Assembly: GCF_056712565.1 (NCBI RefSeq) | Contig: NZ_CM160072.1 | Length of the DNA: 64,000 nt | Reading direction: 5' to 3' (one strand) | Part shown: positions 1 to 64,000 of the stretch, in pieces | Layout of the letters: each line of letters starts with the position of its first letter | Position numbering within the stretch: the first letter of the stretch is position 1 | Translations under genes and position numbers: made by a program | The notes under the pieces: generated by a model | What the model saw: only the letters and a program-made list of their open reading frames with translations | Told to the model about the DNA's origin: nothing | Database searches by the model: none

Positions 1-1442
<1,442 letters not shown>

Positions 1443-1456
1443 AGGTCTGGTAATAC

Positions 1457-1556
1457 TGCCGGATGCGGCGTGAACGCCTTATCCGGCCTACAAAGTCTTG
1501 CTAATTCAATATATTGCAGGGGCTATGTAGGCCTGATAAGCATAGCGCATCAGGCA
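1457..1556. repeat. REP/BIME-type extragenic palindromes (two copies)
   Basis: gccggatgcggcgtgaacgccttatccggcctaca and gtaggcctgataagcatagcgcatcaggca are typical E. coli REP units. Confidence 0.7.
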
Positions 1557-1577
1557 GTTTTGCGTTTGCATAACCTC

Positions 1578-1600
1578 AGCGCCCGTTTCCGGGCGCTTTT
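1578..1600 (+). terminator. Rho-independent terminator after cmoAB
   Basis: GC hairpin agcgcccg-tttc-cgggcgct followed by TTTT. Confidence 0.6.
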
Positions 1601-1606
1601 CACGTC

Positions 1607-4036
1607 TTATGCCTGAACAGCTGGCTGATCAAACGCCGTTAACTTCGGCGCATTGCCCGTATATTTTTCGATATACACCAGCGCAGTGTTACCGGCACAG
1701 GCATTCGCCAGCTGCGAGCTGGGGATATCCGCCGTTAACACGTTCGCACTACCGTTTTTACACAAGCCATTTTCCAGATCTAGCCATGCACCTTCATGCA
1801 CGCATACCACGCCTTTTTTGATCCCGTCAGTCACCACCGCGCCTGTCAGAATCTGACCGCGCTTGTTCCAGACACGCACCAGATCGCCATTCGCAATACC
1901 AAAGCGAGCAGCATCTTCGGTGTGAATAGTGATTGGTTCACGATCGGCAACCGCATATTTTTTACGCAGTTCCGCATAGTTAAGCTGACTGTGTAAACGG
2001 TGTGCCGGATGTGCGGTCAGAAGCTGCAACTGCTTCTCGTCGGCGGTACCCTTCCACTCATCAGGCGCAAGCCAGGTTGGGTGTGCCGGGCAATCCTTAT
2101 AGCCAAATTTTTCCAGCGTTCTGGAGTAAATCTCAATTTTGCCGCTTGGTGTACCCAGCGCATTTTTCACCGGATCGGCGCGGAAATCACCATAACGAAT
2201 GTACTGTTCGTTCTTCTCGCTGCGGCGCATTTCGATCAGTTTATTTTGCTGCCAGAAGGCATTAAACATTGGCATCGTCACGCGTTGCGCACGCGCACCT
2301 TTCTGAGCGGCATCATAGAAAAATTTCAGCCACGCCATTTCATCTTTACCTTCGGTATAGATCTCTTTTCCGCCAGGTTTGAGTAATTCAGCAAGATCGG
2401 CAAACACGTCAAAATCGTTGCGCGCTTCAAATTGCGGAGCGACAGCCTGCTTCATCGGCACAATATGCTGGTTGCTGTAATCACCGGTCATCGTCAGGTC
2501 ATTGCGCTCAAACGATGTGGTGATCGGTAATACGATATCTGCATGTTTAGCAGCTGCGGTCCAGTAGCATTCAGAAACGACGATCATCTCCGGTTTCTGC
2601 CATGCTTTAATCAGACGATTAGTATCCTGGTGATGGGTAAAGTTACCGCCACCCGCCCACCAGATCATTTTGATATTCGGATACGTTTGTTCTTTACCGT
2701 TATGCTGATATTTGCCGCCAGGATTTTCCAGCGCATCGACGATACGGGCAACAGGAATCGCCGTAATTCCGCCATCATCAGCGGCCTCGCTGGCCTGTCC
2801 GGCAATCGCCGCAGACATTTCTGGTAGCACTCCGCCAACACGCGTCGGGTTGCCACCGTTGGAGTAATGATAAGAGAAACCAAACCCGCCGCCCGGTGTA
2901 CCAATCTGCCCTAACATCGCCGCCAGCGTCACCAGCATCCAGTGTTTCTGTTCACCATATTGCTGGCGCTGAATTCCCCAGCCTGCCATCAGCATTGTGC
3001 GATTTGCCGCCATCAGTTCAGCGAGTTTGACTATCTGCGCTTCCGGTACGCCAGTAATTTCCGCCGCCCAGGCCGCGCTCTTCGGCGTATTATCGCTCTT
3101 ACCTGTCAGATACTCTTCAAACTGCGGATACCCGGTAGTGTATTTTTCAAGGAACACTTTATCGTGTTTGCCTTGTGTCATCAGGGTATGCGCAATCCCT
3201 AACATCAGTGCCACATCGGTGCCCATATTCGGTGCGATCCAGGTGGCATTATCGCCAAAGAATTCGATGGTTTCGGAGCAGATAGGATCAATGGCAATCA
3301 CTGGTTTGCCAGATTTTTTCAGCTGATGGAAGTATTCCAGCCCTTGCTCATCGGTACTGCTCCAGGCAATTTTGAGCGTGTTCAGCGGGTTCATCCCCCA
3401 CAGCACCACCACCTGGCTGTTTTCCAGAATAAGCGGCCAGGAGGTCTGCTGTTCATACACCTCTACAGAACCGACCACATGCGGCATGATCACCTGTGCC
3501 GCTCCGGTTGAATAATCGCCGCTATGCCCGGAATAACCGCCCGCCAGGTTCATATAACGTTGCAGTAAGGTTTGCGCTTTATGCAACACGCCAGAAGAAC
3601 GCCAGCCGTAAGATCCGGCAAAAATGGCCGATGGTCCGTTAGCTTTACGAATACGATCGTGTTGTTCATGAATCAGTTTTAATGCTTGTTCCCAGCTCAC
3701 CTGTACATAGGTATCTTCGCCACGACCTTTCGCCGGTTGCAGTGGATTATCGAGATAGCTTTTTCTCACCATCGGATGCTGAATACGCGCCGTGGTGTGT
3801 ACCTGATCCGCCGCCGTAGACTGTAAGGAGTTCGGTATGGTTTTCGCCAGCGCGCCTGTCGAAGAAACAATCTTGCCGTCCTTCACTTCTACGTTCATCG
3901 CTCCCCAACGGCCCGCAGTGAGAATTTTGCCGCCCTTCTCTTCTGCCCATGCGGGTAGCGGTGCAGCCGATGTCACCACCAGCGTCCCTGCCGCAATACC
4001 GCTATGTTTAATAAATTCACGTCTTGTTAATGTCAT
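1607..4036 (-). CDS. torZ: Trimethylamine-N-oxide reductase 2 catalytic subunit TorZ (molybdopterin, Tat signal)
   Basis: ORF 1607..4054; start set at the Met preceding the twin-arginine motif ([10 protein letters not shown]) with a GGAGG 8 nt upstream, giving 809 aa. Confidence 0.85.
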
Positions 4037-4060
4037 AACTTCCTCCCTGATCAACGAGGA

Positions 4061-5161
4061 TCACTGTTTCTCGGTAATATCTTTGGCGTTGTACTGGAAG
4101 TACCGCGTCAAAATGTCCAGTTCGTTTTCGCTCATGCTGGTTCGCGCCCCCATTCCTTTGGCAATGGACGGCCATGCATTGACGGTGTAATGGTCGGCGG
4201 CAATAGGGGCATGGCAGCCAGCGCAATAGGTATCGTCAAGTTTTTCAGCGTATTGCCATAGCGGTTTACGGTCCGCTAATGCGGGATCGATAAGCGACCC
4301 CTGCAAAGACGCCTGACGCCATTGATTGCCGTATTCGTCAGCCTGCCATTCCCCGTTTACCGTTAGCGCCTTGATACCTTCTTCACTTAATGTGGCGAGC
4401 GCCAGCCGTTGACCTGCCGCCAGGTAGAGCGTGTTTTCACTGCCCTGCATTTGATAACCCTGCAACCGAACAATTGGCTGTTTACCACTGACATCAACGA
4501 CGGTAAGATCGGTACCAGGAGTCACGGTAGCCAGGTCGCCTATGCGAGAAGTTTTGAAAGGATAAATATGTGCGCCATTAGTAACTGAAGTAGCGGCCTG
4601 ACTTTCCAGCTCATGCGCCGCGTTGTCATCCATTTTTATTTCTGGCGGAAAATGGGCAATGCCTTTATGGCAATCGATACAGGTTTCGCCGTCCTTTTGC
4701 GCTTTATTATGCATTTTTTGCGCAGATTCACTTTGCGAGGCAATATCCATGGCATCAAAAGAATGGCAACTACGGCAGGTTGCAGAGTCAGTTGCTTTTA
4801 ATTCTTTCCATACTGTTTCGGCCATTTCCTGGCGATGAGCTTCGAACTTATCGTCACTGTCTATTTTGCCGCTAACAAATTCATGATAAATATCTTTAGA
4901 TGCTTTTAATTTAGCAAATAAATAATCCATCCCTGACTTTGGAATATGGCAATCAGCACATTCCGCACGTATCCCTTTCTGGTTTGAAAAGTGGACAGTT
5001 CCCTGATATTCCTCAAAAGGTTTACTCATCGAGTGGCAGGAAAGGCAAAATGCGGTATCCGACGTTTTATGTAAGGCTTTTTGCGCCAGCAATAACCCGC
5101 CGCCACCAACCACAACCGCTATCAGCAAAAACAATAACCCAATGCGTTTTTTCCCTCGCAT
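4061..5161 (-). CDS. torY: Pentahaem c-type cytochrome TorY (NapC/NirT family)
   Basis: 366 aa, N-terminal membrane anchor, several CxxCH haem-binding motifs; immediately upstream of torZ on the same strand. Confidence 0.85.
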
Positions 5162-5469
5162 AGATTCCTCTAATTAAATTCCAGGACACCGATACCATTG
5201 TATAAATAAATACACAACGAATTGACTACTTGCTTAATTCGGCACAACACTGCCTGAAATAATCGATAAAGAATATGATTTATTACAATGTAATCATTAA
5301 TTGCTAAGAAATAACCCAGTTGTTATTTAGAATATATATTTGTCAGTTTTGGCAATTTAAATCACATAATGAATGTGAATATATAAAATATTTTTAGCAC
5401 AACGCTATGCGCACTGTCACCCGCTCAACAGATCACGGCAATCGTTCGTTTTTTATACTGCTCAGGGAT

Positions 5470-5503
5470 AAAAAAAGGCCCCTGTTGAAATTGCAGGGGC
5501 CTG
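5470..5503 (-). terminator. Rho-independent terminator downstream of cutC
   Basis: aggcccctg...caggggcct hairpin with an A-run on the plus strand (U-run on the minus-strand transcript). Confidence 0.6.
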
Positions 5504-5548
5504 GTACGAGCAAGCATCATATTGGGCGACATGATGCAACGGTAAAAA

Positions 5549-6304
<756 letters not shown>

Positions 6305-6308
6305 TTAG

Positions 6309-6881
6309 TTACGCCGACTGCTCGCTGGCAACGATCTCTTCAATGGACCACGGATGAAACTTAATGGTTGTTTTACCATCGGTGACCGCCAGCGTCGGAT
6401 TCGGTAATCGTTCATGCTCACCTTTTGGCGAACTGGTTTTAACTGAGATCCCCGGCAGGCTGAGTCCTTCATCAGAAAGCAATGCCAGCGCACGGGCATT
6501 CAGCGTTTCTGGATCACCCGGCAGAACGATTTCAATATGTTCCCAACCTTCGTGCGGGTAACGTTTTTCCCCGGGCCACGGTAGCTCCACAATGGAAAAC
6601 TGCCAGTGCGCAACCTGTACCGGTTCATGCAATTTAAACAGACAAATCGGTCTGCCATTGATCATATTTTCTGACAAAAGCTCGCCGCACTGTTCAAACC
6701 CGCGACGCCAGCGTTCAGCGGTGACGTTTTGATGGCAACGCAAGGAAATGTGATCGGCAGTCAGCGGAGTGATATCCAACCCCAGACGGCGGGAAAGTTC
6801 ATCTAATGCGTGGGTAAATCGCGGTAAATCCGATGCAATATCCTGCAGCTCGTCGATAGATTGCCAGTTCGCCATAATCAC
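6309..6881 (-). CDS. yecM: Uncharacterised protein YecM
   Basis: 190-aa ORF (the true start may be the Met 2 codons in); conserved position upstream of argS, divergent. Confidence 0.75.
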   Translation of the reverse strand: MIMANWQSIDELQDIASDLPRFTHALDELSRRLGLDITPLTADHISLRCHQNVTAERWRRGFEQCGELLSENMINGRPICLFKLHEPVQVAHWQFSIVELPWPGEKRYPHEGWEHIEIVLPGDPETLNARALALLSDEGLSLPGISVKTSSPKGEHERLPNPTLAVTDGKTTIKFHPWSIEEIVASEQSA

Positions 6882-7090
6882 TCTTCGTCTTTCATTAAAA
6901 GCGTTAATTTACCCTGTTGCCCTGCGCCAACCAACCGCTGATTTCGCGCCGCTCCTGATGCAATAGTGAAAACGGCAATACGCCCCGCGCACGTTGCTGA
7001 CGAAAACAGCCATTTGCAGTATACTCCCGCCCTAATTTCTTTAACTGGTGCGGGCAATTTTTGCTCGCTTCATCAATGTAAGGTATTCCG

Positions 7091-8824
7091 GTGAATATTC
7101 AGGCTCTTCTCTCAGAAAAAGTCCGTCAGGCCATGATTGCGGCAGGCGCGCCTGCGGATTGCGAACCGCAGGTTCGTCAGTCAGCAAAAGTTCAGTTCGG
7201 CAACTATCAGGCTAACGGCATGATGGCAGTTGCTAAAAAACTGGGTATGGCACCGCGACAATTAGCAGAGCAGGTGCTGACTCATCTGGATCTTAACGGT
7301 ATCGCCAGCAAAGTTGAGATCGCCGGTCCAGGCTTTATCAACATTTTCCTTGATCCGGCATTCCTGGCTGAACATGTTCAGCAGGCGCTGGCGTCCGATC
7401 GTCTCGGTGTTGCTATGCCAGAAAAACAAACCATTGTGGTTGACTACTCTGCGCCAAACGTGGCGAAAGAGATGCATGTCGGTCACCTGCGCTCTACCAT
7501 TATTGGTGACGCAGCAGTGCGTACTCTGGAGTTCCTCGGTCACAAAGTGATTCGCGCAAACCACGTCGGCGACTGGGGCACTCAGTTCGGTATGCTGATT
7601 GCATGGCTGGAAAAGCAGCAGCAAGAAAACGCCGGTGAAATGGAGCTGGCTGACCTTGAAGGTTTCTACCGCGATGCGAAAAAGCATTACGACGAGGATG
7701 AAGAGTTTGCCGAGCGTGCACGTAACTACGTGGTAAAACTGCAAAGCGGTGACGAATATTTCCGCGAGATGTGGCGCAAACTGGTCGACATCACCATGAC
7801 GCAGAACCAGATCACCTACGATCGTCTGAACGTGACGTTGACCCGCGATGACGTCATGGGTGAAAGTCTCTACAACCCAATGCTGCCGGGTATCGTGGCG
7901 GACCTGAAAGCCAAAGGTCTGGCAGTAGAAAGTGAAGGCGCGACCGTTGTATTCCTTGATGAGTTCAAAAACAAGGAAGGCGAACCGATGGGCGTTATCA
8001 TTCAGAAGAAAGATGGCGGCTATCTCTACACCACCACTGATATCGCCTGTGCGAAATATCGTTATGAAACACTGCATGCCGATCGCGTGCTGTATTACAT
8101 CGACTCCCGTCAGCATCAACACCTGATGCAGGCGTGGGCTATCGTCCGCAAAGCAGGCTATGTACCGGAATCCGTACCGCTGGAACACCACATGTTCGGC
8201 ATGATGCTGGGTAAAGACGGCAAACCGTTCAAAACCCGCGCGGGTGGTACAGTGAAACTGGCCGATCTGCTGGATGAAGCCCTGGAGCGTGCACGCCGTC
8301 TGGTGGCAGAAAAGAACCCGGATATGCCAGCCGACGAGCTGGAAAAACTGGCTAACGCGGTTGGTATTGGTGCGGTGAAATATGCGGATCTCTCCAAAAA
8401 CCGCACCACGGACTACATCTTCGACTGGGACAACATGCTGGCGTTTGAGGGTAATACCGCGCCATACATGCAGTATGCTTACACGCGTGTATTATCCGTG
8501 TTCCGTAAAGCAGAAATTGACGAAGAGCAACTGGCTGCAGCTCCGGTAATCATCCGTGAAGATCGTGAAGCGCAACTGGCAGCTCGCCTGCTGCAGTTTG
8601 AAGAAACCCTCACTGTGGTTGCCCGTGAAGGCACGCCGCATGTGATGTGTGCTTACCTGTACGATCTGGCCGGTCTGTTCTCTGGCTTCTACGAGCACTG
8701 CCCGATCCTCAGCGCAGAAAACGAAGAAGTGCGTAACAGCCGTCTGAAACTGGCACAACTGACGGCGAAGACGCTGAAGCTGGGTCTGGATACGCTGGGT
8801 ATTGAGACAGTAGAGCGTATGTAA
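7091..8824 (+). CDS. argS: Arginine--tRNA ligase
   Basis: 577 aa with class I aaRS HIGH-type motif (HVGH) and recognisable ArgRS sequence throughout; GTG start per ORF track. Confidence 0.95.
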
Positions 8825-8841
8825 TCGCGTTATACGGCAAC

Positions 8842-8872
8842 AGCCGATGTCATTGCAGACATCGGCTTTTTT
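8842..8872 (+). terminator. Rho-independent terminator after argS
   Basis: agccgatgtc-attgca-gacatcggct followed by TTTTTT; sits in the 52-bp gap to flhE. Confidence 0.7.
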
Positions 8873-8876
8873 ATCA

Positions 8877-9269
8877 TTAACGATAATTTACAATCACTTC
8901 ATTCCGTTGAATCTTTAGCGGCGGAATTAACCGCCCACCGCCAGGCACTTCCCAGATAAAGCGCAACGGTTCTGCCGCCGGTATACCGGAAAAGGCCATG
9001 GTGGTTCCACTCTGCCCCTCTAATTCGACACAACGAGATTGTGAACACAAGCGAACCCGCAGTCCTGCAGGTGTCGGACCGATAAGCTGATAACGCCACG
9101 CCACCAGCGTCATCAATCCTGAAGCAGGTTGTCGCGTAGAAAGAGGCGCTGACGACATCGATTCACCGCGATGATTTAGCGTAACGCCCACGCTACTCGC
9201 CTGCCACATCCCCTCCCCGGCGGCTTGCACCAGCAGCGGAAACAATAATATTGCTAATAAGGCTCTCAT
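8877..9269 (-). CDS. flhE: Flagellar protein FlhE
   Basis: 130 aa with signal peptide; last gene of the flhBAE operon. Confidence 0.85.
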   Translation of the reverse strand: MRALLAILLFPLLVQAAGEGMWQASSVGVTLNHRGESMSSAPLSTRQPASGLMTLVAWRYQLIGPTPAGLRVRLCSQSRCVELEGQSGTTMAFSGIPAAEPLRFIWEVPGGGRLIPPLKIQRNEVIVNYR

Positions 9270-11347
9270 TATTTGCCGCCAATCGTCGCCGTCATACGGA
9301 TATGTCGGTTATCTGATAGTTCCAGATTCGACAGCACCACTAACTGCGGCAAGCTGCGGCGCAGGAAGCGAGACAATAATGGTCGCAGCGCGTGGTTCAC
9401 CAACAATACCGGCGGCGCACCCAACATCTCCTGACGGGATAGCGCTTCCTGAGTTTGCGCCAACAAGCGATCCGCCAGCCCTGGCTCCAGTCCCCCCCCG
9501 CCCTGCAATGCCTGTAGCAACAAACGTTCCAGCGGTGTATCGAGGCCAATAACATGGACTTCATCTTTGCCAGGAAACCACTGCTGGGTAATCGCCCGTC
9601 CCAACGCCACGCGCACGACGGCGGTTAATTCATGTGGATCGCTCTGAATGGGCGCATGTTCCGCCAGCGTTTCGAGAATGGTGCGCATATCGCGAATCGG
9701 CACTTTTTCATCGAGCAGATTTTGCAGCACTTTATGCAGTGTGGTAAGCGTGACGACGCCAGGAACGAGATCTTCCGTCAGCTTTGGCATCTCCTGGGCG
9801 ACGCGATCCAGCAGCTGTTGCGCCTCCTGACGACCAAACAGCTCTGCGGCATGCTGGCTAATGAGGTGGTTAAGATGCGTTGCCACCACCGTGCTGGCCT
9901 CAACCACGGTGTACCCCTGAATCTGCGCCTGTTCTTTAAGCGCACTTTCAATCCAGATAGCATTCAGGCCAAATGCCGGATCGACGGTCGCCTCACCAGG
10001 TAACGTCCCGGCAGCGGTTCCAGGGTTAATCGCCAACCAACGCCCCGGATAAGCATCACCACTGCCTATCTCCACGCCTTTCATCAAAATGCGATAGCGG
10101 GCAGGTTGCAGATCCATATTGTCGCGAATGTGCACCACTGGCGGCAGAAACCCCATCTCCTGGGCAAATTTCTTGCGGATACTGCGTATACGGCCCAACA
10201 ACTCACCATCCTGCTGGAAATCGACCATCGGGATCAGTCGATAACCCACTTCCATTCCCAGAGAATCTTCCAGTTGTACATCGTTCCACGTCGCTTCGAC
10301 AACGGTATTATTCTCTGCCATTTTTACCGGTTTTGGTTCGGCAGGCGCTTTTTGTTCACGTCCGCGGATCCACCAGGCCAGTCCCAGCAATCCGGCAGTG
10401 AACAGCAAAAATACCAGGTTCGGCATTCCAGGCACCAGGCCGAGTAAACCGAGCACGGCGGCGCTTAATAACATAACGCTTGGGTTACTGAAAAGCTGAT
10501 TCACCATCTGCTCGCCAACATCCTGATCGGTGCTGACACGTGTAACGATGACGCCCGCGGCGGTAGAAATCACCAGTGCCGGGATTTGTGCCACCAGACC
10601 GTCGCCAATGGTCAATAGCGTATAACTTTCCGCCGCGTGCCCCATGCTCATGCCATGTTGCAGCACACCGACCAGCAATCCGCCGACAACGTTAATGACC
10701 ATGATGAGGATCCCGGCGATGGCATCGCCGCGAACAAACTTACTTGCCCCGTCCATCGAGCCGTAAAAATCGGCTTCCTGAGTCACTTCGGAGCGGCGTT
10801 TTTTCGCTTCATCTTCACCAATCAATCCAGCGTTAAGGTCGGCGTCAATCGCCATCTGCTTACCCGGCATACCATCGAGAACAAAGCGCGCGCCCACTTC
10901 CGCAATACGCCCGGCACCTTTGGTGATAACCATAAAGTTGATGATCACGAGAATGACGAACACCACGATACCGATAGCGAAATTGCCACCAACGAGGAAG
11001 TGACCGAACGCTTCGACCACCTTTCCAGCCGCCGCCGCGCCGGTATGCCCTTCCATCAAAATGATACGGGTTGAAGCCACGTTAAGTGCCAGACGCAACA
11101 GCGTGGTAAACAACAGGATGGTCGGAAACGCAGCAAACTCAAGCGTGCGCTGGGTAAACATCGCCACCAGCAACACCATGATCGACAAGGCAATATTGAA
11201 GGTAAACAGCAGGTCGAGTATGAATGCGGGCAGTGGCAGTACCATCATCGACAAGATCAACAGGATCAAAATCGGTCCGGCAAGGATCTGCCATTGTGTC
11301 GATTTCAGGTTTGCAGGCAGGCGCAGCATCGCGGCCAGATTACTCAT
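9269..11347 (-). CDS. flhA: Flagellar type III export apparatus protein FlhA
   Basis: ORF 9269..11422; start set at the internal Met (MSNLAAMLRL...) giving 692 aa and the usual 8-bp overlap with flhB. Confidence 0.9.
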   Translation of the reverse strand: MSNLAAMLRLPANLKSTQWQILAGPILILLILSMMVLPLPAFILDLLFTFNIALSIMVLLVAMFTQRTLEFAAFPTILLFTTLLRLALNVASTRIILMEGHTGAAAAGKVVEAFGHFLVGGNFAIGIVVFVILVIINFMVITKGAGRIAEVGARFVLDGMPGKQMAIDADLNAGLIGEDEAKKRRSEVTQEADFYGSMDGASKFVRGDAIAGILIMVINVVGGLLVGVLQHGMSMGHAAESYTLLTIGDGLVAQIPALVISTAAGVIVTRVSTDQDVGEQMVNQLFSNPSVMLLSAAVLGLLGLVPGMPNLVFLLFTAGLLGLAWWIRGREQKAPAEPKPVKMAENNTVVEATWNDVQLEDSLGMEVGYRLIPMVDFQQDGELLGRIRSIRKKFAQEMGFLPPVVHIRDNMDLQPARYRILMKGVEIGSGDAYPGRWLAINPGTAAGTLPGEATVDPAFGLNAIWIESALKEQAQIQGYTVVEASTVVATHLNHLISQHAAELFGRQEAQQLLDRVAQEMPKLTEDLVPGVVTLTTLHKVLQNLLDEKVPIRDMRTILETLAEHAPIQSDPHELTAVVRVALGRAITQQWFPGKDEVHVIGLDTPLERLLLQALQGGGGLEPGLADRLLAQTQEALSRQEMLGAPPVLLVNHALRPLLSRFLRRSLPQLVVLSNLELSDNRHIRMTATIGGK

Positions 11348-12488
11348 GGGTCGGTTTCTCGTTAATAAAATCCAGGGCTTCCGGCACCGGAAGATGTGTA
11401 GGTTGTACAGGGCGTTGTCCACCAGCCAGACGCCAGCGTTTCAGTTGCCAGACCCAGGCCAGCACTTCCGCCACCGCGGCGTACAGTTGACCCGGGATTT
11501 GTTGACCGATCTCCGCATGTCGATACAGCGCACGCGCCAGCGGCGGCGCTTCAAGCGTCGGGACGTTATTTTCAGCGCCAATTTCACGAATGCGCAGCGC
11601 GACCAGCCCTGCACCTTTAGCGACCACTTTCGGTGCGCTCATTTTGTTTTCGTCATACTGCAACGCTACCGAATAGTGGGTCGGGTTATTGACAATGACA
11701 TCCGCTTTCGGCACATCGGCCATCATCCGACGCCGTGCGGCCGCTCGCTGCATCTGACGGATCCGCCCTTTAACATGGGGGTCGCCTTCGCTTTGTTTGA
11801 ACTCATCACGAATATCCTGCCGTGACATTCGCAGCTTTTTCAGGTGGCTGAAGATTTGGAAAAAGACGTCAAATCCCACCATTGGAATGACACCAAGCAC
11901 CACCAGCAGCGCGCATAGCCCTACCAGATCCATCGCATTACCCATGGCGGTAATCGGAGACTCGGCCATTAAGCGCATCATCTGCGGCCAGTGATGCCAG
12001 AGAAAAAACCCCGTCACGCTGCCAACCAGGATGGTTTTCAAAATTGCCTTAAGCAACTCCGCGCCAGTCTGTGCCGAGAACATCCGTTTAATGCCCGGTA
12101 GCGGGTTGAGTTTGGAAAACTTCGGCTGCAAGGATTTTCCGCTAAATACCAGCCCCCCCAGCATAACCGGAGAAATAATCGCCACCAGCACCACGCCGCT
12201 AATCAGCGGTAGCAGCGCCAGCATGGCTTCTCTGATCAGCAGAATAATCTGCCCGAGGATCAGATTCGGGTCATTGATAATACTGTGATCAAAATGCAGC
12301 CCTGCGGAGAGCATGCCCGACAATCGACGGGCCAGCGACACACCGCCAAACCAGATAACACTAACGCCCACCAGCAAAATCAGCAGTGAAGTCAGTTCAC
12401 GGGAACGCGGGATTTGCCCCTCTTCCCGCGCTTTTTCTAGTCGGTGAGGTGTGGGGGCTTCTGTTTTGTCGTCGCTCTCGTCAGACAC
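11340..12488 (-). CDS. flhB: Flagellar export apparatus protein FlhB
   Basis: 382 aa, N-terminal TM domain, conserved NPTH autocleavage motif. Confidence 0.9.
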   Translation of the reverse strand: MSDESDDKTEAPTPHRLEKAREEGQIPRSRELTSLLILLVGVSVIWFGGVSLARRLSGMLSAGLHFDHSIINDPNLILGQIILLIREAMLALLPLISGVVLVAIISPVMLGGLVFSGKSLQPKFSKLNPLPGIKRMFSAQTGAELLKAILKTILVGSVTGFFLWHHWPQMMRLMAESPITAMGNAMDLVGLCALLVVLGVIPMVGFDVFFQIFSHLKKLRMSRQDIRDEFKQSEGDPHVKGRIRQMQRAAARRRMMADVPKADVIVNNPTHYSVALQYDENKMSAPKVVAKGAGLVALRIREIGAENNVPTLEAPPLARALYRHAEIGQQIPGQLYAAVAEVLAWVWQLKRWRLAGGQRPVQPTHLPVPEALDFINEKPTHE

Positions 12489-12609
12489 GTCGCCAATCCT
12501 GGAAAGAGTATTAAGCGTAAATGATGCCAGAGCGCAAAGCGTTCAATGGTTTGAGTAAGGGGCAAAACAGGCGGGATTTAGGGCTTTTGCCACAGCACAT
12601 CAGGCATGG

Positions 12610-12690
12610 TGACATGTTTGTCGGGTACGGCGTAAACGCCTTATCCAACCTTGAAGATCTGATGTGACGCGGCCACGTCACATCAGGCAA
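12610..12690. repeat. REP-like palindrome plus hairpin downstream of cheZ
   Basis: cgggtacggcgtaaacgccttatcc REP-like unit and gatgtgacg-cggc-cacgtcacatc hairpin. Confidence 0.5.
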
Positions 12691-12696
12691 TACAAA

Positions 12697-13341
12697 TCAA
12701 AATCCAAGACTATCCAACAAATCGTCCACCTGATCCTGACTGGCTACCACACCGGCTTTGCTGGTATCGACCTGAGGTCCATTAAGCAAACTCTGGTTTT
12801 CACGTTTTGGACGCGACTCCTGTTCCGGGATGTTTTCCAACAGCACCATCAGCAACTGACGTTCGATCTCCTGAATGACATCCATCATCCGCTTAATGAC
12901 CTGTCCGGTGAGATCCTGAAAATCCTGCGCCATCATGATTTCCAGCAGTTGCGCGTTAGTAAAGCTGGTATGCGCGGGGACATCTGCCAGAAATTGCCGC
13001 GTGTCTGTTACCAGTTCACGGGCGTCGGCAAGGTCAATCGGATCGGCAAACCAGTCATCCCAACGTTGGGTTAACGCTTTTGCTGATTTCTCCATTTGAT
13101 CCTGATGCGGTTGTGACGCCTCAACACTGTTCAGCGCCCGCTCCGCAGCCTGGGCGGTCATCTGCACAACATAGTACAAACGATCGCGCGCATCGGGGAT
13201 GGCTTCCGCTGCTTCGGCAATGGCCTGATCCAGCCCCAGCTCCCGCAAACTGTCGCGCAGCATACGCGTCAGGCTGCCGATGCGCGCAATGATATCGCCA
13301 GCTGAATGCTCGTCAGCAGGTTTGATTGATGGTTGCATCAT
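12697..13341 (-). CDS. cheZ: Chemotaxis phosphatase CheZ
   Basis: ORF 12697..13371; start set at MMQPSIK giving 214 aa. Confidence 0.9.
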
Positions 13342-13351
13342 AGTCGCATCC

Positions 13352-14805
<1,454 letters not shown>

Positions 14806-14807
14806 CG

Positions 14808-15668
14808 TTAATCCTTACTTAGCGCATACACCGTCTGACCACGCAGCGTGAAGCGGCGCTCAAGGTGGCTAAAGTTTTCAGAGTGACCCGCAAACAGCAA
14901 TCCGTCGGGTTTAAGGAGCGGAACAAAGCGGCGCAAAATCTTCTGCTGGGTAGTTTGATCGAAGTAGATCATGACGTTACGACAGAAGATCGCATCAAAC
15001 GGCCCCGGCACGGTGTACTGTTTCGCCAGTAAATTCAGCGGGGCAAAATCAACATAGTTCGCCAGCTCCTGACGCACGCGTACCAGCCCTTCATGCGGTC
15101 CCGTCCCTCGCATGAAATACCGTTGCAGTTGCTGCGGCGTCAGTTTTTTCAACTCTTCATGGCGATAAATACCGCTTCTGGCTTTTTCCAGCACTTCGGT
15201 GTCGATATCGCTGGCAAACACTTTCCAGCGTCCGGGCGCGGTGCCCAATGTATCAGCCAGCGTCATCGCTATGCTGTACGGCTCTTCGCCGGTTGAAGCC
15301 GCCGCGCTCCATACGCGATACTCGCCAGAACGGCGACGTGCGTGATCCGCGAGCAGAGGAAAATGGTGTGCCTCACGGAAAAATGCCGTCAGATTCGTGG
15401 TCAGCGAATTGATAAACGCCTGCCACTCACCGCTGTGCTGATTAGATTCCAGCAAGTTCAGGTAATGACCGAAATCCGCCAGTCCCAGCGCACGCAAACG
15501 ACGAACCAGTCGGTTGTAAACCATGTCGCGTTTATGGTCAGCCAGAACGATCCCGGCTCGTTGATAGATCAATTGACTTATCCGCCGAAAATGCGCGTCG
15601 GAAAGCGCCAGGCGCTCGGTCATCTGTAACAATAAAGACGTTTGCCCACAGGGCAGAGATGAAGTCAT
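14808..15668 (-). CDS. cheR: Chemotaxis protein methyltransferase CheR
   Basis: 286 aa, recognisable CheR sequence. Confidence 0.95.
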
Positions 15669-15686
15669 AGCGCCTTCTCAATCACT

Positions 15687-15913
15687 TCAGGATACCACTG
15701 GCGCAATTTGTAACTGCGCCGACTCATGTCGTGCTACTTCATGTTCTTCAAGGGTAAATACCGCCACACGCGACGAAAGATGGTCGGCCTGATTCAGTCG
15801 TTGCAAATCGTCGCGAAATGCCCAAAAGACATGCCGTTACTGCCAATCTGCAAGATCCCGCAGAGAATCAAAATTAAAAACAGCGTGGTCGAAATTCGAA
15901 TACGATTAAACAT
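15687..15913 (-). pseudogene. tap: Remnant of methyl-accepting chemotaxis protein IV (tap): N-terminal and C-terminal codons only
   Basis: Minus-strand ATG at 15913 encodes MFNRIRISTTLFLILILCGILQIGSNGMSF and stops after 37 codons; another frame reads FWAFRDDLQRLNQADHLSSRVAVFTLEEHEVARHESAQLQIAPVVS* ending 18 bp before cheR. Only 227 bp lie between tar and cheR where a full tap is ~1.6 kb. Confidence 0.8.
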
Positions 15914-15958
15914 CAACGCTCCCCATCAGGCGGCAATGACCGCTTTAGTAAATACTCG

Positions 15959-17620
15959 TCAAAATGTTTCCCAGTTTGGATCTTGTTCAGCAATTCGCAG
16001 TCGTGGCTGTGCCGGTGGTTGCTCACTGGCAGGACGGGATGGTGTTTGCGGTTTATTGGTGAGTGGGCTGGCTGCCAGACGGAACGCGGAAACCGCTTGC
16101 GTTAAACGACTCGCCTGTTCTTCCAGCGCAGCTGCGGCGGCAGCTGATTCCTGCACCAGCGATGCGTTCTGTTGCGTGACGCGATCCATTTCCGAAACCG
16201 CCAATGCGACTTGATCGATGCCACGGCTCTGTTCATCCGATGCTGATGCAATCTCGCCCATAATGTCAGTCACGCGAGTGACAGCATTGACGATATTGTT
16301 CATTGTTTCCCCAGCGCTTTCGACCAGCACCGAACCGGTATCAACGCGCGAGACGGAGTCTTCAATGAGGACTTTGATCTCTTTTGCCGCCTGTGCACTG
16401 CGACTGGCAAGATTACGCACTTCACCCGCCACCACGGCAAAACCACGGCCCTGTTCACCCGCTCGCGCGGCTTCAACAGCGGCATTCAGCGCGAGGATAT
16501 TAGTCTGGAAGGCAATACCATCGATAACGCTGATAATGTCGGCAATTTTCTTCGAACTATCGGCGATCTCATGCATCGTTTTCACTACGCCATCCACCAC
16601 TTTGCCGCCGTGCTGGGCGGTGTCGGAGGCACTTTGCGCCAGTTGCGAGGCCTGGCGGGCGTTATCGGCGTTTTGCTTCACTGTCGCGGTGAGCTGCTCC
16701 ATGCTGGCGGCAGTTTCTTCCAGCGCGGATGCCTGCTGTTCAGTACGGGAGGAAAGATCGGTGTTGCCCGCCGCAATTTCACGGGTACCGGCATAGATGG
16801 CATCTGAACCTTCGCGCACATGAGTGACGGTGTCAGTCAAAGAGCGTTGCATATGTGAAACGCTCTGCGCCAGGTCGCCCATTTCACTGCGCCCGTCAAT
16901 GGTCAGGGTATTCGCCAGGTTACCACCGGCAATTTCGCGAATATGCGCAATAATTTTTGCCAGCGGTGTAAGCAACATACGGCGAATGCCGTACCACGCC
17001 ACCAGCAGAATCAATACCACCACCAGCGCGATAACCGCCAGTTGCCACTGGGCAAATCGGTAATCATCTGCGTTGTCAGTGACGATATCGCGATACAGTT
17101 TTTCACTGCTGAGGGCGTACTGAGCAAACGCTTCGCCCATTGCATTTTGCATTCCCTGGGTTGGCTGAGCGAAATAAGCTCCAGTATTGCCATAATCAAG
17201 ATAATCAATCAGTTCAGTTAACGCTGTGTGATAGTTTTTATATTTTTCATCAATATTACGACTGGTAGCGACCATTTCAGGTAACGGTGCCATGCTTTTG
17301 AATTTTTTATAATGAGTCGCGGCCTGGGCCAATGTTTTCCTGGCACTATCGAGCAACTCAACTTTGGCATTACTTTGCTGATTGGATGAATCCATCATCA
17401 TCCGCACCGCTGAACGACTCAGGTTAATGCGCGTTTGTAGCATTAAATCCCATGTTGACGTCAGCTCGCCCTGCTGTTCCCGTAATTGATTGGAAACCAC
17501 AAAGCTCTTCTGGCTATGGTGAAGGGAAGAAAAAAACAGACTGCCGGAAATAAGCTGTAACAGTGCGAATACCCCCAGCACCATTACCAACAGCGTGACT
17601 ACGCGGATACGGTTAATCAT
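15959..17620 (-). CDS. tar: Methyl-accepting chemotaxis protein II (aspartate/maltose receptor) Tar
   Basis: ORF 15959..17641; start set at MINRIRVV (553 aa); HAMP and methyl-accepting domains; C-terminal NWETF pentapeptide. Confidence 0.9.
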
Positions 17621-17651
17621 AAGGCACCTTCCTGAAAACAAGTTGATCTCG

Positions 17652-17678
17652 TTATCGGCAAGGAGGGGGGAAACTTTA
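17652..17678 (-). promoter_or_regulatory. Sigma-28 (FliA) class III promoter for the tar operon
   Basis: Minus strand reads TAAAGTTT-N11-GCCGATAA, an exact match to the sigma-28 consensus, about 30 nt upstream of the tar start. Confidence 0.8.
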
Positions 17679-17708
17679 TTGCTGATGCCACCCGCCGCGA
17701 AATTGAAA

Positions 17709-17737
17709 TAAAAAACCCGATGCGCAGATCATCGGGT
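17709..17737 (-). terminator. Rho-independent terminator after cheW (end of motAB-cheAW operon)
   Basis: cccgatg...catcggg hairpin with an A-run on the plus strand (U-run on the minus-strand transcript). Confidence 0.65.
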
Positions 17738-17764
17738 TCATTTCAATTGAGGAAATCGGGAGAA

Positions 17765-18268
17765 TTACGCCACTTCTGACGCCGCGCTATCTAACAGCGC
17801 CATCTCTTCGCTGTTCAGCAGTTTTTCGATGTTCACCAGAATCAACATGCGGTCGCCCAGTGCGCCCAGTCCTGTGAGATATTCGGTTGAAAGCGTCACG
17901 GCAAATTCCGGTGCCGGACGAATTTGCTCCGCCGTCAATGAAAGCACGTCTGAGACGCCGTCAACCACGATGCCGACCACCCGCTGTCCGAGATTCAGGA
18001 CGATAACTACCGTGTTGTCGTTATAGTCCACATCCACCTGGCTGAACTTAATTCGTAAGTCAACAATCGGCACAATAACGCCGCGCAGATTCGTGACGCC
18101 TTTGATAAACGCTGGCGTGTTCGCAATCCGTGTCACCTGATCGTAGCCACGGATCTCCTGCACTTTCAGAATATCAATACCGTACTCTTCATCACCAAGG
18201 GTAAATACCAGAAATTCCTGGCCTGACGGCTCGCTGGCCAGCTTTGTTACATTCGTCATACCGGTCAT
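17765..18268 (-). CDS. cheW: Chemotaxis coupling protein CheW
   Basis: 167 aa, CheW fold sequence. Confidence 0.95.
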
Positions 18269-18288
18269 ATTGTTACCTTTTTACTCAT

Positions 18289-21180
<2,892 letters not shown>

Positions 21181-21184
<4 letters not shown>

Positions 21185-22068
21185 GCTTCCTCGGTTGTCG
21201 TCTGTTGTTGCGGATTTTTCACCGCACGCACATGCTCTTCCAGCTCAATAAACGACGGACGTTCGCTGGAATAGAGCGTTTTGCGACCAAACTCAACGGC
21301 GATAGGCGGTGCGTAACCGTTCAGATTAGAAAGCAGAGTGACTTTGACGCACTGCATCATTTTGCTGGTTTCGGCGCTTTTCTGACGTAAAACACTCGCT
21401 AATGGGGAAATAAATCCGTAAGCCAATAAAATACCGAGGAAAGTCCCCACCATCGCATGAGCGATAAGCGCCCCCAGCTCGGCGGCAGGACGATCGGCTG
21501 AACCTAACGCGTGAACGACCCCCATTACAGCCGCAACAATACCAAACGCCGGAAGTGAGTCCCCGACCAGCGCCAGACTGTTCGCCGGGACTTCTGCCTC
21601 GCTTTCGTGCGTCTCAATCTCTTCATCCATCAGAGCTTCGATTTCGAAGGTGTTCATGTGACCGCTGATAATCAGGCGCAGATAATCGACGATAAATTCA
21701 AGCATGACGCTATCCGCAAGGATGCGTGGGTAGCTGGCGAAGATCTCGCTCTCACGGGGATTTTCAATATCGCGTTCCAGCGAAAACATCCCCATCTGCC
21801 GCGATTTCGCCATCAACCGATAAAGCAGAGCCAGCAGATCCATATACATTGCTTTGGTGTATTTGGAGCGACGAAACAGCAACGGCAGCGCCTTCAGCGT
21901 GCCTTTAATCGCTTTGCCATTATTGCCGACGATAAACGACCCAATCCCTGCACCGGCAATAATCACCAGTTCAGCGGGTTGATAGAGTGCTCCAAGGCTT
22001 CCACCGGTCATCAAATAACCGCCGAAAACTGTACCGAGAACAACCAGGTAACCTAATAAGATAAGCAC
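21181..22068 (-). CDS. motA: Flagellar motor stator protein MotA
   Basis: 295 aa, four-TM proton channel; 4-bp overlap with motB. Confidence 0.95.
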
Positions 22069-22194
22069 GACATCATCCTTCCACTGTTGACCATGACAGG
22101 ATGTTCAGTCGTCAGGCGTTAACACGCGATAGGGGCAAAAGAAAGCAGCGGTACATCGTTACCGCTGCTGGAATGTTTCGCCACACCGTATCAG

Positions 22195-22773
22195 TTAAAC
22201 AGCCTGTACTCTCTGTTCATCCAGCAGTTGTGGGATAATATCGGCAGGATTCTGGGAAAGTTTACGTCTTTTTACTGCCCGGGATGGCGGCTGACATAAG
22301 CTGCAGGCAAAGCTGCCAACAGGCTGGTGAGCATGGGTAATAAAATTGCCGCCGCAGCAGTTGCAGCTGGAAAGTTGCAGTAATCCACTTTCAACAAACC
22401 GCACCAATGTCCAGGCACGGGTTAATGCCAGCAGCGGTCCTTCTTCTGCTTGCGGGCACTGTTCAAGGTATAAACGGTAGGCTTTGATCACCGCATCGAC
22501 GCCATTACACAAGCCAGTTTTCAGTAAAAACTGCCATGCATTACAGAACATCGAAGCATGAACGTTTTGTTCCCAGGTCATAAACCAGTCGGTTGAAAAT
22601 GGCAGCATGCCTTTCGGCGGTGGGCTTCCGCGCAGTTCTTTATAGAGTTTTATCAGACGTCCGCGACTTAACTGTGTTTCGCTTTCCAGCATCTGCAAAC
22701 GAGCGCCCAGGGTGATCAATTCCATTGCCAGCTGAATATCCCGCGCTTCCTGAACAATGCTTTTTTCACTCAT
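22195..22773 (-). CDS. flhC: Flagellar master regulator subunit FlhC
   Basis: 192 aa with C-terminal Zn-binding cysteines (CSLCQP...CNCCGG). Confidence 0.95.
22239..22265 (-). promoter_or_regulatory. Sigma-28 promoter for motA, located inside the 3' end of flhC
   Basis: Minus strand reads TAAACTTT-N11-GCCGATAT (one mismatch in each element to the sigma-28 consensus); lies within the flhC coding sequence. Confidence 0.6.
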
Positions 22774-22775
22774 GA

Positions 22776-23126
22776 TCAGGCCCTTTTCTTGCGCAGCGCT
22801 TCTTCAGGCTGATTAACATCATTCAGCAAGCGTGTTGAGAGCATGATGCCGGTATGAATTTGCTGGAGATCGTCAACGCGGGAATCTTGCGTCAACTGAG
22901 TAATCGTCTGGTGGCTGTCAAAACGGAAGTGACAAACCAGTTGATTGGTTTCTGCCAGCTTAACCATTTGCGGAAGAGTCAGTGCCGCTAACGTTGTCGC
23001 CATTTCTTCATTTATGCCGAGACGAAACATAGCGGACGCTTTGTCCTGAACAATCAGACGCTGTGCAAGTAGTAAATATGACAAGTTGATGTCATAAATG
23101 TGTTTCAGCAACTCGGAGGTATGCAT
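22776..23126 (-). CDS. flhD: Flagellar master regulator subunit FlhD
   Basis: ORF 22776..23135; start set at [25 protein letters not shown] (116 aa). Confidence 0.9.
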
Positions 23127-23905
23127 TATTCCCACCCAGAATAACCAACTTTATTTTTATGCGGTCTCACCGCACCCCGTGATGTCGCCGGGAAGCCCCG
23201 GTAAAAAATAATTAGCATTAGAATAGTTGCGATAAGCTGCAATAAGCAGACCCACCTTTTTGGTTTAATAAGTCCTTACAAATAGAAGGGGGTCTTTACA
23301 CTTATCTAAGATTTTTCCTAAATCGACGCAACTGTACTCGTCACTACACGCACATACAACGGAGGGGGGCTGCGATTTTCAATAATGTGTGATGCAGATC
23401 ACACAAAACGCTCAATTACTTAACATAAATGTATAAGTCATACTTTTGTTTTGGGTGTATTTCAATCTGTTAAAAAATTTTTCGCTACACTGGCAAGCAA
23501 AAATGAAACAGGAATAATCGAAATGGGATGTTGCGCACAGTTAAAATAACTCACCGTAAATAATCATCTGCTATAAATAATCGCTTTAATGCAATACCAG
23601 ATAAGCCATTTTTAAACAAACACTTACCGCACAACAAACTAATTAACTACAAAGAAAGGCAACAATCAACCCAATGTTAATAAAATGTTTTACATATATT
23701 AACCACTTGTTCAATATGGGAAATCAGTACATTATTTTCTTATAAATACAGTTGAAATCATATGATAACCAAGAGCAATTGATTAATTGTATTTACTAAT
23801 GACCAGACTAATATTTACCTGTTTAACTGAGTTGGGATTGCGTCGTTTCTCCATTAGGAGTAAAGCTTTAATGTCACCTGAAGTTCACAGAATAAGGAAC
23901 AGGTT
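23127..23905. promoter_or_regulatory. flhDC class I promoter / long 5' UTR and divergent uspC promoter region
   Basis: 779-bp AT-rich non-coding interval between divergent flhD and uspC; no ORF of note on either strand. Confidence 0.6.
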
Positions 23906-24334
23906 ATGAGCTATAGCAATATTCTTGTCGCCGTTGCGGTTACACCGGAAAGTCAGCAACTGCTGGCAAAAGCGGTATCTATCGCCAGGCCAGTAAAGGG
24001 ACACATCAGTTTAATTACTCTCGCTTCCGACCCGGAAATGTACAATCAATTAGCTGCGCCGATGCTTGAAGATTTACGCAATGTGATGCAGGAAGAAACG
24101 CAAAGCTTTCTTGATAAGTTAATTCAGGATGCGGGGTATCCCGTTGACAAGACGTTTATTGCCTACGGTGAGTTAAGCGAACATATTCTGGAAGTTTGTC
24201 GCAAACATCATTTCGATTTGGTGATTTGCGGTAATCACAATCACAGTTTCTTTTCGCGAGCATCCTGCTCGGCGAAAAGAGTGATTACCTCAAGTGAGGT
24301 CGATGTGCTGTTAGTTCCACTTACGGGAGATTAA
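23906..24334 (+). CDS. uspC: Universal stress protein C
   Basis: 142-aa UspA-family ORF; conserved position between flhD and otsA. Confidence 0.85.
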   Translation: MSYSNILVAVAVTPESQQLLAKAVSIARPVKGHISLITLASDPEMYNQLAAPMLEDLRNVMQEETQSFLDKLIQDAGYPVDKTFIAYGELSEHILEVCRKHHFDLVICGNHNHSFFSRASCSAKRVITSSEVDVLLVPLTGD

Positions 24335-24340
24335 CCGCAC

Positions 24341-27693
<3,353 letters not shown>

Positions 27694-27707
27694 CATACTC
27701 TCCTTAC

Positions 27708-29222
27708 TCAGGCAACTGCCTGGCTGACTTTAGGCATCGCAAGGCTCAGTGCCTGACGCTCATCTGCCTGCTCGTGTAACAATTCACCGGCGATTTCGCC
27801 TTCCCGCATCACCACAATCCGGTCGGCAACGCCGAGGACTTCAGGTAAGTCGCTGGAGGCAAACAGCACCGCCACACCCTGCGCCGCCAGCGCATAAATC
27901 ACGTTGTAAATTTCATGCTTAGCACCAACATCAATGCCACGCGTAGGTTCATCCAGCAAAATGACCTTCATCTCTTCCGATAACCAGCGGCCCAGAATGG
28001 CTTTTTGCTGATTTCCGCCTGAGAGATTCATGATCAGTTGCTCAGCGCCCGGCGTTTTGATGTTGAGCGAACGAATGTGGTGATCGGCATTGTTTTCTTC
28101 CCAACCGTTGTTGATTACACAACCGCCAAGCACATGTTTACGTCTGGCACTGATGTTGATATTGTCGCGAACGGAGTGCACGGGAATAATGCCTTCCGCT
28201 TTGCGATCTTCCGGGCAGAGCATCATGCCTGCGGCAATGGCGTGGCTCGGTTTACGAATATCGATCGGCTGTTGGTCGATATAAACCTGACCGGCGGTGA
28301 TTTGCGTCCCGCCAAACATGCCTTTCATTAATTCGCTACGCCCTGCCCCGACCAGACCAAACAGACCGACAATTTCTCCACTGCGAACCGCCAGACTTAT
28401 TGGCGTACGCACGCCTGGTGCTTTCACAGCATCAAGACGCAGCCGCTCCTCGCCATAACTACGCGGTTGCCAGCCGTAGATATCGCCAATGTCGCGCCCG
28501 ACCATCGCCTGCACCAGTGCGTCGTGGTCAACCTGCTGCATATCGGTAAAGGTTTTGACATAACGCCCATCTTTAAAGACGGTGATGGCATCGCTGAGGG
28601 CAAATATTTCTTCCATACGGTGAGAAACGTATAAGATCACCCGCCCCTCTTTTCGCAGTTCACGAATAACGCGGAAAAGATTGTCGATTTCGCGGGCAGA
28701 GAGGGAGCTGGTTGGCTCATCAAAGGCGATAATTTTGGCGTTACGCGCCAGCGCTTTGGCGATTTCAACCATCTGCCACTGACCAATGGAGAGATATTTC
28801 AGCGGCGTGTCCGGGTCAATATCCATACCAAGATGTTTAATTTGTAAACCTGCCTCATAATTCAGCAATGAACGATTCACAATGCCGCCTTTATGCGGCA
28901 GCTGGCCGAGATAGATGTTTTCCGCGACGGTCATTTCCGGCACGAGATGCAGTTCCTGATAAATAATCGCCACACCCGCGTTAAGTGCTGCGGTCGTGTC
29001 GGAAAAGGACATTTCCTGCCCATTAATCACTACAGAACCCGTGGTTGGCGCATAGTTTCCGCTGAGGATTTTTAAGAGAGTTGATTTTCCTGCGCCATTT
29101 TCACCCATCAACGCATGAACCTGACCGGCATAGCAGTCAAAACTAATATCCGTCAGCGCCTTAACGCCGGGAAACGTTTTACCGATGCCGCGAAATGAGA
29201 GATACGGGGTAGACTGTTGCAT
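27708..29222 (-). CDS. araG: L-arabinose ABC transporter ATP-binding protein AraG
   Basis: ORF 27708..29267; start set at [10 protein letters not shown] (504 aa); two ABC cassettes with Walker A motifs. Confidence 0.9.
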
Positions 29223-29291
29223 AACGTCTCCGTGAATCACTGGTCGTTCACACCCCCTCTGCATCATGCAGAGGGGAATTTTTCCGGCAAA

Positions 29292-30281
29292 TTACTTACC
29301 GCCTAAACCTTTTTTCTCCAGTTCTTCTTTAAAGTTGTCACGCGTGATCAGCACCACGTCGGTAACTTCGGTGAATTTGGTCGGTTCAACACCTTTTGCA
29401 ACCCAGTTGTAAAGCATTTCGCTGGACTTATAACCATGTACGTCCGGGCTTGGCAGCAGGGAACCGTAGAAGCCGGTTGCCTGTGCCTTAGACAGTTCAC
29501 TCACCGCATCCACACCGTTAATACCGATACCGATGATATCGCTCGCTTTAAAGCCCTGACCTTCCGTCGCGCGTACGCCGCCCAGCACGGTGCTGTCGTT
29601 CATACCGACAATCAGCCAATGTTTAACTTCCGGATGTTGAACCAGCATTGAGTTGGCAGCGTCAAATGCCCCCGGGATGTCGTTAGATTTGGTAGGTACC
29701 TGATAAATTTGTTTTTCCGGGAATCCTGCAGCTTTCAGCGCATCCATAGACCCCGTAGTACGGCGACGAGCCGTATCCAGTTCGTTGGAGGTAATCGCCA
29801 TCACCGCGCTTTCTTTGACATCCCAGCCACGTTTCTGCATCTCTTTATACAGTTCCTGGCCCTGACGTTCGCCAATTTTGGTCGCAGCCATCATCACCAG
29901 CGGAACGGTATCCATTGGCTTACCTTTGGCGTTAACAAACTGGTCATCCACGGCAATGACTTTCATATCGTAGCCACGCGCTTTCGCCACGATGGCAGAG
30001 CCGAGTTTCGGGTCCGGAGTACAAATAACGAAACCTTTCGCGCCACTGGCAGCCAGGCTGTCGATAGCGTTCAATGTTTTTTCGCCATCCGGCACGGCAA
30101 TCTTAATAACTTCAAACCCTAAATCCTTCCCGGCTTTATCGGCAAACTTCCATTCGGTCTGGAACCACGGCTCTTCCGGTTGCTTCACCAGGAAACCGAG
30201 CTTCAGGTTCTCCGCCATAGCGGATTGTGACATAACGGCTGCCAGACCAATGGCTGCCAGGGCTTTAGTAAATTTGTGCAT
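29292..30281 (-). CDS. araF: L-arabinose periplasmic binding protein AraF
   Basis: ORF 29292..30332; start set at MHKFTKALAAIGLAAVMSQSAMA (329 aa) with signal peptide. Confidence 0.9.
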   Translation of the reverse strand: MHKFTKALAAIGLAAVMSQSAMAENLKLGFLVKQPEEPWFQTEWKFADKAGKDLGFEVIKIAVPDGEKTLNAIDSLAASGAKGFVICTPDPKLGSAIVAKARGYDMKVIAVDDQFVNAKGKPMDTVPLVMMAATKIGERQGQELYKEMQKRGWDVKESAVMAITSNELDTARRRTTGSMDALKAAGFPEKQIYQVPTKSNDIPGAFDAANSMLVQHPEVKHWLIVGMNDSTVLGGVRATEGQGFKASDIIGIGINGVDAVSELSKAQATGFYGSLLPSPDVHGYKSSEMLYNWVAKGVEPTKFTEVTDVVLITRDNFKEELEKKGLGGK

Positions 30282-31077
30282 GGTTCTCTCCAGCTTTAGT
30301 GTCGTTTTGTGTAGGGCAAAAACGAATGACATTCGTTAAATTAATCGGAAAACAAAGCATTACCTTTTAACTAAAAGATAAGTGACTGTGTTGACATAGT
30401 TTTAGCGAGAAATTAATTCTCCATAGGAGAGCAATATCACATCGCAGAATTACAGTGAAAACGTGCATAAATTTAGCGGGAAAAGACATAAGGAAAAGCG
30501 AATTTGTCAGACAAATTATCGAGTGCACAGCAGAATAATCCATAAGATTAGCCTGGAAGTCCTTGTTGTCTTTGGTACCCATGCGGGATGTCTTCTTTTT
30601 AACCAGTCAATAGGCCTCATTACCTGGCGTTGAGTTTTTGCAATGGTGTAATAACCGCAACTTAAAGATGTGGAAAATGCGCGTCATTCATTTCGCCATT
30701 AATTATCACTGTACTCATTAATTAACAGAACACGTATAATGAGAGCTATATCGCAAAAATGAAAAAACGTTTTATAAAATCATTGCTTCATCATGAATTC
30801 AAATTCATCGATTAATATCAACAAGATACAAAAAGCACCATCATTAAAATTCATTACAGTTACATTGATTTCATCAATGAAATGTAAAAATATATAAACT
30901 TGATGATTTAAGCATTTTCTTATACCCGTTCAGACGTTATTCTTATTTCAGATCATCGTCAGAATTGACTCCACGATCACATTTCGGACCGGCAGAAAGG
31001 AATTATTCTGCAAACAGTAATTATGGTGTTTTGATTTATCTTGCACCTCTCCACTTCTGGATATAAGGATATTAGGT

Positions 31078-31581
31078 ATGGCAACCGCTGGAATGCTTCT
31101 CAAACTCAACTCTCAAATGAACCGCGAGTTTTACGCATCCAATCTCTACCTTCACCTGAGTAACTGGTGTTCTGAACAGAGTCTGAACGGCACCGCCACT
31201 TTCCTTCGCGCCCAGGCACAGAGTAATGTGACCCAAATGATGCGCATGTTTAACTTTATGAAGAGTGTCGGCGCTACCCCCATCGTTAAAGCCATTGATG
31301 TTCCCGGTGAAAAACTGAACTCTCTGGAAGAACTGTTCCAAAAAACGATGGAAGAATACGAGCAACGTTCAAGCACGCTGGCGCAGTTAGCCGATGAAGC
31401 GAAAGAACTGAATGATGATTCAACCGTCAATTTCCTGCGCGATCTGGAAAAAGAACAGCAGCATGATGGCCTGTTACTGCAAACCATTCTTGATGAAGTG
31501 CGCAGTGCGAAACTTGCTGGTATGTGTCCTGTGCAGACCGACCAACATGTTCTGAATGTCGTGTCGCATCAGCTACATTGA
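31078..31581 (+). CDS. ftnB: Ferritin-like protein FtnB
   Basis: 167-aa ferritin-family ORF; conserved position. Confidence 0.85.
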
Positions 31582-31585
31582 TCAT

Positions 31586-31620
31586 CATCGGCGCTAATGC
31601 ATTGCGCCGATGAAGTTTTT
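31586..31620 (+). terminator. Rho-independent terminator after ftnB
   Basis: catcggcgc...gcgccgatg hairpin followed by a T-run; a second hairpin (aaccgctgc...gcagcggtt, ~31624-31660) may serve yecJ on the other strand. Confidence 0.6.
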
Positions 31621-31658
31621 GAGAAACCGCTGCCTCATTTTTTTGAAGCAGCGGTTTT

Positions 31659-31910
31659 TTAATGGGATTCGCCCTGTGGGGTAAACTTGAGTTCAATCAA
31701 CGCGATGGCTTTTTGGATTGCCCGCATGGTGACCGGGTCTGCGGCGGCGGGATGGTTAGTAAAGTCGATATTCTTCAGCTGGCTGGACATTTTTTCGCGA
31801 ACTTCAACGGGCGCGATCACATCGAGAACATCCAGAATTTGTTTGATAACCAACTGGCAAGCAACCACATCAGAAACCAGTTCCTGATCGGCATTCAGCG
31901 GCTGGGACAT
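31659..31910 (-). CDS. yecJ: Uncharacterised protein YecJ
   Basis: 83-aa ORF at the conserved position between ftnB and yecR. Confidence 0.7.
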
Positions 31911-32023
31911 CGTAAACTCCTGATAGCATTTTGAAAGCCTTTATAGTAGCGGCTTCACATCTTCAGCGATAGTCACATCCACCGTCATCAGAACACAAAA
32001 AAACCTGCCGGAGCAGGTTTTTT

Positions 32024-32110
32024 GTTATCGGAACATATTGCCTGGCGGTACGTCTTTGAACGTCTTGCAATAGTTATTGAACATACTTTTCAGGATCTTG
32101 CGCAGTTTCA
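32024..32110 (-). CDS. azuC: Small membrane protein AzuC (28 aa)
   Basis: Minus-strand ORF encodes MKLRKILKSMFNNYCKTFKDVPPGNMFR*, matching the known 28-aa small protein at this locus; not in the ORF track because it is below the length cut-off. Confidence 0.8.
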
Positions 32111-32374
32111 TCGCGGTACTCCGACCATTTGTTATACAGGTGTTATTGTCTTTACATTTATAATATGACAACCATCACAAAAATCAATCTTTATGTGATG
32201 TAAATCACATAAATACCCCTTTAATGTTATAAAAATGATAATCAAAAAGCAGCCCCCCCAATTTCTAACACATACAGATGGCAAGAAATAGCGCCTGCCA
32301 GGCGTCTTTTCCGGCCATTGTCGCAGCGCTGTAACGCGTAAAATACTGCTTTCTTTTACTCTTCTGGCTGGACC

Positions 32375-32698
32375 ATGAGACTTCTGATTCTGACTCTTTC
32401 CTTAATAACGCTGACAGGATGTACGGTTACTCGCCAGGCCCATGTGAGCGAAGTTGACGCGGCAACAGGTATTGTTCGGTTGGTTTATGATCAGGCTTTT
32501 TTGCAGCATGCCAGTACCGATCGTTATGTCAGTCGCGGGATCGCCGATCGCGCATGCCAGCAGGCAGGCTATACCCACGCTATCCCCTTTGGTCAGCCAG
32601 TAGGCAACTGTAGCCTCTTTGCGGGTTCCTTATGTTTGAATACGGAATTCACTTTGTCATATCAGTGCCATCATTCCGCCTTCCCTGTCTTTCTCTAA
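32375..32698 (+). CDS. yecR: Lipoprotein YecR
   Basis: 107 aa with lipobox (LITLTGC). Confidence 0.75.
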   Translation: MRLLILTLSLITLTGCTVTRQAHVSEVDAATGIVRLVYDQAFLQHASTDRYVSRGIADRACQQAGYTHAIPFGQPVGNCSLFAGSLCLNTEFTLSYQCHHSAFPVFL

Positions 32699-32869
32699 AC
32701 GTTTTAATCAGCGAGGGGGATCTTCGCTGATTAAATAAATAGCGGTAATGCGTTTTATTCCCATTCGTATTTTTAATAAATGATATTTATATTTTACCTT
32801 TTGCAAATAATAAAATAACAAATTATAGTGACGCTACAGCAACAAATATAACCTTTGTGGAGCACTATC

Positions 32870-33367
32870 ATGCTGAAACCAGAAATGATTGAAAAACTTA
32901 ATGAGCAGATGAACCTGGAACTGTACTCTTCACTGCTTTATCAGCAAATGAGCGCCTGGTGCAGCTATCATACCTTCGAAGGTGCTGCCGCGTTCCTGCG
33001 CCGTCACGCCCAGGAAGAGATGACGCATATGCAGCGTCTGTTTGATTACCTGACTGATACCGGCAACTTACCGCGTATTAATACCGTTGAATCTCCGTTT
33101 GCTGAATATTCCTCACTTGATGAATTATTCCAGGAAACCTATAAACACGAACAATTAATCACGCAGAAAATTAACGAACTGGCTCATGCTGCAATGACCA
33201 ATCAGGACTACCCAACATTTAATTTCCTGCAATGGTATGTTTCTGAGCAGCATGAAGAAGAGAAACTGTTCAAATCGATTATTGATAAATTAAGCCTTGC
33301 AGGCAAAAGCGGCGAAGGTCTGTATTTTATCGACAAAGAACTCTCTACCCTCGACACACAAAACTAA
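32870..33367 (+). CDS. ftnA: Ferritin FtnA
   Basis: ORF 32855..33367; start set at [13 protein letters not shown] (165 aa). Confidence 0.9.
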
Positions 33368-33373
33368 TGCTCT

Positions 33374-33401
33374 CCGGCGGCAGGTTTTCTGCCGCCGTTT
33401 C
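33374..33401 (+). terminator. Rho-independent terminator after ftnA
   Basis: ccggcggcag...ctgccgccg hairpin followed by TTTC. Confidence 0.6.
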
Positions 33402-33404
33402 AAA

Positions 33405-33644
33405 TCAGTGACGGCAAATCTTACTCTGATCGGTTGAAAAACCTTCTTCTGAAGGTATAAATTTGCCTTTTGCTGCCAGAAACGCCACCAACTCTCCCGC
33501 AGTCATCCCTTCTGCCGAGCAGGTGTGAAAACGTGCCTGTTCACCAAAACGCGCTTTAATTGCTGCTTCCAGACTGGCATGCGTATATTGCTCGCCTGAT
33601 TCAATCATCATATTTAACACTTCGTGACCGTGAATAGAGTCCAT
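33405..33644 (-). CDS. yecH: Uncharacterised protein YecH
   Basis: 79-aa ORF at the conserved position between ftnA and tyrP. Confidence 0.7.
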   Translation of the reverse strand: MDSIHGHEVLNMMIESGEQYTHASLEAAIKARFGEQARFHTCSAEGMTAGELVAFLAAKGKFIPSEEGFSTDQSKICRH

Positions 33645-33834
33645 CGTTCCTCCTCAAAAAAAGCCTAGCGTAGCGATTACCGCTTATGAAGACTTTGCGC
33701 CAGCGCAGAACTGAACGCTTTTTATTGTACATTTATATTTACAACATATGTAACGTTGGTTTGACGAATCAGCCGTTATGCCTTAACCTGCGCCGCAGAT
33801 ATCACTCATAAAGATCGTCAGGACAGAAGAAAGC

Positions 33835-35046
33835 GTGAAAAACAGAACTCTGGGAAGTGTTTTTATCGTGGCGGGAACCACAATTGGCGCTGGTATGCTG
33901 GCAATGCCGCTGGCTGCGGCAGGTGTTGGTTTTAGCGTCACGTTAATCTTGTTAATTGGGCTTTGGGCATTGATGTGCTACACGGCGCTATTACTGCTGG
34001 AGGTGTACCAGCATGTCCCGGCAGATACCGGTCTGGGCACGCTGGCAAAACGCTATCTGGGACGCTACGGTCAGTGGCTGACGGGCTTCAGTATGATGTT
34101 CTTAATGTATGCTCTGACTGCGGCATACATCAGCGGTGCCGGTGAATTGTTGGCCTCCAGCATCAGCGACTGGACAGGTATTTCAATGTCGGCAACCGCT
34201 GGCGTGCTGTTGTTCACTTTTGTTGCCGGTGGCGTGGTTTGTGTCGGAACTTCGCTGGTCGATTTATTTAACCGTTTTCTGTTCAGCGCCAAAATTATTT
34301 TTTTGGTGGTGATGCTGGTATTGCTGCTACCGCATATTCACAAAGTGAATCTTTTAACCCTGCCGTTGCAACAGGGACTGGCACTGTCTGCAATCCCGGT
34401 GATTTTTACGTCGTTTGGTTTTCACGGTAGCGTGCCGAGTATTGTCAGCTATATGGATGGCAACATTCGTAAGCTACGCTGGGTGTTTATAATCGGTAGT
34501 GCGATCCCCCTGGTGGCATATATTTTCTGGCAGCTGGCGACCCTTGGCAGCATTGATTCAACAACCTTTATGGGATTGCTGGCTAATCATGCCGGATTAA
34601 ACGGGCTGTTACAGGCGTTACGCGAAATGGTGGCCTCTCCGCATGTTGAGCTGGCAGTGCATTTATTTGCTGATTTAGCCCTCGCCACGTCCTTCCTCGG
34701 CGTAGCGTTAGGCTTATTTGATTATCTGGCAGATTTGTTTCAGCGTTCAAATACCGTTGGTGGACGATTGCAAACTGGTGCAATTACCTTTCTGCCGCCA
34801 CTGGCGTTTGCACTGTTTTATCCACGAGGATTTGTGATGGCGCTGGGTTACGCCGGTGTGGCACTGGCGGTACTGGCATTGATTATCCCTTCGCTGTTGA
34901 CCTGGCAAAGCAGGAAGCACAATCCTCAGGCGGGTTACCGGGTGAAAGGTGGTCGTCCGGCGCTGGTGGTGGTGTTTCTCTGTGGTATTGCTGTGATTGG
35001 CGTGCAATTTTTGATTGCGGCAGGCTTGTTACCAGAAGTGGGGTGA
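33835..35046 (+). CDS. tyrP: Tyrosine-specific transporter TyrP
   Basis: 403-aa polytopic membrane protein of the aromatic amino acid permease family. Confidence 0.9.
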
Positions 35047-35096
35047 TTAGATTCTTATTGGGTGCCAGAATTAACGCTGACACCCAATGTGACCTC

Positions 35097-35762
35097 TTAA
35101 TGCAGGCAGCACTGCTTAAATTTCTTACCACTGCCACACGGACAAGGATCGTTACGCCCCGGTTTCTCTTCTGCTTTGATCGGTTGCTGAACAGCTTTTT
35201 CCTGCGGATGCGCCATCCAGTATGCATGTAAATCAAGCGCCGCCAGCCGAATAGCATCTACGCTCTCTTCAAACGCTTCTGGCGACATCTTCTCTACCCG
35301 CTCGAAGTTTTCCTCAGTACCGTGCAGCGCAATCGCCTCCAGCGCTGGTTTTAACGAATCGGGCAACGTTGACCAGTCAGAAAGTGCCACGCCCCGCATA
35401 TAGCCAAAGCACCACTCCTCAACAATCGTCAGCTCGCTGCCATCGACTTCTCGCAAGCCGAATAACGGCTCAAACTGCTCCGGGAATTCGTTCAGACGCT
35501 CTGCGGTATCGGCCATATGTTGAAAAGCCAGGTTCATAAAGCGCGTCATCTCTTTCTCTGACGCCCAGCGCGGCACATAGTCAGCCCCACCCCACACGGC
35601 AACCAGCCACTGTGCCGGTTCAATCTCTTGCGGAGAACTCAACACCGCCGTCAATAAACCGTCCAGCTCCGCCACATCAAGAATGGCGTGGTCAGTGTTG
35701 TATTTGGTCAGAATATCGTCCAGCCATTCCAACTCACTTTCGTTTAACGGTCCCGTTTTCAT
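35097..35762 (-). CDS. yecA: UPF0149-family protein YecA with C-terminal SEC-C zinc motif
   Basis: 221 aa ending in [13 protein letters not shown]. Confidence 0.85.
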
Positions 35763-35957
35763 ACGCTTTTCCTTGTGGATCTCAACTCGCCAGCACCTAT
35801 CTTACATGCCGGTCCGTATCAGAGATACTTTTTGAGTGGCTTTGCCGGTGATTAAAAATTAAGGAGGGTGTAACGACAAGTTGCAGGCACAAAAAAACCA
35901 CCCGAAGGTGGTTTCACGACACTGCTTATTGCTTTGATTTTATTCTTATCTTTCCCA

Positions 35958-36044
35958 TGGTACCCGGAGCGGGACTTGAACCCGCACAGCGCGAACGCCG
36001 AGGGATTTTAAATCCCTTGTGTCTACCGATTCCACCATCCGGGC
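35958..36044 (-). tRNA. leuZ: tRNA-Leu (anticodon UAA)
   Basis: Reverse complement reads GCCCGGATGGTGGAATCGGTAGACACAAGGGATTTAAAATCCCTCGGCGTTCGCGCTGTGCGGGTTCAAGTCCCGCTCCGGGTACCA. Confidence 0.9.
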
Positions 36045-36056
36045 TCGGGAAGAAAG

Positions 36057-36130
36057 TGGAGGCGCGTTCCGGAGTCGAACCGGACTAGACGGATTTGCAA
36101 TCCGCTACATAACCGCTTTGTTAACGCGCC
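36057..36130 (-). tRNA. cysT: tRNA-Cys (anticodon GCA)
   Basis: Reverse complement reads GGCGCGTTAACAAAGCGGTTATGTAGCGGATTGCAAATCCGTCTAGTCCGGTTCGACTCCGGAACGCGCCTCCA. Confidence 0.9.
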
Positions 36131-36184
36131 AAATTCTTCAGGCCTTTCAGCCATACATCCGCTTGACGCCGATGTCTTTTAAAC

Positions 36185-36260
<76 letters not shown>

Positions 36261-36411
36261 ATTCATCAAGCAATCAGTTAATCACTTGATTTTATTATCG
36301 TCTGGCAATCAGTGCCGCCGTTCGATGCGTTGCATTCTACTTACCTGGCGCGATGAGTCAACGATATTTTTCACCACTTTTGATCGTTTGCTGAAAATTG
36401 CGCCGAAACGA

Positions 36412-36960
36412 TCACTGATCAAGCAAATCTGCACGCGCAGCGCTCAAATATTGCAACATTGACCACAGAGTCAGTACCGCAGCCACAAAGAAAAGTGCAA
36501 TACCGGCGTACTCAACCCAAATGTTCGGACGCCACAGCAGCCAGGCTAACGCCACCATCTGGGCAGTGGTTTTCACTTTCCCAATCCAGGAGACAGCCAC
36601 GCTACTGCGTTTACCCAACTCCGCCATCCATTCGCGTAGCGCAGAAATAATAATTTCACGGGCGATCATCGTTGCTGCCGGTAAGGTCACCCACCAGCTG
36701 TGGTAATGCTCGGTTACCAGCACCATGGCGATAGCCACGAGAACTTTATCTGCGACAGGGTCAAGGAAAGCACCAAACCGGGTACTCTGATTCCAGCGGC
36801 GTGCCAGAAAACCATCGAACCAGTCAGTCACCGCCGCGACGCAGAAAATGAGCGCGGCGGCAAACGGCGACCAGGTGACAGGCAGATAAAAGACCAATAC
36901 AAAGAATGGGATAAGGATGACACGGAACAGTGTAAGCAACGTAGGGATATTAAATTGCAT
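36412..36960 (-). CDS. pgsA: CDP-diacylglycerol--glycerol-3-phosphate 3-phosphatidyltransferase PgsA
   Basis: 182-aa membrane protein with CDP-alcohol phosphatidyltransferase motif (DGFLAR...). Confidence 0.9.
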
Positions 36961-37016
36961 AATGACGGGTAACTATCTGTTGTCAGTAAGATTACCCCTA
37001 TGTTGCTACAGAGACA

Positions 37017-38849
37017 TCAATGTTTCAACGACCAGAAGATCTTTTCTGCCAGACCTTGCGAAATACCCGGCACTTTTGCAATTTCCTCAACGCTGGCGTT
37101 ACGTAAACCTTGCAAACCACCCATATATTTCAACAACATTTGCCGACGTTTTGGCCCGATGCCTTCAATGGTTTCCAGGGAACTGGTATTTTTGACCTTC
37201 GCCCGTTTTTTACGGTGCCCGCCAATCGCGTGATCGTGTGATTCATCGCGAATATGCTGGATAACATGCAGCGCGGGAGAATCTGGCGGCAAACTAAATC
37301 CCTCACCTTCCGGCTCAAAGAACAGCGTTTCCAGCCCAGCCTTACGATCTGCTCCTTTGGCAACGCCAAGTAGCAGCGGATGATTTTTATCCCATGAGAC
37401 ATCCAGTTCGGCGAAGACATTTTTCGCCTGCGCAAGCTGGCCTTTGCCGCCGTCTATAAGGATCACATCCGGGATCTTACTGTCGTCAATGGCTTTACCA
37501 TAACGCCGACGCAGCACCTGATTCATCGCCGCATAATCATCGCCCGGTGTGATGCCAGTAATGTTATAGCGCCGATACTCCGCACGCAGCGGGCCGTTAG
37601 CATCAAACACCACACAGGAAGCGACGGTTTGTTCACCCATGGTATGGCTGATGTCAAAGCACTCCATCCGCTTCACTTCCGGCAATTTCAACACGCTGGC
37701 AAGCGCGGTCAGCCGCTGGTGAACGGTAGATTGCTGCGAAAGTTTGCTGGTTAAGGCCGTCGCCGCATTGGTACGCGCGAGTTTCAGATAACGCGCTCTA
37801 TCGCCACGAGGTTTGGTTTGAACATTAATCTTGCGTCCCGCCAGTTCTGAAAGGGAATCGGCGAGCAGCGTTTTATCGCTAAGATTAAAATCGAGCAGGA
37901 TCTCACCCGGTAAGGTGCGCATCTGGCTGCCTTGTAAATAGAACTGACCTACGAAGGTTTCCACCACCTCGCTCAGTTCCGTACTGCCAGGCACTTTCGG
38001 GAAATAGCTGCGGCTGCCGAGCACTTTGCCCTGACGAATGAACAATACGTGGACACAAGCCATACCCGCATCGAACGCCACTCCAATAACGTCAAGGTCG
38101 TCGCCGGTATTGGAAACAAACTGTTTTTCGGTGACACGTCGCACCGCCTGAATTTGGTCGCGAATCCGCGCCGCTTCTTCAAACTCCAGATTCTGGCTGG
38201 CAGTTTCCATACGACTAATGAGTTGCGTAAGCACCTGATCATCTTTGCCAGACAAAAACAGGCGCACATACTCGACCTGCTGAGCGTATTCTTCTTCACT
38301 CACCAGTCCTTCAACGCACGGCCCCAGACAGCGCCCTATCTGATATTGCAGACACGGACGCGAGCGGTTGCGATAAACACTGTTTTCGCACTGGCGAATG
38401 GGGAAAATCTTTTGCAGTAGCGCCAGTGTTTCACGTACGGCATAGCCATTCGGGAACGGGCCGAAATATTCACCTTTGGCATGCTTCGCTCCACGATGCA
38501 TCGCCAGACGCGGGTGGGTATCGCCACTCAGGAAGATAAAAGGATATGATTTATCATCGCGTAGCAAAACGTTGTAACGCGGCTGATAAAGTTTGATGTA
38601 GTTGTGTTCCAGTAACAGCGCTTCGGTTTCTGTATGAGTAACCGTTACATCAATTTGCTGGATCTGGGCGACCAGCGCTTCGGTTTTGCGCGAAGCGAGG
38701 TTGCTACGGAAATAGCTGGAAAGCCGTTTTTTCAGGTCTTTCGCTTTGCCGACATAGATAACCGTACCACCAGCATCGTACATGCGATAAACGCCTGGCT
38801 GGCTGGTTACGGTTTTTAAAAACGCTTTTGCGTCAAACTGATCACTCAC
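37017..38849 (-). CDS. uvrC: Excinuclease ABC subunit C UvrC
   Basis: 610 aa with N-terminal GIY-YIG domain ([24 protein letters not shown]) and C-terminal HhH. Confidence 0.95.
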
Positions 38850-39502
38850 TGACTTGATAATGTCTCCGCATTACACAGACCATGGCGAATTGCCAGGTGA
38901 GTCAGCTCAACATCGCCATGAATGTTTAGTTTACTGAACATACGATAGCGGTAGCTGTTCACCGTTTTCGGACTGAGATTGAGCTGTTCTGAGATCTCAT
39001 TGACCTTCTGGCCCTTGGTGATCATCAGCATAATCTGCAATTCACGTTCAGACAAACTGGCAAATGGGCTTTCTGTTTTTTCTGGTTCGATCTGGCTTAA
39101 CGCCATTTGTTGAGCGATATCAGAAGCAATGTAACGCTGCCCTGAATAGACAGAACGAATCGCACTCACGACTTCCTGCGGAGCCGCGCCTTTGCTGAGG
39201 TAGCCCGCAGCTCCGGCCTGCATGACTTTCGCTGGTAAAGGGTTTTCTGTATGGACGGTAAGCATGATGATTTTGACATCAGCTGTGGAACGCGCGATTT
39301 TACGCGTCGCCTCAAGACCGCCAATGCCCGGCATACTCATGTCCATTAGCACCACGTCAACGGCATTTGCCCGGCACCATTTAACGGCGTCTTCACCGCA
39401 CGATGCCTCACCGACGACTTTTATACCCTTTATATCTTCCAGAATGCGTCGTATCCCTGCGCGCACCAGTTCGTGGTCATCAACAAGTAGAACGTTGATC
39501 AA
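38846..39502 (-). CDS. uvrY: Response regulator UvrY (BarA partner, LuxR/FixJ family)
   Basis: 218 aa, receiver domain plus LuxR-type HTH; 4-bp overlap with uvrC. Confidence 0.95.
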
Positions 39503-39960
39503 AGGAATATCTCCAGAAATAGGGATAACGCTACTGATAGTTAGTCATTCGTATATTAGCGGTTTTTATTGCAACTTTGAAACGTTAAAAATGGTGGGTA
39601 TTCGATTTTTCTCTCGTTTTTGTCAATTCGATTGTCCACAGTTATGGTCACGCCCGTCACCAACGGCTTCCGGGATCGTTTCACAGTAAGCCCGGCGATG
39701 AAATGTGACAAAAATTGACTTTATTCAGCAAAAATGAAAATCAGCCCGCTGAATATGTAACATTAATTAACCCGAACAATACGGGCAAAAAACATTCATG
39801 ATAAAAATATTTATTGGTCATTATATTAACGTATTTTATAGTACTGTTGATATCACGCTCAAAAAACAACCACTGCTATTTTTAGCAAAGCTTATGGTAT
39901 ACTCCGCCGCCTTAACATTTTTCACCGCAAATTTTCATTGCAACATGACGAGGAAAATAA

Positions 39961-40185
39961 ATGAGTACGCCTGATTTTTCTACTGCCGAGAATAATCAAG
40001 AACTGGCAAATGAAGTCTCCTGCCTGAAAGCGATGCTGACGCTGATGCTGCAGGCGATGGGACAAGCTGACGCGGGCCGCGTGATGTTAAAGATGGAAAA
40101 ACAGCTTGCGCTGATCGAAGACGAAACCCAGGCTGCAGTATTTTCCAAAACGGTTAAGCAAATTAAACAAGCCTACCGTCAGTAA
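39961..40185 (+). CDS. yecF: Uncharacterised small protein YecF
   Basis: 74-aa ORF at the conserved position between uvrY and sdiA, followed by a terminator. Confidence 0.7.
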
Positions 40186-40189
40186 TATA

Positions 40190-40223
40190 AAACCGGCTGA
40201 GAGCGTGCCTTTCAGCCGGTTTT
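40190..40223 (+). terminator. Rho-independent terminator after yecF
   Basis: aaccggctga...tcagccggtt hairpin followed by TTTT. Confidence 0.65.
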
Positions 40224-40252
40224 TGCATCTGGCACGCAGAACAGAAAAGAGA

Positions 40253-40975
40253 TCAAATTAAGCCAGTAGCGGCCGCGTAACAGGCAACCTGCGTCTTATT
40301 CGGTGCATTGATTTTTTTCTGCATGTTTTTCTGATGGAAATTGACCGTATTCTCAGAGATTGACAAAATCATCGCTATCTCTGCTGATGTCTTACCTTCC
40401 GCCGTCCATTTCAGAATTTCTTTTTCGCGCTTGCTGAAATTCATCTCTGGCGTCATCACTATTTCATCATTTAAACGCATCAGAGCCATCAGACTTTCGC
40501 GCACCAGTAGCTGCATTTTTAATTGCAGTTCATCACTAAGAATGGGTATTTCGCGCGTGCTGCAACGGGAAAAGGACAAAAAGCCCAACGCCCGATTTGG
40601 CAGCATTAAATACTGAGTGACACCGCGGCGTAAACCATGTGCGCGCGCAGCTTCCCATAACGGCTGTGCTTCGCTGAATAAGTCATCATTCCACATTAAA
40701 TGGCCCTGACTAAAGTTTTCAGGGTTCAGCACCGGATCAATTGCGAGAAAATTTTTTGCCTGATAATAACTAACCCACGACTCAGGGTAATTGGTATAGA
40801 AAGCCACTTTAGGTCGCGTGAATGGTACCGGGTGGCGAACACATAACGAATAGTAATCGTACTCCAGCTGCTGAGCCTGAAGCTCTATTTCATGGTAGAC
40901 CTCTTCTGCGGCCTCCATCCTCTGAAAACGCAACAACATCGTGCGAAGCCAGCTGAAAAAATCCGTATCCTGCAT
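40253..40975 (-). CDS. sdiA: LuxR-type quorum-sensing regulator SdiA
   Basis: ORF 40253..40987; start set at MQDTDFFSW (240 aa); autoinducer-binding domain plus LuxR HTH. Confidence 0.9.
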   Translation of the reverse strand: MQDTDFFSWLRTMLLRFQRMEAAEEVYHEIELQAQQLEYDYYSLCVRHPVPFTRPKVAFYTNYPESWVSYYQAKNFLAIDPVLNPENFSQGHLMWNDDLFSEAQPLWEAARAHGLRRGVTQYLMLPNRALGFLSFSRCSTREIPILSDELQLKMQLLVRESLMALMRLNDEIVMTPEMNFSKREKEILKWTAEGKTSAEIAMILSISENTVNFHQKNMQKKINAPNKTQVACYAAATGLI

Positions 40976-41204
40976 AGTAAACCGCAACGCCCCTGAGAGT
41001 GAGTATCATTTATAATGATAATTCAAACTATCACATAAATAAGATTTATATATAATTTATATTATTCAGGCAATGAATTACTTTTGCAAGCCATCGCATT
41101 CTCTTATGTTATTAATGAGTTATGCTGATTTGTTAAGCAGTTTTATCACGTTTGAAATGGCGTCCCGCCCCGACTGGTGAATCGTCGGGGCTGATTTTTT
41201 CTTA

Positions 41205-41957
41205 TTATTGCAGCAGAAACTTCTCCATGAACTGGCGGGTGCGAGGCTGCTGAGGATCAGCAAATAACGCTTTTGCTACCCCCTGCTCGACTATCCGCCC
41301 CTGGTCCATAAAAATCGCCCGGTCCGCAACATCCCGGGCAAAGCTCATTTCGTGCGTCACAATCACCATCGTGCGCTTTTCCTGCGCCAGCTGACGAATG
41401 GTGTTCAGGACTTCGCCCACCAGCTCTGGATCCAGCGCCGACGTTGGCTCATCAAACAAAATCACTTCAGGACGCATTGCCAGAGCACGCGCAATCGCAA
41501 CGCGCTGCTGTTGACCGCCAGACAAACGACGTGGATAACTGGTTTCTTTACCGGCCAGCCCAACTTTCGCCAGCAGCTCGCGAGCGCGCGCCGTGGCCTC
41601 TTCTTTCGGTTCGCCTTTGACGATCACCGGCCCTTCAATAATGTTTTCCAGCACCGTACGATGCGGAAACAGATTAAAGTTCTGGAAGACAAACCCGACG
41701 TGCTGACGCAACTGGCGAATCAGCGATTTTTGCTGACTTAATGAACGTGCAGTATCAATAGTGATATCGCCAACGGTGATGGTTCCCGCTTCCGGTTGTT
41801 CCAGCAGATTTATGCTGCGTAGCAACGTGGTTTTGCCGGAACCACTCGGACCGATAATAGCCACTACTTCGCCAGGCTTCACCTCAAGGTCGATACCATG
41901 CAGCACCGTCTGACCGTGGAATTTTTTCACCAGGTTCTTAACTTCAATGGCACTCAT
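41205..41957 (-). CDS. tcyN: Cystine ABC transporter ATP-binding protein TcyN (YecC)
   Basis: 250-aa ABC ATPase (Walker A GPSGSGKTT, signature LSGGQQQR). Confidence 0.9.
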   Translation of the reverse strand: MSAIEVKNLVKKFHGQTVLHGIDLEVKPGEVVAIIGPSGSGKTTLLRSINLLEQPEAGTITVGDITIDTARSLSQQKSLIRQLRQHVGFVFQNFNLFPHRTVLENIIEGPVIVKGEPKEEATARARELLAKVGLAGKETSYPRRLSGGQQQRVAIARALAMRPEVILFDEPTSALDPELVGEVLNTIRQLAQEKRTMVIVTHEMSFARDVADRAIFMDQGRIVEQGVAKALFADPQQPRTRQFMEKFLLQ

Positions 41958-42622
41958 TTGGGTTCCCTCTCCTGGCGATTAAGTTGATTCTCAAAATGGT
42001 TCTGCAACGTCGATAACACAGTCGCCATAATCCAGTAGATGAGCGAAGCCGCCAGGTACATGGTGAACACCTCCAGCGTGCGCGAGGTAATCAACTGCGC
42101 CTGACGGAACAGCTCCGGCACCTGGATTGTCGCGGCCAGCGACGTATCTTTTACCAGGCTGATAAAGCTGTTCGACAGCGGCGGCAACGCCACCCGCGCC
42201 GCCTGTGGCAAAATCGCGCGACGCATGGTCTGCCATGGCGTCATACCAATACTGGCTGCAGCTTCCCACTGACCTTTATCAATAGAAGAAATGGCGGCGC
42301 GCAGCGTTTCGGCAGCATAGGCGGCAGTGTTCAGCGACAGACCAATCATTGCTGACGGAATGGGATCTAGTTCGATGCCAAACTGCGGCAAGCCGTAATA
42401 GATCATAAACAGTTGGGCGATGAGCGGCGTACCACGAAAAATAGAGATATAAAAACGCGCCAGCCAGCGCACGGGCCAGATTGGCGAAAGGCGCATCAGC
42501 GCGAGAATAAACCCTAGCAGTAAGCCAAAAAACATGCCGCCGATACTGAGTTGCAGCGTATACCCAGCCCCTTTCAGCAGGAACGGCAAGGAATCAATAA
42601 CCAGTTGTATACTTTCTTGCAT
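41954..42622 (-). CDS. tcyL: Cystine ABC transporter permease TcyL (YecS)
   Basis: 222-aa polar amino acid ABC permease; 4-bp overlap with tcyN. Confidence 0.9.
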   Translation of the reverse strand: MQESIQLVIDSLPFLLKGAGYTLQLSIGGMFFGLLLGFILALMRLSPIWPVRWLARFYISIFRGTPLIAQLFMIYYGLPQFGIELDPIPSAMIGLSLNTAAYAAETLRAAISSIDKGQWEAAASIGMTPWQTMRRAILPQAARVALPPLSNSFISLVKDTSLAATIQVPELFRQAQLITSRTLEVFTMYLAASLIYWIMATVLSTLQNHFENQLNRQEREPK

Positions 42623-42636
42623 GAGCGTTTCCGGAG

Positions 42637-44528
<1,892 letters not shown>

Positions 44529-44615
44529 ATTTACCCCGAATGTTGTTATGTCTGTTTGCAGTGTAGAGCCATTGTTTGTAAACACAAAAACAACTCCGCT
44601 ACATCTTATTCTTAT

Positions 44616-45167
44616 TTAATATATATCAGAAGCAGGTTGGCTGGAGGATTTCTGCACAAGTCCGGTACACGTTTGACGCTGATAGTGTTGATACTTCCGT
44701 AACGCGATGCGGTAATTGTTGGTGCTGGTGGAGGGCAGCCACGGGGCGAGGATTTCATCAAGGAAACCGTCCTGCAGCTGGTCGAGGGAAATATTTTGCT
44801 CGTGTAGATGATTCCCCAAACGGCGCAGACGAACGACATATTCACGCACCGTACCAGGGCTCATTTCAGTTTGCTCAAAAAGAAATTTCTTAAAGCCGAT
44901 AATATCGAAAAAATCACTCTGCGTTTTGCAATGTAAATCACCGCAAAATCGGCACAATGCCGCCCATGATTGTTGTTCCACTTGCCAGCCATTTTCATCA
45001 AGCAGCGTGTCCAGGCGGGAAATCTCGATTTTATTCACTATTTTGCCGTCGCGAACTAAGGTAATGCGATCGAGTAATTTACGGCAATGCGCGCAATGGG
45101 TCTGGCTGTGTTTAAAGTCTTTAAGATAGCGGCTTAATGGCCGTCTTTTCAGGTGCTGCACCATCAT
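44616..45167 (-). CDS. fliZ: Regulator FliZ
   Basis: ORF 44616..45203; start set at MMVQHLKRRPLSRYL (183 aa). Confidence 0.9.
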   Translation of the reverse strand: MMVQHLKRRPLSRYLKDFKHSQTHCAHCRKLLDRITLVRDGKIVNKIEISRLDTLLDENGWQVEQQSWAALCRFCGDLHCKTQSDFFDIIGFKKFLFEQTEMSPGTVREYVVRLRRLGNHLHEQNISLDQLQDGFLDEILAPWLPSTSTNNYRIALRKYQHYQRQTCTGLVQKSSSQPASDIY

Positions 45168-45212
45168 TAAGAACTCCTGGTAGTCAAAATTAAAGTGCGG
45201 CATTTACTGACG

Positions 45213-45932
45213 TTATAACTTACCCAGTTTAGTGCGTAACCGTTTAATAGCCTGGCTGTGTAACTGACTGACCCGCGATTCCCCGACCTCCAGCACCGCG
45301 CCAATCTCTTTGAGATTCAGCTCTTCCTGATAATAGAGGGTTAATACCAGTTTTTCGCGCTCCGGCAACGTTTCGATGGTTTCCATCACCCGCTGGCGCA
45401 GATTACTGTCCAGCAGTTGTTGTAGCGGGTTTTCTCGCTGATGATCATCAGTAACCAGTTCGATGCTATCGCCGTGCTCTTCGCGCCACTCATCGTAGGA
45501 GAAGAGCTGGCTGTTATTGGTGTCGAGCAACATTTGGCGATAATCGGCAATATCGATCCCTAAACGTTCCGCTACCTCAGTTTCCGTGGCGTTGCGGCCA
45601 AGTTCCTGCTCCAGTTGCCCTATTGCCTGTGCCACTTCACGCGCGTTGCGTCGCACGCTGCGCGGCACCCAGTCACGGCTGCGAAGTTCATCCAGCATAG
45701 CGCCACGTATACGCTGCACTGCGTAAGTTGTAAATGCCGTTCCTTGTAGGGCGTCATAGCGTTCGACGGCATTAAGTAACCCAATGCCGCCCGCCTGTAG
45801 CAGATCGTCAAGTTCCACGCTCGCGGGCAGTCGAACCTGCAGGCGCAATGCTTCGTGACGCACCAGCGGGACATAACGCTGCCACAGCGAGTGTTTATCC
45901 ATTACACCTTCAGCGGTATAGAGTGAATTCAC
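45213..45932 (-). CDS. fliA: Flagellar sigma factor FliA (sigma-28)
   Basis: 239-aa sigma-70-family protein with regions 2 and 4; a GCCGATAA -10-like element on the minus strand lies about 30 nt upstream (plus-strand ttatcggc at ~45958-45965). Confidence 0.95.
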   Translation of the reverse strand: MNSLYTAEGVMDKHSLWQRYVPLVRHEALRLQVRLPASVELDDLLQAGGIGLLNAVERYDALQGTAFTTYAVQRIRGAMLDELRSRDWVPRSVRRNAREVAQAIGQLEQELGRNATETEVAERLGIDIADYRQMLLDTNNSQLFSYDEWREEHGDSIELVTDDHQRENPLQQLLDSNLRQRVMETIETLPEREKLVLTLYYQEELNLKEIGAVLEVGESRVSQLHSQAIKRLRTKLGKL

Positions 45933-46053
45933 GATAAACAGCCCTGCGTTATATGAGTTATCGGCATGATTATCCGTTTCTGCAGGGTTTTTAATCGGGC
46001 GATTAGTGGGTGAAATGAGGGGTTATTTGGGGGTTACCGGTAAATTGCGGGCA

Positions 46054-46078
46054 GAAAAAAACCCCGCCGTTGGCGGGG
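46054..46078 (-). terminator. Rho-independent terminator at the end of the fliC 3' UTR
   Basis: ccccgcc-gttg-ggcgggg hairpin with a plus-strand A8 run (U-run on the minus-strand transcript). Confidence 0.7.
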
Positions 46079-46107
46079 AAGCACATTGCTGACAAATTAC
46101 GCTTCAT

Positions 46108-46210
46108 GTTGCCGGATGCGGCGTAACGCCTTATCCGGCCTACAAAAATCTGCAAATTAAATAAATTGCAATTCACCTTGTAGGCCTGATAAGCACAGCG
46201 CACCAGGCAA
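46108..46210. repeat. REP/BIME palindromes within the fliC 3' UTR
   Basis: gccggatgcggcgtaacgccttatccggcctaca and gtaggcctgataagcacagcgcaccaggca. Confidence 0.7.
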
Positions 46211-46251
46211 TTTGGCGTTGCCGTCAGTCTCAGTTAATCAGGTTACGGCGA

Positions 46252-64000: not shown

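Follow-up and report, generated by a model that had tools for sequence, protein, structure and literature searches.

Within the window, meaning the whole 64,000-nucleotide stretch of DNA analysed here, argS and flhE are convergent neighbours, with argS ending at 8824 and the 3' end of flhE at 8877. Gene order and orientation are as in K-12 (cutC, yecM, argS > < flhE, flhA, flhB). The features of the junction are as follows:

7091-8824, + strand: argS (arginine--tRNA ligase), 577 aa; an ORF with stop codon TAA at 8822-8824, annotated as argS in identical public genomes
8825-8876, no strand: argS-flhE spacer of 52 bp, the short yecT-less allele; delimited by the ORF bounds, K-12 counterpart 784 bp
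8828-8876, no strand: allele-specific segment of 49 bp, defined by pairwise alignment with K-12
8842-8867, + strand: hairpin of the putative argS intrinsic terminator, from terminator scan and fold
8868-8873, + strand: T6 tract of the terminator, from sequence and terminator scan
8877-9269, - strand: flhE (flagellar protein FlhE), 130 aa, last gene of flhBAE; an ORF matching Pfam FlhE at 3.7e-41

The ORF coordinates place the gap between the two genes at exactly 8825-8876, the 52 bp given in the original prediction, which had also described this gap as holding a terminator hairpin and nothing else. This was borne out, as the hairpin at 8842-8867 and its T6 tract were the sole feature detected and both yecV and yecT were missing. 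A tblastn search with YecT over the whole 64-kb window identified no yecT/LprI (PF07007) gene (best E = 4). Compared with K-12, argS of the window showed 99% protein and 97.9% DNA identity, and flhE (94.1% DNA identity) was more diverged than either argS or flhA (97.3% DNA identity).

The hairpin consists of the stem AGCCGATGTC / GACATCGGCT closed by the loop ATTGCA and followed by TTTTTT; the terminator scan assigned it a stem of 10 bp with 6 G-C pairs and a loop of 6 nt. Its predicted + strand fold (-19.4 kcal/mol, z = -4.4) was more stable than those of all shuffled sequences (0/200 as stable). Since the hairpin starts only 17 nt past the argS stop codon, its natural reading is a predicted intrinsic (Rho-independent) terminator of argS, and the G+C-rich 10-bp stem, 6-nt loop and U6 tail after a stop codon are likewise those of Rho-independent terminators. 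Such a terminator would end argS transcription before it could run antisense into flhE. The stem was kept in the short alleles of another E. coli (L061), of E. albertii (L005) and of L002, a further Escherichia species representative labelled E. coli, with variation in the loop. The hairpin occurs as a single copy in the window, allowing for up to 3 mismatches; with this one copy, and with no Rfam family scoring above threshold, a repeated palindrome of the REP/BIME type was ruled out. An Rfam match to isrA inside argS reached 18 bits, short of the gathering score of 51, and was taken as chance.

The position of the hairpin between convergent genes, together with an equally good fold of the minus strand (-21.8 kcal/mol, z = -4.9), raises the alternative that it acts as a bidirectional terminator serving both argS and the flhBAE operon. 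We consider this unlikely, as the minus-strand stem runs into GUUGCCGUAU instead of a U-tract and the scan called a terminator on the + strand only. Bidirectional intrinsic terminators also differ from the present hairpin in having an A-tract 5' of the stem; here the + strand 5' flank reads CGGCAAC and the missing A-tract indicates that the hairpin is not of the bidirectional type. A role in ending flhBAE transcripts is thus possible but not supported.

The absence of yecT had been predicted on the premise that this gene lies between argS and flhE in K-12. The MG1655 annotation shows this placement to be correct and puts yecV there too. The K-12 interval (b1876-b1878) has an argS-flhE gap of 784 bp containing yecV (b4778; 45 nt, 14 codons, - strand) and yecT (b1877; 489 nt, + strand). 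When the two intervals were aligned, as the original prediction had proposed, 49 bp in the window (8828-8876) corresponded to 781 bp in K-12 (3800-4580 of the K-12 locus), a net difference of 732 bp. On the argS side, homology to K-12 extends as far as TAATCG (8827); on the flhE side it begins again with the stop codon of flhE, which reads TTA in the window and TCA in K-12. This difference is a segment replacement and not a clean deletion, with the whole spacer differing, including the argS terminator: that of K-12 is another hairpin (AAGCCTGATC..GATCAGGCTT followed by T6). Whereas the K-12 spacer contains two terminators in addition to yecV and yecT, the window spacer contains one different terminator, whose hairpin was absent from the long allele.

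The borders of the long allele showed no target-site duplication and no terminal repeats, such as a mobile-element or genomic-islet insertion would leave, nor does the short allele provide a clean empty site. When the 52-bp spacer was compared with the 784 bp of K-12, the top-scoring local alignment matched 14/15 bases over the T-tract of the K-12 argS terminator and was reached by 0-9/300 shuffles against K-12 and by 0-62/300 over three long alleles. By eye, the right half of the short hairpin resembles the yecT terminator (ATTGCA..GACATCG.GC.TTTTT), but the scored local alignment chose the argS T-tract instead. An exact 11-bp direct repeat, GATAATTCACA, was observed in K-12 at the yecT stop and the flhE stop (4457-4467 and 4586-4596 of the same locus). 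Its copies are 129 bp apart and do not lie at the two borders, and the repeat could be due to chance, with ~0.1 such repeats expected in 831 bp.

We then determined how widely each state occurs among 5,426 complete E. coli genomes, the survey that had been suggested alongside the prediction. The short junction, scored where at least 80% of a 120-bp probe matched in one piece, was found in 1,782/5,426 genomes, and yecT DNA in 3,638/5,426, near full length in 3,561. No yecT DNA was found anywhere in the remaining 1,788. Genomes with the short junction and yecT carriers together accounted for 5,420/5,426, leaving six in neither group. Carriers of the long allele included K-12, a B-strain derivative, ETEC H10407, O157:H7, O55:H7, O26:H11 and O111:H8. 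Positions 8300-9400 of the window were 100% identical to ATCC 11775 and BEN2908, and the 120-bp junction was 100% identical in UTI89; all three are phylogroup B2 strains. The short allele was not limited to such backgrounds, as ~900 of the genomes carrying it were not B2-like. Its flank haplotypes were 95.6-100% identical to one another (differing by up to ~4%), which places the short allele in several deep lineages. The short allele of L061 differed from the window by two SNPs, both outside the stem.

These counts bear directly on the simplest explanation for the 732 bp missing relative to K-12, namely a recent, lineage-private deletion of yecT in the strain from which the window comes, or an artefact of assembly or cloning. 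Recurrence of the same junction among 1,782 complete genomes whose flanks belong to several diverged haplotypes, and again in E. albertii and L002, leaves this explanation with a negligible probability, as does a spacer that is not a sub-sequence of the K-12 spacer. We therefore rejected it on the population counts and the other species. Confinement of the short junction to one recent clone is likewise contradicted by the genome counts, the E. albertii and L002 loci and the flank haplotypes.

The analysis was extended beyond E. coli by scanning species-representative genomes for FlhE, which yielded 59 loci. This set included no locus from E. fergusonii or from the E. coli representative, and none labelled E. 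marmotae or E. ruysiae, so the allele tree at genus level is incomplete. The short allele, with a spacer of ~52 bp, was present in E. albertii and in L002, whose FlhE is 93% identical. Both spacers contained the stem GCCGATGTC/GACATCGGC, a T-tract and the left flank TC(G/A)CGTTAT as in the window, and on the basis of these common elements we regard them as the same allele. The long allele with yecT was present in Escherichia sp. E1V33 (L003) and E. whittamii (L004), with YecT proteins of 96-97% identity. The yecT region of K-12 was 94.2% identical to that of E1V33 and 92.9% identical to that of E. whittamii, compared to 90-94% for argS, flhE and flhA between the same genomes. The yecT region is therefore about as diverged as its flanks, which dates the long allele to roughly the time when those species separated. 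Both alleles are thus old and cross species boundaries in Escherichia. A further observation concerns FlhE itself, whose C-terminus extends one residue further in E. albertii and L002 (..NYRQ*); in the window a TAA stop takes the place of this Gln codon (..NYR*).

Taken together, these data make it very probable that Escherichia has a common, old argS-flhE polymorphism with two states and that the window carries the short one, in which argS and flhE are parted only by a predicted Rho-independent terminator. In the alternative state, the long allele of K-12 and approximately two thirds of E. coli, argS is followed by another terminator and then by an AT-rich 0.7-kb segment with yecV and yecT. 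The small presence/absence difference proposed in the original prediction is accordingly right, with the qualification that the state is not special to the window genome and that yecT is absent only in comparison with K-12.

Outside Escherichia, the same interval carried other genes. In Salmonella, Citrobacter, Enterobacter, Leclercia and others, 2-3.9 kb of unrelated cargo was located at argS-flhE, and none of the 55 loci outside Escherichia had a YecT homologue at this position. The argS-flhE interval is a hot spot of gene turnover. In Salmonella diarizonae (L007, 5848-7719) the interval contained a GH88 hydrolase and a PBP2-like protein, and in Citrobacter sedlakii (L011, 4612-7339) an MFS_2 transporter and a GH88 hydrolase.

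As to the direction of change, we lean slightly, at about even odds, towards a short allele that was derived through deletion or replacement. Under the alternative, to which we assign a lower probability of roughly one in three, the short allele would represent the original empty site, and the K-12 state would have arisen when a foreign yecV-yecT cassette entered downstream of argS. The yecT segment has 39% GC versus 53-55% in its flanks, which suggests acquisition, and yecT is influenced by H-NS/StpA, like other acquired loci: the gene is under activation by BglJ-RcsB and partial repression by H-NS/StpA, its expression rising moderately without the latter (PMC3950696). Insertion is also consistent with the short allele in E. 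albertii and L002, the most distant Escherichia found, with the lack of a YecT homologue at the locus in the 55 loci of other genera, and with the closest non-Escherichia YecT homologues, which lie in T6SS clusters and are also of ~38% GC. Against it, the argS terminator of Salmonella and Citrobacter is orthologous to that of the long allele and not to that of the short allele. The K-12 argS terminator aligned over its entire hairpin and tail with those of Salmonella diarizonae and several Citrobacter (33/41 columns, score 36, z = 12.7 for K-12 versus S. diarizonae), whereas the short allele had in common with any outgroup only the generic GGCTTTTTTAT (score <= 24). Neither a target-site duplication nor a clean insertion junction is present, the short hairpin has no counterpart in the long allele, and species differ as much in the long allele as in its flanks, which means that any insertion has to be an ancient one.

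The retention of an ancestral-type argS terminator in the long allele alone is instead what would be expected if the short allele arose from a longer ancestor, whether yecT-bearing or with other cargo, by a deletion or replacement that removed the ancestral terminator and left or created a new one. This we regard as having an even chance of being correct. The varying cargo of 2-3.9 kb in other genera (MFS_2 and GH88; PBP2-like in Salmonella) fits such an ancestor, and implies that cargo must have been lost within Escherichia. The window and K-12 differ more on the flhE side of the junction (4-8.7% to ~9550 versus ~2-3% beyond), but flhE is faster-evolving between species too, so this raised divergence is weak evidence for deep coalescence. 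Derivation from a longer ancestor is further weakened by the lack of a reconstructable deletion junction, the best match of 14/15 bases being marginal against shuffled sequences. A source for the short hairpin was also sought in flhE-proximal DNA of other genera; the only candidate was a partial match in Buttiauxella (L042; score 29, z = 8.2), which was judged insufficient.

Divergence from K-12 was uneven along the flanks. Across flhE and into the flhA 3' end (8877-9550) it started at 8.7% over the 150 bp nearest the junction, was 4-6.7% from there to ~9550 and then dropped to ~2-3%. Within argS, a patch at 7804-8028 showed 7-10% divergence compared to ~1% elsewhere in the gene, which suggests a small recombination tract. 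On the torY-cutC side, where micL is located in K-12, positions 5104-5478 showed 6-9% compared to 1-2% in neighbouring stretches.

The polymorphism is an ordinary accessory-gene polymorphism that is already known, and the short state is annotated in identical public genomes: ATCC 11775, BEN2908 and UTI89 have argS annotated directly before flhE and show no difference from the window. Among the papers searched, none linked yecT with phylogroups or with argS/flhE. yecT is among the numerous accessory genes distinguishing K-12 from B2 strains, and K-12 is not the reference state at argS-flhE, with about one third of E. coli genomes having neither yecT nor yecV. The argS 3' end and its terminator are allele-dependent, which matters when 3' UTRs or small proteins such as YecV are mapped across strains.

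Variation in yecT was also observed among genomes that carry the long allele or its remnants. In E. coli NT1F31 (NZ_CP045190.1, 3702-5624 of the extracted locus), yecT is interrupted by an IS1A element and the sequence from the 3' part of the gene up to uspC has been lost: an IS1-associated deletion took out the entire flh-che-mot-flhDC region and has one of its ends in yecT. The gene contains an A7 run (~4222-4228 of the K-12 locus), and in two K-12-like contigs (L066 and L067) products of 108-110 aa result from a frameshift or small deletion in or near it. Many truncated Shigella flexneri forms of YecT were found in the protein database. Two 83-85%-identical YecT proteins (P0025 and P0027) were considered as coming from another species; this was rejected, as they come from K-12-like E. 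coli whose yecT has such a frameshift or small deletion in or near the A7 run.

Finally, we examined what the gene missing from the window might encode. K-12 YecT matched Pfam LprI at 1.1e-17 (LprI/DUF1311 family) and has a visible N-terminal signal sequence; a sequence search of the PDB gave no meaningful match. The protein search recovered near-identical E. coli and Shigella proteins, plus a set of ~60%-identical proteins. Both ~60%-identical homologues that were inspected, from Logan runs SRR32613782 (L063) and SRR28282887 (L064), lay inside T6SS clusters. In one (L064, 2183-5808), the gene order was VgrG, a 761-aa Pesticin-domain protein at 2183-4465, a 124-aa LprI protein, the 161-aa YecT homologue and PAAR, giving two LprI genes in tandem; the Pesticin domain is phage-lysozyme-like. 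In the other (L063, 1-5818), the YecT homologue was downstream of a CHAP-domain protein, with four small genes between, and directly before PAAR, and TssM-like (IcmF-related) and TssA-like (ImpA_N/VasJ) genes followed further downstream. Both homologues had ~38% GC in contigs of 50-55% GC. Such positions in T6SS clusters are where immunity genes normally occur.

From the gene context of these homologues we tentatively propose, as an unlikely reading, that yecT may be an orphan T6SS immunity gene directed against a lysozyme-/pesticin-like effector of other enterobacteria, its presence or absence being an ancient cross-species polymorphism. If so, yecT-less strains such as the B2 genome analysed here would be selectively sensitive to that effector. 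This reading of the missing gene could be tested at little cost. Precedents are reported within the family: DUF1311 proteins adjoin lysozyme-like or WHIX effectors (PMC12135965), and Etsi4 of EHEC, an LprI/DUF1311 T6SS immunity protein, rescues the toxicity of Etse4 (PMC12981562). YecT belongs to the same LprI/DUF1311 family as immunity proteins of the Etsi4 type, yet is only 21% identical to Etsi4, and whereas T6SS immunity genes adjoin their effectors, E. coli yecT stands between argS and flhE with no adjacent effector or T6SS genes.

Follow-up and report, generated by a model that had tools for sequence, protein, structure and literature searches.

Stop/start overlaps between consecutive flagellar genes in a region of the Escherichia coli chromosome: geometry, conservation and plausible translational coupling

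Overlaps between the end of one gene and the beginning of the next are a common, well-described and already known architecture of bacterial operons. The stretch of DNA analysed here (64,000 nucleotides, referred to below as the window) carries a number of them within flagellar operons and raises the question of what they represent: whether they are correctly placed, what they say about the start codons of the genes concerned and whether they link the translation of neighbouring genes. Very probably they are of an ordinary kind, seven stop/start overlaps belonging to the canonical -1, -4 and -8 classes, through which translation of the downstream gene would be coupled to that of the upstream gene. 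The first-pass annotation had listed six, all of which are present with single-base precision, the sequence, the open reading frames and the PGAP annotation being in agreement; it had left out the seventh, between flhA and flhE. All involve neighbours on the same strand and they comprise three -1, one -4 and three -8 spacings:

11340-11347, minus strand: flhB/flhA, 8 bp, ATGAGTAA, with the flhA ATG at 11347-11345 and the flhB TAA at 11342-11340
9269, minus strand: flhA/flhE, 1 bp, TAATG, with flhA stop TAA and flhE start ATG; the seventh overlap
21181-21184, minus strand: motA/motB, 4 bp, ATGA
50116, plus strand: fliS/fliT, 1 bp, TGATG, with fliS stop TGA and fliT start ATG
61373-61380, plus strand: fliF/fliG, 8 bp, ATGAGTAA, with fliF stop TAA and fliG start ATG
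62361-62368, plus strand: fliG/fliH, 8 bp, ATGTCTGA, with fliG stop TGA and fliH start ATG
63047, plus strand: fliH/fliI, 1 bp, TAATG, with fliH stop TAA and fliI start ATG

Gene identity was assigned using NCBIfam equivalog models with their curated cut-offs, the PGAP names on a near-identical genome serving as a second source. Ten proteins score above the NCBIfam cut-offs, the N-termini of the models align with the annotated starts and the PGAP names agree. The near-identical genome is that of E. coli ATCC 11775: a 4-kb piece around the flhB/flhA junction is 100% identical in the two (and finds a match in 5383 of 5426 complete E. coli genomes), and over the stretches compared the window differs from it by 10 substitutions and 0 indels. 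With only some ten SNPs and no indels, the PGAP annotation of ATCC 11775 therefore transfers base for base. The genes concerned, from PGAP and NCBIfam (the model is given after the coordinates), are:

8877..12488, minus strand: flhB (11340-12488, TIGR00328), flhA (9269-11347, TIGR01398) and flhE (8877-9269, NF047946)
20258..22068, minus strand: motA (21181-22068, TIGR03818) and motB (20258-21184, NF006548)
49706..50481, plus strand: fliS (49706-50116, TIGR00208) and fliT (50116-50481, NF007836)
59722..64000, plus strand: fliF (59722-61380, TIGR00206), fliG (61373-62368, TIGR00207) and fliH (62361-63047, NF004266)
63047 to beyond the window end, plus strand: fliI, from PGAP and partial in the window

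The overlaps fall between consecutive genes of the operons flhBAE, motAB-cheAW, fliDST and fliFGHIJK. From what is established for the flagellar regulon of E. coli and Salmonella, the genes of each of these operons are taken to share one transcript. E. coli K-12 and Salmonella show the same, or almost the same, gene order, gene lengths and junction geometry; the present strain differs from these in lacking tap, of which it retains a remnant, and in carrying a different island beside fliE, but the overlaps are unaffected. The description of such overlaps as present throughout the flagellar and chemotaxis operons was nevertheless too broad. Those of the flagellar genes are real, but overlap occurs at only 7 of the 16 junctions that the window contains within operons of the flagellar regulon, and none of the che genes overlaps a neighbour at any che junction in the window. 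These are separated by short gaps (motB-cheA +4, cheA-cheW +20, cheR-cheB +2, cheB-cheY +14 and cheY-cheZ +10), and further non-overlapping flagellar junctions include flhD-flhC (+2), fliD-fliS (+24) and fliA-fliZ (+45).

Overlaps are not specific to the flagellum. Among neighbouring non-flagellar genes that lie close together in the window, six of 11 pairs overlap as well (cmoAB -4, otsBA -26, uvrYC -4, yecUF -14, tcyLN -4 and yedEF -4). The -8 class is represented by three of the seven flagellar overlaps versus none of the six non-flagellar ones. Two of the latter, otsB/otsA (26 bp at 25740-25765) and yecU/yecF (14 bp at 39961-39974), are co-directional, longer and non-canonical. That unrelated operons overlap as often as the flagellar ones lends some weight to an alternative in which the overlaps would have arisen neutrally, through genome compaction and because stop codons evolve readily in or next to start codons; they would play no part in setting expression, and the downstream genes would initiate independently. 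We consider this alternative unlikely in view of the junction conservation and ribosome binding properties described below.

The first-pass annotation had also argued that the overlaps support the internal start codons chosen over longer open reading frames. The starts themselves are right, but the argument covers flhA and fliH only, the two genes among those that overlap which have a longer in-frame ORF, and it is to some extent circular, since choosing that start is what creates the overlap. The two upstream candidates are:

11420..11422, minus strand: rejected flhA start GTG, 25 codons upstream of the ATG (717-aa ORF), Shine-Dalgarno (SD) pairing -1.5 kcal/mol
62340..62342, plus strand: disfavoured fliH start TTG, 7 codons upstream of the ATG (235-aa ORF), created incidentally by the FliG codons ATT GGC

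If the GTG at 11422 and the TTG at 62340 were the true starts, the real overlaps would be 83 and 29 bp and not 8 bp. In E. coli both codons occur and neither frame is interrupted, and the fliH TTG is found in seven of the eight genera compared, yet the independent evidence makes this reading highly improbable. For flhA, the upstream extension is open in Escherichia and Rouxiella only; in most genera (including Salmonella, Citrobacter, Enterobacter and Edwardsiella) the ATG is preceded at a distance of 0-6 codons by an in-frame stop, and no other start is available. SD pairing at the GTG is weak, and the NCBIfam FlhA model has no need of the additional N-terminus. N-terminal proteomics, proposed earlier as a check, has been published for flhA: Table S1 of the TRAINSPOTTER N-terminomics study (PMC13245402) includes, for K-12 flhA (b1879), the peptide MSNLAAMLR, which corresponds to residues 1-9, and the annotated ATG is also backed by Ribo-RET and INRI in the same study. 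Use of an upstream start, which was to count against the annotated one, is thus contradicted by both the peptide and the stops found in most genera. The annotated flhA ATG is correct and the 717-aa form is excluded.

For fliH, the TTG derives from conserved FliG codons and is lost in Serratia, where ATT is replaced by ATC. The fliH SD sequence, GAGGA, is located between the TTG and the ATG, with pairing energies of -6.5 kcal/mol for the ATG versus -3.5 kcal/mol for the TTG. The FliH N-terminus, M-S-D/N/E, is conserved across genera, and alignment with the NCBIfam FliH model begins at residue 6, corresponding to model position 2. On these comparisons we favour the ATG over the TTG as the probable start of fliH. 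As quality control, the gene start of flhA is confirmed and that of fliH favoured, the 717-aa ORF being an open-frame artefact and the 235-aa ORF probably another. The end of fliG itself consists of tandem in-frame stops, TGA TAA (62366-62371), both of which are included within the first fliH codons.

True starts might conversely lie downstream, for example at Met7 of FlhA, in which case some junctions would have no overlap. The second methionine of FlhA does occur at codon 7, but the published peptide begins at Met1, and codon 1 is an invariant ATG in 78 of 78 loci whereas Met at codon 7 is not conserved (Pantoea MANNLAAKLRLP, Yersinia MANLAALLRLP), with per-base major-allele fractions of 0.63-0.85. 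The FliH residues located N-terminal to its next Met are also retained across genera. We regard the chance of downstream starts as negligible.

With the starts fixed, the conservation of the junctions can be considered. The comparison drew on the flhBAE loci of 80 species of Enterobacterales, in which FlhA shares 80-99% identity with the query. The flhB/flhA spacing is -8 in 75 of the 79 readable species (71 of 75 from a scripted analysis together with four Pantoea loci read by eye as ATGGCTAA) and -1 in the remaining four. The flhB stop takes its T from the third position of flhA codon 2 and its AA from codon 3, which encodes Asn. This synonymous position is occupied by T in 76 of 78 loci; the two that differ (GCG) belong to the four in which the flhB stop has shifted to -1. 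At the third positions of flhA codons 5-14 the major allele reaches only 37-73%. Loss of the flhB TAA in the window would lengthen FlhB by 66 codons. Within E. coli, the 71-nt flhB/flhA junction is found at an identity of at least 95% in 5385 of 5426 complete genomes, and an identical 8-bp junction is annotated in a K-12 MG1655 derivative. These comparisons argue that the overlap geometry is maintained beyond chance expectation, since it is kept at divergences which scramble synonymous sites. They also weigh against a purely neutral origin: in the 79 species, flhB/flhA never adopts a positive or non-canonical spacing.

Other junctions behave similarly. The flhA/flhE spacing is -1 or -4 in 59 of the 66 loci with an flhE-like ORF, and motA/motB is -4 in five of five genera (this E. 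coli, Salmonella, Yersinia, Serratia and Pantoea). The fliF-fliK junctions were compared in Escherichia and seven further genera, eight in total. Here, fliG/fliH is -8 in all eight; at fliF/fliG three genera (Escherichia, Salmonella and Enterobacter) have -8 and the other five -4; fliH/fliI is -1 in seven genera and -4 in Pantoea; fliJ/fliK is -4 in every genus compared; and fliI/fliJ does not overlap in any of the eight. Besides flhA/flhE, five of the seven junctions (flhB/flhA, motA/motB, fliF/fliG, fliG/fliH and fliH/fliI) thus remain overlapped in five or more genera. At these six compared junctions, overlap is a stable property across Enterobacterales. The switches in class among genera (fliF/fliG between -8 and -4, fliH/fliI and flhA/flhE between -1 and -4), which have no obvious consequence, are nevertheless what would be expected if overlaps were neutral.

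The flhB/flhA and fliF/fliG junctions have a 9-mer in common, CATGAGTAA, at 11339-11347 (minus strand) and 61372-61380 (plus strand): FlhB and FliF both end with His-Glu, while FlhA and FliG both begin with Met-Ser-Asn. This is probably a coincidence because other genera read ATGGCTAA at flhA. A different type of variation occurs at fliG/fliH, where a 16-bp deletion covering the overlap (window positions 62363-62378; locus L090 2001-3659) is present in eight E. coli contigs. It removes the fliG stop together with FliH codons 1-5 and generates an in-frame 552-aa FliG-FliH fusion (P0003). Singleton fusions of 557 aa (P0018, P0019, P0026 and P0029), which arise from 1-nt frameshifts within the last seven fliG codons, may be assembly errors.

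How might the overlaps act? A ribosome finishing the upstream gene would terminate 0-5 nt from the downstream ATG, so that the downstream cistron would be translated at least in part by ribosomes delivered from the upstream cistron, whether through termination-reinitiation, through an opening of the initiation region or through both. An SD sequence within the upstream gene could assist at motB, fliH and fliI and would contribute little at flhA and fliG. Output would in this way be tied for proteins which assemble together: FlhB with FlhA, MotA with MotB, FliF with FliG and FliH with FliI. Predicted SD pairing of the downstream genes is good for motB (-5.9 kcal/mol), fliH (-6.5) and fliI (-7.0), moderate for flhE (-4.8) and fliT (-4.0), and weak for flhA (-3.0) and fliG (-3.1), the last two being the weakest of all starts examined with the exception of fliA. 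These values bear on independent initiation in both directions, since motB, fliH and fliI have good SD sequences of their own, as a neutral origin would allow, whereas pairing at flhA and fliG is so weak that independent initiation there would be poor. A version of the mechanism in which translation of the upstream gene unfolds a structure masking the downstream start was dropped: the predicted unpaired probability (from -18 to +5) and the local minimum free energy showed no difference between overlapping and other starts (Mann-Whitney p = 0.33), so that predicted accessibility of the initiation regions lends it no support.

The overlaps resemble the canonical coupled type in their structure. 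They include the same three motifs (NTGA for -4, TRATG for -1 and NTGNNTRA for -8) between same-strand operon neighbours, at several junctions (most clearly those of motB, fliH and fliI) an SD is predicted inside the upstream gene, and the pairs often encode subunits of a common complex; there is no structural difference. A 2025 review (PMC12548453) lists -4, -1 and -8 as spacings which are enriched in prokaryotes generally, and ascribes the abundance of -4 to its ease of evolution, which favours a neutral explanation. Huber et al. 2019 (PMC6728339) used reporter tests, in which most of the overlapping E. coli pairs proved to be tightly coupled, a result which argues against this explanation, although they found the role of the SD to be variable and one overlapping pair, bioBF, to be uncoupled. 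Among the seven pairs, motAB is the only one for which we found published coupling: it is cited as a described E. coli case in PMC6728339. Literature searches for published coupling of flhB/flhA or fliF/fliG returned none; a Salmonella translatome paper (PMC10710512) contains nothing on these junctions, and no flagellar genes occur among the start-site data in the supplements of PMC4909307 (TetRP). Translational coupling at the seven junctions is plausible.

Coupling has been demonstrated experimentally by Lovdok et al. 2009 (PMC2716512) for cheR-cheB, cheB-cheY, cheY-cheZ and cheA-cheW. These pairs belong to the same operons and the same window, and the same purpose has been proposed for their coupling, namely constant ratios of interacting proteins. 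They differ, however, from the overlaps listed above in being separated in the window by gaps of +2 to +20 nt, with no overlap. The che pairs show that coupling does not require an overlap. Nor is an overlap sufficient for coupling or proof of it, a point which is worth keeping in mind.

The flhB/flhA junction presents a particular difficulty. The flagellar export gate includes about nine copies of FlhA for each FlhB, and in simple reinitiation the output of the downstream gene is no higher than that of the upstream gene. The need for more FlhA than FlhB together with this ceiling implies that simple reinitiation is not the whole story at flhB/flhA, and it is probable that flhA, weak as its SD is, has independent initiation as well. 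In the proteome tables of PMC8144880, FlhA is non-zero in many conditions while FlhB is zero throughout, a gap which may in part reflect detection bias. The very weak SD at the flhA start (11345-11347) sits oddly with pure reinitiation from flhB given this detection of FlhA. Either an unrecognised boost to initiation at the overlapped start or synthesis of FlhB in excess followed by its degradation would be a further way to reconcile these features, but we hold both to be quite doubtful.

A number of features in the neighbourhood of the overlaps also deserve mention. In cheA, an internal in-frame ATG at codon 98 (position 19962, minus strand) is preceded by its own SD, GAAGGA (-5.4 kcal/mol), and we take it to be the known start of the short form, CheA-short. 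No other site in these operons has two in-frame starts that are both genuinely in use. CheAS has been described as having its own endogenous ribosome binding site (PMC2716512). The tap chemoreceptor gene is absent between cheR and tar, where a frameshifted remnant of 152 nt (15762-15913) is annotated as a Tar ligand-binding-domain pseudogene. Between yedK and fliE, a block at 55405-58848 includes an ompC-like porin gene, ybcM, ybcL and emrE. In K-12, genes with these names belong to a prophage remnant, and the block looks like a strain-specific island adjoining the flagellar region.

Follow-up and report, generated by a model that had tools for sequence, protein, structure and literature searches.

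A probable MotR orthologue and its sigma-28 promoter within the 3′ end of flhC in a B2-type Escherichia coli

The flhC-motA locus

The window, a 64,000-nucleotide stretch of contig NZ_CM160072.1 (RefSeq assembly GCF_056712565.1), carries on its minus strand, around 22-23 kb, flhD, flhC, motA and an ORF at the motB position, followed by cheA and cheW. The locus is from E. coli: a 281-nt query spanning the flhC-motA junction has matches in 5,376 of the 5,426 complete E. coli genomes searched, with flhC and motA annotated at every match, and is 100% identical to phylogroup-B2-type strains such as ATCC 11775, NU14 and MS7163. The two genes and the promoter elements between which our analysis moves are as follows.

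22195..22773, minus strand: flhC coding sequence, 192 codons plus the stop TAA at 22197..22195 (from the ORF list and the annotation of the 5,376 matching genomes)
21181..22068, minus strand: motA, GTG start at 22068, first gene of motAB-cheAW (from the ORF list and the annotation of the matching genomes)
22257..22264, minus strand: sigma-28 -35 element TAAACTTT, in flhC codons 170-173 of 192
22238..22245, minus strand: sigma-28 -10 element GCCGATAT, in flhC Ala177-Asp178-Ile179, after an 11-nt spacer

The motif TAAACTTT-N11-GCCGATAT thus occupies 22264..22238 on the minus strand, with the -35 element beginning 67 nt ahead of the flhC stop codon. It has two mismatches to the sigma-28 consensus TAAAGTTT-N11-GCCGATAA, one in each element (7/8 for TAAACTTT against TAAAGTTT and 7/8 for GCCGATAT against GCCGATAA), and lies 163 nt upstream of the motA GTG on the same strand, with ORFs at the motB, cheA and cheW positions following. 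An initial annotation of this DNA had placed a near-consensus sigma-28 promoter at 22239-22265, inside the last ~25 codons of flhC; the motif and its placement are borne out, since it falls within the last 23 codons, and the coordinates are shifted by one base.

The whole window was scanned for the sigma-28 consensus with up to three mismatches, using 100 shuffles as control. Seven matches were found against 0.73 expected, a number that none of the 100 shuffles reached. Four of them are at the sites expected for class-3 flagellar promoters, upstream of tar, motA, fliC and fliD. The other three (at 25470, 57495 and 57899, with three mismatches each) are inside unrelated ORFs and look like chance noise.

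The K-12 motA promoter, PmotA, has been described previously (Fitzgerald et al., 2014, PLoS Genet; 2018, Mol Microbiol; bioRxiv 10.1101/188474). It shares with the window the entire 27-nt promoter, its location in flhC codons 170-179 and the downstream operon, and no difference was found between the two promoters.

The MotR orthologue

A sigma-28-dependent sRNA, MotR, is known from the 5′ UTR of E. coli motA, as the initial annotation had stated. The published sequence, available from a T7 gBlock template and the cloning primer SM001, begins ACAACTGCTGG, ends in the terminator U-run and is 95 nt long (Melamed et al., 2023, eLife 12:RP87151). In the K-12 RefSeq annotation the ncRNA gene motR (b4828) is at 1977208..1977302 and overlaps flhC by 37 nt, so its geometry equals that of the corresponding segment in the window, where the following features were assigned.

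22231, minus strand: start (+1 A) of MotR and of the motAB-cheAW mRNA, assigned by homology to the published MotR 5′ end ACAACTGCTGG
22137..22231, minus strand: MotR sRNA orthologue, 95 nt, of which nt 1-34 are flhC codons, nt 35-37 the flhC stop codon and the rest intergenic
22069..22136, minus strand: rest of the motA 5′ UTR, with the Shine-Dalgarno sequence AAGGA at 22080..22076

A22231 is 6 nt past the -10 element and 34 nt ahead of the flhC stop. Because the published MotR 5′ end maps to this nucleotide, motA transcripts would start within flhC, as had been proposed. Alignment finds the published sRNA present in the window, with 91 of 95 positions identical to K-12 motR. The expectation that the promoter needed for MotR would be conserved holds for more than the promoter: from upstream of the -35 element as far as MotR nt 48, start-site context included, the window and K-12 sequences are identical, and the sRNA itself differs by only four substitutions. 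These are A49U (22183), C54A (22178), C77U in the terminator loop (22155) and U91C in the U-tract (22141), the last giving UUUCUUUU instead of U8; the locus, the 5′ end sequence and the terminator stem are the same as in K-12. Rfam 15, against which the whole window was also scanned, is a database without a MotR family.

We consider it very probable, from the sequence comparison with K-12, that this feature is the class-3 sigma-28 (FliA) promoter of motA, situated inside the 3′ end of flhC, and, with it, an orthologue of the Hfq-binding sRNA MotR. FliA-RNA polymerase would start at A22231, 11 codons before the flhC stop; some transcripts would end at the intrinsic terminator at 22169..22137, yielding the 95-nt MotR, while the remainder would pass the terminator and 68 further leader nucleotides into motAB-cheAW. 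Sequence identity, position, promoter and terminator anatomy, and conservation are directly established here. Both the promoter and MotR are already published and annotated in K-12, and the locus fits those accounts (Fitzgerald et al., 2014, 2018; Melamed et al., 2023). No observation made here speaks against the identification, which confirms that the published promoter and sRNA have been retained in this B2-type E. coli.

The binding of MotR to Hfq and its ability to raise flagellar number have been published in K-12 only, where seed nt 43-54 pair with sites inside rpsJ and fliC (Melamed et al., 2023). By homology, the start site, FliA dependence, Hfq binding and trans-acting function would probably carry over to the window strain. 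In the RIL-seq supplements for EPEC E2348/69, a related B2 strain, motR is listed, with nearly no expression under the conditions used.

MotR resembles the sRNAs UhpU, FliX and FlgO in being sigma-28-dependent, in having an Hfq-type 3′ stem-loop and in coming from the UTR of a protein-coding gene. Those three, however, derive from 3′ UTRs, two of them by processing, whereas MotR is a 5′ UTR product of premature termination that shares its promoter with the mRNA.

Terminator hairpin and U-tract

Two features make up the 3′ end of the MotR orthologue.

22144..22169, minus strand: MotR intrinsic terminator hairpin, nt 63-88, with a 10-bp stem (6 GC pairs) and a 6-nt loop (from terminator scan and MFE fold)
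22137..22144, minus strand: interrupted terminator U-tract TTTCTTTT, with C at 22141; T8-T9 in K-12 and nearly all other species

The hairpin, GC-rich and followed by the T-run, is located 26 nt beyond the flhC stop codon and is the dominant element of the predicted MotR fold (-28.7 kcal/mol, z = -2.1). An alignment of 58 MotR regions (57 distinct) has 98.5% of cells paired in the terminator stem, with compensatory changes at three pairs (15 cells), above both shuffle and slide controls. The hairpin was counted as present in 5,376 of the 5,426 complete E. coli genomes. Every motAB-cheAW transcript depends on read-through of this strong terminator.

The interrupted U-tract is a peculiarity of few strains. 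UUUCUUUU was found in no other sequence among the 58 aligned, and an exact 36-mer containing it occurs in 114 of 5,426 complete E. coli genomes (~2%). Another strain with the B2-type seed, THO-006, has a U-tract of T7. Judging from the general features of intrinsic terminators and of Hfq binding to RNA 3′ ends, the interruption could reduce termination efficiency or Hfq binding.

The seed allele and its pairing with rpsJ

Two of the four substitutions, A49U and C54A, are inside the seed, changing its core from GGUGAGGCGC in K-12 to GGUGUGGCGA in the window.

22178..22189, minus strand: MotR seed region, nt 43-54, ACGGUGUGGCGA in the window and ACGGUGAGGCGC in K-12

The seed was defined by the M1 mutant (GGUG to GCAC) together with a compensatory rpsJ-M1 template (Melamed et al., 2023). 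We computed duplex energies restricted to the seed, against the validated rpsJ site GCGCUUCACUGU; long-range RNAduplex predictions with full MotR against rpsJ were dropped, as they gave unrealistic extended duplexes. The predicted energies were as follows.

K-12 MotR seed: -22.4 kcal/mol
A49U alone: -18.7 kcal/mol
C54A alone: -18.8 kcal/mol
Window allele (A49U and C54A): -15.1 kcal/mol
M1, the inactive mutant: -11.2 kcal/mol

Each of the two K-12 seed substitutions adds a base pair and about 3.6 kcal/mol to the rpsJ duplex, and the window seed keeps 10 of the 12 K-12 pairs with the site. In 5,425 of the 5,426 genomes rpsJ keeps at least 99% identity over its first 219 nt, which makes a compensating change in the target unlikely. 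For fliC, duplex prediction gave several candidate sites of -15 to -20 kcal/mol, with scores for the M1 mutant as good as those for wild type.

The sequence GGUGUGG with A54 is common to E. albertii, a divergent Escherichia, Salmonella and Citrobacter, and O157:H7 is intermediate (U49/C54). As these outgroups carry it, the window allele is the ancestral one, and the strong MotR-rpsJ duplex of K-12 appears, by this comparison, to be a derived state in which two base pairs were gained. Among complete E. coli genomes, a 36-mer spanning the seed has the exact window allele in 1,135 (21%), one mismatch to it in 588 (11%) and two mismatches in 3,651 (68%); K-12 also has two mismatches, the class being set by mismatch count alone.

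In B2 strains such as that of the window, then, the MotR-S10 arm may be weaker or absent, going by these predicted duplexes. A stronger form of this doubt would be that the promoter drives motA and that the short RNA of the window strain, instead of regulating rpsJ in trans, arises chiefly as a by-product or by attenuation. The weaker duplex predicted for the ancestral seed, the near-identity of rpsJ that leaves little room for a compensating target, and the rarity of the UUUCUUUU tail all lean that way. Yet the seed GUGUGG is conserved across Enterobacteriaceae, which argues for function, an energy of -15 kcal/mol remains plausible for an sRNA duplex, and MotR is reported with Hfq in the RIL-seq of Salmonella and EPEC (Melamed et al., 2023); we judge the by-product explanation unlikely, while still giving it some weight. 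MotR has so far been characterized in K-12 alone, with a seed that departs from the ancestral, B2 form at two positions, and this difference poses the question of whether the S10/antitermination circuit runs in extraintestinal pathogenic lineages.

Conservation of the promoter at the DNA level

One genome per species with FlhC was taken, giving 80 loci from Escherichia to Serratia, Pectobacterium, Erwinia and Pantoea. The motif TAAACTT[T/A]-N11-GCCGATAN is found exactly 67 nt before the flhC stop in 78 of these 80 Enterobacterales species, with the spacer length of 11 nt equally constant (78/80). In Enterobacter cloacae DSM 26481 (locus L068, about 2009-2034) the spacer is 10 nt instead of 11 by a one-base deletion that also shifts the flhC frame after residue 173; the strain may be a naturally non-motile mutant, or the deletion may stem from an error in the assembly.

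Codon use was then compared among 71 full-length flhC genes, one per species. Among 144 conserved degenerate positions, just 16 have the same codon in 97% or more of the species, and 13 of these 16 are within codons 167-187, at 167-172, 177-178 and 182-187. The first group corresponds to an A-rich stretch and the -35 element, the second to the -10 element and the third to MotR nt 2-19. The -35 codons CGT-AAA-CTT are 100% invariant, with CTT used for Leu172 in 71 of 71 species, as are the -10 codons GCC (Ala177) and GAT (Asp178), whereas the mean share of the top codon elsewhere in flhC is 0.62. Fixation of synonymous sites in the promoter codons indicates that selection acts on the DNA, beyond the encoded protein.

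The A-rich stretch just upstream of the -35 element (22267-22275, codons 167-169, GTA AAA AGA) has GTA and AAA in 100% and AGA in 86% of the 71 species, and may be an extended or UP-like promoter element.

The K-12 site has been called the most conserved FliA promoter, constraining FlhC Ala177-Asp178, and FliA binding and FliA-dependent transcription there have been documented by ChIP-seq, lacZ fusions and RNA-seq (Fitzgerald et al., bioRxiv 10.1101/188474). Our codon analysis reproduces that conclusion and slightly extends it, as invariance is also seen in codons 167-169 and 182-187.

Could the motif be kept solely for its FlhC residues (Lys-Leu-Ser ... Ala-Asp-Ile), its likeness to a promoter being incidental? 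Residues K171, L172, A177 and D178 are indeed 100% conserved, but so are the synonymous choices CTT, GCC and GAT; residues 174-176, between the promoter elements, are poorly conserved; and a D178A variant of FlhC is fully functional, at a site which FliA binds and from which it transcribes (Fitzgerald et al., bioRxiv 10.1101/188474). The published mutagenesis and the synonymous-site pattern refute an explanation by protein constraint alone, leaving it very improbable. Still less credible is a chance sigma-28 match without function, for which one might point to the three of seven window matches in unrelated ORFs: the motA match has only two mismatches, with the right orientation and distance to the gene, and chance is excluded by its identity to the experimentally mapped K-12 promoter and its fixed position in 78 of 80 species.

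A candidate antiterminator in the MotR 5′ end

The motA promoter does not account for the codon invariance over MotR nt 2-19. The 5′ end of the transcript contains a perfect complement to a segment that overlaps the terminator.

22220..22227, minus strand: MotR nt 5-12, CUGCUGGA, hypothetical antiterminator strand, in flhC codons Leu183-Leu184-Asp185, perfect complement of nt 60-67
22165..22172, minus strand: MotR nt 60-67, UCCAGCAG, partner strand, comprising 3 nt (UCC) outside the stem and the first 5 nt of the terminator 5′ arm

The partner strand UCCAGCAG is nearly invariant in the 58 aligned sequences, including the UCC external to the stem. In predicted nascent transcripts of 67-84 nt, the helix between nt 5-12 and nt 60-67 has P of 0.91-0.97 for both the K-12 and the window allele; at 88 nt, when the 3′ arm is complete, the predicted terminator beats the alternative helix by 3.2-3.8 kcal/mol. 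Folds for about 60 species also predict the alternative helix (P of at least 0.95), although their spacers vary. A MotR derivative, MotR*, with UGC at positions 6-8 changed to GAG, has been described as a "more abundant derivative identified by chance", with no mechanism offered (Melamed et al., 2023); the change abolishes the predicted helix (-12.8 with the helix forced, versus -26.0 for the terminator form).

These folding predictions suggest a tentative model, to which we give clearly less than even credence: the sigma-28 transcript might carry an intrinsic antiterminator in its first 12 nt (ACAACUGCUGGA), a stretch of flhC codons. The transcript 5′ end would pair with UCCAGCAG(CGGU), in the terminator 5′ arm, and so would set the ratio of MotR to motAB-cheAW mRNA. 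The combination of an antiterminator made from flhC codons with a lineage-specific MotR seed, taken as one joint reading, is likewise possible but doubtful.

Controls and phylogenetic comparison were less favorable than the folds. No pair of the alternative helix is changed on both sides, 6 of 10 tested pairs never vary and 97.2% of cells are paired; with both strands invariant, there is no covariation. Upstream sequences, once shuffled, pair with the arm at a mean P of 0.57, and only 0.8% of them reach the observed value (ddG p ~0.1); the support from this control is weak, and random upstream sequences often pair with the GC-rich arm. A search for an analogous pairing of 5′ end and terminator in Pectobacterium, Brenneria and Serratia found none. 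Pectobacteriaceae retain the 5′ segment without its partner strand. As the hairpin differs in these three genera, covariation at the level of architecture is not supported.

In Serratia, Pectobacterium and Brenneria (loci L070, L072-L078 and L080) the promoter inside flhC is kept, and the hairpin is different and longer, with a poor U-tract and without UCCAGCAG. For the 5′ end of the Pectobacterium transcript, the prediction is local pairing with CGCAGU, which lies within the final flhC codons.

An antiterminator, if real, would explain the synonymous fixation of MotR nt 2-19 in the 71 species, the invariant UCC outside the terminator stem and the higher abundance of MotR*, and would make a neat case of a coding sequence doubling as a regulatory RNA element. 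Our literature search found no paper proposing an antiterminator in MotR; read-through has been speculated to be mediated by S10/NusB (Melamed et al., 2023).

Leader attenuators built from a terminator and an antiterminator are well known, examples being the trp, pyrBI and bgl leaders. The MotR leader is like these in having, between promoter and first gene, an upstream segment (nt 5-12) that can pair with the terminator 5′ arm. It is unlike them in that the helix takes in no more than 5-7 of the 10 arm nucleotides, without covariation, and in that, to our knowledge, the leader has no sensing input. The likeness is a resemblance only, and we do not claim membership in this class.

Other features of the motA leader and the window

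In the motA leader, a pyrimidine box, CATCCT (22098-22103), is complementary to the Shine-Dalgarno region AGGATG (22074-22079). The MFE hairpin of the leader covers the Shine-Dalgarno sequence and part of the GTG (-21.8 kcal/mol). As an anti-Shine-Dalgarno hairpin it was rejected, with z of only -1.29 and no counterpart in the RNAalifold result over 28 species.

A perfect sigma-28 consensus lies directly upstream of the tar ORF, at 17678..17652 on the minus strand, and an Rfam match to the C0465 sRNA (17668-17745, plus strand) runs antisense across it. Next after the tar ORF (15959..17641) comes cheR (14808..15668), with no tap ORF of at least 120 aa between them in 14808-17641, whereas the K-12 gene order is tar-tap-cheR.

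Within 46252-48231, divergent sigma-28 motifs are found at 48112..48086 (minus strand) on the fliC side and at 48205..48231 (plus strand) on the side of the ORF at the fliD position. The flagellin ORF fliC encodes 585 aa, and 41 of 530 positions, from -70 to +460 relative to the start codon, differ from K-12 fliC. Rfam matches reaching the gathering score include MicL, ES036 and three tRNAs, at 5470-5777 (minus strand), 1492-1534 (plus strand) and 35961-36260 (minus strand), and are consistent with the E. coli chromosomal region from cutC to fli.

Follow-up and report, generated by a model that had tools for sequence, protein, structure and literature searches.

Does the flhDC operon in the stretch of DNA analysed here (64,000 nucleotides, called the window below) stand under its native control, or has an insertion sequence (IS) come to lie upstream of it? 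IS insertions upstream of flhD give rise to hypermotile K-12 laboratory variants; the initial annotation of this DNA had pointed to this, and the literature bears it out (PMC5100188, PMC5493358, PMC11237407). It had further stated that the 779-bp AT-rich interval between flhD and uspC is uninterrupted, with no transposase fragment, terminal inverted repeat or target duplication, so that flhDC should be under native control. The genes and the interval concerned are the following.

22195-22773, minus strand: flhC, 192 amino acids, intact (open reading frame and UTI89 annotation)
22776-23126, minus strand: flhD, 116 amino acids from an ATG at 23126, intact (open reading frame; WP_001295647.1 in UTI89)
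23127-23905, between divergent genes: flhD-uspC intergenic region, 779 bp, 35% G+C, uninterrupted
23906-24334, plus strand: uspC, 142 amino acids, the divergent neighbour (open reading frame and UTI89 annotation)

The start codon of flhD occupies 23126-23124 on the minus strand and the ATG of uspC begins at 23906, leaving exactly 779 bp between them, and the RefSeq annotation of UTI89 agrees exactly with the boundaries of flhC, flhD and uspC. Along the window the gene order is motB, motA, flhC and flhD on the minus strand, uspC on the plus strand, and then otsA and otsB, again on the minus strand. The G+C content of the interval is 35.2%, compared with 50.0% for the whole window, and it is lowest, at 26-31%, between 23500 and 23800. 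Downstream of the control region, the flhD and flhC reading frames were both found to be intact. Their products, FlhD and FlhC, match the MG1655 (K-12) counterparts at 100% identity, and UspC shows 4 amino-acid differences from that of MG1655.

For the search for IS elements, we used a library of IS1, IS2, IS3, IS5, IS30, IS150, IS186 and IS911 fragments, all taken from K-12 MG1655 and not including IS4. When the interval was compared with these eight K-12 IS types by blastn, only chance matches of 10-14 nt were obtained (E >= 1.4), and the entire 64-kb window gave nothing at E <= 1e-3. This negative result is meaningful because the same blast, applied to two intervals as positive controls, recovered IS1H in that of MG1655 and IS5 in that of NEB10-beta. 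Ungapped comparison with the IS termini (20 terminal bases each) gave at best 11-14 matches out of 20 in the interval, within the range of shuffled sequences; the alignment to IS1 and IS5 terminal repeats that the initial annotation had proposed as a check thus yielded matches at chance level. The longest open reading frame lying wholly or partly in the interval has 40 amino acids, and none of the ten short open reading frames present there gave a transposase match in Pfam. As for exact repeats within the interval, the longest were of 9 nt (direct) and 8 nt (inverted), at or below the expectation from dinucleotide-preserving shuffles.

Some repeats were considered as possible traces of an insertion and rejected. 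A pair of 13-nt direct repeats (23137-23149 and 23888-23900, 11 of 13 positions identical) could be imagined as a target duplication around a 738-bp insert. The DNA enclosed shows no IS similarity and is collinear with that of all E. coli, and the spacing of 751 bp does not fit IS1 (777 bp). Twelve inverted repeat pairs (I1-I12), viewed as IS ends, were put down to chance in AT-rich DNA by the shuffle test.

Altogether, what would mark an IS-activated, hypermotile flhDC allele was absent from the interval, namely extra DNA of about 0.77-1.4 kb (its length being 779 bp), similarity to an IS or a transposase, and terminal inverted repeats with a target-site duplication. There is no insertion in the flhD-uspC interval, and nothing that we found contradicts this.

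We then compared the interval with that of other E. coli strains. Over its first 50 kb, the window departs from UTI89 by 6 mismatches and 1 indel (99.986% identity), which places it on an E. coli chromosome of phylogroup B2 that resembles that of UTI89. The 779-bp interval itself is 100% identical, end to end, to those of UTI89 (NC_007946.1, 2002732-2003510), S88, APEC O1, IHE3034, NU14 and the type strain ATCC 11775. All 779 bp and the flanking genes are thus alike in UTI89 and the other ST95-like B2 strains, and the 6 bases and 1 indel that separate the window from UTI89 lie elsewhere in the 50 kb. The flhDC promoter region of UTI89 has been PCR-sequenced and reported to be without insertions (bioRxiv 10.1101/840991). 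As a minor observation, the sole indel relative to UTI89 is found, with two nearby mismatches, at 36147-36155, in the spacer between tRNA-Cys (36057-36130) and tRNA-Gly (36185-36260).

In MG1655, by contrast, the flhD-uspC interval measures 1555 bp, which is the sum of 779 bp, IS1H (768 bp, annotated inside it) and an 8-bp target duplication. Once IS1H and one copy of the duplication were taken out, the two intervals aligned over 779 and 779 bp with zero gaps, 39 substitutions and 95.0% identity. The comparison with reference flhDC promoters, the other check that had been proposed, therefore gave a gapless alignment to MG1655 freed of its IS and identity to UTI89. It is by this gapless alignment and identical length that IS types absent from K-12 are excluded, that is, only indirectly. 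Length and order are likewise those of the IS-free K-12 region (BW25113, TG1 and poorly motile MG1655 stocks), and the interval was collinear with IS-free E. coli references along the full distance from flhD to the divergent uspC. Differences from IS-free K-12 amount to the same 39 substitutions: 1 in the core of the CRP site (T in the window, C in K-12), 5 in the flhDC leader, 1 in the presumed PapX site and 20 clustered at 23712-23828. This last patch of 117 bp, which lies some 80-190 bp upstream of the ATG of uspC, is hypervariable, with a local identity of about 83% as against about 97% in the remainder of the interval.

The regulatory landmarks of the interval were placed by transfer from K-12 work, from which the flhDC start site would map to position 23324. 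Three observations agree on this position. The annotation of AsflhD in MG1655 ends at 1978395, which corresponds to 23324; if +1 is 23324, the published IS5 target TTAA (-99 to -96) falls exactly on 23420-23423; and the centre of the CRP core lies at -71.5 from 23324, the IS5 position in NEB10-beta also being consistent. Soutourina et al. (1999) reportedly placed the CRP site of flhDC at -71.5 and found a leader of 198 nt. Both a CRP site at about -71.5 and a 198-nt leader are recovered in the window, as would befit a native class I region, and they are consistent with the IS5 and IS1 landmarks. The elements so placed are listed below.

23105-23324, plus strand: equivalent of the K-12 antisense RNA AsflhD, transferred from MG1655 asflhD (1978176-1978395) via the gapless alignment
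23127-23324, minus strand: putative flhDC 5' untranslated leader, 198 nt, with five substitutions relative to K-12 (23166, 23251, 23271, 23288 and 23289)
23331-23336, minus strand: TACAGT, probable -10 hexamer for the class I promoter of flhDC; it lies 7-12 nt upstream of the start as mapped and is the same in K-12
23388-23403, with its centre 71.5 bp upstream of the start: core of the CRP site, TGTGA-TGCAGA-TCACA, from the sequence and the K-12 comparison
23420-23423, at -99 to -96: TTAA, IS5 insertion hot spot, single copy and unoccupied (PMC5100188)
23424-23431, at -107 to -100: CATAAATG, which IS1H has duplicated as its target in MG1655; in the interval it occurs once and is unoccupied

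The segment from +35 to -63, which would hold the core promoter and the beginning of the leader, is identical to K-12. A scan with consensus promoters and terminators returned two promoter-like sites on the plus strand, below the shuffle mean, and did not call the flhDC promoter itself. An Rfam scan of 21500-25000 at E <= 1 gave no match, AsflhD and MotR not being recoverable in this way.

Both IS targets thus stand next to each other in the window, and both are unoccupied, as in IS-free K-12, which has the same two sequences. The hot spot of IS5 has been published as TTAA at -99 to -96 (PMC5100188), and the IS1 of MG1655 has been reported 106 bp upstream of the start site (bioRxiv 10.1101/840991), in agreement with our placement of its duplication at -107 to -100. 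The sequenced MG1655 stock (CGSC 7740) has the same underlying intergenic sequence as the window, and differs in carrying the 768-bp IS1 and the 8-bp duplication of CATAAATG at the equivalent of 23424-23431. In the same manner, the IS5-activated alleles (RP437, MC1000, BW25113 derivatives and NEB10-beta) share the underlying sequence and the TTAA target with the window. In NEB10-beta, a 1195-bp IS5 with its 4-bp duplication sits exactly at TTAA (1978 bp = 779 + 1195 + 4), where the window has a single unoccupied TTAA. In K-12, an IS inserted anywhere between about -96 and -476 relieves repression (PMC5100188), and in the B2 strain EC958 transposon insertions in the flhD-uspC intergenic region also lead to hypermotility (PMC5425062).

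To see how frequent the intact interval is, we surveyed 5426 complete E. coli genomes. At least 80% of the interval was found in one place in 5271 of them, a count that joins pieces up to 889 bp apart and can therefore include insertions of the size of IS1. Of 60 genomes picked at regular steps along the match ranking, 58 had the interval as a single piece of 776-781 bp. A 60-mer covering the hot spot (23395-23454) was contiguous in 5095 of the 5426 genomes, and a neighbouring promoter-proximal 60-mer in 5358. From these two counts we estimate that roughly 5-6% of the complete genomes are interrupted or deleted near the hot spot. The IS1 junction of MG1655 type was present in at most 181 of the 5426. 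The survey thereby puts figures on the rarity of the famous K-12 IS alleles. The intact interval is the default state, and to find it here is ordinary and already on record for the identical sequence of UTI89.

Both interrupted examples that we inspected (n = 2), NEB10-beta and CV601gfp, are K-12 laboratory strains. CV601gfp (NZ_CP043213.1, a K-12 derivative) bears an IS5-associated deletion which removes flhD and the start of flhC, and NEB10-beta has a frameshifted flhC in addition to the IS5 at TTAA; the two show decay of the flhDC locus in laboratory strains.

Upstream of the IS targets, one more element was noted.

23531-23559: imperfect palindrome at the reported position of the PapX/FocX repressor site, candidate, with one difference from K-12 at 23542 (T in place of C)

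The sequence at 23531-23559 may be the 29-mer site of PapX; a full-text literature search for the 29-mer gave no match. In uropathogenic strains, the PapX/FocX site is described as a 29-bp palindrome whose centre lies 220 bp upstream of the start (PMC6246914), that is, at about position 23544 of the window.

Taken together, we hold it to be about 97% probable that this is the class I regulatory region of flhDC in its ordinary form, free of insertions, on a UTI89-like E. coli chromosome of phylogroup B2. Promoter position, factor binding and expression level are carried over in this reading from work on K-12 and CFT073. One sigma-70 promoter would drive the operon leftwards on the minus strand, with the start at 23324 and a leader of 198 nt, and this transcription would require cAMP-CRP bound at 23388-23403, its site being centred on -71.5. 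The long AT-rich upstream stretch that reaches to uspC would serve repressors and nucleoid proteins as a platform. The factors listed for it are H-NS, LrhA, OmpR, RcsAB, IHF, Fur, MatA and YjjQ (PMC5493358), together with PapX/FocX in uropathogens (PMC6246914). In K-12 laboratory strains, an IS1, IS5 or IS3 inserted upstream would relieve this repression and render the cells hypermotile. Because nothing is inserted in the interval, the operon would still receive the inputs in cis that belong to its lineage. The interval contains, all of them unbroken, the CRP core, the targets of IS5 and of IS1 and the position of the PapX site. The native control expected by the initial annotation is thus a supported and reasonable view of the cis-acting DNA, given also the identity of the segment from +35 to -63 and of FlhD and FlhC to K-12; the lack of an IS does not by itself reveal at what strength the operon is expressed. 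The trans-acting regulators, among them lrhA, ompR, rcsB, hns, crp and papX, are encoded outside the window.

Native here means the allele of the B2 lineage, 39 positions apart from K-12, one of them in the CRP site. With 1 of these substitutions in the CRP core, 5 within the leader and 20 clustered at 23712-23828, the quantitative side of flhDC control might not match the textbook picture from K-12. UTI89 displays fast flagella-dependent surface motility without an insertion, and glucose does not inhibit its synthesis of flagella, for which cAMP is nevertheless needed (bioRxiv 10.1101/840991). The same preprint describes two further motile clinical strains free of an IS, PNK_004 and PNK_006. 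It follows from UTI89 that the lack of an IS does not imply poor motility, and that what holds for K-12 cannot be carried over unchanged.

The difference in the CRP core was followed in other genomes. The window has T at 23388, giving the consensus left half-site TGTGA, where K-12 has C (CGTGA), and this is the sole difference in the 16-bp core. A 32-mer with T was found in 4469 of the 5426 complete E. coli genomes (about 82%), and the K-12 32-mer with C in 413 (about 8%), most of these being laboratory derivatives of K-12 and a few being wild strains. In a scan of species-representative genomes with a 20-mer of the CRP site, only Enterobacter and Kosakonia matched and no Escherichia record did, though the 20-mer sits within the 32-mer of the 4469 E. 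coli genomes. The sequence TGTGATGCAGATCACA occurs in the Enterobacter genome, where flhD and uspC are arranged in the same way with 799 bp between them, and in the Kosakonia genome. In Enterobacter sp. CC120223-11 (locus L011, 2763-4305), the CRP core is situated upstream of flhD, whose protein shows 89.5% identity, and uspC is 799 bp away; conservation of the long spacer as well as of the CRP core thus reaches beyond Escherichia. At the Kosakonia cowanii locus (L010), no match to FlhD or UspC was obtained. Because Enterobacter and Kosakonia also carry T, the T at 23388 is probably ancestral, and the K-12 CRP site is a minority variant, probably a derived one.

Could the interval nevertheless harbour a degraded or unfamiliar mobile element, such as an IS foreign to K-12, a MITE or a solo IS end, which our K-12 library would miss and which would have taken flhDC out of its ancestral control? 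The limits of the eight-type library, the length and AT-richness of the interval, which are marked for an E. coli intergenic region, and the weak 13-nt repeat close to both of its ends speak for such an element. We nonetheless regard it as extremely improbable. The interval has the very length of the K-12 interval without its IS and aligns to it without gaps, 58 of the 60 genomes sampled across the species have 776-781 bp, its repeats do not exceed those of shuffled DNA, and what lies between the 13-nt pair neither resembles IS1 nor has its spacing. Moreover, with length and collinearity constant across the species and the arrangement shared by Enterobacter, any such element would predate the species and would itself be the native state.

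Another explanation accepts that the region is IS-free and places the difference in the strength of control: TGTGA being nearer to the consensus, CRP would activate flhDC at lower cAMP in strains with T, which would be motile without any IS. That the base is the only one to differ in the CRP core, that C is largely confined to K-12 laboratory derivatives among the genomes surveyed, and that the two other genera have T as well would agree with this, as would the fast, glucose-insensitive yet cAMP-requiring motility of UTI89, whose interval is identical. Yet what ties the base at 23388 to CRP affinity or expression is a comparison of sequences, 38 other substitutions and strain-specific regulators could equally account for differences between strains, and in CRP logos the initial T of TGTGA counts among the half-site positions that matter less. 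For UTI89, the authors of the preprint proposed altered cAMP synthesis instead (bioRxiv 10.1101/840991). We therefore hold this explanation to be unlikely, though far less so than a hidden element, and an effect of the 23388 base on CRP affinity or flhDC expression to be a modest lead. Slightly more doubtful still is the idea that the K-12 flhDC promoter, on which the textbook model is built, bears a derived and weakened half-site, CGTGA. If the base does matter, it could account for the poor and glucose-sensitive motility of IS-free K-12, in which IS insertions are so readily selected, and equally for the ability of IS-free uropathogens with T to swim and swarm despite glucose while still requiring cAMP. 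In any case, the K-12 reference promoter departs from the species majority at one CRP base, which should be kept in mind when K-12 motility regulation is transferred to pathogens.

Under the preferred reading, an ordinary insertion-free B2 region, the result serves as a quality note on the strain: it is not a hypermotile IS variant at flhDC, and its motility phenotypes can be read against a natural B2 regulatory allele.

Finally, a chemotaxis locus elsewhere in the window drew our attention. The spacing between cheR and tar is only 290 bp (15669-15958), and the UTI89 annotation places there a frameshifted pseudogene fragment of 152 bp, described as a Tar ligand binding domain, at 15762-15913. 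In the K-12 gene order, this gap is presumably the place of the chemoreceptor gene tap. From this order and the UTI89 annotation, tap appears to be reduced to a remnant in this lineage.

What the first reader, a model, noticed from the sequence alone, without database searches (positions are those of the whole stretch)
30282..31077. Large 800-bp AT-rich interval between divergent araF and ftnB
This is an unusually long intergenic region for E. coli. It should hold the araFGH promoter and the ftnB promoter. A 71-codon minus-strand ORF (30367..30582) lies inside it but has no recognisable features and low-complexity composition.
Basis: inference. Interest (0 to 1): 0.25.

Follow-up and report, generated by a model that had tools for sequence, protein, structure and literature searches.

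The report
Long araF–ftnB regulatory spacer, gene-loss scar
The 796-bp AT-rich gap between araF and ftnB is an ordinary pair of well-studied E. coli control regions, and it is long probably because Escherichia lost a small DJ-1-type gene that related bacteria still carry there; the 71-codon reading frame inside it is not a gene.

Summary
Window 30282..31077 is exactly the araF–ftnB intergenic region: 796 bp, 34.5% GC, and the longest gap in this 64-kb window. The window is E. coli ATCC 11775. The gap is the same length in K-12 and is present in 5412 of 5426 complete E. coli genomes, with nothing annotated in it.

It has three parts:
- 30282-30567 is the araFGH control region. It is conserved across genera and carries AraC half-site pairs and a CRP site.
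- 30874-31077 is the ftnB promoter plus its published 127-nt CsrA-bound leader. It is conserved across genera and carries a CpxR box, a sigma-S-like -10 and four GGA motifs.
- 30568-30873 is an Escherichia-specific, very AT-rich spacer. It diverges at or above the fourfold-site rate and holds an FNR box that is a perfect consensus in K-12.

In 26 loci from Citrobacter, Salmonella, Enterobacter, Leclercia and others, a 185-aa DJ-1/PfpI gene sits between araF and ftnB. All Escherichia loci lack it without a detectable remnant. The two non-coding flanks in C. koseri sum to 807 bp, so the long gap is best read as a gene-loss scar.

The 71-codon ORF has a stop at codon 16 in K-12 and in 79% of complete E. 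coli genomes. It lacks its start codon in most other Escherichia species.

Verdict: ordinary, already known, low interest.

The parts
30282..30392 (-). araF 5' untranslated leader, including the Shine-Dalgarno region. The upstream limit is inferred, with the transcription start at about 30390-30394.
   Evidence: The blocks CATGGTTaaCTCCAGCTTTAG and TGTAGGG next to the ATG, and AAAACAAGGCATTA at 30349-30362, are conserved across genera. The start is inferred from a CRP site centred 41.5 bp upstream. It was not measured here.
30357..30396 (-). Possible second, proximal araF promoter: a TAATGC -10-like element (30357-30362) and a CRP-like site AGTGACTGTGTTGACA (30381-30396).
   Evidence: The CRP-like match has 2 mismatches and is conserved only within Escherichia. 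The TAATGC element is invariant across genera. PMC3141248 reports a second araF promoter in vitro without giving coordinates. The assignment is inferred.
30399..30404 (-). Inferred -10 hexamer (TAAAAC on the araF strand) of the main araFGH promoter.
   Evidence: It lies 41.5 bp from the conserved CRP site relative to a start at about 30392, in a block that is 95% invariant within Escherichia and conserved across genera. It is two changes from TATAAT. That fits my recollection of Hendrickson et al. 1992, a paper not held by the tools.
30426..30441 (-). CRP (CAP) site: TGTGATATTGCTCTCC on the araF strand.
   Evidence: It matches the CRP consensus with 2 mismatches. The TGTGA half and GAGAGC are invariant in 17 sequences from about 8 genera. 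PMC2893085 states that at ParaFGH the CRP site overlaps -35 and AraC lies upstream.
30453..30490 (+). AraC site nearest the promoter (probably araFG1): two direct-repeat half-sites 21 bp apart, CAGTGAAAACGTGCATA and TAGCGGGAAAAGACATA. Their orientation is opposite to araI relative to the direction of transcription.
   Evidence: The half-site at 30474 matches TAGC-N7-TCCATA with 2 mismatches. The half-site at 30453 has 3 mismatches by my own count. Both are conserved across genera. The name araFG1 comes from literature I recall and was not tested.
30528..30565 (+). Upstream AraC site (probably araFG2): half-sites CAGCAGAATAATCCATA and TAGCCTGGAAGTCCTTG, 21 bp apart.
   Evidence: They match the consensus with 1 and 2 mismatches. 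By my recollection of the araI sequence, the junction ATCCATAAGATTAGC (30538-30552) equals the araI1-I2 junction; the araCI1I2 oligo in PMC2893085 carries the same string. The site is conserved across genera.
30367..30582 (-). The 71-codon ORF. It is rejected as a gene; it is an accidental open frame lying over the AraC and CRP sites.
   Evidence: There is a stop at codon 16 in K-12. The stop allele occurs in 4301 complete genomes and the open allele in 1085. In the five more distant Escherichia loci the ATG is absent and four of them also have frameshifts; the closer L003 keeps the ATG but is frameshifted. Differences by codon position are about equal, for example 13/15/13. There is no Pfam match. 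C. koseri has only a 41-codon version.
30568..30807 (.). Escherichia-specific AT-rich spacer with no detectable constraint, at the position where related genera carry a DJ-1/PfpI gene and its upstream region.
   Evidence: blastn and nhmmer find no homology outside Escherichia. No DNA-profile or protein-profile remnant of the DJ-1 gene is found. Divergence across the whole centre (30568-30873) is 0.43-0.48 plus 11-18 gap columns, against 0.27-0.37 at fourfold sites. There is no Rfam match, no conserved small ORF and no phage or mobile-element match.
30808..30821 (+). FNR box TCGATTAATATCAA. In K-12 it is the perfect consensus TTGATTAATATCAA. It is centred about 136 bp upstream of the ftnB start.
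   Evidence: One mismatch in the window. K-12 has T at 30809. The right half, ATATCAA, is conserved in the genus. PMC3212961 cites Partridge 2007, which found that FNR binds the E. coli ftnB promoter unusually far upstream. That this is the same site is inferred.
30884..30898 (+). CpxR box GTAAAAATATATAAA, centred about -60 from the ftnB start.
   Evidence: One mismatch to GTAAA-N5-GTAAA. It is conserved across genera as GTAA-N6-GTAA. ftnB belongs to the CpxR regulon (PMC2731931 and PMC7657598).
30908..30943 (+). ftnB core promoter: the conserved near-palindrome TTAAGnATTTTCTTAT over the -35 region (30908-30923) and a -10 of TATTCT (30938-30943). In other species the -10 context is cTATGCTTA, which resembles sigma-S promoters.
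   Evidence: The blocks are conserved across genera and their positions are given. No binding protein was identified for the palindrome. The sigma-S assignment rests on resemblance to the known sigma-S -10 consensus and is inferred.
30951..31077 (+). ftnB 5' leader of 127 nt, with four GGA motifs (30986, 30999, 31059, 31067) and a hairpin GCAGAA/UUCUGC (30992-31011) that presents GGA in its loop. CsrA binds here and blocks the Shine-Dalgarno sequence.
   Evidence: PMC6686035 reports a 127-nt 5' UTR probe with four GGA motifs, three footprinted CsrA sites and the strongest site over the Shine-Dalgarno sequence. Exactly four GGA motifs lie in this 127 nt. The hairpin is paired in 93% of cells, against 32-65% when the partners are slid, with one compensatory G-C to A-U pair in 4 sequences. 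It also appears in the minimum-free-energy fold.

Best explanation
The interval is two ordinary, already characterised control regions placed back to back and separated by unconstrained filler.

Leftward (araF): cAMP-CRP binds next to RNA polymerase at a weak promoter, and arabinose-bound AraC binds direct-repeat half-site pairs just upstream. Together they switch on araFGH.

Rightward (ftnB): a weak promoter about 127 nt upstream of the start codon is helped by CpxR, and probably by a distant FNR site. It is probably dampened by H-NS bound to the AT-rich DNA. CsrA then blocks translation by binding GGA motifs in the leader, including the ribosome-binding site.

The gap is unusually long because the ancestor had a DJ-1/PfpI (glyoxalase III-type) gene between araF and ftnB. 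The Escherichia lineage lost that coding sequence, which joined the two former intergenic regions (about 318 + 489 bp) into one of about 800 bp. The middle has since drifted freely.

The 71-codon ORF is a chance open frame created by a single A/T polymorphism in the window's lineage.

Shown here: the coordinates, composition, conservation pattern, motif positions, ORF decay, and the presence or absence of the DJ-1 gene. Taken from the literature: the AraC/CRP order, and CsrA, CpxR, FNR and H-NS regulation. Inferred: the exact araF start and site names, the identity of the FNR site, H-NS binding in E. coli, and the deletion as the specific event.
For: Three-part conservation:
- Within Escherichia the invariant fraction is 0.7-0.95 at both ends and 0.05-0.35 in the centre.
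- Against other Escherichia species, divergence is 0.14-0.16 on the araF side, 0.06-0.08 on the ftnB side and 0.43-0.48 in the centre. Fourfold-degenerate sites of araF plus ftnB diverge by 0.27-0.37.
- Across genera, blastn homology covers only 30282-30567 and about 30880-31073.

Regulatory motifs:
- AraC half-sites, CRP, CpxR and FNR matches were found. Their conservation is shown.
- Three AraC-type matches fall within 92 bp of the gap, against 46 in the whole 128 kb of both strands.

Literature:
- CRP overlaps -35 and AraC lies upstream at ParaFGH, and all known elements lie within a fragment ending at about window 30659 (PMC2893085).
- ftnB has a 127-nt leader with four GGA motifs and three CsrA sites (PMC6686035), matched exactly in the window.
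- ftnB is CpxR-dependent.
- In Salmonella ftnB is H-NS-bound, H-NS-repressed and FNR-activated, and E. coli has a far-upstream FNR site (PMC3212961).

Gene loss:
- A 185-aa ORF matching PF01965 (E = 9e-30) and TIGR01383 lies between araF and ftnB in 26 loci from Citrobacter, Salmonella arizonae and diarizonae, Enterobacter, Lelliottia, Leclercia, Silvania and Huaxiibacter.
- All 7 Escherichia loci fetched from other genomes, plus K-12 and the window, lack it. Its DNA has no match in 5426 complete E. coli genomes.
- Three Citrobacter lineages carry independent internal deletions of the gene.
- The non-coding flanks in C. koseri are 318 + 489 = 807 bp, against 796 bp here.
Against: - No transcription start was measured here, and the primary araFGH promoter papers could not be read. 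Two promoter layouts fit the sequence: a CRP site at 30426-41 or one at 30381-96.
- The simple sigma-70 scan found no promoter-like site in 30100-31300, against 3.3 expected from shuffles. That fits activator-dependent weak promoters but gives no positive support.
- The central 306 bp shows no recognisable homology to the DJ-1-ftnB spacer of other genera. Its descent from that spacer, rather than replacement by unrelated DNA, rests only on the length match and a few shared short motifs.
- Within E. coli the centre differs less (0.042) than fourfold sites do (0.097). This could mean some constraint, or only the lower mutability of AT-rich DNA.
- H-NS binding at this locus in E. coli was not shown. 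The 7-fold local excess of H-NS-type motifs is largely explained by AT content.
Confidence: 0.85

Rival explanations
1. The central AT-rich segment is a functional, lineage-specific element. It could be an H-NS nucleation platform that silences ftnB (as published for ftnA), a distal ftnB promoter using the conserved TATAAT at 30735-30740, or an unannotated small RNA left from the orphaned promoter of the lost DJ-1 gene.
For: - GC falls to 24.5%, and H-NS-type motifs are locally enriched, with 8 of 88 window matches in 1.2% of the sequence.
- In Salmonella ftnB is H-NS-bound and derepressed without hns (PMC3212961).
- Short islands are conserved within the genus: TTAATTATCAC, ATAATGAGAGC, CATCATCATGA and AATATCAA.
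- Within E. coli the centre diverges less than fourfold sites do.
- The segment is kept in 5412 of 5426 genomes.
Against: - At genus level it diverges at or above the neutral rate, with many indels.
- There is no Rfam match, no convincing terminator or sigma-70 promoter match and no conserved ORF.
- A natural IS1-mediated deletion that removes everything left of 30875 is carried by one complete clinical genome.
- H-NS silencing needs only AT-rich DNA rather than a specific sequence. If true, this rival therefore shades into the main explanation.
Confidence: 0.12
2. The 71-codon minus-strand ORF (30367..30582), or its conserved 42-codon C-terminal part, encodes a real small protein.
For: - The ORF is open in the window and in 1085 complete genomes.
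- The C-terminal 40 or so codons (MSFxAKFMHVLTVILRCDIALLWRINFSLKLCQHS) remain open in all Escherichia species and in C. koseri.
Against: - There is a TAA at codon 16 in 4301 of 5426 genomes, including K-12.
- The start codon and the length differ in every species, ranging from 41 to 71 codons.
- Substitutions are spread evenly over the three codon positions, and nonsynonymous codon changes far outnumber synonymous ones, for example 21 against 7 and 26 against 2.
- The conserved part coincides exactly with the AraC and CRP sites, which explains its conservation at the DNA level.
- There is no Pfam match and no RefSeq annotation in K-12 or ATCC 11775.
Confidence: 0.02
3. The long gap results from insertion of foreign AT-rich DNA into Escherichia, and the DJ-1 gene was acquired separately by the other genera.
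For: - The centre has no homologue outside Escherichia.
- It is far more AT-rich than its surroundings.
- Its divergence between E. coli and other Escherichia species exceeds the fourfold-site rate.
Against: - There is no match to phages or to true plasmids. No repeats, insertion-sequence ends or tRNA are annotated here.
- The DJ-1 gene sits in the same place and orientation in genera on both sides of Escherichia in the accepted Enterobacteriaceae phylogeny, namely Salmonella and Citrobacter as well as Enterobacter and Leclercia. One loss is therefore more parsimonious than many gains.
- The same spacer is also poorly conserved among Citrobacter species and undetectable between genera, so lack of homology is expected.
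- The length matches the sum of the two ancestral non-coding flanks (807 against 796 bp).
Confidence: 0.05

Closest known systems
araFGH promoter of E. coli (AraC- and CRP-dependent; Hendrickson et al. 1990 and 1992; Johnson & Schleif 2000)
   Same: It is the same locus. CRP lies adjacent to RNA polymerase and AraC direct-repeat sites lie upstream (PMC2893085). The motifs are found and conserved in the window.
   Different: Nothing differs in kind. The window strain differs from K-12 by 7 substitutions in 30282-30567, all upstream of 30458. The exact start site and site names could not be checked because the primary papers are not held.
ftnB (yecI) promoter and CsrA-repressed 5' leader (Pourciau et al. 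2019, PMC6686035); CpxR regulon member
   Same: The 127-nt leader with four GGA motifs is identical to K-12, with no differences in 30857-31077. The CpxR box lies at about -60.
   Different: None. Cross-genus conservation of the GGA-loop hairpin and of a near-palindromic box over the -35 region is shown here. No binding protein was assigned to that box.
ftnA upstream region, where Fe-Fur reverses H-NS silencing (Nandal et al. 2010, cited in PMC6686035)
   Same: It is a long AT-rich region upstream of a ferritin gene in the same neighbourhood. H-NS represses ftnB in Salmonella.
   Different: No Fur box was identified here. Fur did not affect the E. coli ftnB fusion (PMC6686035), and H-NS binding in E. 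coli was not tested.
Gene-loss scars (fused intergenic regions left after deletion of a non-essential gene) in Enterobacteriaceae
   Same: The flanking non-coding DNA is kept and the coding sequence is gone. Intermediate decay states are seen in three Citrobacter lineages. A parallel araFGH deletion scar is seen in Salmonella diarizonae.
   Different: No remnant of the coding sequence is left, so the deletion end points can be placed only to within about 30568-30873.

Membership tests
AraC/CRP-activated arabinose promoter (araFGH type) | Direct-repeat AraC half-sites (TAGC-N7-TCCATA) spaced 21 bp apart, upstream of the regulated gene. | tested here: met
   Pairs lie at 30453+30474 and 30528+30549. 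Matches have 1-2 mismatches at 30474, 30528 and 30549 and are conserved across genera.
AraC/CRP-activated arabinose promoter (araFGH type) | A CRP site between the AraC site and RNA polymerase, overlapping -35. | tested here: inconclusive
   A conserved CRP-like site lies at 30426-30441 directly downstream of the AraC pair. This agrees with PMC2893085. Without a mapped start, its distance to RNA polymerase is inferred, and a second candidate exists at 30381-30396.
AraC/CRP-activated arabinose promoter (araFGH type) | Arabinose- and cAMP-dependent transcription of araFGH. | not testable with these tools
   Taken from the literature (PMC2893085 and PMC8489885).
CsrA-repressed mRNA leader | Several GGA motifs in the 5' leader, one overlapping the Shine-Dalgarno sequence and preferably one in a hairpin loop. 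| tested here: met
   Four GGA motifs lie at -92, -79, -19 and -11. The hairpin at 30992-31011 has GGA in its loop and is kept in 93% of cells, with one compensatory pair.
CsrA-repressed mRNA leader | Direct CsrA binding and translational repression. | not testable with these tools
   Shown experimentally for the K-12 sequence, which is identical here (PMC6686035).
CpxR-regulated promoter | A GTAAA-N5-GTAAA box upstream of the promoter. | tested here: met
   GTAAAAATATATAAA lies at 30884-30898 with 1 mismatch. The whole window has 7 such matches against 3.7 expected.
FNR-regulated promoter | A TTGAT-N4-ATCAA box, typically centred near -41.5. | tested here: inconclusive
   The box at 30808-30821 has 1 mismatch here and is a perfect consensus in K-12. 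It is centred at about -136, which is not the usual position. The literature says the E. coli site is unusually far upstream. Only the right half is conserved in the genus.
Protein-coding gene (the 71-codon ORF) | The open frame, start codon and length are kept in relatives, with an excess of synonymous change. | tested here: not met
   The frame has a stop in 79% of E. coli genomes. The start is lost or the frame is shifted in the other species. Substitutions are even over codon positions.
Known non-coding RNA family | A match to an Rfam covariance model. | tested here: not met
   No match at E <= 1 inside 30282-31077.
DJ-1/PfpI pseudogene remnant | Residual DNA or protein similarity to the DJ-1 gene of related genera. 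| tested here: not met
   tblastn gave E > 3. An nhmmer profile of 26 genes found no hit, and a protein profile against six-frame translations gave E > 3.

The most novel reading that the evidence does not exclude
The Escherichia-specific AT-rich centre (about 30568-30873) is not inert filler. Under this reading it is a lineage-specific regulatory platform created by the loss of the DJ-1 gene. H-NS would spread over it, a far-upstream FNR site and a possible distal promoter (TATAAT at 30735) would act within it, and together these would couple or insulate araFGH and ftnB expression differently from genera that still carry the intervening gene.
Probability: 0.1. Interest if true: 0.35.

Novelty: already known. 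Interest (0 to 1): 0.12.

Why it matters
It matters little beyond good annotation. The region's working parts have already been described experimentally: the AraC/CRP control of araFGH, and the CpxR, FNR and CsrA control of ftnB.

Two things are added here. The first is a simple evolutionary reason for the unusual length, namely loss of a DJ-1/PfpI gene that relatives keep between araF and ftnB. The second is a clear population-level rejection of the 71-codon ORF. Both are useful for avoiding a false gene call, and for anyone who uses this large non-essential gap as a chromosomal insertion site.

Tried and rejected
- Rfam scan at E <= 1 over 29800-32500: nothing inside the gap. The only hits were weak and below threshold, near azuC.
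- Simple promoter and terminator scan: no sigma-70-type site. The two weak terminator-like hairpins lie inside conserved protein-binding DNA or in unconserved DNA.
- Search for a remnant of the DJ-1 gene in Escherichia by tblastn, a nucleotide profile and a protein profile: none found.
- Search for homology of the central 306 bp outside Escherichia by blastn, a genus-level nhmmer profile, and the phage and plasmid collections. The only matches were E. coli chromosome-like records filed as plasmids.
- RNAalifold on the ftnB leader segment predicted no consensus structure. The hairpin was supported only when named explicitly.
- The whole leader does not fold better than shuffled sequence, z = -0.18.
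- Small ORFs in the gap: none conserved. The exception is a TTG-initiated 33-codon frame inside the ftnB leader. It is conserved as leader sequence, its changes are all amino-acid-altering, and it is disrupted by indels in other genera.
- The primary araFGH promoter papers could not be read: PMC101909, PMC207364 and Stringer 2014. The supplement of PMC3141248 is also not held. The araF start site and the names araFG1 and araFG2 therefore rest on inference and on my recollection.
- An H-NS motif count showed a local excess, but this is confounded by AT content.

Full report
**Identity and observation.** The window is 100% identical over this interval to E. coli ATCC 11775 (= DSM 30083). The araF start codon is at 30281 on the minus strand and the ftnB start codon at 31078 on the plus strand. 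The finding's coordinates, 30282..31077, are therefore exactly the intergenic region of 796 bp. GC is 34.5% overall and falls to 24.5% at 30700-30899, against about 50% in the flanking genes. In the RefSeq annotation of this strain it is the longest of roughly 65 intergenic gaps in the 64-kb window. The next is the uspC-flhD region at 779 bp, and all others are 512 bp or less. The gap is also 796 bp in K-12 MG1655 (1986129-1986924), with no gene, RNA or repeat annotated in either genome. It is present in 5412 of 5426 complete E. coli genomes. The 71-codon minus-strand ORF at 30367..30582 exists as described.

**Three parts by conservation.** I aligned the gap from the window, K-12 and six other Escherichia species-level genomes, including E. 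albertii and E. whittamii. Both ends are highly conserved and the middle is poorly conserved.

| Segment | Divergence from other Escherichia species | Gap columns |
|---|---|---|
| araF side, 30282-30567 | 0.14-0.16 | 1 |
| Centre, 30568-30873 | 0.43-0.48 | 11-18 |
| ftnB side, 30874-31077 | 0.06-0.08 | 0 |
| Fourfold-degenerate sites of araF + ftnB | 0.27-0.37 | not applicable |

Between the window and K-12, all 20 differences fall in 30459-30856 and the two ends are identical. Across genera, blastn homology is limited to 30282-30567 (72-77% identity to the araF upstream region) and to about 30880-31073, the ftnB upstream region. A nucleotide profile of the centre finds nothing outside Escherichia.

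**The araF side.** Matches to the AraC half-site consensus TAGC-N7-TCCATA with two or fewer mismatches lie at 30474, 30528 and 30549, all on the plus strand. With a weaker site at 30453 they form two pairs spaced 21 bp apart: 30453+30474 and 30528+30549. By my recollection of the araI sequence, the second pair shares the junction ATCCATAAGATTAGC with araI1-I2 of araBAD; the araCI1I2 oligo in PMC2893085 carries the same string.

Three such matches within 92 bp compare with 46 in the 128 kb of both strands of the window. All four half-sites, and a CRP-like site at 30426-30441 (TGTGATATTGCTCTCC on the araF strand), are conserved in 17 sequences from about eight genera. PMC2893085 states that at ParaFGH the CRP site overlaps -35 with AraC upstream. 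It also states that a fragment whose distal primer maps to about window 30659 contains all known regulatory elements.

Placing the conserved CRP site at -41.5 gives a start near 30392 and a -10 of TAAAAC at 30399-30404. This fits my recollection of Hendrickson et al. 1992: a weak -10, no -35, and a double change toward consensus needed for AraC-independent activity. That paper is not held, so the assignment is inferred. A second layout is possible, with a CRP-like site at 30381-30396 that is conserved only in Escherichia and a TAATGC element at 30357-30362. It may correspond to the second araF promoter seen in vitro with the sigma-S holoenzyme in PMC3141248.

**The ftnB side.** PMC6686035 used a 127-nt 5' UTR probe with four GGA motifs. 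It footprinted three CsrA sites, the strongest over the Shine-Dalgarno sequence, and showed direct translational repression. In the window, the 127 nt upstream of the ATG (30951-31077) contain exactly four GGA motifs and are identical to K-12.

The second GGA sits in the loop of a GCAGAA/UUCUGC hairpin (30992-31011). That hairpin is in the minimum-free-energy fold. It is paired in 93% of cells across 17 sequences, against 32-65% for slid controls, and has one compensatory G-C to A-U pair.

Upstream lie four further elements:
- a -10 of TATTCT (30938-30943), which reads cTATGCTTA in other species and so resembles sigma-S promoters;
- a strongly conserved near-palindrome TTAAGnATTTTCTTAT over the -35 region (30908-30923), with no binding protein identified;
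- a CpxR box GTAAAAATATATAAA (30884-30898), conserved as GTAA-N6-GTAA across genera, which fits ftnB's membership of the CpxR regulon;
- an FNR box at 30808-30821, further upstream and inside the variable centre, with one mismatch here and a perfect consensus in K-12.

PMC3212961 reports that FNR binds the E. coli ftnB promoter unusually far upstream. It also reports that Salmonella ftnB is FNR-activated, H-NS-bound and H-NS-repressed.

**Why the gap is long.** I fetched 38 loci encoding FtnB relatives. In all seven Escherichia loci the araF-ftnB distance is 789-800 bp at 34-35% GC. In Citrobacter, Enterobacter, Lelliottia, Leclercia, Silvania and Huaxiibacter it is 1000-1435 bp at 39-47% GC. 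The difference is a 185-aa minus-strand gene. It matches Pfam DJ-1_PfpI (E = 9e-30) and just passes NCBIfam TIGR01383, DJ-1 family glyoxalase III. The gene is intact in 26 loci, including Salmonella enterica subsp. arizonae and diarizonae.

Escherichia shows no remnant by tblastn, by a nucleotide profile of the 26 genes, or by a protein profile against six-frame translations. The gene's DNA has no match in 5426 complete E. coli genomes. Three Citrobacter lineages carry independent internal deletions of the gene, and one Leclercia genome has a frameshift, so the gene is repeatedly lost.

The gene is in the same place in the closest relatives of Escherichia and in more distant genera. By the accepted phylogeny, loss in the Escherichia lineage is therefore the parsimonious reading. 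In C. koseri the two non-coding flanks are 318 and 489 bp, a total of 807 bp against 796 bp here. The distal part of the DJ-1-ftnB spacer is also poorly conserved among Citrobacter species and undetectable between genera. The lack of homology of the Escherichia centre is therefore expected, although replacement by unrelated DNA is not strictly excluded. The centre has no phage or true plasmid match.

**The 71-codon ORF.**
- In K-12 codon 16 is TAA, because window position 30535 is A here and T in K-12.
- Exact-word searches find the stop allele in 4301 complete genomes and the open allele in 1085, out of 5426.
- In the five more distant Escherichia loci the ATG is absent, and four of them also have frameshifts. 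The closer L003 keeps the ATG but is frameshifted. Only a 41-58-codon C-terminal frame with varying starts stays open in Escherichia species and C. koseri.
- Differences are spread evenly over codon positions, for example 13/15/13. Nonsynonymous codon changes far outnumber synonymous ones.
- There is no Pfam match.
- The conserved C-terminal part coincides with the AraC and CRP sites, which explains its conservation.
- No other small ORF in the gap is conserved, apart from a TTG frame inside the ftnB leader that is conserved as leader sequence.

**Verdict.** The interval is an ordinary, already characterised pair of divergent control regions. About 300 bp of fast-evolving AT-rich filler lie between them, and this filler most likely marks the loss of a DJ-1/PfpI gene in the Escherichia lineage. 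It probably serves at most as an H-NS substrate and as the carrier of a distal FNR site. Nothing here is surprising to a specialist, so interest is low.

Noticed in passing
L010 1047-1700 (Salmonella enterica subsp. diarizonae): The conserved araF promoter block and the first araF codons are fused to a C-terminal araH remnant next to otsB. This is an internal-deletion scar of araFGH, while the neighbouring DJ-1 gene and ftnB are intact. It mirrors the Escherichia state, where araFGH is kept and the DJ-1 gene is lost.
   Followed up: partly
L008, L015, L039 (Citrobacter spp.), about 2300-2480 in each locus: Three Citrobacter genomes carry different internal deletions of the DJ-1/PfpI gene, which shrink the araF-ftnB distance to about 1000-1130 bp.
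   Followed up: yes
L037 1896-2454 (Leclercia adecarboxylata NCTC13032): The DJ-1/PfpI gene is split into two ORFs of 119 and 77 aa. This is a frameshift or a sequencing error.
   Followed up: no
L043 3036-4201 (E. coli Ecol_542; corresponds to window 30875 leftward): An IS1 element with an adjacent deletion has removed part of otsA, all of otsB and araHGF, and the gap up to window 30874. Only the conserved 203 bp upstream of ftnB remain.
   Followed up: partly
window 23388-23403 and 32194-32209: There are two perfect CRP consensus sites (TGTGA-N6-TCACA). One is in the uspC-flhD intergenic region and the other lies between azuC and yecR.
   Followed up: no
window 31965-32171: The 28-codon azuC gene (MKLRKILKSMFNNYCKTFKDVPPGNMFR) lies inside a longer mechanical ORF at 32025..32171 on the minus strand. 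Weak Rfam hits to STnc370 and rsmX, both below threshold, lie at 31965-32078.
   Followed up: no
window 30908-30923: The near-palindrome TTAAGnATTTTCTTAT over the ftnB -35 region is among the most conserved non-coding blocks across genera. I could not assign a binding protein to it.
   Followed up: partly
L014 about 2685-2705 and the equivalent positions in other Citrobacter and Salmonella loci: A conserved palindrome of the form TGAAAC-N3/4-(G)TTTCA lies in the DJ-1-ftnB spacer of Citrobacter and Salmonella and is absent from Escherichia. It is a candidate regulator site of unknown identity.
   Followed up: no
window 47700-47900 (record 2131686-2131837): RefSeq annotates a frameshifted fragment of a Tar-ligand-binding-domain gene between tar and cheR in this strain, at the position where K-12 (from my own knowledge, not checked here) has tap.
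   Followed up: no

Follow-up and report, generated by a model that had tools for sequence, protein, structure and literature searches.

The small gene azuC lies within the dual-function AzuCR RNA in an S88-like Escherichia coli chromosome segment

The stretch of DNA analysed here, 64,000 nucleotides in length and called the window below, is, judging by its sequence, a segment of an S88-like B2/ExPEC Escherichia coli chromosome. It is collinear over its whole length with positions 1908039-1972038 of E. coli S88, with mismatches at 9 of 64000 positions. On the minus strand, positions 32025..32111 encode azuC, a reading frame of 28 codons followed by a TAA stop codon, with the ATG at 32111..32109, and its translation reads MKLRKILKSMFNNYCKTFKDVPPGNMFR. 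On this strand the start codon is preceded by ...GGAGTACCGCG, and the frame opens with ATG AAA CTG and closes with TTC CGA TAA. The initial annotation had reported MKLRKILKSMFNNYCKTFKDVPPGNMFR on the minus strand, which is correct, but had given its span as 32024-32110, which is one base off and needs to be shifted by +1; read as the azuC frame, 32024..32110 gives an out-of-frame translation with stops. The gene does lie in the gap between yecJ and yecR, where it had been placed. It is flanked by yecJ at 31659..31910 on the minus strand, encoding a protein of 83 aa, and by yecR at 32375..32698 on the plus strand, encoding a lipoprotein of 107 aa.

It had further been remarked that the gene was too short for the ORF track, and azuC is indeed missing from the list of ORFs of at least 60 aa. 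When the minimum length is set to 20 aa the frame is present solely as a 48-aa ORF that starts at a TTG codon and spans 32025..32171. Since the TTG at 32171 is found upstream of the mapped transcription start at 32153, the 48-aa form is an artefact produced by the rule for calling ORFs. The six frames of the window contain 389 ATG ORFs of at least 28 aa, 230 of which are 28-59 aa long, and a 28-codon ORF is by itself not above chance expectation. What lifts azuC above chance is its match to the annotated azuC and a conservation across species that is specific to the codon positions.

The annotated gene is found at the same place. In the RefSeq record of S88, the gene annotated as azuC, 'stress response protein AzuC' (WP_010723106.1), has coordinates that correspond base for base to 32025..32111 of the window. 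In K-12 MG1655 azuC is b4663, 'small regulatory membrane protein AzuC', found at 1987873-1987959 between yecJ and yecR and nested within the ncRNA azuR b4434 (1987843-1988001). The K-12 gene maps to 32111..32025 with 86 of 87 nucleotides and all 28 amino acids identical, the sole difference in the CDS being a synonymous one in Lys5, AAG versus AAA. The protein matches the NCBIfam equivalog NF033642 (stress_AzuC) over profile positions 1-26 of 26, with 75.9 bits against a cutoff of 30 and an E value of 1.3e-21. A search with AzuC against the local copy of Pfam gave no match, while PF28150 is precomputed in the protein database for all AzuC homologues. The identity with azuC that had been proposed from the sequence is thus borne out by S88, by K-12 b4663 and by NF033642. 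The check that had been suggested for it, an alignment to the annotated azuC, was run, and both sequence and location agree.

A region of 381 bp around azuC is matched in 5419 of 5426 complete E. coli genomes. It is 100% identical in B2/ExPEC strains such as S88, UM146 and IHE3034, and all genome matches listed for it are annotated as 'azuC: stress response protein AzuC'. The orthologous position is also kept, azuC being found upstream of and co-oriented with yecJ and divergent from yecR. The object is therefore already known, and azuC inside the dual-function AzuCR RNA is an ordinary finding.

The initial annotation left out the RNA around azuC: the gene lies inside a dual-function sRNA, AzuCR, also named IsrB or IS092. 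This RNA entered the literature as a candidate sRNA, and in K-12 its +1 is at position 1988001 and its length 164 nt (PMC8915982). The +1 corresponds to position 32153 of the window, and the transcript covers about 31990..32153 on the minus strand, the 164-nt form ending near 31990. The K-12 RefSeq ncRNA azuR b4434, which is 159 nt long, maps to 31995..32153 with 157 of 159 nucleotides identical.

A promoter scan found a sigma-70 promoter at 32160..32187 on the minus strand, with a -35 hexamer TTGATT (32187..32182), a spacer of 16 nt and a -10 hexamer TATTAT (32165..32160), which ends 7 nt ahead of the published +1. Two CRP-type boxes are found on the same strand. The proximal one, TGTGA-TGGTTG-TCATA at 32164..32179, is centred at about -18.5 and overlaps both the spacer and the -10; we take it as a predicted CRP site. 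The distal one, TGTGA-TTTACA-TCACA at 32194..32209, is centred at about -48.5. The promoter hexamers and the CRP half-sites are 90-100% conserved in 57 species. CRP-mediated repression of the azuCR promoter has been published together with predicted CRP sites (PMC8915982, Fig. 1A legend), and a study from 2025 reported repressor sites for FNR, PhoP and NarP at azuCR of K-12 (PMC12266141). The K-12 FNR site, 1988039-1988058 (PMC12266141), corresponds to 32191..32210 and coincides with the distal CRP-type box. When the K-12 coordinates of the other two (PMC12266141) are converted using an offset of 1955848, the predicted repressor sites at 32198..32228 on the minus strand are found, 32198..32215 for PhoP and 32212..32228 for NarP.

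Within the leader, the motif CACCUGU at 32136..32142 on the minus strand (+12..+18, 25-31 nt upstream of the ATG) was computed to form a duplex with the 5' end (GCAGGUG) of the K-12 sRNA FnrS. The published FnrS target position at azuCR is the same, 25-31 nt upstream of the ORF (PMC8915982), and the surrounding sequence TAACACCTGyATAACA is highly conserved across genera. A Shine-Dalgarno sequence, GGAG, is found at 32119..32122 on the minus strand, 7 nt before the ATG, and is at least 95% conserved in the 57 species. Directly after the azuC stop codon begins the stem-loop of an intrinsic terminator, located by a terminator scan at 31990..32023 on the minus strand. It consists of AAAAAACCTGC-TCCG-GCAGGTTTTTT (32023..31998) and a U-rich tail, and both the stem and the T-run are at least 95% conserved across genera. 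Searching the locus against Rfam 15 gave no family at the gathering score, only sub-threshold matches to STnc370 and rsmX on the terminator. The STnc370 matches are due to resemblance between terminators, and the missing family match is apparently due to Rfam having no model for AzuCR/IS092 and is apparently no evidence against membership.

When compared with AzuCR of K-12 (Raina et al. 2022 PNAS, PMC8915982), the protein is identical and the transcript of the window agrees in 161 of 164 nt. The promoter hexamers, the CRP half-sites, the FnrS site, the Shine-Dalgarno sequence, the pairing region, the terminator and the yecJ/yecR context are all the same. The three substitutions in the transcript (window/K-12) are +37 A/G, located between the Shine-Dalgarno sequence and the AUG, the synonymous +57 G/A and +162 T/C; the stretch +58..+161 is identical. 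Outside the transcript, the window has AAATGT where K-12 has AAGCGC between the -10 and the +1 (32154..32159, minus strand), a discriminator-like stretch that is AT-rich in the former and GC-rich in the latter. In the spacer of the distal CRP/FNR box (32199..32204, minus strand) there is a 2-nt change, TTTACA in the window versus TTTGTA in K-12. The differences at +37, in the stretch before +1 and in the box spacer are all at positions that vary among genera, but they could alter the expression level.

Proteins named AzuC are found in Escherichia, Shigella, Citrobacter, Klebsiella, Raoultella, Leclercia, Enterobacter, Buttiauxella, Pluralibacter and Cronobacter; the query used in the homologue search was the 48-aa TTG-extended ORF. 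Orthologues were also collected by scanning genome contigs, one genome per species, with a degenerate DNA pattern for MKLRKILKSM. The scan gave 59 loci, 56 of which are AzuC orthologues of 27-28 aa from more than 20 genera of Enterobacteriaceae. The other three, in Treponema, Doudnabacteria and Tatlockia, are chance matches and were left out. Over all 27 shared codons, 6, 6 and 24 of 27 sites are variable at codon positions 1, 2 and 3, respectively, with pS 0.47, pN 0.059 and pN/pS 0.125. Since the search pattern fixes codons 1-10, selection was also assessed from codons 11-27 alone. Here 4, 6 and 16 of 17 sites are variable, with pS 0.59, pN 0.09 and pN/pS 0.15. The remaining two sense frames contain stops in 57 of 57 and 38 of 57 sequences. 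The azuC frame evolves as a protein-coding sequence under purifying selection at the protein level.

It might be argued that the locus encodes a purely non-coding sRNA (IsrB/IS092) and that the 28 codons are open by chance. The abundance of short ORFs, 230 with an ATG start and a length of 28-59 aa in this window, would agree with this, as would the original description of the RNA as an sRNA candidate and the outcome of the local Pfam search. Against it stand the concentration of variation in third positions, also in the codons that were not used for ascertainment, the ORF length of 27-28 aa kept in 56 species, the conserved Shine-Dalgarno sequence and start, and the NCBIfam equivalog match. 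Furthermore, SPA-tagged as well as untagged AzuC, the latter using an antiserum, has been detected in K-12, where a ribosome-profiling signal is also found on the RNA (PMC8915982). The substitution pattern and the published detection of the protein refute a purely non-coding RNA, and this explanation has next to no probability.

Residue 12 of AzuC varies within Escherichia. The codon, 32076..32078 in the window, encodes Asn in the window, in K-12, in Escherichia sp. E1V33 and in E. whittamii, while Asp is found in the GTDB E. coli representative E69, in E. albertii and in a widespread 'MULTISPECIES' variant. In other genera the residue is Glu or Ala, and Asn was found in none of those.

Another possibility is that the true product is one of two 48-aa ORFs, either the one starting from the TTG at 32171 or one on the opposite strand, 32022..32168 (plus strand). 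Both are present in the mechanical ORF list, 55 of 57 species have no stop in the antisense frame, which lies in the codon register of azuC, and some of the AzuC gene calls in databases are extended at the N-terminus. However, the TTG sits inside the promoter, ahead of the +1. No in-frame ATG, GTG or TTG was found in the 5' UTR between the +1 and the azuC ATG, the length of this UTR differs between genera, and the N-terminal extensions in the databases are not conserved. As for the antisense frame, its openness is explained by only three codons, two for Leu and one for Ser, ever being able to yield antisense stops, and third-position variation in the sense frame would strike first positions in the antisense one. 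The sites vary as they should in the sense frame, and the antisense frame is judged to be a by-product and no gene. That either 48-aa ORF is the true product can hence be given hardly any credence, and the 28-aa AzuC is kept as the product in what follows.

AzuC has a net charge of +6, and its longest run free of K, R, D, E, N, Q and P is 3 residues. A bilayer-spanning hydrophobic segment of about 18-20 residues was looked for in the sequence and none was found. For residues 1-20 the helical hydrophobic moment amounts to 0.53, a value reached by 1.4% of shuffled sequences, and L3, I6, L7, M10, F11, Y14 and F18 are found on one face of the helix. In K-12, AzuC associates with the inner membrane as an amphipathic helix, and this association is abolished in an I6E/L7E mutant (PMC8915982). 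AzuC of K-12 also binds GlpD and increases its dehydrogenase activity, and recruitment of GlpD to the membrane has been proposed as the mechanism (PMC8915982). The amphipathicity seen here fits the published peripheral membrane binding and the proposed recruitment of GlpD. The description of AzuC as a known small membrane protein is accordingly right in the sense of a peripheral amphipathic helix, as published for K-12 (PMC8915982), but not in the sense of a transmembrane protein, since the hydrophobic segment is missing. From the K-12 literature we infer that the GlpD interaction, the repression of targets and the regulation of AzuCR probably hold for the window strain as well.

In K-12, AzuCR represses cadA by pairing near the RBS and galE by pairing inside the coding region (PMC8915982). 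The best local duplex predicted between AzuCR and K-12 cadA involves +85..+114 of AzuCR and -16..+16 of cadA, with -29.3 kcal/mol as compared to a mean of -21.3 and a standard deviation of 3.4 kcal/mol for shuffles, and spans both the Shine-Dalgarno sequence and the AUG of cadA. The pairing was predicted using local windows of 32 nt; unrestricted RNAduplex gave meaningless duplexes of the whole molecules. The predicted AzuR base-pairing region thus occupies 32040..32069 on the minus strand, corresponding to azuC codons 15-24. The predicted pairing site in galE is +714..+743. The cadA duplex serves as a consistency check only, and it fits the published pairing near the cadA RBS and the overlap with the ORF. 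The pairing region being inside the azuC ORF, translation and base pairing compete, and they have been reported to interfere with each other mutually (PMC8915982, PMC12612679).

When it comes to conservation, the pairing region behaves differently within and beyond Escherichia. As the transcript of the window differs from that of K-12 only at +37, +57 and +162, the pairing region is unchanged, and it is nearly invariant within Escherichia. Across genera, the mean identity to the window at synonymous sites is about 0.64 in the predicted pairing region versus 0.54 elsewhere in the ORF. These sites are not noticeably more conserved, so no cross-genus constraint at the RNA level is seen beyond that of coding. 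This comparison of sequences suggests that the role as sRNA may be phylogenetically narrower than the role of the protein.

Several azuC-bearing bacteria, namely Citrobacter, the Enterobacter cloacae complex and Leclercia adecarboxylata, are classically lysine-decarboxylase negative. Such genera would lack the cadA target, which favours a reading where the locus is essentially an mRNA for a small protein and AzuR pairing is restricted to a lineage or dependent on overexpression, and of minor importance in the window strain. The strong constraint on the protein in more than 20 genera, with synonymous sites that are near saturation (pS 0.59), also in the pairing region, points in the same direction. 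In addition, the published repression of targets was largely obtained by overexpression from plasmids, and a stop-codon mutant repressed more strongly (PMC8915982). On the other hand, compensatory mutations showed direct pairing with both cadA and galE, and cadA-gfp increased in a chromosomal azuCR deletion (PMC8915982). With the pairing region of the window being the same as in K-12, it is rather improbable that the locus acts essentially as an mRNA only, and a dual-function AzuCR is still preferred.

In 53 of the 56 Enterobacteriaceae species yecJ (DUF2766) is the next gene after azuC on the same strand, and the gap between them is 78-138 nt in 49 of these 53, with a median of 107 nt and 114 nt in the window. 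Adjacency to yecR upstream of azuC is specific for Escherichia; in three other genera that were inspected, a divergent ORF of about 430-470 aa and an ORF of about 212 aa are found between azuC and yecR. It is conceivable, if still doubtful, that azuC began as, and mainly remains, a protein gene tied to yecJ, that the pairing with cadA and galE is a recent layer in the Escherichia lineage, and that YecJ may share a pathway involving GlpD or the membrane. The reason for suggesting a recent layer is that the ORF, the promoter, the FnrS site and the terminator are kept in more than 20 genera while the synonymous sites of the pairing region drift.

Taken together, the locus is almost certainly azuC within the dual-function AzuCR (IsrB/IS092) RNA of an S88-like B2/ExPEC chromosome. 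The sigma-70 promoter, flanked and overlapped by the two CRP-type boxes, would drive a transcript of about 164 nt from 32153 to about 31990 on the minus strand, which would terminate at the intrinsic terminator. As an mRNA it would be translated from GGAG-N7-AUG into the 28-aa AzuC, a +6-charged amphipathic helix. As the sRNA AzuR, the stretch within the ORF would pair with the RBS of cadA and the coding region of galE and cause repression. Pairing with FnrS 25-31 nt upstream of the AUG would repress translation under anaerobiosis, while transcription is expected to be repressed by CRP when glucose is missing and, according to the 2025 report (PMC12266141), by FNR, NarP and PhoP. For the biology of E. 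coli nothing new follows from this. The lesson concerns annotation: an ORF track with a length threshold misses a functional and experimentally characterised gene, and the same 164 bases carry a regulatory RNA besides azuC.

The initial annotation had also taken azuC as a reminder that the window may hold other genes of less than 60 aa. This is true to a modest extent, as yecU is the sole other annotated one, while yecV of K-12 is absent. yecU is found at 39798..39974 on the plus strand and encodes 58 aa, its 3' end overlapping the start of yecF. The K-12 segment with yecV (14 aa) and yecT is missing at about 8824..8877, between argS and flhE, and a BLAST search with yecV against the whole window gave no match. 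Six further sRNAs of K-12 map into the window at 95-100% identity and are unannotated in the S88 RefSeq record. MicL (5470..5776), MotR (22137..22231), 3'ETS-leuZ (35891..35957) and FliX (46055..46246) are found on the minus strand, and AsflhD (23105..23324) and SdsN (41064..41200) on the plus strand.

Some larger differences from K-12 were also observed. The chemoreceptor gene tap, which is full length in K-12, is a frameshifted remnant of 152 nt at 15762..15913 on the minus strand, between cheR and tar. The region upstream of flhD, about 23127..23905, is without IS1, while K-12 MG1655 has IS1H there. The interval between yedK and fliE (55405..58848) contains a porin gene annotated as ompC, ybcM, ybcL and emrE, where K-12 has yedL, yedN and intG; the interval has the appearance of an island or replacement specific to the strain.

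AzuC shares several properties with the single-pass small inner-membrane proteins of E. coli of the AcrZ type. Both kinds are shorter than 50 aa and fall below standard ORF thresholds, and both reside at the inner membrane and exert their effect by attaching to a larger partner protein. They differ in that AzuC has no hydrophobic segment and binds the membrane by means of an amphipathic helix. As an RNA, AzuCR resembles SgrS/SgrT of E. coli and VcdRP of Vibrio cholerae, although neither of these has any sequence relationship to it. In each case one transcript both encodes a small protein of less than 50 aa and pairs with mRNAs, and all three act in carbon metabolism (PMC8915982, PMC12612679). 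VcdRP is further like AzuCR in being repressed by CRP and in encoding a peptide that activates an enzyme (PMC8915982, PMC12612679). However, SgrS/SgrT and VcdRP have distinct regions for coding and for pairing, while in AzuCR the pairing takes place inside the ORF (PMC8915982).

Follow-up and report, generated by a model that had tools for sequence, protein, structure and literature searches.

The window analyzed here, a stretch of 64,000 nucleotides, was a 100% match to Escherichia coli ATCC 11775, and the genes around the site of interest follow the order uvrC (−), uvrY (−), yecU (+), yecF (+), sdiA (−), tcyN (−), tcyL (−), and dcyD (−). Between sdiA and tcyN lies a gap of 229 nt, for which the automatic RefSeq annotation of ATCC 11775 gives no feature. 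An earlier note, made from the sequence alone, had described a plus-strand hairpin in this gap at 41163-41195 and had observed that both flanking genes are on the minus strand, as the annotation of sdiA and tcyN bears out; the sequence of the hairpin was also correct and its span very nearly so, with the fold covering 41162-41195 and the T-run continuing to 41200, beyond the end then given. The features discussed below are collected in table 1.

Table 1. Genes, promoter elements, and terminator features in and around the sdiA-tcyN gap (window coordinates).
Feature	Position	Strand	Evidence or remark
YecU, annotated small protein (58-codon ORF overlapping the yecF start)	39798-39974	+	ORF list, annotations
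yecF	39961-40185	+	Ends 982 nt upstream of the stem
sdiA	40253-40975	−	ORF list, annotation
−10 box TATAAT, 6 nt upstream of the putative 5' end of SdsN178	41011-41016	+	Sequence; putative
SdsN178, longer isoform with the same 3' end (inferred extent)	41023-41200	+	Literature (PMC5736990); 5' end by length arithmetic only
−10 box TATAAT, 7 nt upstream of the 5' end of SdsN137	41051-41056	+	Sequence; fits the annotated start
SdsN137 sRNA gene (homologue of b4719)	41064-41200	+	K-12 annotation, alignment
Extended hairpin, in which GUC (41162-41164) pairs with GAU (41193-41195) beyond a small internal loop	41162-41195	+	MFE structure, K-12 alignment
SdsN core terminator hairpin, 8-bp stem GCCCCGAC/GUCGGGGC, 9-nt loop UGGUGAAUC	41167-41191	+	Sequence, folds, seven-sequence Escherichia consensus structure, pair counts
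Terminator tail UGAUUUUUU, six-U run 41195-41200, presumed Hfq-binding 3' tail	41192-41200	+	Gap-free alignment to MG1655 sdsN
tcyN stop codon TAA	41205-41207	−	4 nt beyond the SdsN 3' end; ORF list, annotation
tcyN	41205-41957	−	ORF list, annotation

The curated record of K-12 MG1655 (NC_000913.3) lists an ncRNA, sdsN (b4719, "small regulatory RNA SdsN"), of 137 nt on the plus strand at 1996921..1997057, between sdiA and tcyN and on the strand opposite to both. This gene could be aligned to the window over its full length and without a gap (133 of 137 positions identical), and its annotated 3' end maps to 41200, so that the annotated K-12 transcription unit closes with the final T of the run, leaving 4 nt to the tcyN stop. 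In addition, TATAAT boxes lie 6-7 nt upstream of the 5' ends expected for the two isoforms, and the two boxes are identical in K-12. The earlier note had taken yecF, about 1 kb away, as the nearest upstream gene on the plus strand; this is right for protein-coding genes, but the premise as a whole was wrong because the curated K-12 record has sdsN on the plus strand between sdiA and tcyN, directly upstream of the hairpin. SdsN was reportedly described in E. coli K-12 by Hao, Updegrove, Livingston and Storz in 2016 (NAR 44:6935). It is a sigma-S-dependent and Hfq-dependent sRNA (PMC9262595, PMC5736990, PMC8139620), of which SdsN137 and SdsN178 are made from two promoters and, as isoforms, "share the same terminator" (PMC5736990). 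The Hfq-dependent isoforms accumulate in stationary phase (PMC9262595) and repress narP, nfsA, and hmpA (PMC9262595, PMC8139620); SdsN137, one of three isoforms, pairs with the narP translation initiation region, nfsA and hmpA are the other confirmed targets, and SdsN protects against nitrofurans (PMC8139620). Taken together, we hold with high confidence that the hairpin is the Rho-independent terminator common to the isoforms of the known sRNA SdsN. The reading as a plus-strand intrinsic terminator was the right one, on the grounds of the stem, the T-run, and an annotated sdsN 3' end on the last T. The experimental 3' end of SdsN is implied here by the RefSeq coordinate together with reviews.

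Among the genomes sampled, sdsN was annotated only in the curated K-12 record; the RefSeq annotation of ATCC 11775 lacks it, as do those of the others. A search of 39500-42500 against Rfam 15 (E ≤ 1) returned no match; most likely Rfam has no SdsN family, and this miss thus does not count against membership, and the lack of an Rfam model would be the reason that automatic annotation misses sdsN in nearly every E. coli genome. These two gaps are probably also why the earlier note overlooked the gene. Adams et al. 2021 curated 3' ends from Term-seq (LB at OD 0.4 and 2.0, and M63 glucose), and their list has none at MG1655 19970xx on either strand (PMC7815308), for which low SdsN levels in those conditions may be a plausible reason, and the TERMITe supplements contained no 3' end for the sdsN terminator.

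An intrinsic terminator consists of a stem of about 5-14 bp that is rich in G+C and closed by a short loop, followed directly on the 3' side by a U-rich tract. On the plus strand, the arms gccccgac (41167-41174) and gtcggggc (41184-41191) form a perfect, G+C-rich inverted repeat around the loop tggtgaatc (41175-41183), giving a stem of eight perfect pairs of which seven are G-C. The repeat is followed directly by TGATTTTTT (tgatttttt, 41192-41200), in which seven of the nine letters are T and the last six form an uninterrupted U-run (41195-41200), and then by a c at 41201. The loop of 9 nt is long for an intrinsic terminator, which counts against this reading. When folded, a plus-strand stretch of 56 nt reached −18.2 kcal/mol and the core hairpin −15.3 kcal/mol, and the z-scores of short folds against shuffled sequence, a control that is not to be read as a probability, were modest (−1.8 on the plus strand and −2.3 on the minus strand). 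The statistical case thus rests on a strict scan of the window and on conservation.

The strict scan recorded perfect stems of 8 bp or more that held at least six G/C, with a loop of 3-10 and at least six T in the next nine positions. Over both strands of the window it found four sites (five overlapping hits), whereas 30 dinucleotide-preserving shuffles gave 0.1 on average and 2 at most, and the combination of hairpin and T-run exceeds chance expectation. A simple terminator scan was uninformative, with seven sites where 6.5 were expected, and it picked up the hairpin only as a shifted version with six pairs. The other three sites that passed the strict filter, at 56624-56652 (+), 22169-22135 (−), and 5501-5468 (−), are presumably ordinary gene terminators.

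We addressed conservation by comparing the window with K-12, an Escherichia sp., E. whittamii, two divergent "E. coli" lineages, and E. albertii. Within Escherichia, identity to the window across the sdiA-tcyN gap was 83-98%; SdsN was nearly invariant in its 5' part (about 41064-41140) and variable in its 3' third, and the T-run was invariant except for one G in E. albertii. Among the seven Escherichia sequences, 85.7% of the stem cells were paired, compared with 27-56% when the 3' arm was slid by 1-3 columns. Changes on both sides occurred in three of ten stem pairs, with compensatory replacements of GAC/GTC by GGT/ACC in E. whittamii and of A-U by G-C in lineage E69, and RNAalifold predicted the same hairpin unaided from these seven sequences. 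In a sample of this size, the covariation is supportive of the predicted stem rather than decisive.

Beyond the genus, an SdiA-based scan with one genome per bacterial species yielded 80 loci, and tcyN lay upstream of sdiA in 76 of them. Outside Escherichia the gap was at most 50% identical to the window, and only the sdiA-proximal part was recognizably conserved. A plus-strand run of at least five T beside the tcyN stop was present at all five Escherichia loci and at none of the 71 other Enterobacteriaceae loci, and this distribution agrees with that of the conserved SdsN body, which is likewise confined to Escherichia. The motifs TGATAATCA and CTAWCACATAAA (about 41005-41040), which lie in the half of the gap nearer to sdiA, were conserved from Escherichia to Enterobacter and Pseudescherichia, and the rest of the gap was not; they are probably promoter or operator elements of sdiA, and the region that holds them overlaps the 5' end of the long isoform SdsN178.

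The features of the locus suggest the following course of events. SdsN is transcribed on the plus strand, divergently from sdiA and convergently with tcyN, and in ATCC 11775 RNA polymerase would start at about 41064 (SdsN137) or about 41023 (SdsN178). After the conserved 5' part that would pair with targets, the polymerase would transcribe the G+C-rich stem-loop, pause on the U-run, and release the RNA 4 nt short of the tcyN stop, at about 41200; in stopping there, sdsN transcription would be kept from running antisense into tcyN. The earlier note had proposed the termination of antisense or read-through transcription into the tcy operon as a possible function of the hairpin; with an sRNA gene of its own upstream, this does not hold as the main role and is retained only as a by-product. 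By analogy with other Hfq-dependent sRNAs, the stem-loop and 3' oligo-U tail should double as an Hfq-binding, stabilizing module, and the terminator tail is presumed to be the Hfq-binding 3' tail of SdsN.

Compared with K-12 sdsN, the window has the gene at the same locus and on the same strand, and the 5' 85 nt, the terminator stem, and the T-run are identical. The four substitutions fall in the 3' third (41149, 41151, 41166, and 41175), one of them in the loop. At 41166, K-12 has an A that pairs with U41192 and gives a stem of ten contiguous pairs, whereas ATCC 11775 has a C, and the A-U pair at the foot of the stem is lost.

Terminators of Hfq-dependent sRNAs such as SgrS and RyhB serve as Hfq-binding modules made of a stem-loop and a 3' oligo-U, and their loops are usually 3-5 nt. 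The SdsN terminator resembles them in its G+C-rich stem, in the six U at the 3' end, and in closing an intergenic sRNA described in the literature as Hfq-dependent. However, its loop is 9 nt instead of the usual 3-5, and its U-run is set off from the core stem by UGA, a part of which is paired in the extended stem. The arrangement also resembles that of bidirectional terminators, in that one hairpin lies between the convergent units sdsN (+) and tcyN (−) and 13 nt from the tcyN stop, but the U-run is present on one side only and the symmetric A-tract/U-tract is absent. A canonical bidirectional terminator was rejected on this account, the tail in the tcyN sense (GGGACGCCA) having 0 T of 9.

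As the terminator of a published and curated sRNA, the element was already known; its recognition from the sequence is correct but ordinary and carries little weight as a discovery. It is of more use as a calibration point, which shows that an orphan terminator without a gene nearby on the same strand is a good pointer to an unannotated sRNA. The restriction of both the terminator polarity and the SdsN body to Escherichia is a small evolutionary observation that bears on how young sRNAs arise.

Since SdsN ends only 4 nt short of the tcyN stop, the hairpin is also within the 3' UTR of tcyN on the opposite strand. On balance we consider it rather unlikely that the hairpin acts mainly or additionally on the minus strand as a 3'-end structure of the tcyN (dcyD-tcyLN) mRNA, where it would either terminate transcription weakly, without a U-tract, or block 3' exonucleases by its stem-loop once transcription has terminated further downstream; such a role is compatible with the one in SdsN. 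The stem begins 13 nt past the tcyN stop, and the minus-strand fold is equally good (−19.0 kcal/mol for a stretch of 76 nt, z = −2.3). Other genera also lend this idea some support: at 45 of the 65 non-Escherichia Enterobacteriaceae loci in which at least six contiguous pairs were found, the stem ended no more than 20 nt from the tcyN stop, and the tails were T-richer on the tcyN-sense side (mean of 3.7 T of 9, against 1.7 on the other side), with at least five T in 14 loci. By these counts the tcyN-proximal hairpin looks older than SdsN. However, the T-free tail of Escherichia in the tcyN sense means that there is no canonical intrinsic terminator on the tcyN strand, the curated Term-seq list has no minus-strand 3' end near the hairpin (PMC7815308), and the hairpins of the other genera share no sequence with that of Escherichia, so that their homology is unproven.

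A hairpin of unrelated sequence 1-20 nt after the tcyN stop was the rule in most non-Escherichia Enterobacteriaceae (L008-L082, within the first 80 nt or so past the stop, locus coordinates about 1270-1500). These comparisons suggest a tcyN 3' hairpin that predates SdsN and acquired the opposite polarity in Escherichia, and the presence of a T-run on the SdsN strand in the Escherichia loci only may reflect a switch in polarity that was connected with how SdsN arose. In a further reading, which we consider rather unlikely, an old tcyN 3' hairpin would have become, through a T-run gained on the opposite strand in Escherichia, a terminator for transcription from the sdiA side, and would thereby have helped to create SdsN. 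If true, this would be the birth of an sRNA by borrowing the terminator hairpin of a convergent gene, and the hairpin that remained for tcyN in Escherichia would lack a U-tract, so that tcyN transcription might read through towards sdiA.

The assignment to SdsN has also to be weighed against other sources of plus-strand transcription. Because yecF is the nearest plus-strand protein-coding gene, and because any polymerase arriving on the plus strand would meet a competent terminator, the hairpin might end read-through from yecF or other plus-strand transcription antisense to sdiA. We consider this very unlikely, as the hairpin is immediately preceded by an sRNA gene that has −10 boxes of its own and as such transcripts would meet two probable earlier stops. 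One is a terminator-like plus-strand hairpin at 40290-40307 (40290-40316 with the tail TTGATTTTTT), inside the 3' end of sdiA and about 100 nt past yecF; the other, antisense to sdiA, is a region of Rho termination reported at MG1655 1996249 (+), corresponding to about 40392 in the window (supplement of Adams et al. 2021, PMC7815308), which is about 200 nt past yecF and about 775 nt before the hairpin. Together, these two probably end yecU-yecF transcription.

A plus-strand ORF of 35 codons (MNYFCKPSHSLMLLMSYADLLSSFITFEMASRPDW, 41073-41180) lies inside SdsN, with its stop codon in the terminator loop. That the hairpin terminates a small-protein gene of this kind is still less probable: the window, K-12, and two other Escherichia lineages have the ORF, but its start was lost or early stops had arisen in three of the seven (ATG to ATT and an earlier stop in L005, and a stop at codon 8 in both L006 and E. 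albertii, L007). Moreover, its C-terminal half is not conserved, and the curated K-12 record leaves it unannotated, although the nearby YecU is included there. Judged by these sequence comparisons, the ORF is probably not coding.

The chance that the hairpin is a REP-type dispersed palindromic repeat, or a palindrome of no specific role, appears negligible: the RepRanger survey, with its broad definition, labelled an sdsN-associated palindrome 'REP' (PMC12306157), but the 45-nt element, found in 5372 of 5426 complete E. coli genomes, occupies a median of one and a maximum of two places per genome and has its sole copy in the window here, so that as a single-copy element it is not a REP, and a chance palindrome is contradicted by the 0.1 sites expected per window and by the compensatory changes that keep the stem paired.

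In E. coli S4 (NZ_CP107140.1, 2412-3078), a deletion has fused a truncated uvrY to the 3' part of sdsN (from about 41128 in window coordinates); yecU, yecF, sdiA, and the SdsN promoters and 5' part are gone in this strain, and the terminator is left.

Follow-up and report, generated by a model that had tools for sequence, protein, structure and literature searches.

The 3' untranslated region (UTR) of fliC in Escherichia coli ATCC 11775 most probably encodes an orthologue of FliX, a small RNA (sRNA) that is already known, having been described in E. coli K-12. The probability that we attach to this reading, which is drawn from the sequence of the interval 46055-46248 on the minus strand, is roughly 90%. 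The 64,000-nucleotide stretch of DNA analysed here (the window) matches E. coli DSM 30083, which is ATCC 11775, with 100% identity over the query, and the RefSeq record of this identical genome has no annotated feature between fliC and its downstream neighbour fliA.

The minus-strand gene order in this part of the window is fliC (46252-48009), an intergenic region of 319 nt (45933-46251), fliA (45213-45932; ORF list and RefSeq annotation), fliZ and tcyJ. The parental gene of FliX encodes an H7-type flagellin of 585 amino acids, listed in RefSeq as a FliC/FljB family flagellin, and ends with a TAA stop codon at 46254-46252. Upstream of fliC, a sigma-28 (class 3) promoter, TAAAGGTT-N11-GACGATAA, can be read from the sequence at 48112-48086, and appears to be intact when measured against the sigma-28 consensus TAAAGTTT-N11-GCCGATAA. 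Transcription would start at about position 48079, judging from the fliC -70 in-vitro template of Melamed et al. (eLife 2023, PMC10578931), which is named 'flic (-70)-220' and begins at tGACGGCGATTGAG.

In the direction of fliC transcription, the TAA codon is followed by about 40 nt of unique sequence, a first REP unit (REP-A), a linker of 36 nt, a second REP unit (REP-B), about 32 nt of unique sequence, and an intrinsic terminator. A terminator scan of the minus strand resolves the last of these as CCCCGCCAACGGCGGGG followed by TTTTTTT, with a stem at 46078-46062 that holds seven G-C pairs and a 3-nt loop, and a U7 tract at 46061-46055. This element would form the 3' end of both the fliC mRNA and FliX, and is the presumed Hfq-binding module of the latter. 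An earlier, sequence-only reading of the window had placed the terminator at 46054-46078, within 1 nt of the scan, and its estimates of about 175 nt between the fliC stop and the terminator and of about 200 nt for the whole 3' UTR are close to the measured distances (173 nt to the terminator stem, and 197 nt from the fliC stop to the end of the U-tract). The same reading had located the fliA promoter region just beyond; an exact sigma-28 -10 box, GCCGATAA, is indeed present at 45965-45958, within a promoter region (45933-46054) that lies outside FliX and leads to the GTG codon of fliA, the sigma-28 gene, at 45932, 122 nt past the terminator. The homology arm of the fliA-deletion primer SM035 (Melamed et al. 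2023) also matches this region. The terminator is kept in all E. coli alleles compared, FliX-less ones included, and the fliA promoter region is nearly invariant among them. A 66-amino acid ORF on the minus strand (46003-46203) traverses the terminator and both REPs, and was dismissed as mechanical. At a distance from this locus, a perfect match to the sigma-28 consensus, TAAAGTTT-N11-GCCGATAA, is found on the minus strand at 17652-17678, where it overlaps the start of a match to the Rfam C0465 RNA (17668-17745, plus strand, 111.6 bits); from the K-12 map, we take this to be probably the tar promoter region.

The identification of FliX depends on the published sequences, which are available as an oligonucleotide table (supplementary file 3 of PMC10578931) that comprises primers, a probe, and the templates for FliX-S, FliX-S-M1, rpsS and rpsS-M1. 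The forward cloning primer for FliX +1 (SM044) maps to 46248-46225, the forward primer for the 5' end of FliX-S (SM673) to 46159-46135, and the northern probe (SM043) to 46099-46072, each with two mismatches, while the common reverse primer downstream of the terminator (SM045) maps without mismatch to 46030-46009. By the SM044 mapping and the identity with K-12, the full-length orthologue is an RNA of 194 nt (46055-46248), which extends from the position at which K-12 FliX has its processed 5' end through the terminator U-tract. The orthologue of FliX-S, defined by the SM673 mapping and the FliX-S gBlock, is about 105 nt long (46055-46159), and the published FliX-S in-vitro template (PMC10578931) begins 3 nt further upstream, at 46162. 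Alignment with the K-12 sequence, taken from the MG1655 record, runs end to end, with 183 of 195 columns identical (93.8%). Such an alignment was the check that the sequence-only reading had suggested for its claim that the fliC 3' UTR yields the reported sRNA; the claim is borne out by the 0-2 mismatches of the published primers, probe and templates and by the overall identity, and the primer positions exclude that FliX maps elsewhere.

The window copy also occupies the same position as its K-12 counterpart, between the fliC stop and the fliA promoter, and presents the same order of 5' unique arm, REP, linker, REP, seed and terminator. It differs from K-12 FliX by eleven substitutions and one 1-nt deletion. 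For instance, the mapped 5' end has CC where K-12 has UU, and the 5' nucleotide of FliX-S is U rather than G. Within the REPs, an A-to-G and a C-to-U change in REP-A keep wobble pairs, and the deletion falls in the loop of REP-B. The parental fliC genes differ as well, with an H7 allele in the window and an H48 allele in K-12. No FliX family is present in Rfam 15, and only sub-threshold matches to REP and linker sequence were obtained within the interval. Among the RNA genes found elsewhere in the window are a full-length match to the MicL sRNA (Rfam RF02654, 368 bits) at 5470-5777 on the minus strand, and three clustered tRNA genes (Rfam tRNA matches of 54-69 bits) at 35961-36260 on the same strand.

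In K-12, FliX is a sigma-28-dependent, Hfq-binding sRNA that is processed from the fliC 3' UTR, and it is seen both as a band of about 200 nt and as a form of about 100 nt, FliX-S, that contains one REP from downstream of fliC (Melamed et al., eLife 2023, PMC10578931). The FliX species are 5'-monophosphorylated and co-immunoprecipitate with Hfq, and FliX has also been seen by RIL-seq in EPEC and Salmonella (PMC10578931). FliX pairs inside the coding sequences of fliC and of the S10-operon genes rplC, rpsS and rpsQ and represses these genes; fusions to rplC, rpsS-rplV and rpsQ were repressed, fliC mRNA was reduced, and the number of flagella is lowered (PMC10578931). For the window, a promoter scan of both strands returned no sigma-70-like promoter inside the fliC 3' UTR, which fits production of FliX by processing rather than from an internal promoter.

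By analogy, we infer that the expression, processing and Hfq binding of FliX in ATCC 11775 are the same as in K-12, in which case a mechanism of the following kind can be proposed. RNA polymerase with sigma-28 would transcribe fliC from the class 3 promoter and stop at the terminator (46078-46055), and an endonuclease, presumably RNase E, would then cut the tail of the fliC mRNA. Cleavage would yield FliX of about 194 nt, with a 5' end near 46248, a few nucleotides past the fliC stop, and FliX-S of about 105 nt, with a 5' end near 46159, within the linker between the REPs. Both RNAs would keep the Hfq-bound terminator hairpin and U-tract and the 16-nt seed that lies between REP-B and the terminator. 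REP-B, as the 5' hairpin, would delimit FliX-S and protect it, and REP-A would stay as a 3' hairpin on the upstream fragment of the fliC mRNA. Together with Hfq, the seed would pair inside the coding sequences of fliC, rplC, rpsS and rpsQ and lower their expression, with the outcome that FliX would act as a late 'decelerator' of flagellar synthesis.

Processing of sRNAs from mRNA 3' ends is not unique to FliX, with CpxQ and SdhX being other examples that likewise use the parental terminator as Hfq module. The sRNA FlgO, from flgL (PMC10578931), resembles FliX in that it is an mRNA 3'-end sRNA, is processed, has no promoter of its own, and has the parental terminator as its Hfq module. A commonality of FliX with FlgO, CpxQ and SdhX is the fact that expression is tied to the parental gene. 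However, FliX differs from all three in being unusually long, with repeated REP DNA as its body, and in having targets that lie inside coding sequences, its own parental mRNA included (PMC10578931).

The seed region of the window copy, UUUGUCAGCAAUGUGC, lies at 46081-46096 on the minus strand, as delimited by the M1 and rpsS-M1 sequences, the alignment of 11 alleles and the energies of the rpsS duplexes. In K-12, the seed was defined by the M1 mutation (GCA to CGU), which abolishes binding to rpsS, and by the compensatory rpsS-M1 mutation (UGC to ACG), evidence of direct pairing between FliX-S and rpsS (PMC10578931). The window seed is identical to the K-12 seed, UUUGUCAGCAACGUGC, at 15 of 16 positions, with the M1 triplet GCA intact at 46089-46087. 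The sole change is C-to-U at 46085, which converts a G-C pair with rpsS to a G-U pair and weakens the predicted duplex with the published rpsS fragment by about 3 kcal/mol (-20.2 kcal/mol for the window, as compared to -23.3 for K-12 and -17.1 for M1). An identity of at least 99% in the rpsS target fragment is seen in 5236 of 5426 complete genomes of E. coli. In the case of fliC, duplex prediction with the K-12 and window alleles found no convincing pairing site for FliX in the 5' region, the solutions being loop-rich and insensitive to M1, and did not recover the published FliX-fliC site.

A second property of the RNA that bears on the seed is its fold. The 194-nt FliX has a minimum free energy (MFE) of -71.6 kcal/mol, as compared to -54.7 +/- 4.2 kcal/mol for shuffled sequences (z = -4.07), and none of 200 shuffles folded as well, a result that agrees with the description of this 3' UTR as structured in the sequence-only reading. 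In the predicted full-length fold, for the window allele and the K-12 allele alike, one long hairpin arises from pairing of the two REPs. By MFE and partition function, again in both alleles, the closing helix of this hairpin consists of 7 bp between the 5' arm CUGACGG (nt 22-28, 46221-46227) and UUGUCAG (nt 154-160, 46089-46095), the latter being the 5' half of the seed. The partition function gives this half of the seed an unpaired probability of about 0.01-0.07 in full-length FliX, and of 0.3-0.95 in FliX-S. Thus, half of the seed is predicted to be sequestered in FliX and open in FliX-S, and its release by cleavage would fit the published observation that overexpressed FliX-S is more active than FliX (PMC10578931). 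A conformation of full-length FliX with local hairpins costs 4-10 kcal/mol more than the long hairpin, and could form co-transcriptionally. Among the 11 E. coli alleles, no pair of the predicted helices was changed on both sides, a comparison that has no power either way with respect to covariation.

Where FliX is present, its sequence varies little, with the REPs, the seed and the terminator being nearly invariant among the 11 aligned E. coli alleles. The most variable spot in these alleles consists of the 2-3 nt at the K-12 5' end (UUG, CCG, UCG or UCC); with CC for UU at this same, most variable position, the processing site may differ in the window strain. The C-to-U change in the seed and a G-to-U change in the linker of the window copy are each unique among the 11 alleles. 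Beyond E. coli, a search of contigs from one genome per species with a 20-nt seed pattern found no other Escherichia or enterobacterial representative with an exact match, and three matches in unrelated bacteria were set aside as chance. The same search matched a 3920-bp contig labelled MAG: Collinsella sp. (JAIJJM010000281.1), on which the 3' end of an E. coli-type fliC is accompanied by a complete FliX and by the fliA promoter; this contig almost certainly comes from Escherichia and was mis-binned into an actinobacterial MAG. The annotation of E. coli strain 162.2 (NZ_CP059929.1) gives fliA as a pseudogene with a frameshift, next to an intact FliX region; such a strain, without sigma-28, would presumably not make FliX.

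The body of FliX is composed in large part of repeated DNA. The fliC-proximal unit, REP-A (46180-46208, minus strand), fits the pattern of Z-type REPs with one mismatch, and shuffled sequences gave no chance matches. REP-B (46111-46143, minus strand), which supplies FliX-S with its 5' hairpin, is a Y-type REP with a near-perfect palindrome, recovered as an inverted repeat (I3) and as a partial match to naRNA4; it was missed by the ungapped consensus search only because of the 1-nt deletion in its loop. The observation of the sequence-only reading that the fliC 3' UTR contains two REP units is thus upheld, against a chance expectation of zero for REP matches. The two units are mutually inverted, with arms that are 94% complementary (inverted repeat I1), and are separated by an A/T-rich linker of 36 nt (46144-46179, minus strand) that corresponds to the 'L' motif of BIME-1 elements. 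A BIME-1 element, or RIP (RIB), consists of a Y REP, an L linker with an IHF site, and a Z1 REP. A second element of the BIME-1 type exists in the window at 1458-1555 on the plus strand (Y REP at 1458-1491, a linker, and Z REP at 1527-1555), and the REP-linker-REP of FliX aligns with it column for column. The linker of this second copy (1492-1534), homologous to that of FliX, passes the gathering score of Rfam ES036, and on the strength of this alignment the REP-linker-REP of FliX can be assigned as a BIME-1/RIP-type element, having the inverted Y and Z REPs and the A/T-rich linker of about 36 nt that are typical of such elements. It differs from them in the IHF-like core of its linker, which in a consensus scan reads ATTAAATAAATTG in the window, with two mismatches to WATCAANNNNTTR, and ATTCAATAAATTG in K-12, with one mismatch, and also in being transcribed within a defined Hfq-binding sRNA, which is not known for most BIMEs.

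Two Rfam families that share these sequences were considered and rejected as designations for the locus. The match to ES036 (CssrF) at 46146-46187 scores 29.7 bits, below the gathering score of 37.6 bits, and the partial match of REP-B to naRNA4 scores 35.8 bits (E=0.00068), below the gathering score of 59.5 bits. Both matches reflect shared REP and linker sequence only, and the ES036 'sRNA family' itself appears to model the BIME-1 linker. As for naRNA4, a REP325-derived nucleoid-associated RNA (Rfam RF02564; PMC4550694), it is alike to FliX in that both are REP-derived transcribed hairpins and half of the naRNA4 model matches REP-B; however, only one of the two hairpins of the model is matched, naRNA4 comes from another locus, and FliX is not a member of this family.

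The distribution of FliX within E. coli was assessed in 5,426 complete genomes, with presence called at a coverage of at least 80% of the query. A query that extended from the 3' end of fliC to fliA matched 5379 of the 5426 genomes, but reached a coverage of at least 80% in only 3502, with many of the matches beginning exactly at the terminator. The 170-nt body of FliX (window 46079-46248), which includes both REPs and the seed, was present at this threshold in 3438 of 5426 genomes, or about 63%, and is absent from about 35%. In all seven FliX-less genomes that were sampled, the fliC-fliA spacer is 154-164 nt long, and the stop codon is set apart from the same terminator by about 20 nt of unrelated sequence that contains neither REPs nor the seed. 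The short fliC 3' UTR sequences are of at least three different kinds. A short form accompanies an H4 cassette (349-amino acid flagellin WP_000079759.1), shared by the blood isolate B36 and strain 55989, and also an H11-type cassette (flagellin WP_000079823.1), shared by two strains. In the short 3' UTR of E. coli 2013C_3653 (2462-2615 of the extracted locus), an 11-nt deletion cuts the U-tract to three T (GGCGGGGTTTCAATTT), so that termination before the fliA promoter may be weaker.

This distribution, together with the REP content, brings up an alternative explanation whereby the block is a generic BIME-1/REP insertion without a trans-acting sRNA function in the window strain. REPs in 3' UTRs stabilise upstream mRNA, and REP hairpins protect against 3' exonucleases; as RNA, the element would thus block 3' exonucleases and stabilise the fliC mRNA, and as DNA it would provide sites for IHF or gyrase between fliC, which is heavily transcribed, and the promoter of fliA. 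Of the 194 nt, about 100 do make up the REP-linker-REP, which belongs to a repeated family and has its second copy elsewhere in the window, the absence of the whole block from about 35% of genomes shows that it is dispensable, and the window allele has a private seed substitution and altered nucleotides at its 5' end. In K-12, moreover, the phenotypes of the chromosomal fliX-M1 seed mutant are mild, with motility unchanged (PMC10578931). However, the seed is unique, non-REP sequence, the FliX body having a median of one place per genome, and it is nearly invariant across the alleles that carry it; the compensation of FliX-S-M1 by rpsS-M1 in K-12 shows direct pairing (PMC10578931), and the IHF-like core is more degraded in the window allele than in K-12. 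We therefore consider a generic BIME without sRNA function to be improbable, bearing in mind that a BIME role and an sRNA role are not mutually exclusive. More improbable still is that the region is a long terminator or insulator spacer against fliC read-through into fliA-fliZ-tcyJ, with its structured part incidental: the terminator immediately precedes the fliA promoter and is kept in every long or short allele, but the short alleles end at the same hairpin only about 20 nt past the stop, so that neither termination nor insulation requires the extra 155 nt.

The short and long alleles suggest that what lies downstream of fliC is swapped along with the flagellin cassette, and that the breakpoints fall in the conserved terminator and fliA promoter. 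FliX would then be an accessory sRNA that goes with the fliC cassette, and not one of the core sRNAs of E. coli. In addition, its full-length form may be a partly auto-inhibited precursor, with the seed released by cleavage to FliX-S. We advance this as a tentative proposal, and rate the chance that it is both real and unreported at slightly short of even. No statement on polymorphism of the FliX body was found in the searchable literature, an absence that constitutes weak evidence.

For the window, the result is mainly a point of annotation, in that an interval without annotation encodes a regulator, already characterised, through which flagellin synthesis is tied to the expression of ribosomal proteins. 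The proposal of an accessory FliX reaches further. If it is true, the 'decelerator' arm of flagellar control would be variable among strains, being swapped with the flagellin antigen while the rpsS target is universal, and, if it is confirmed, conclusions drawn in K-12 on the post-transcriptional control of flagella may not transfer to lineages with a short fliC 3' UTR.
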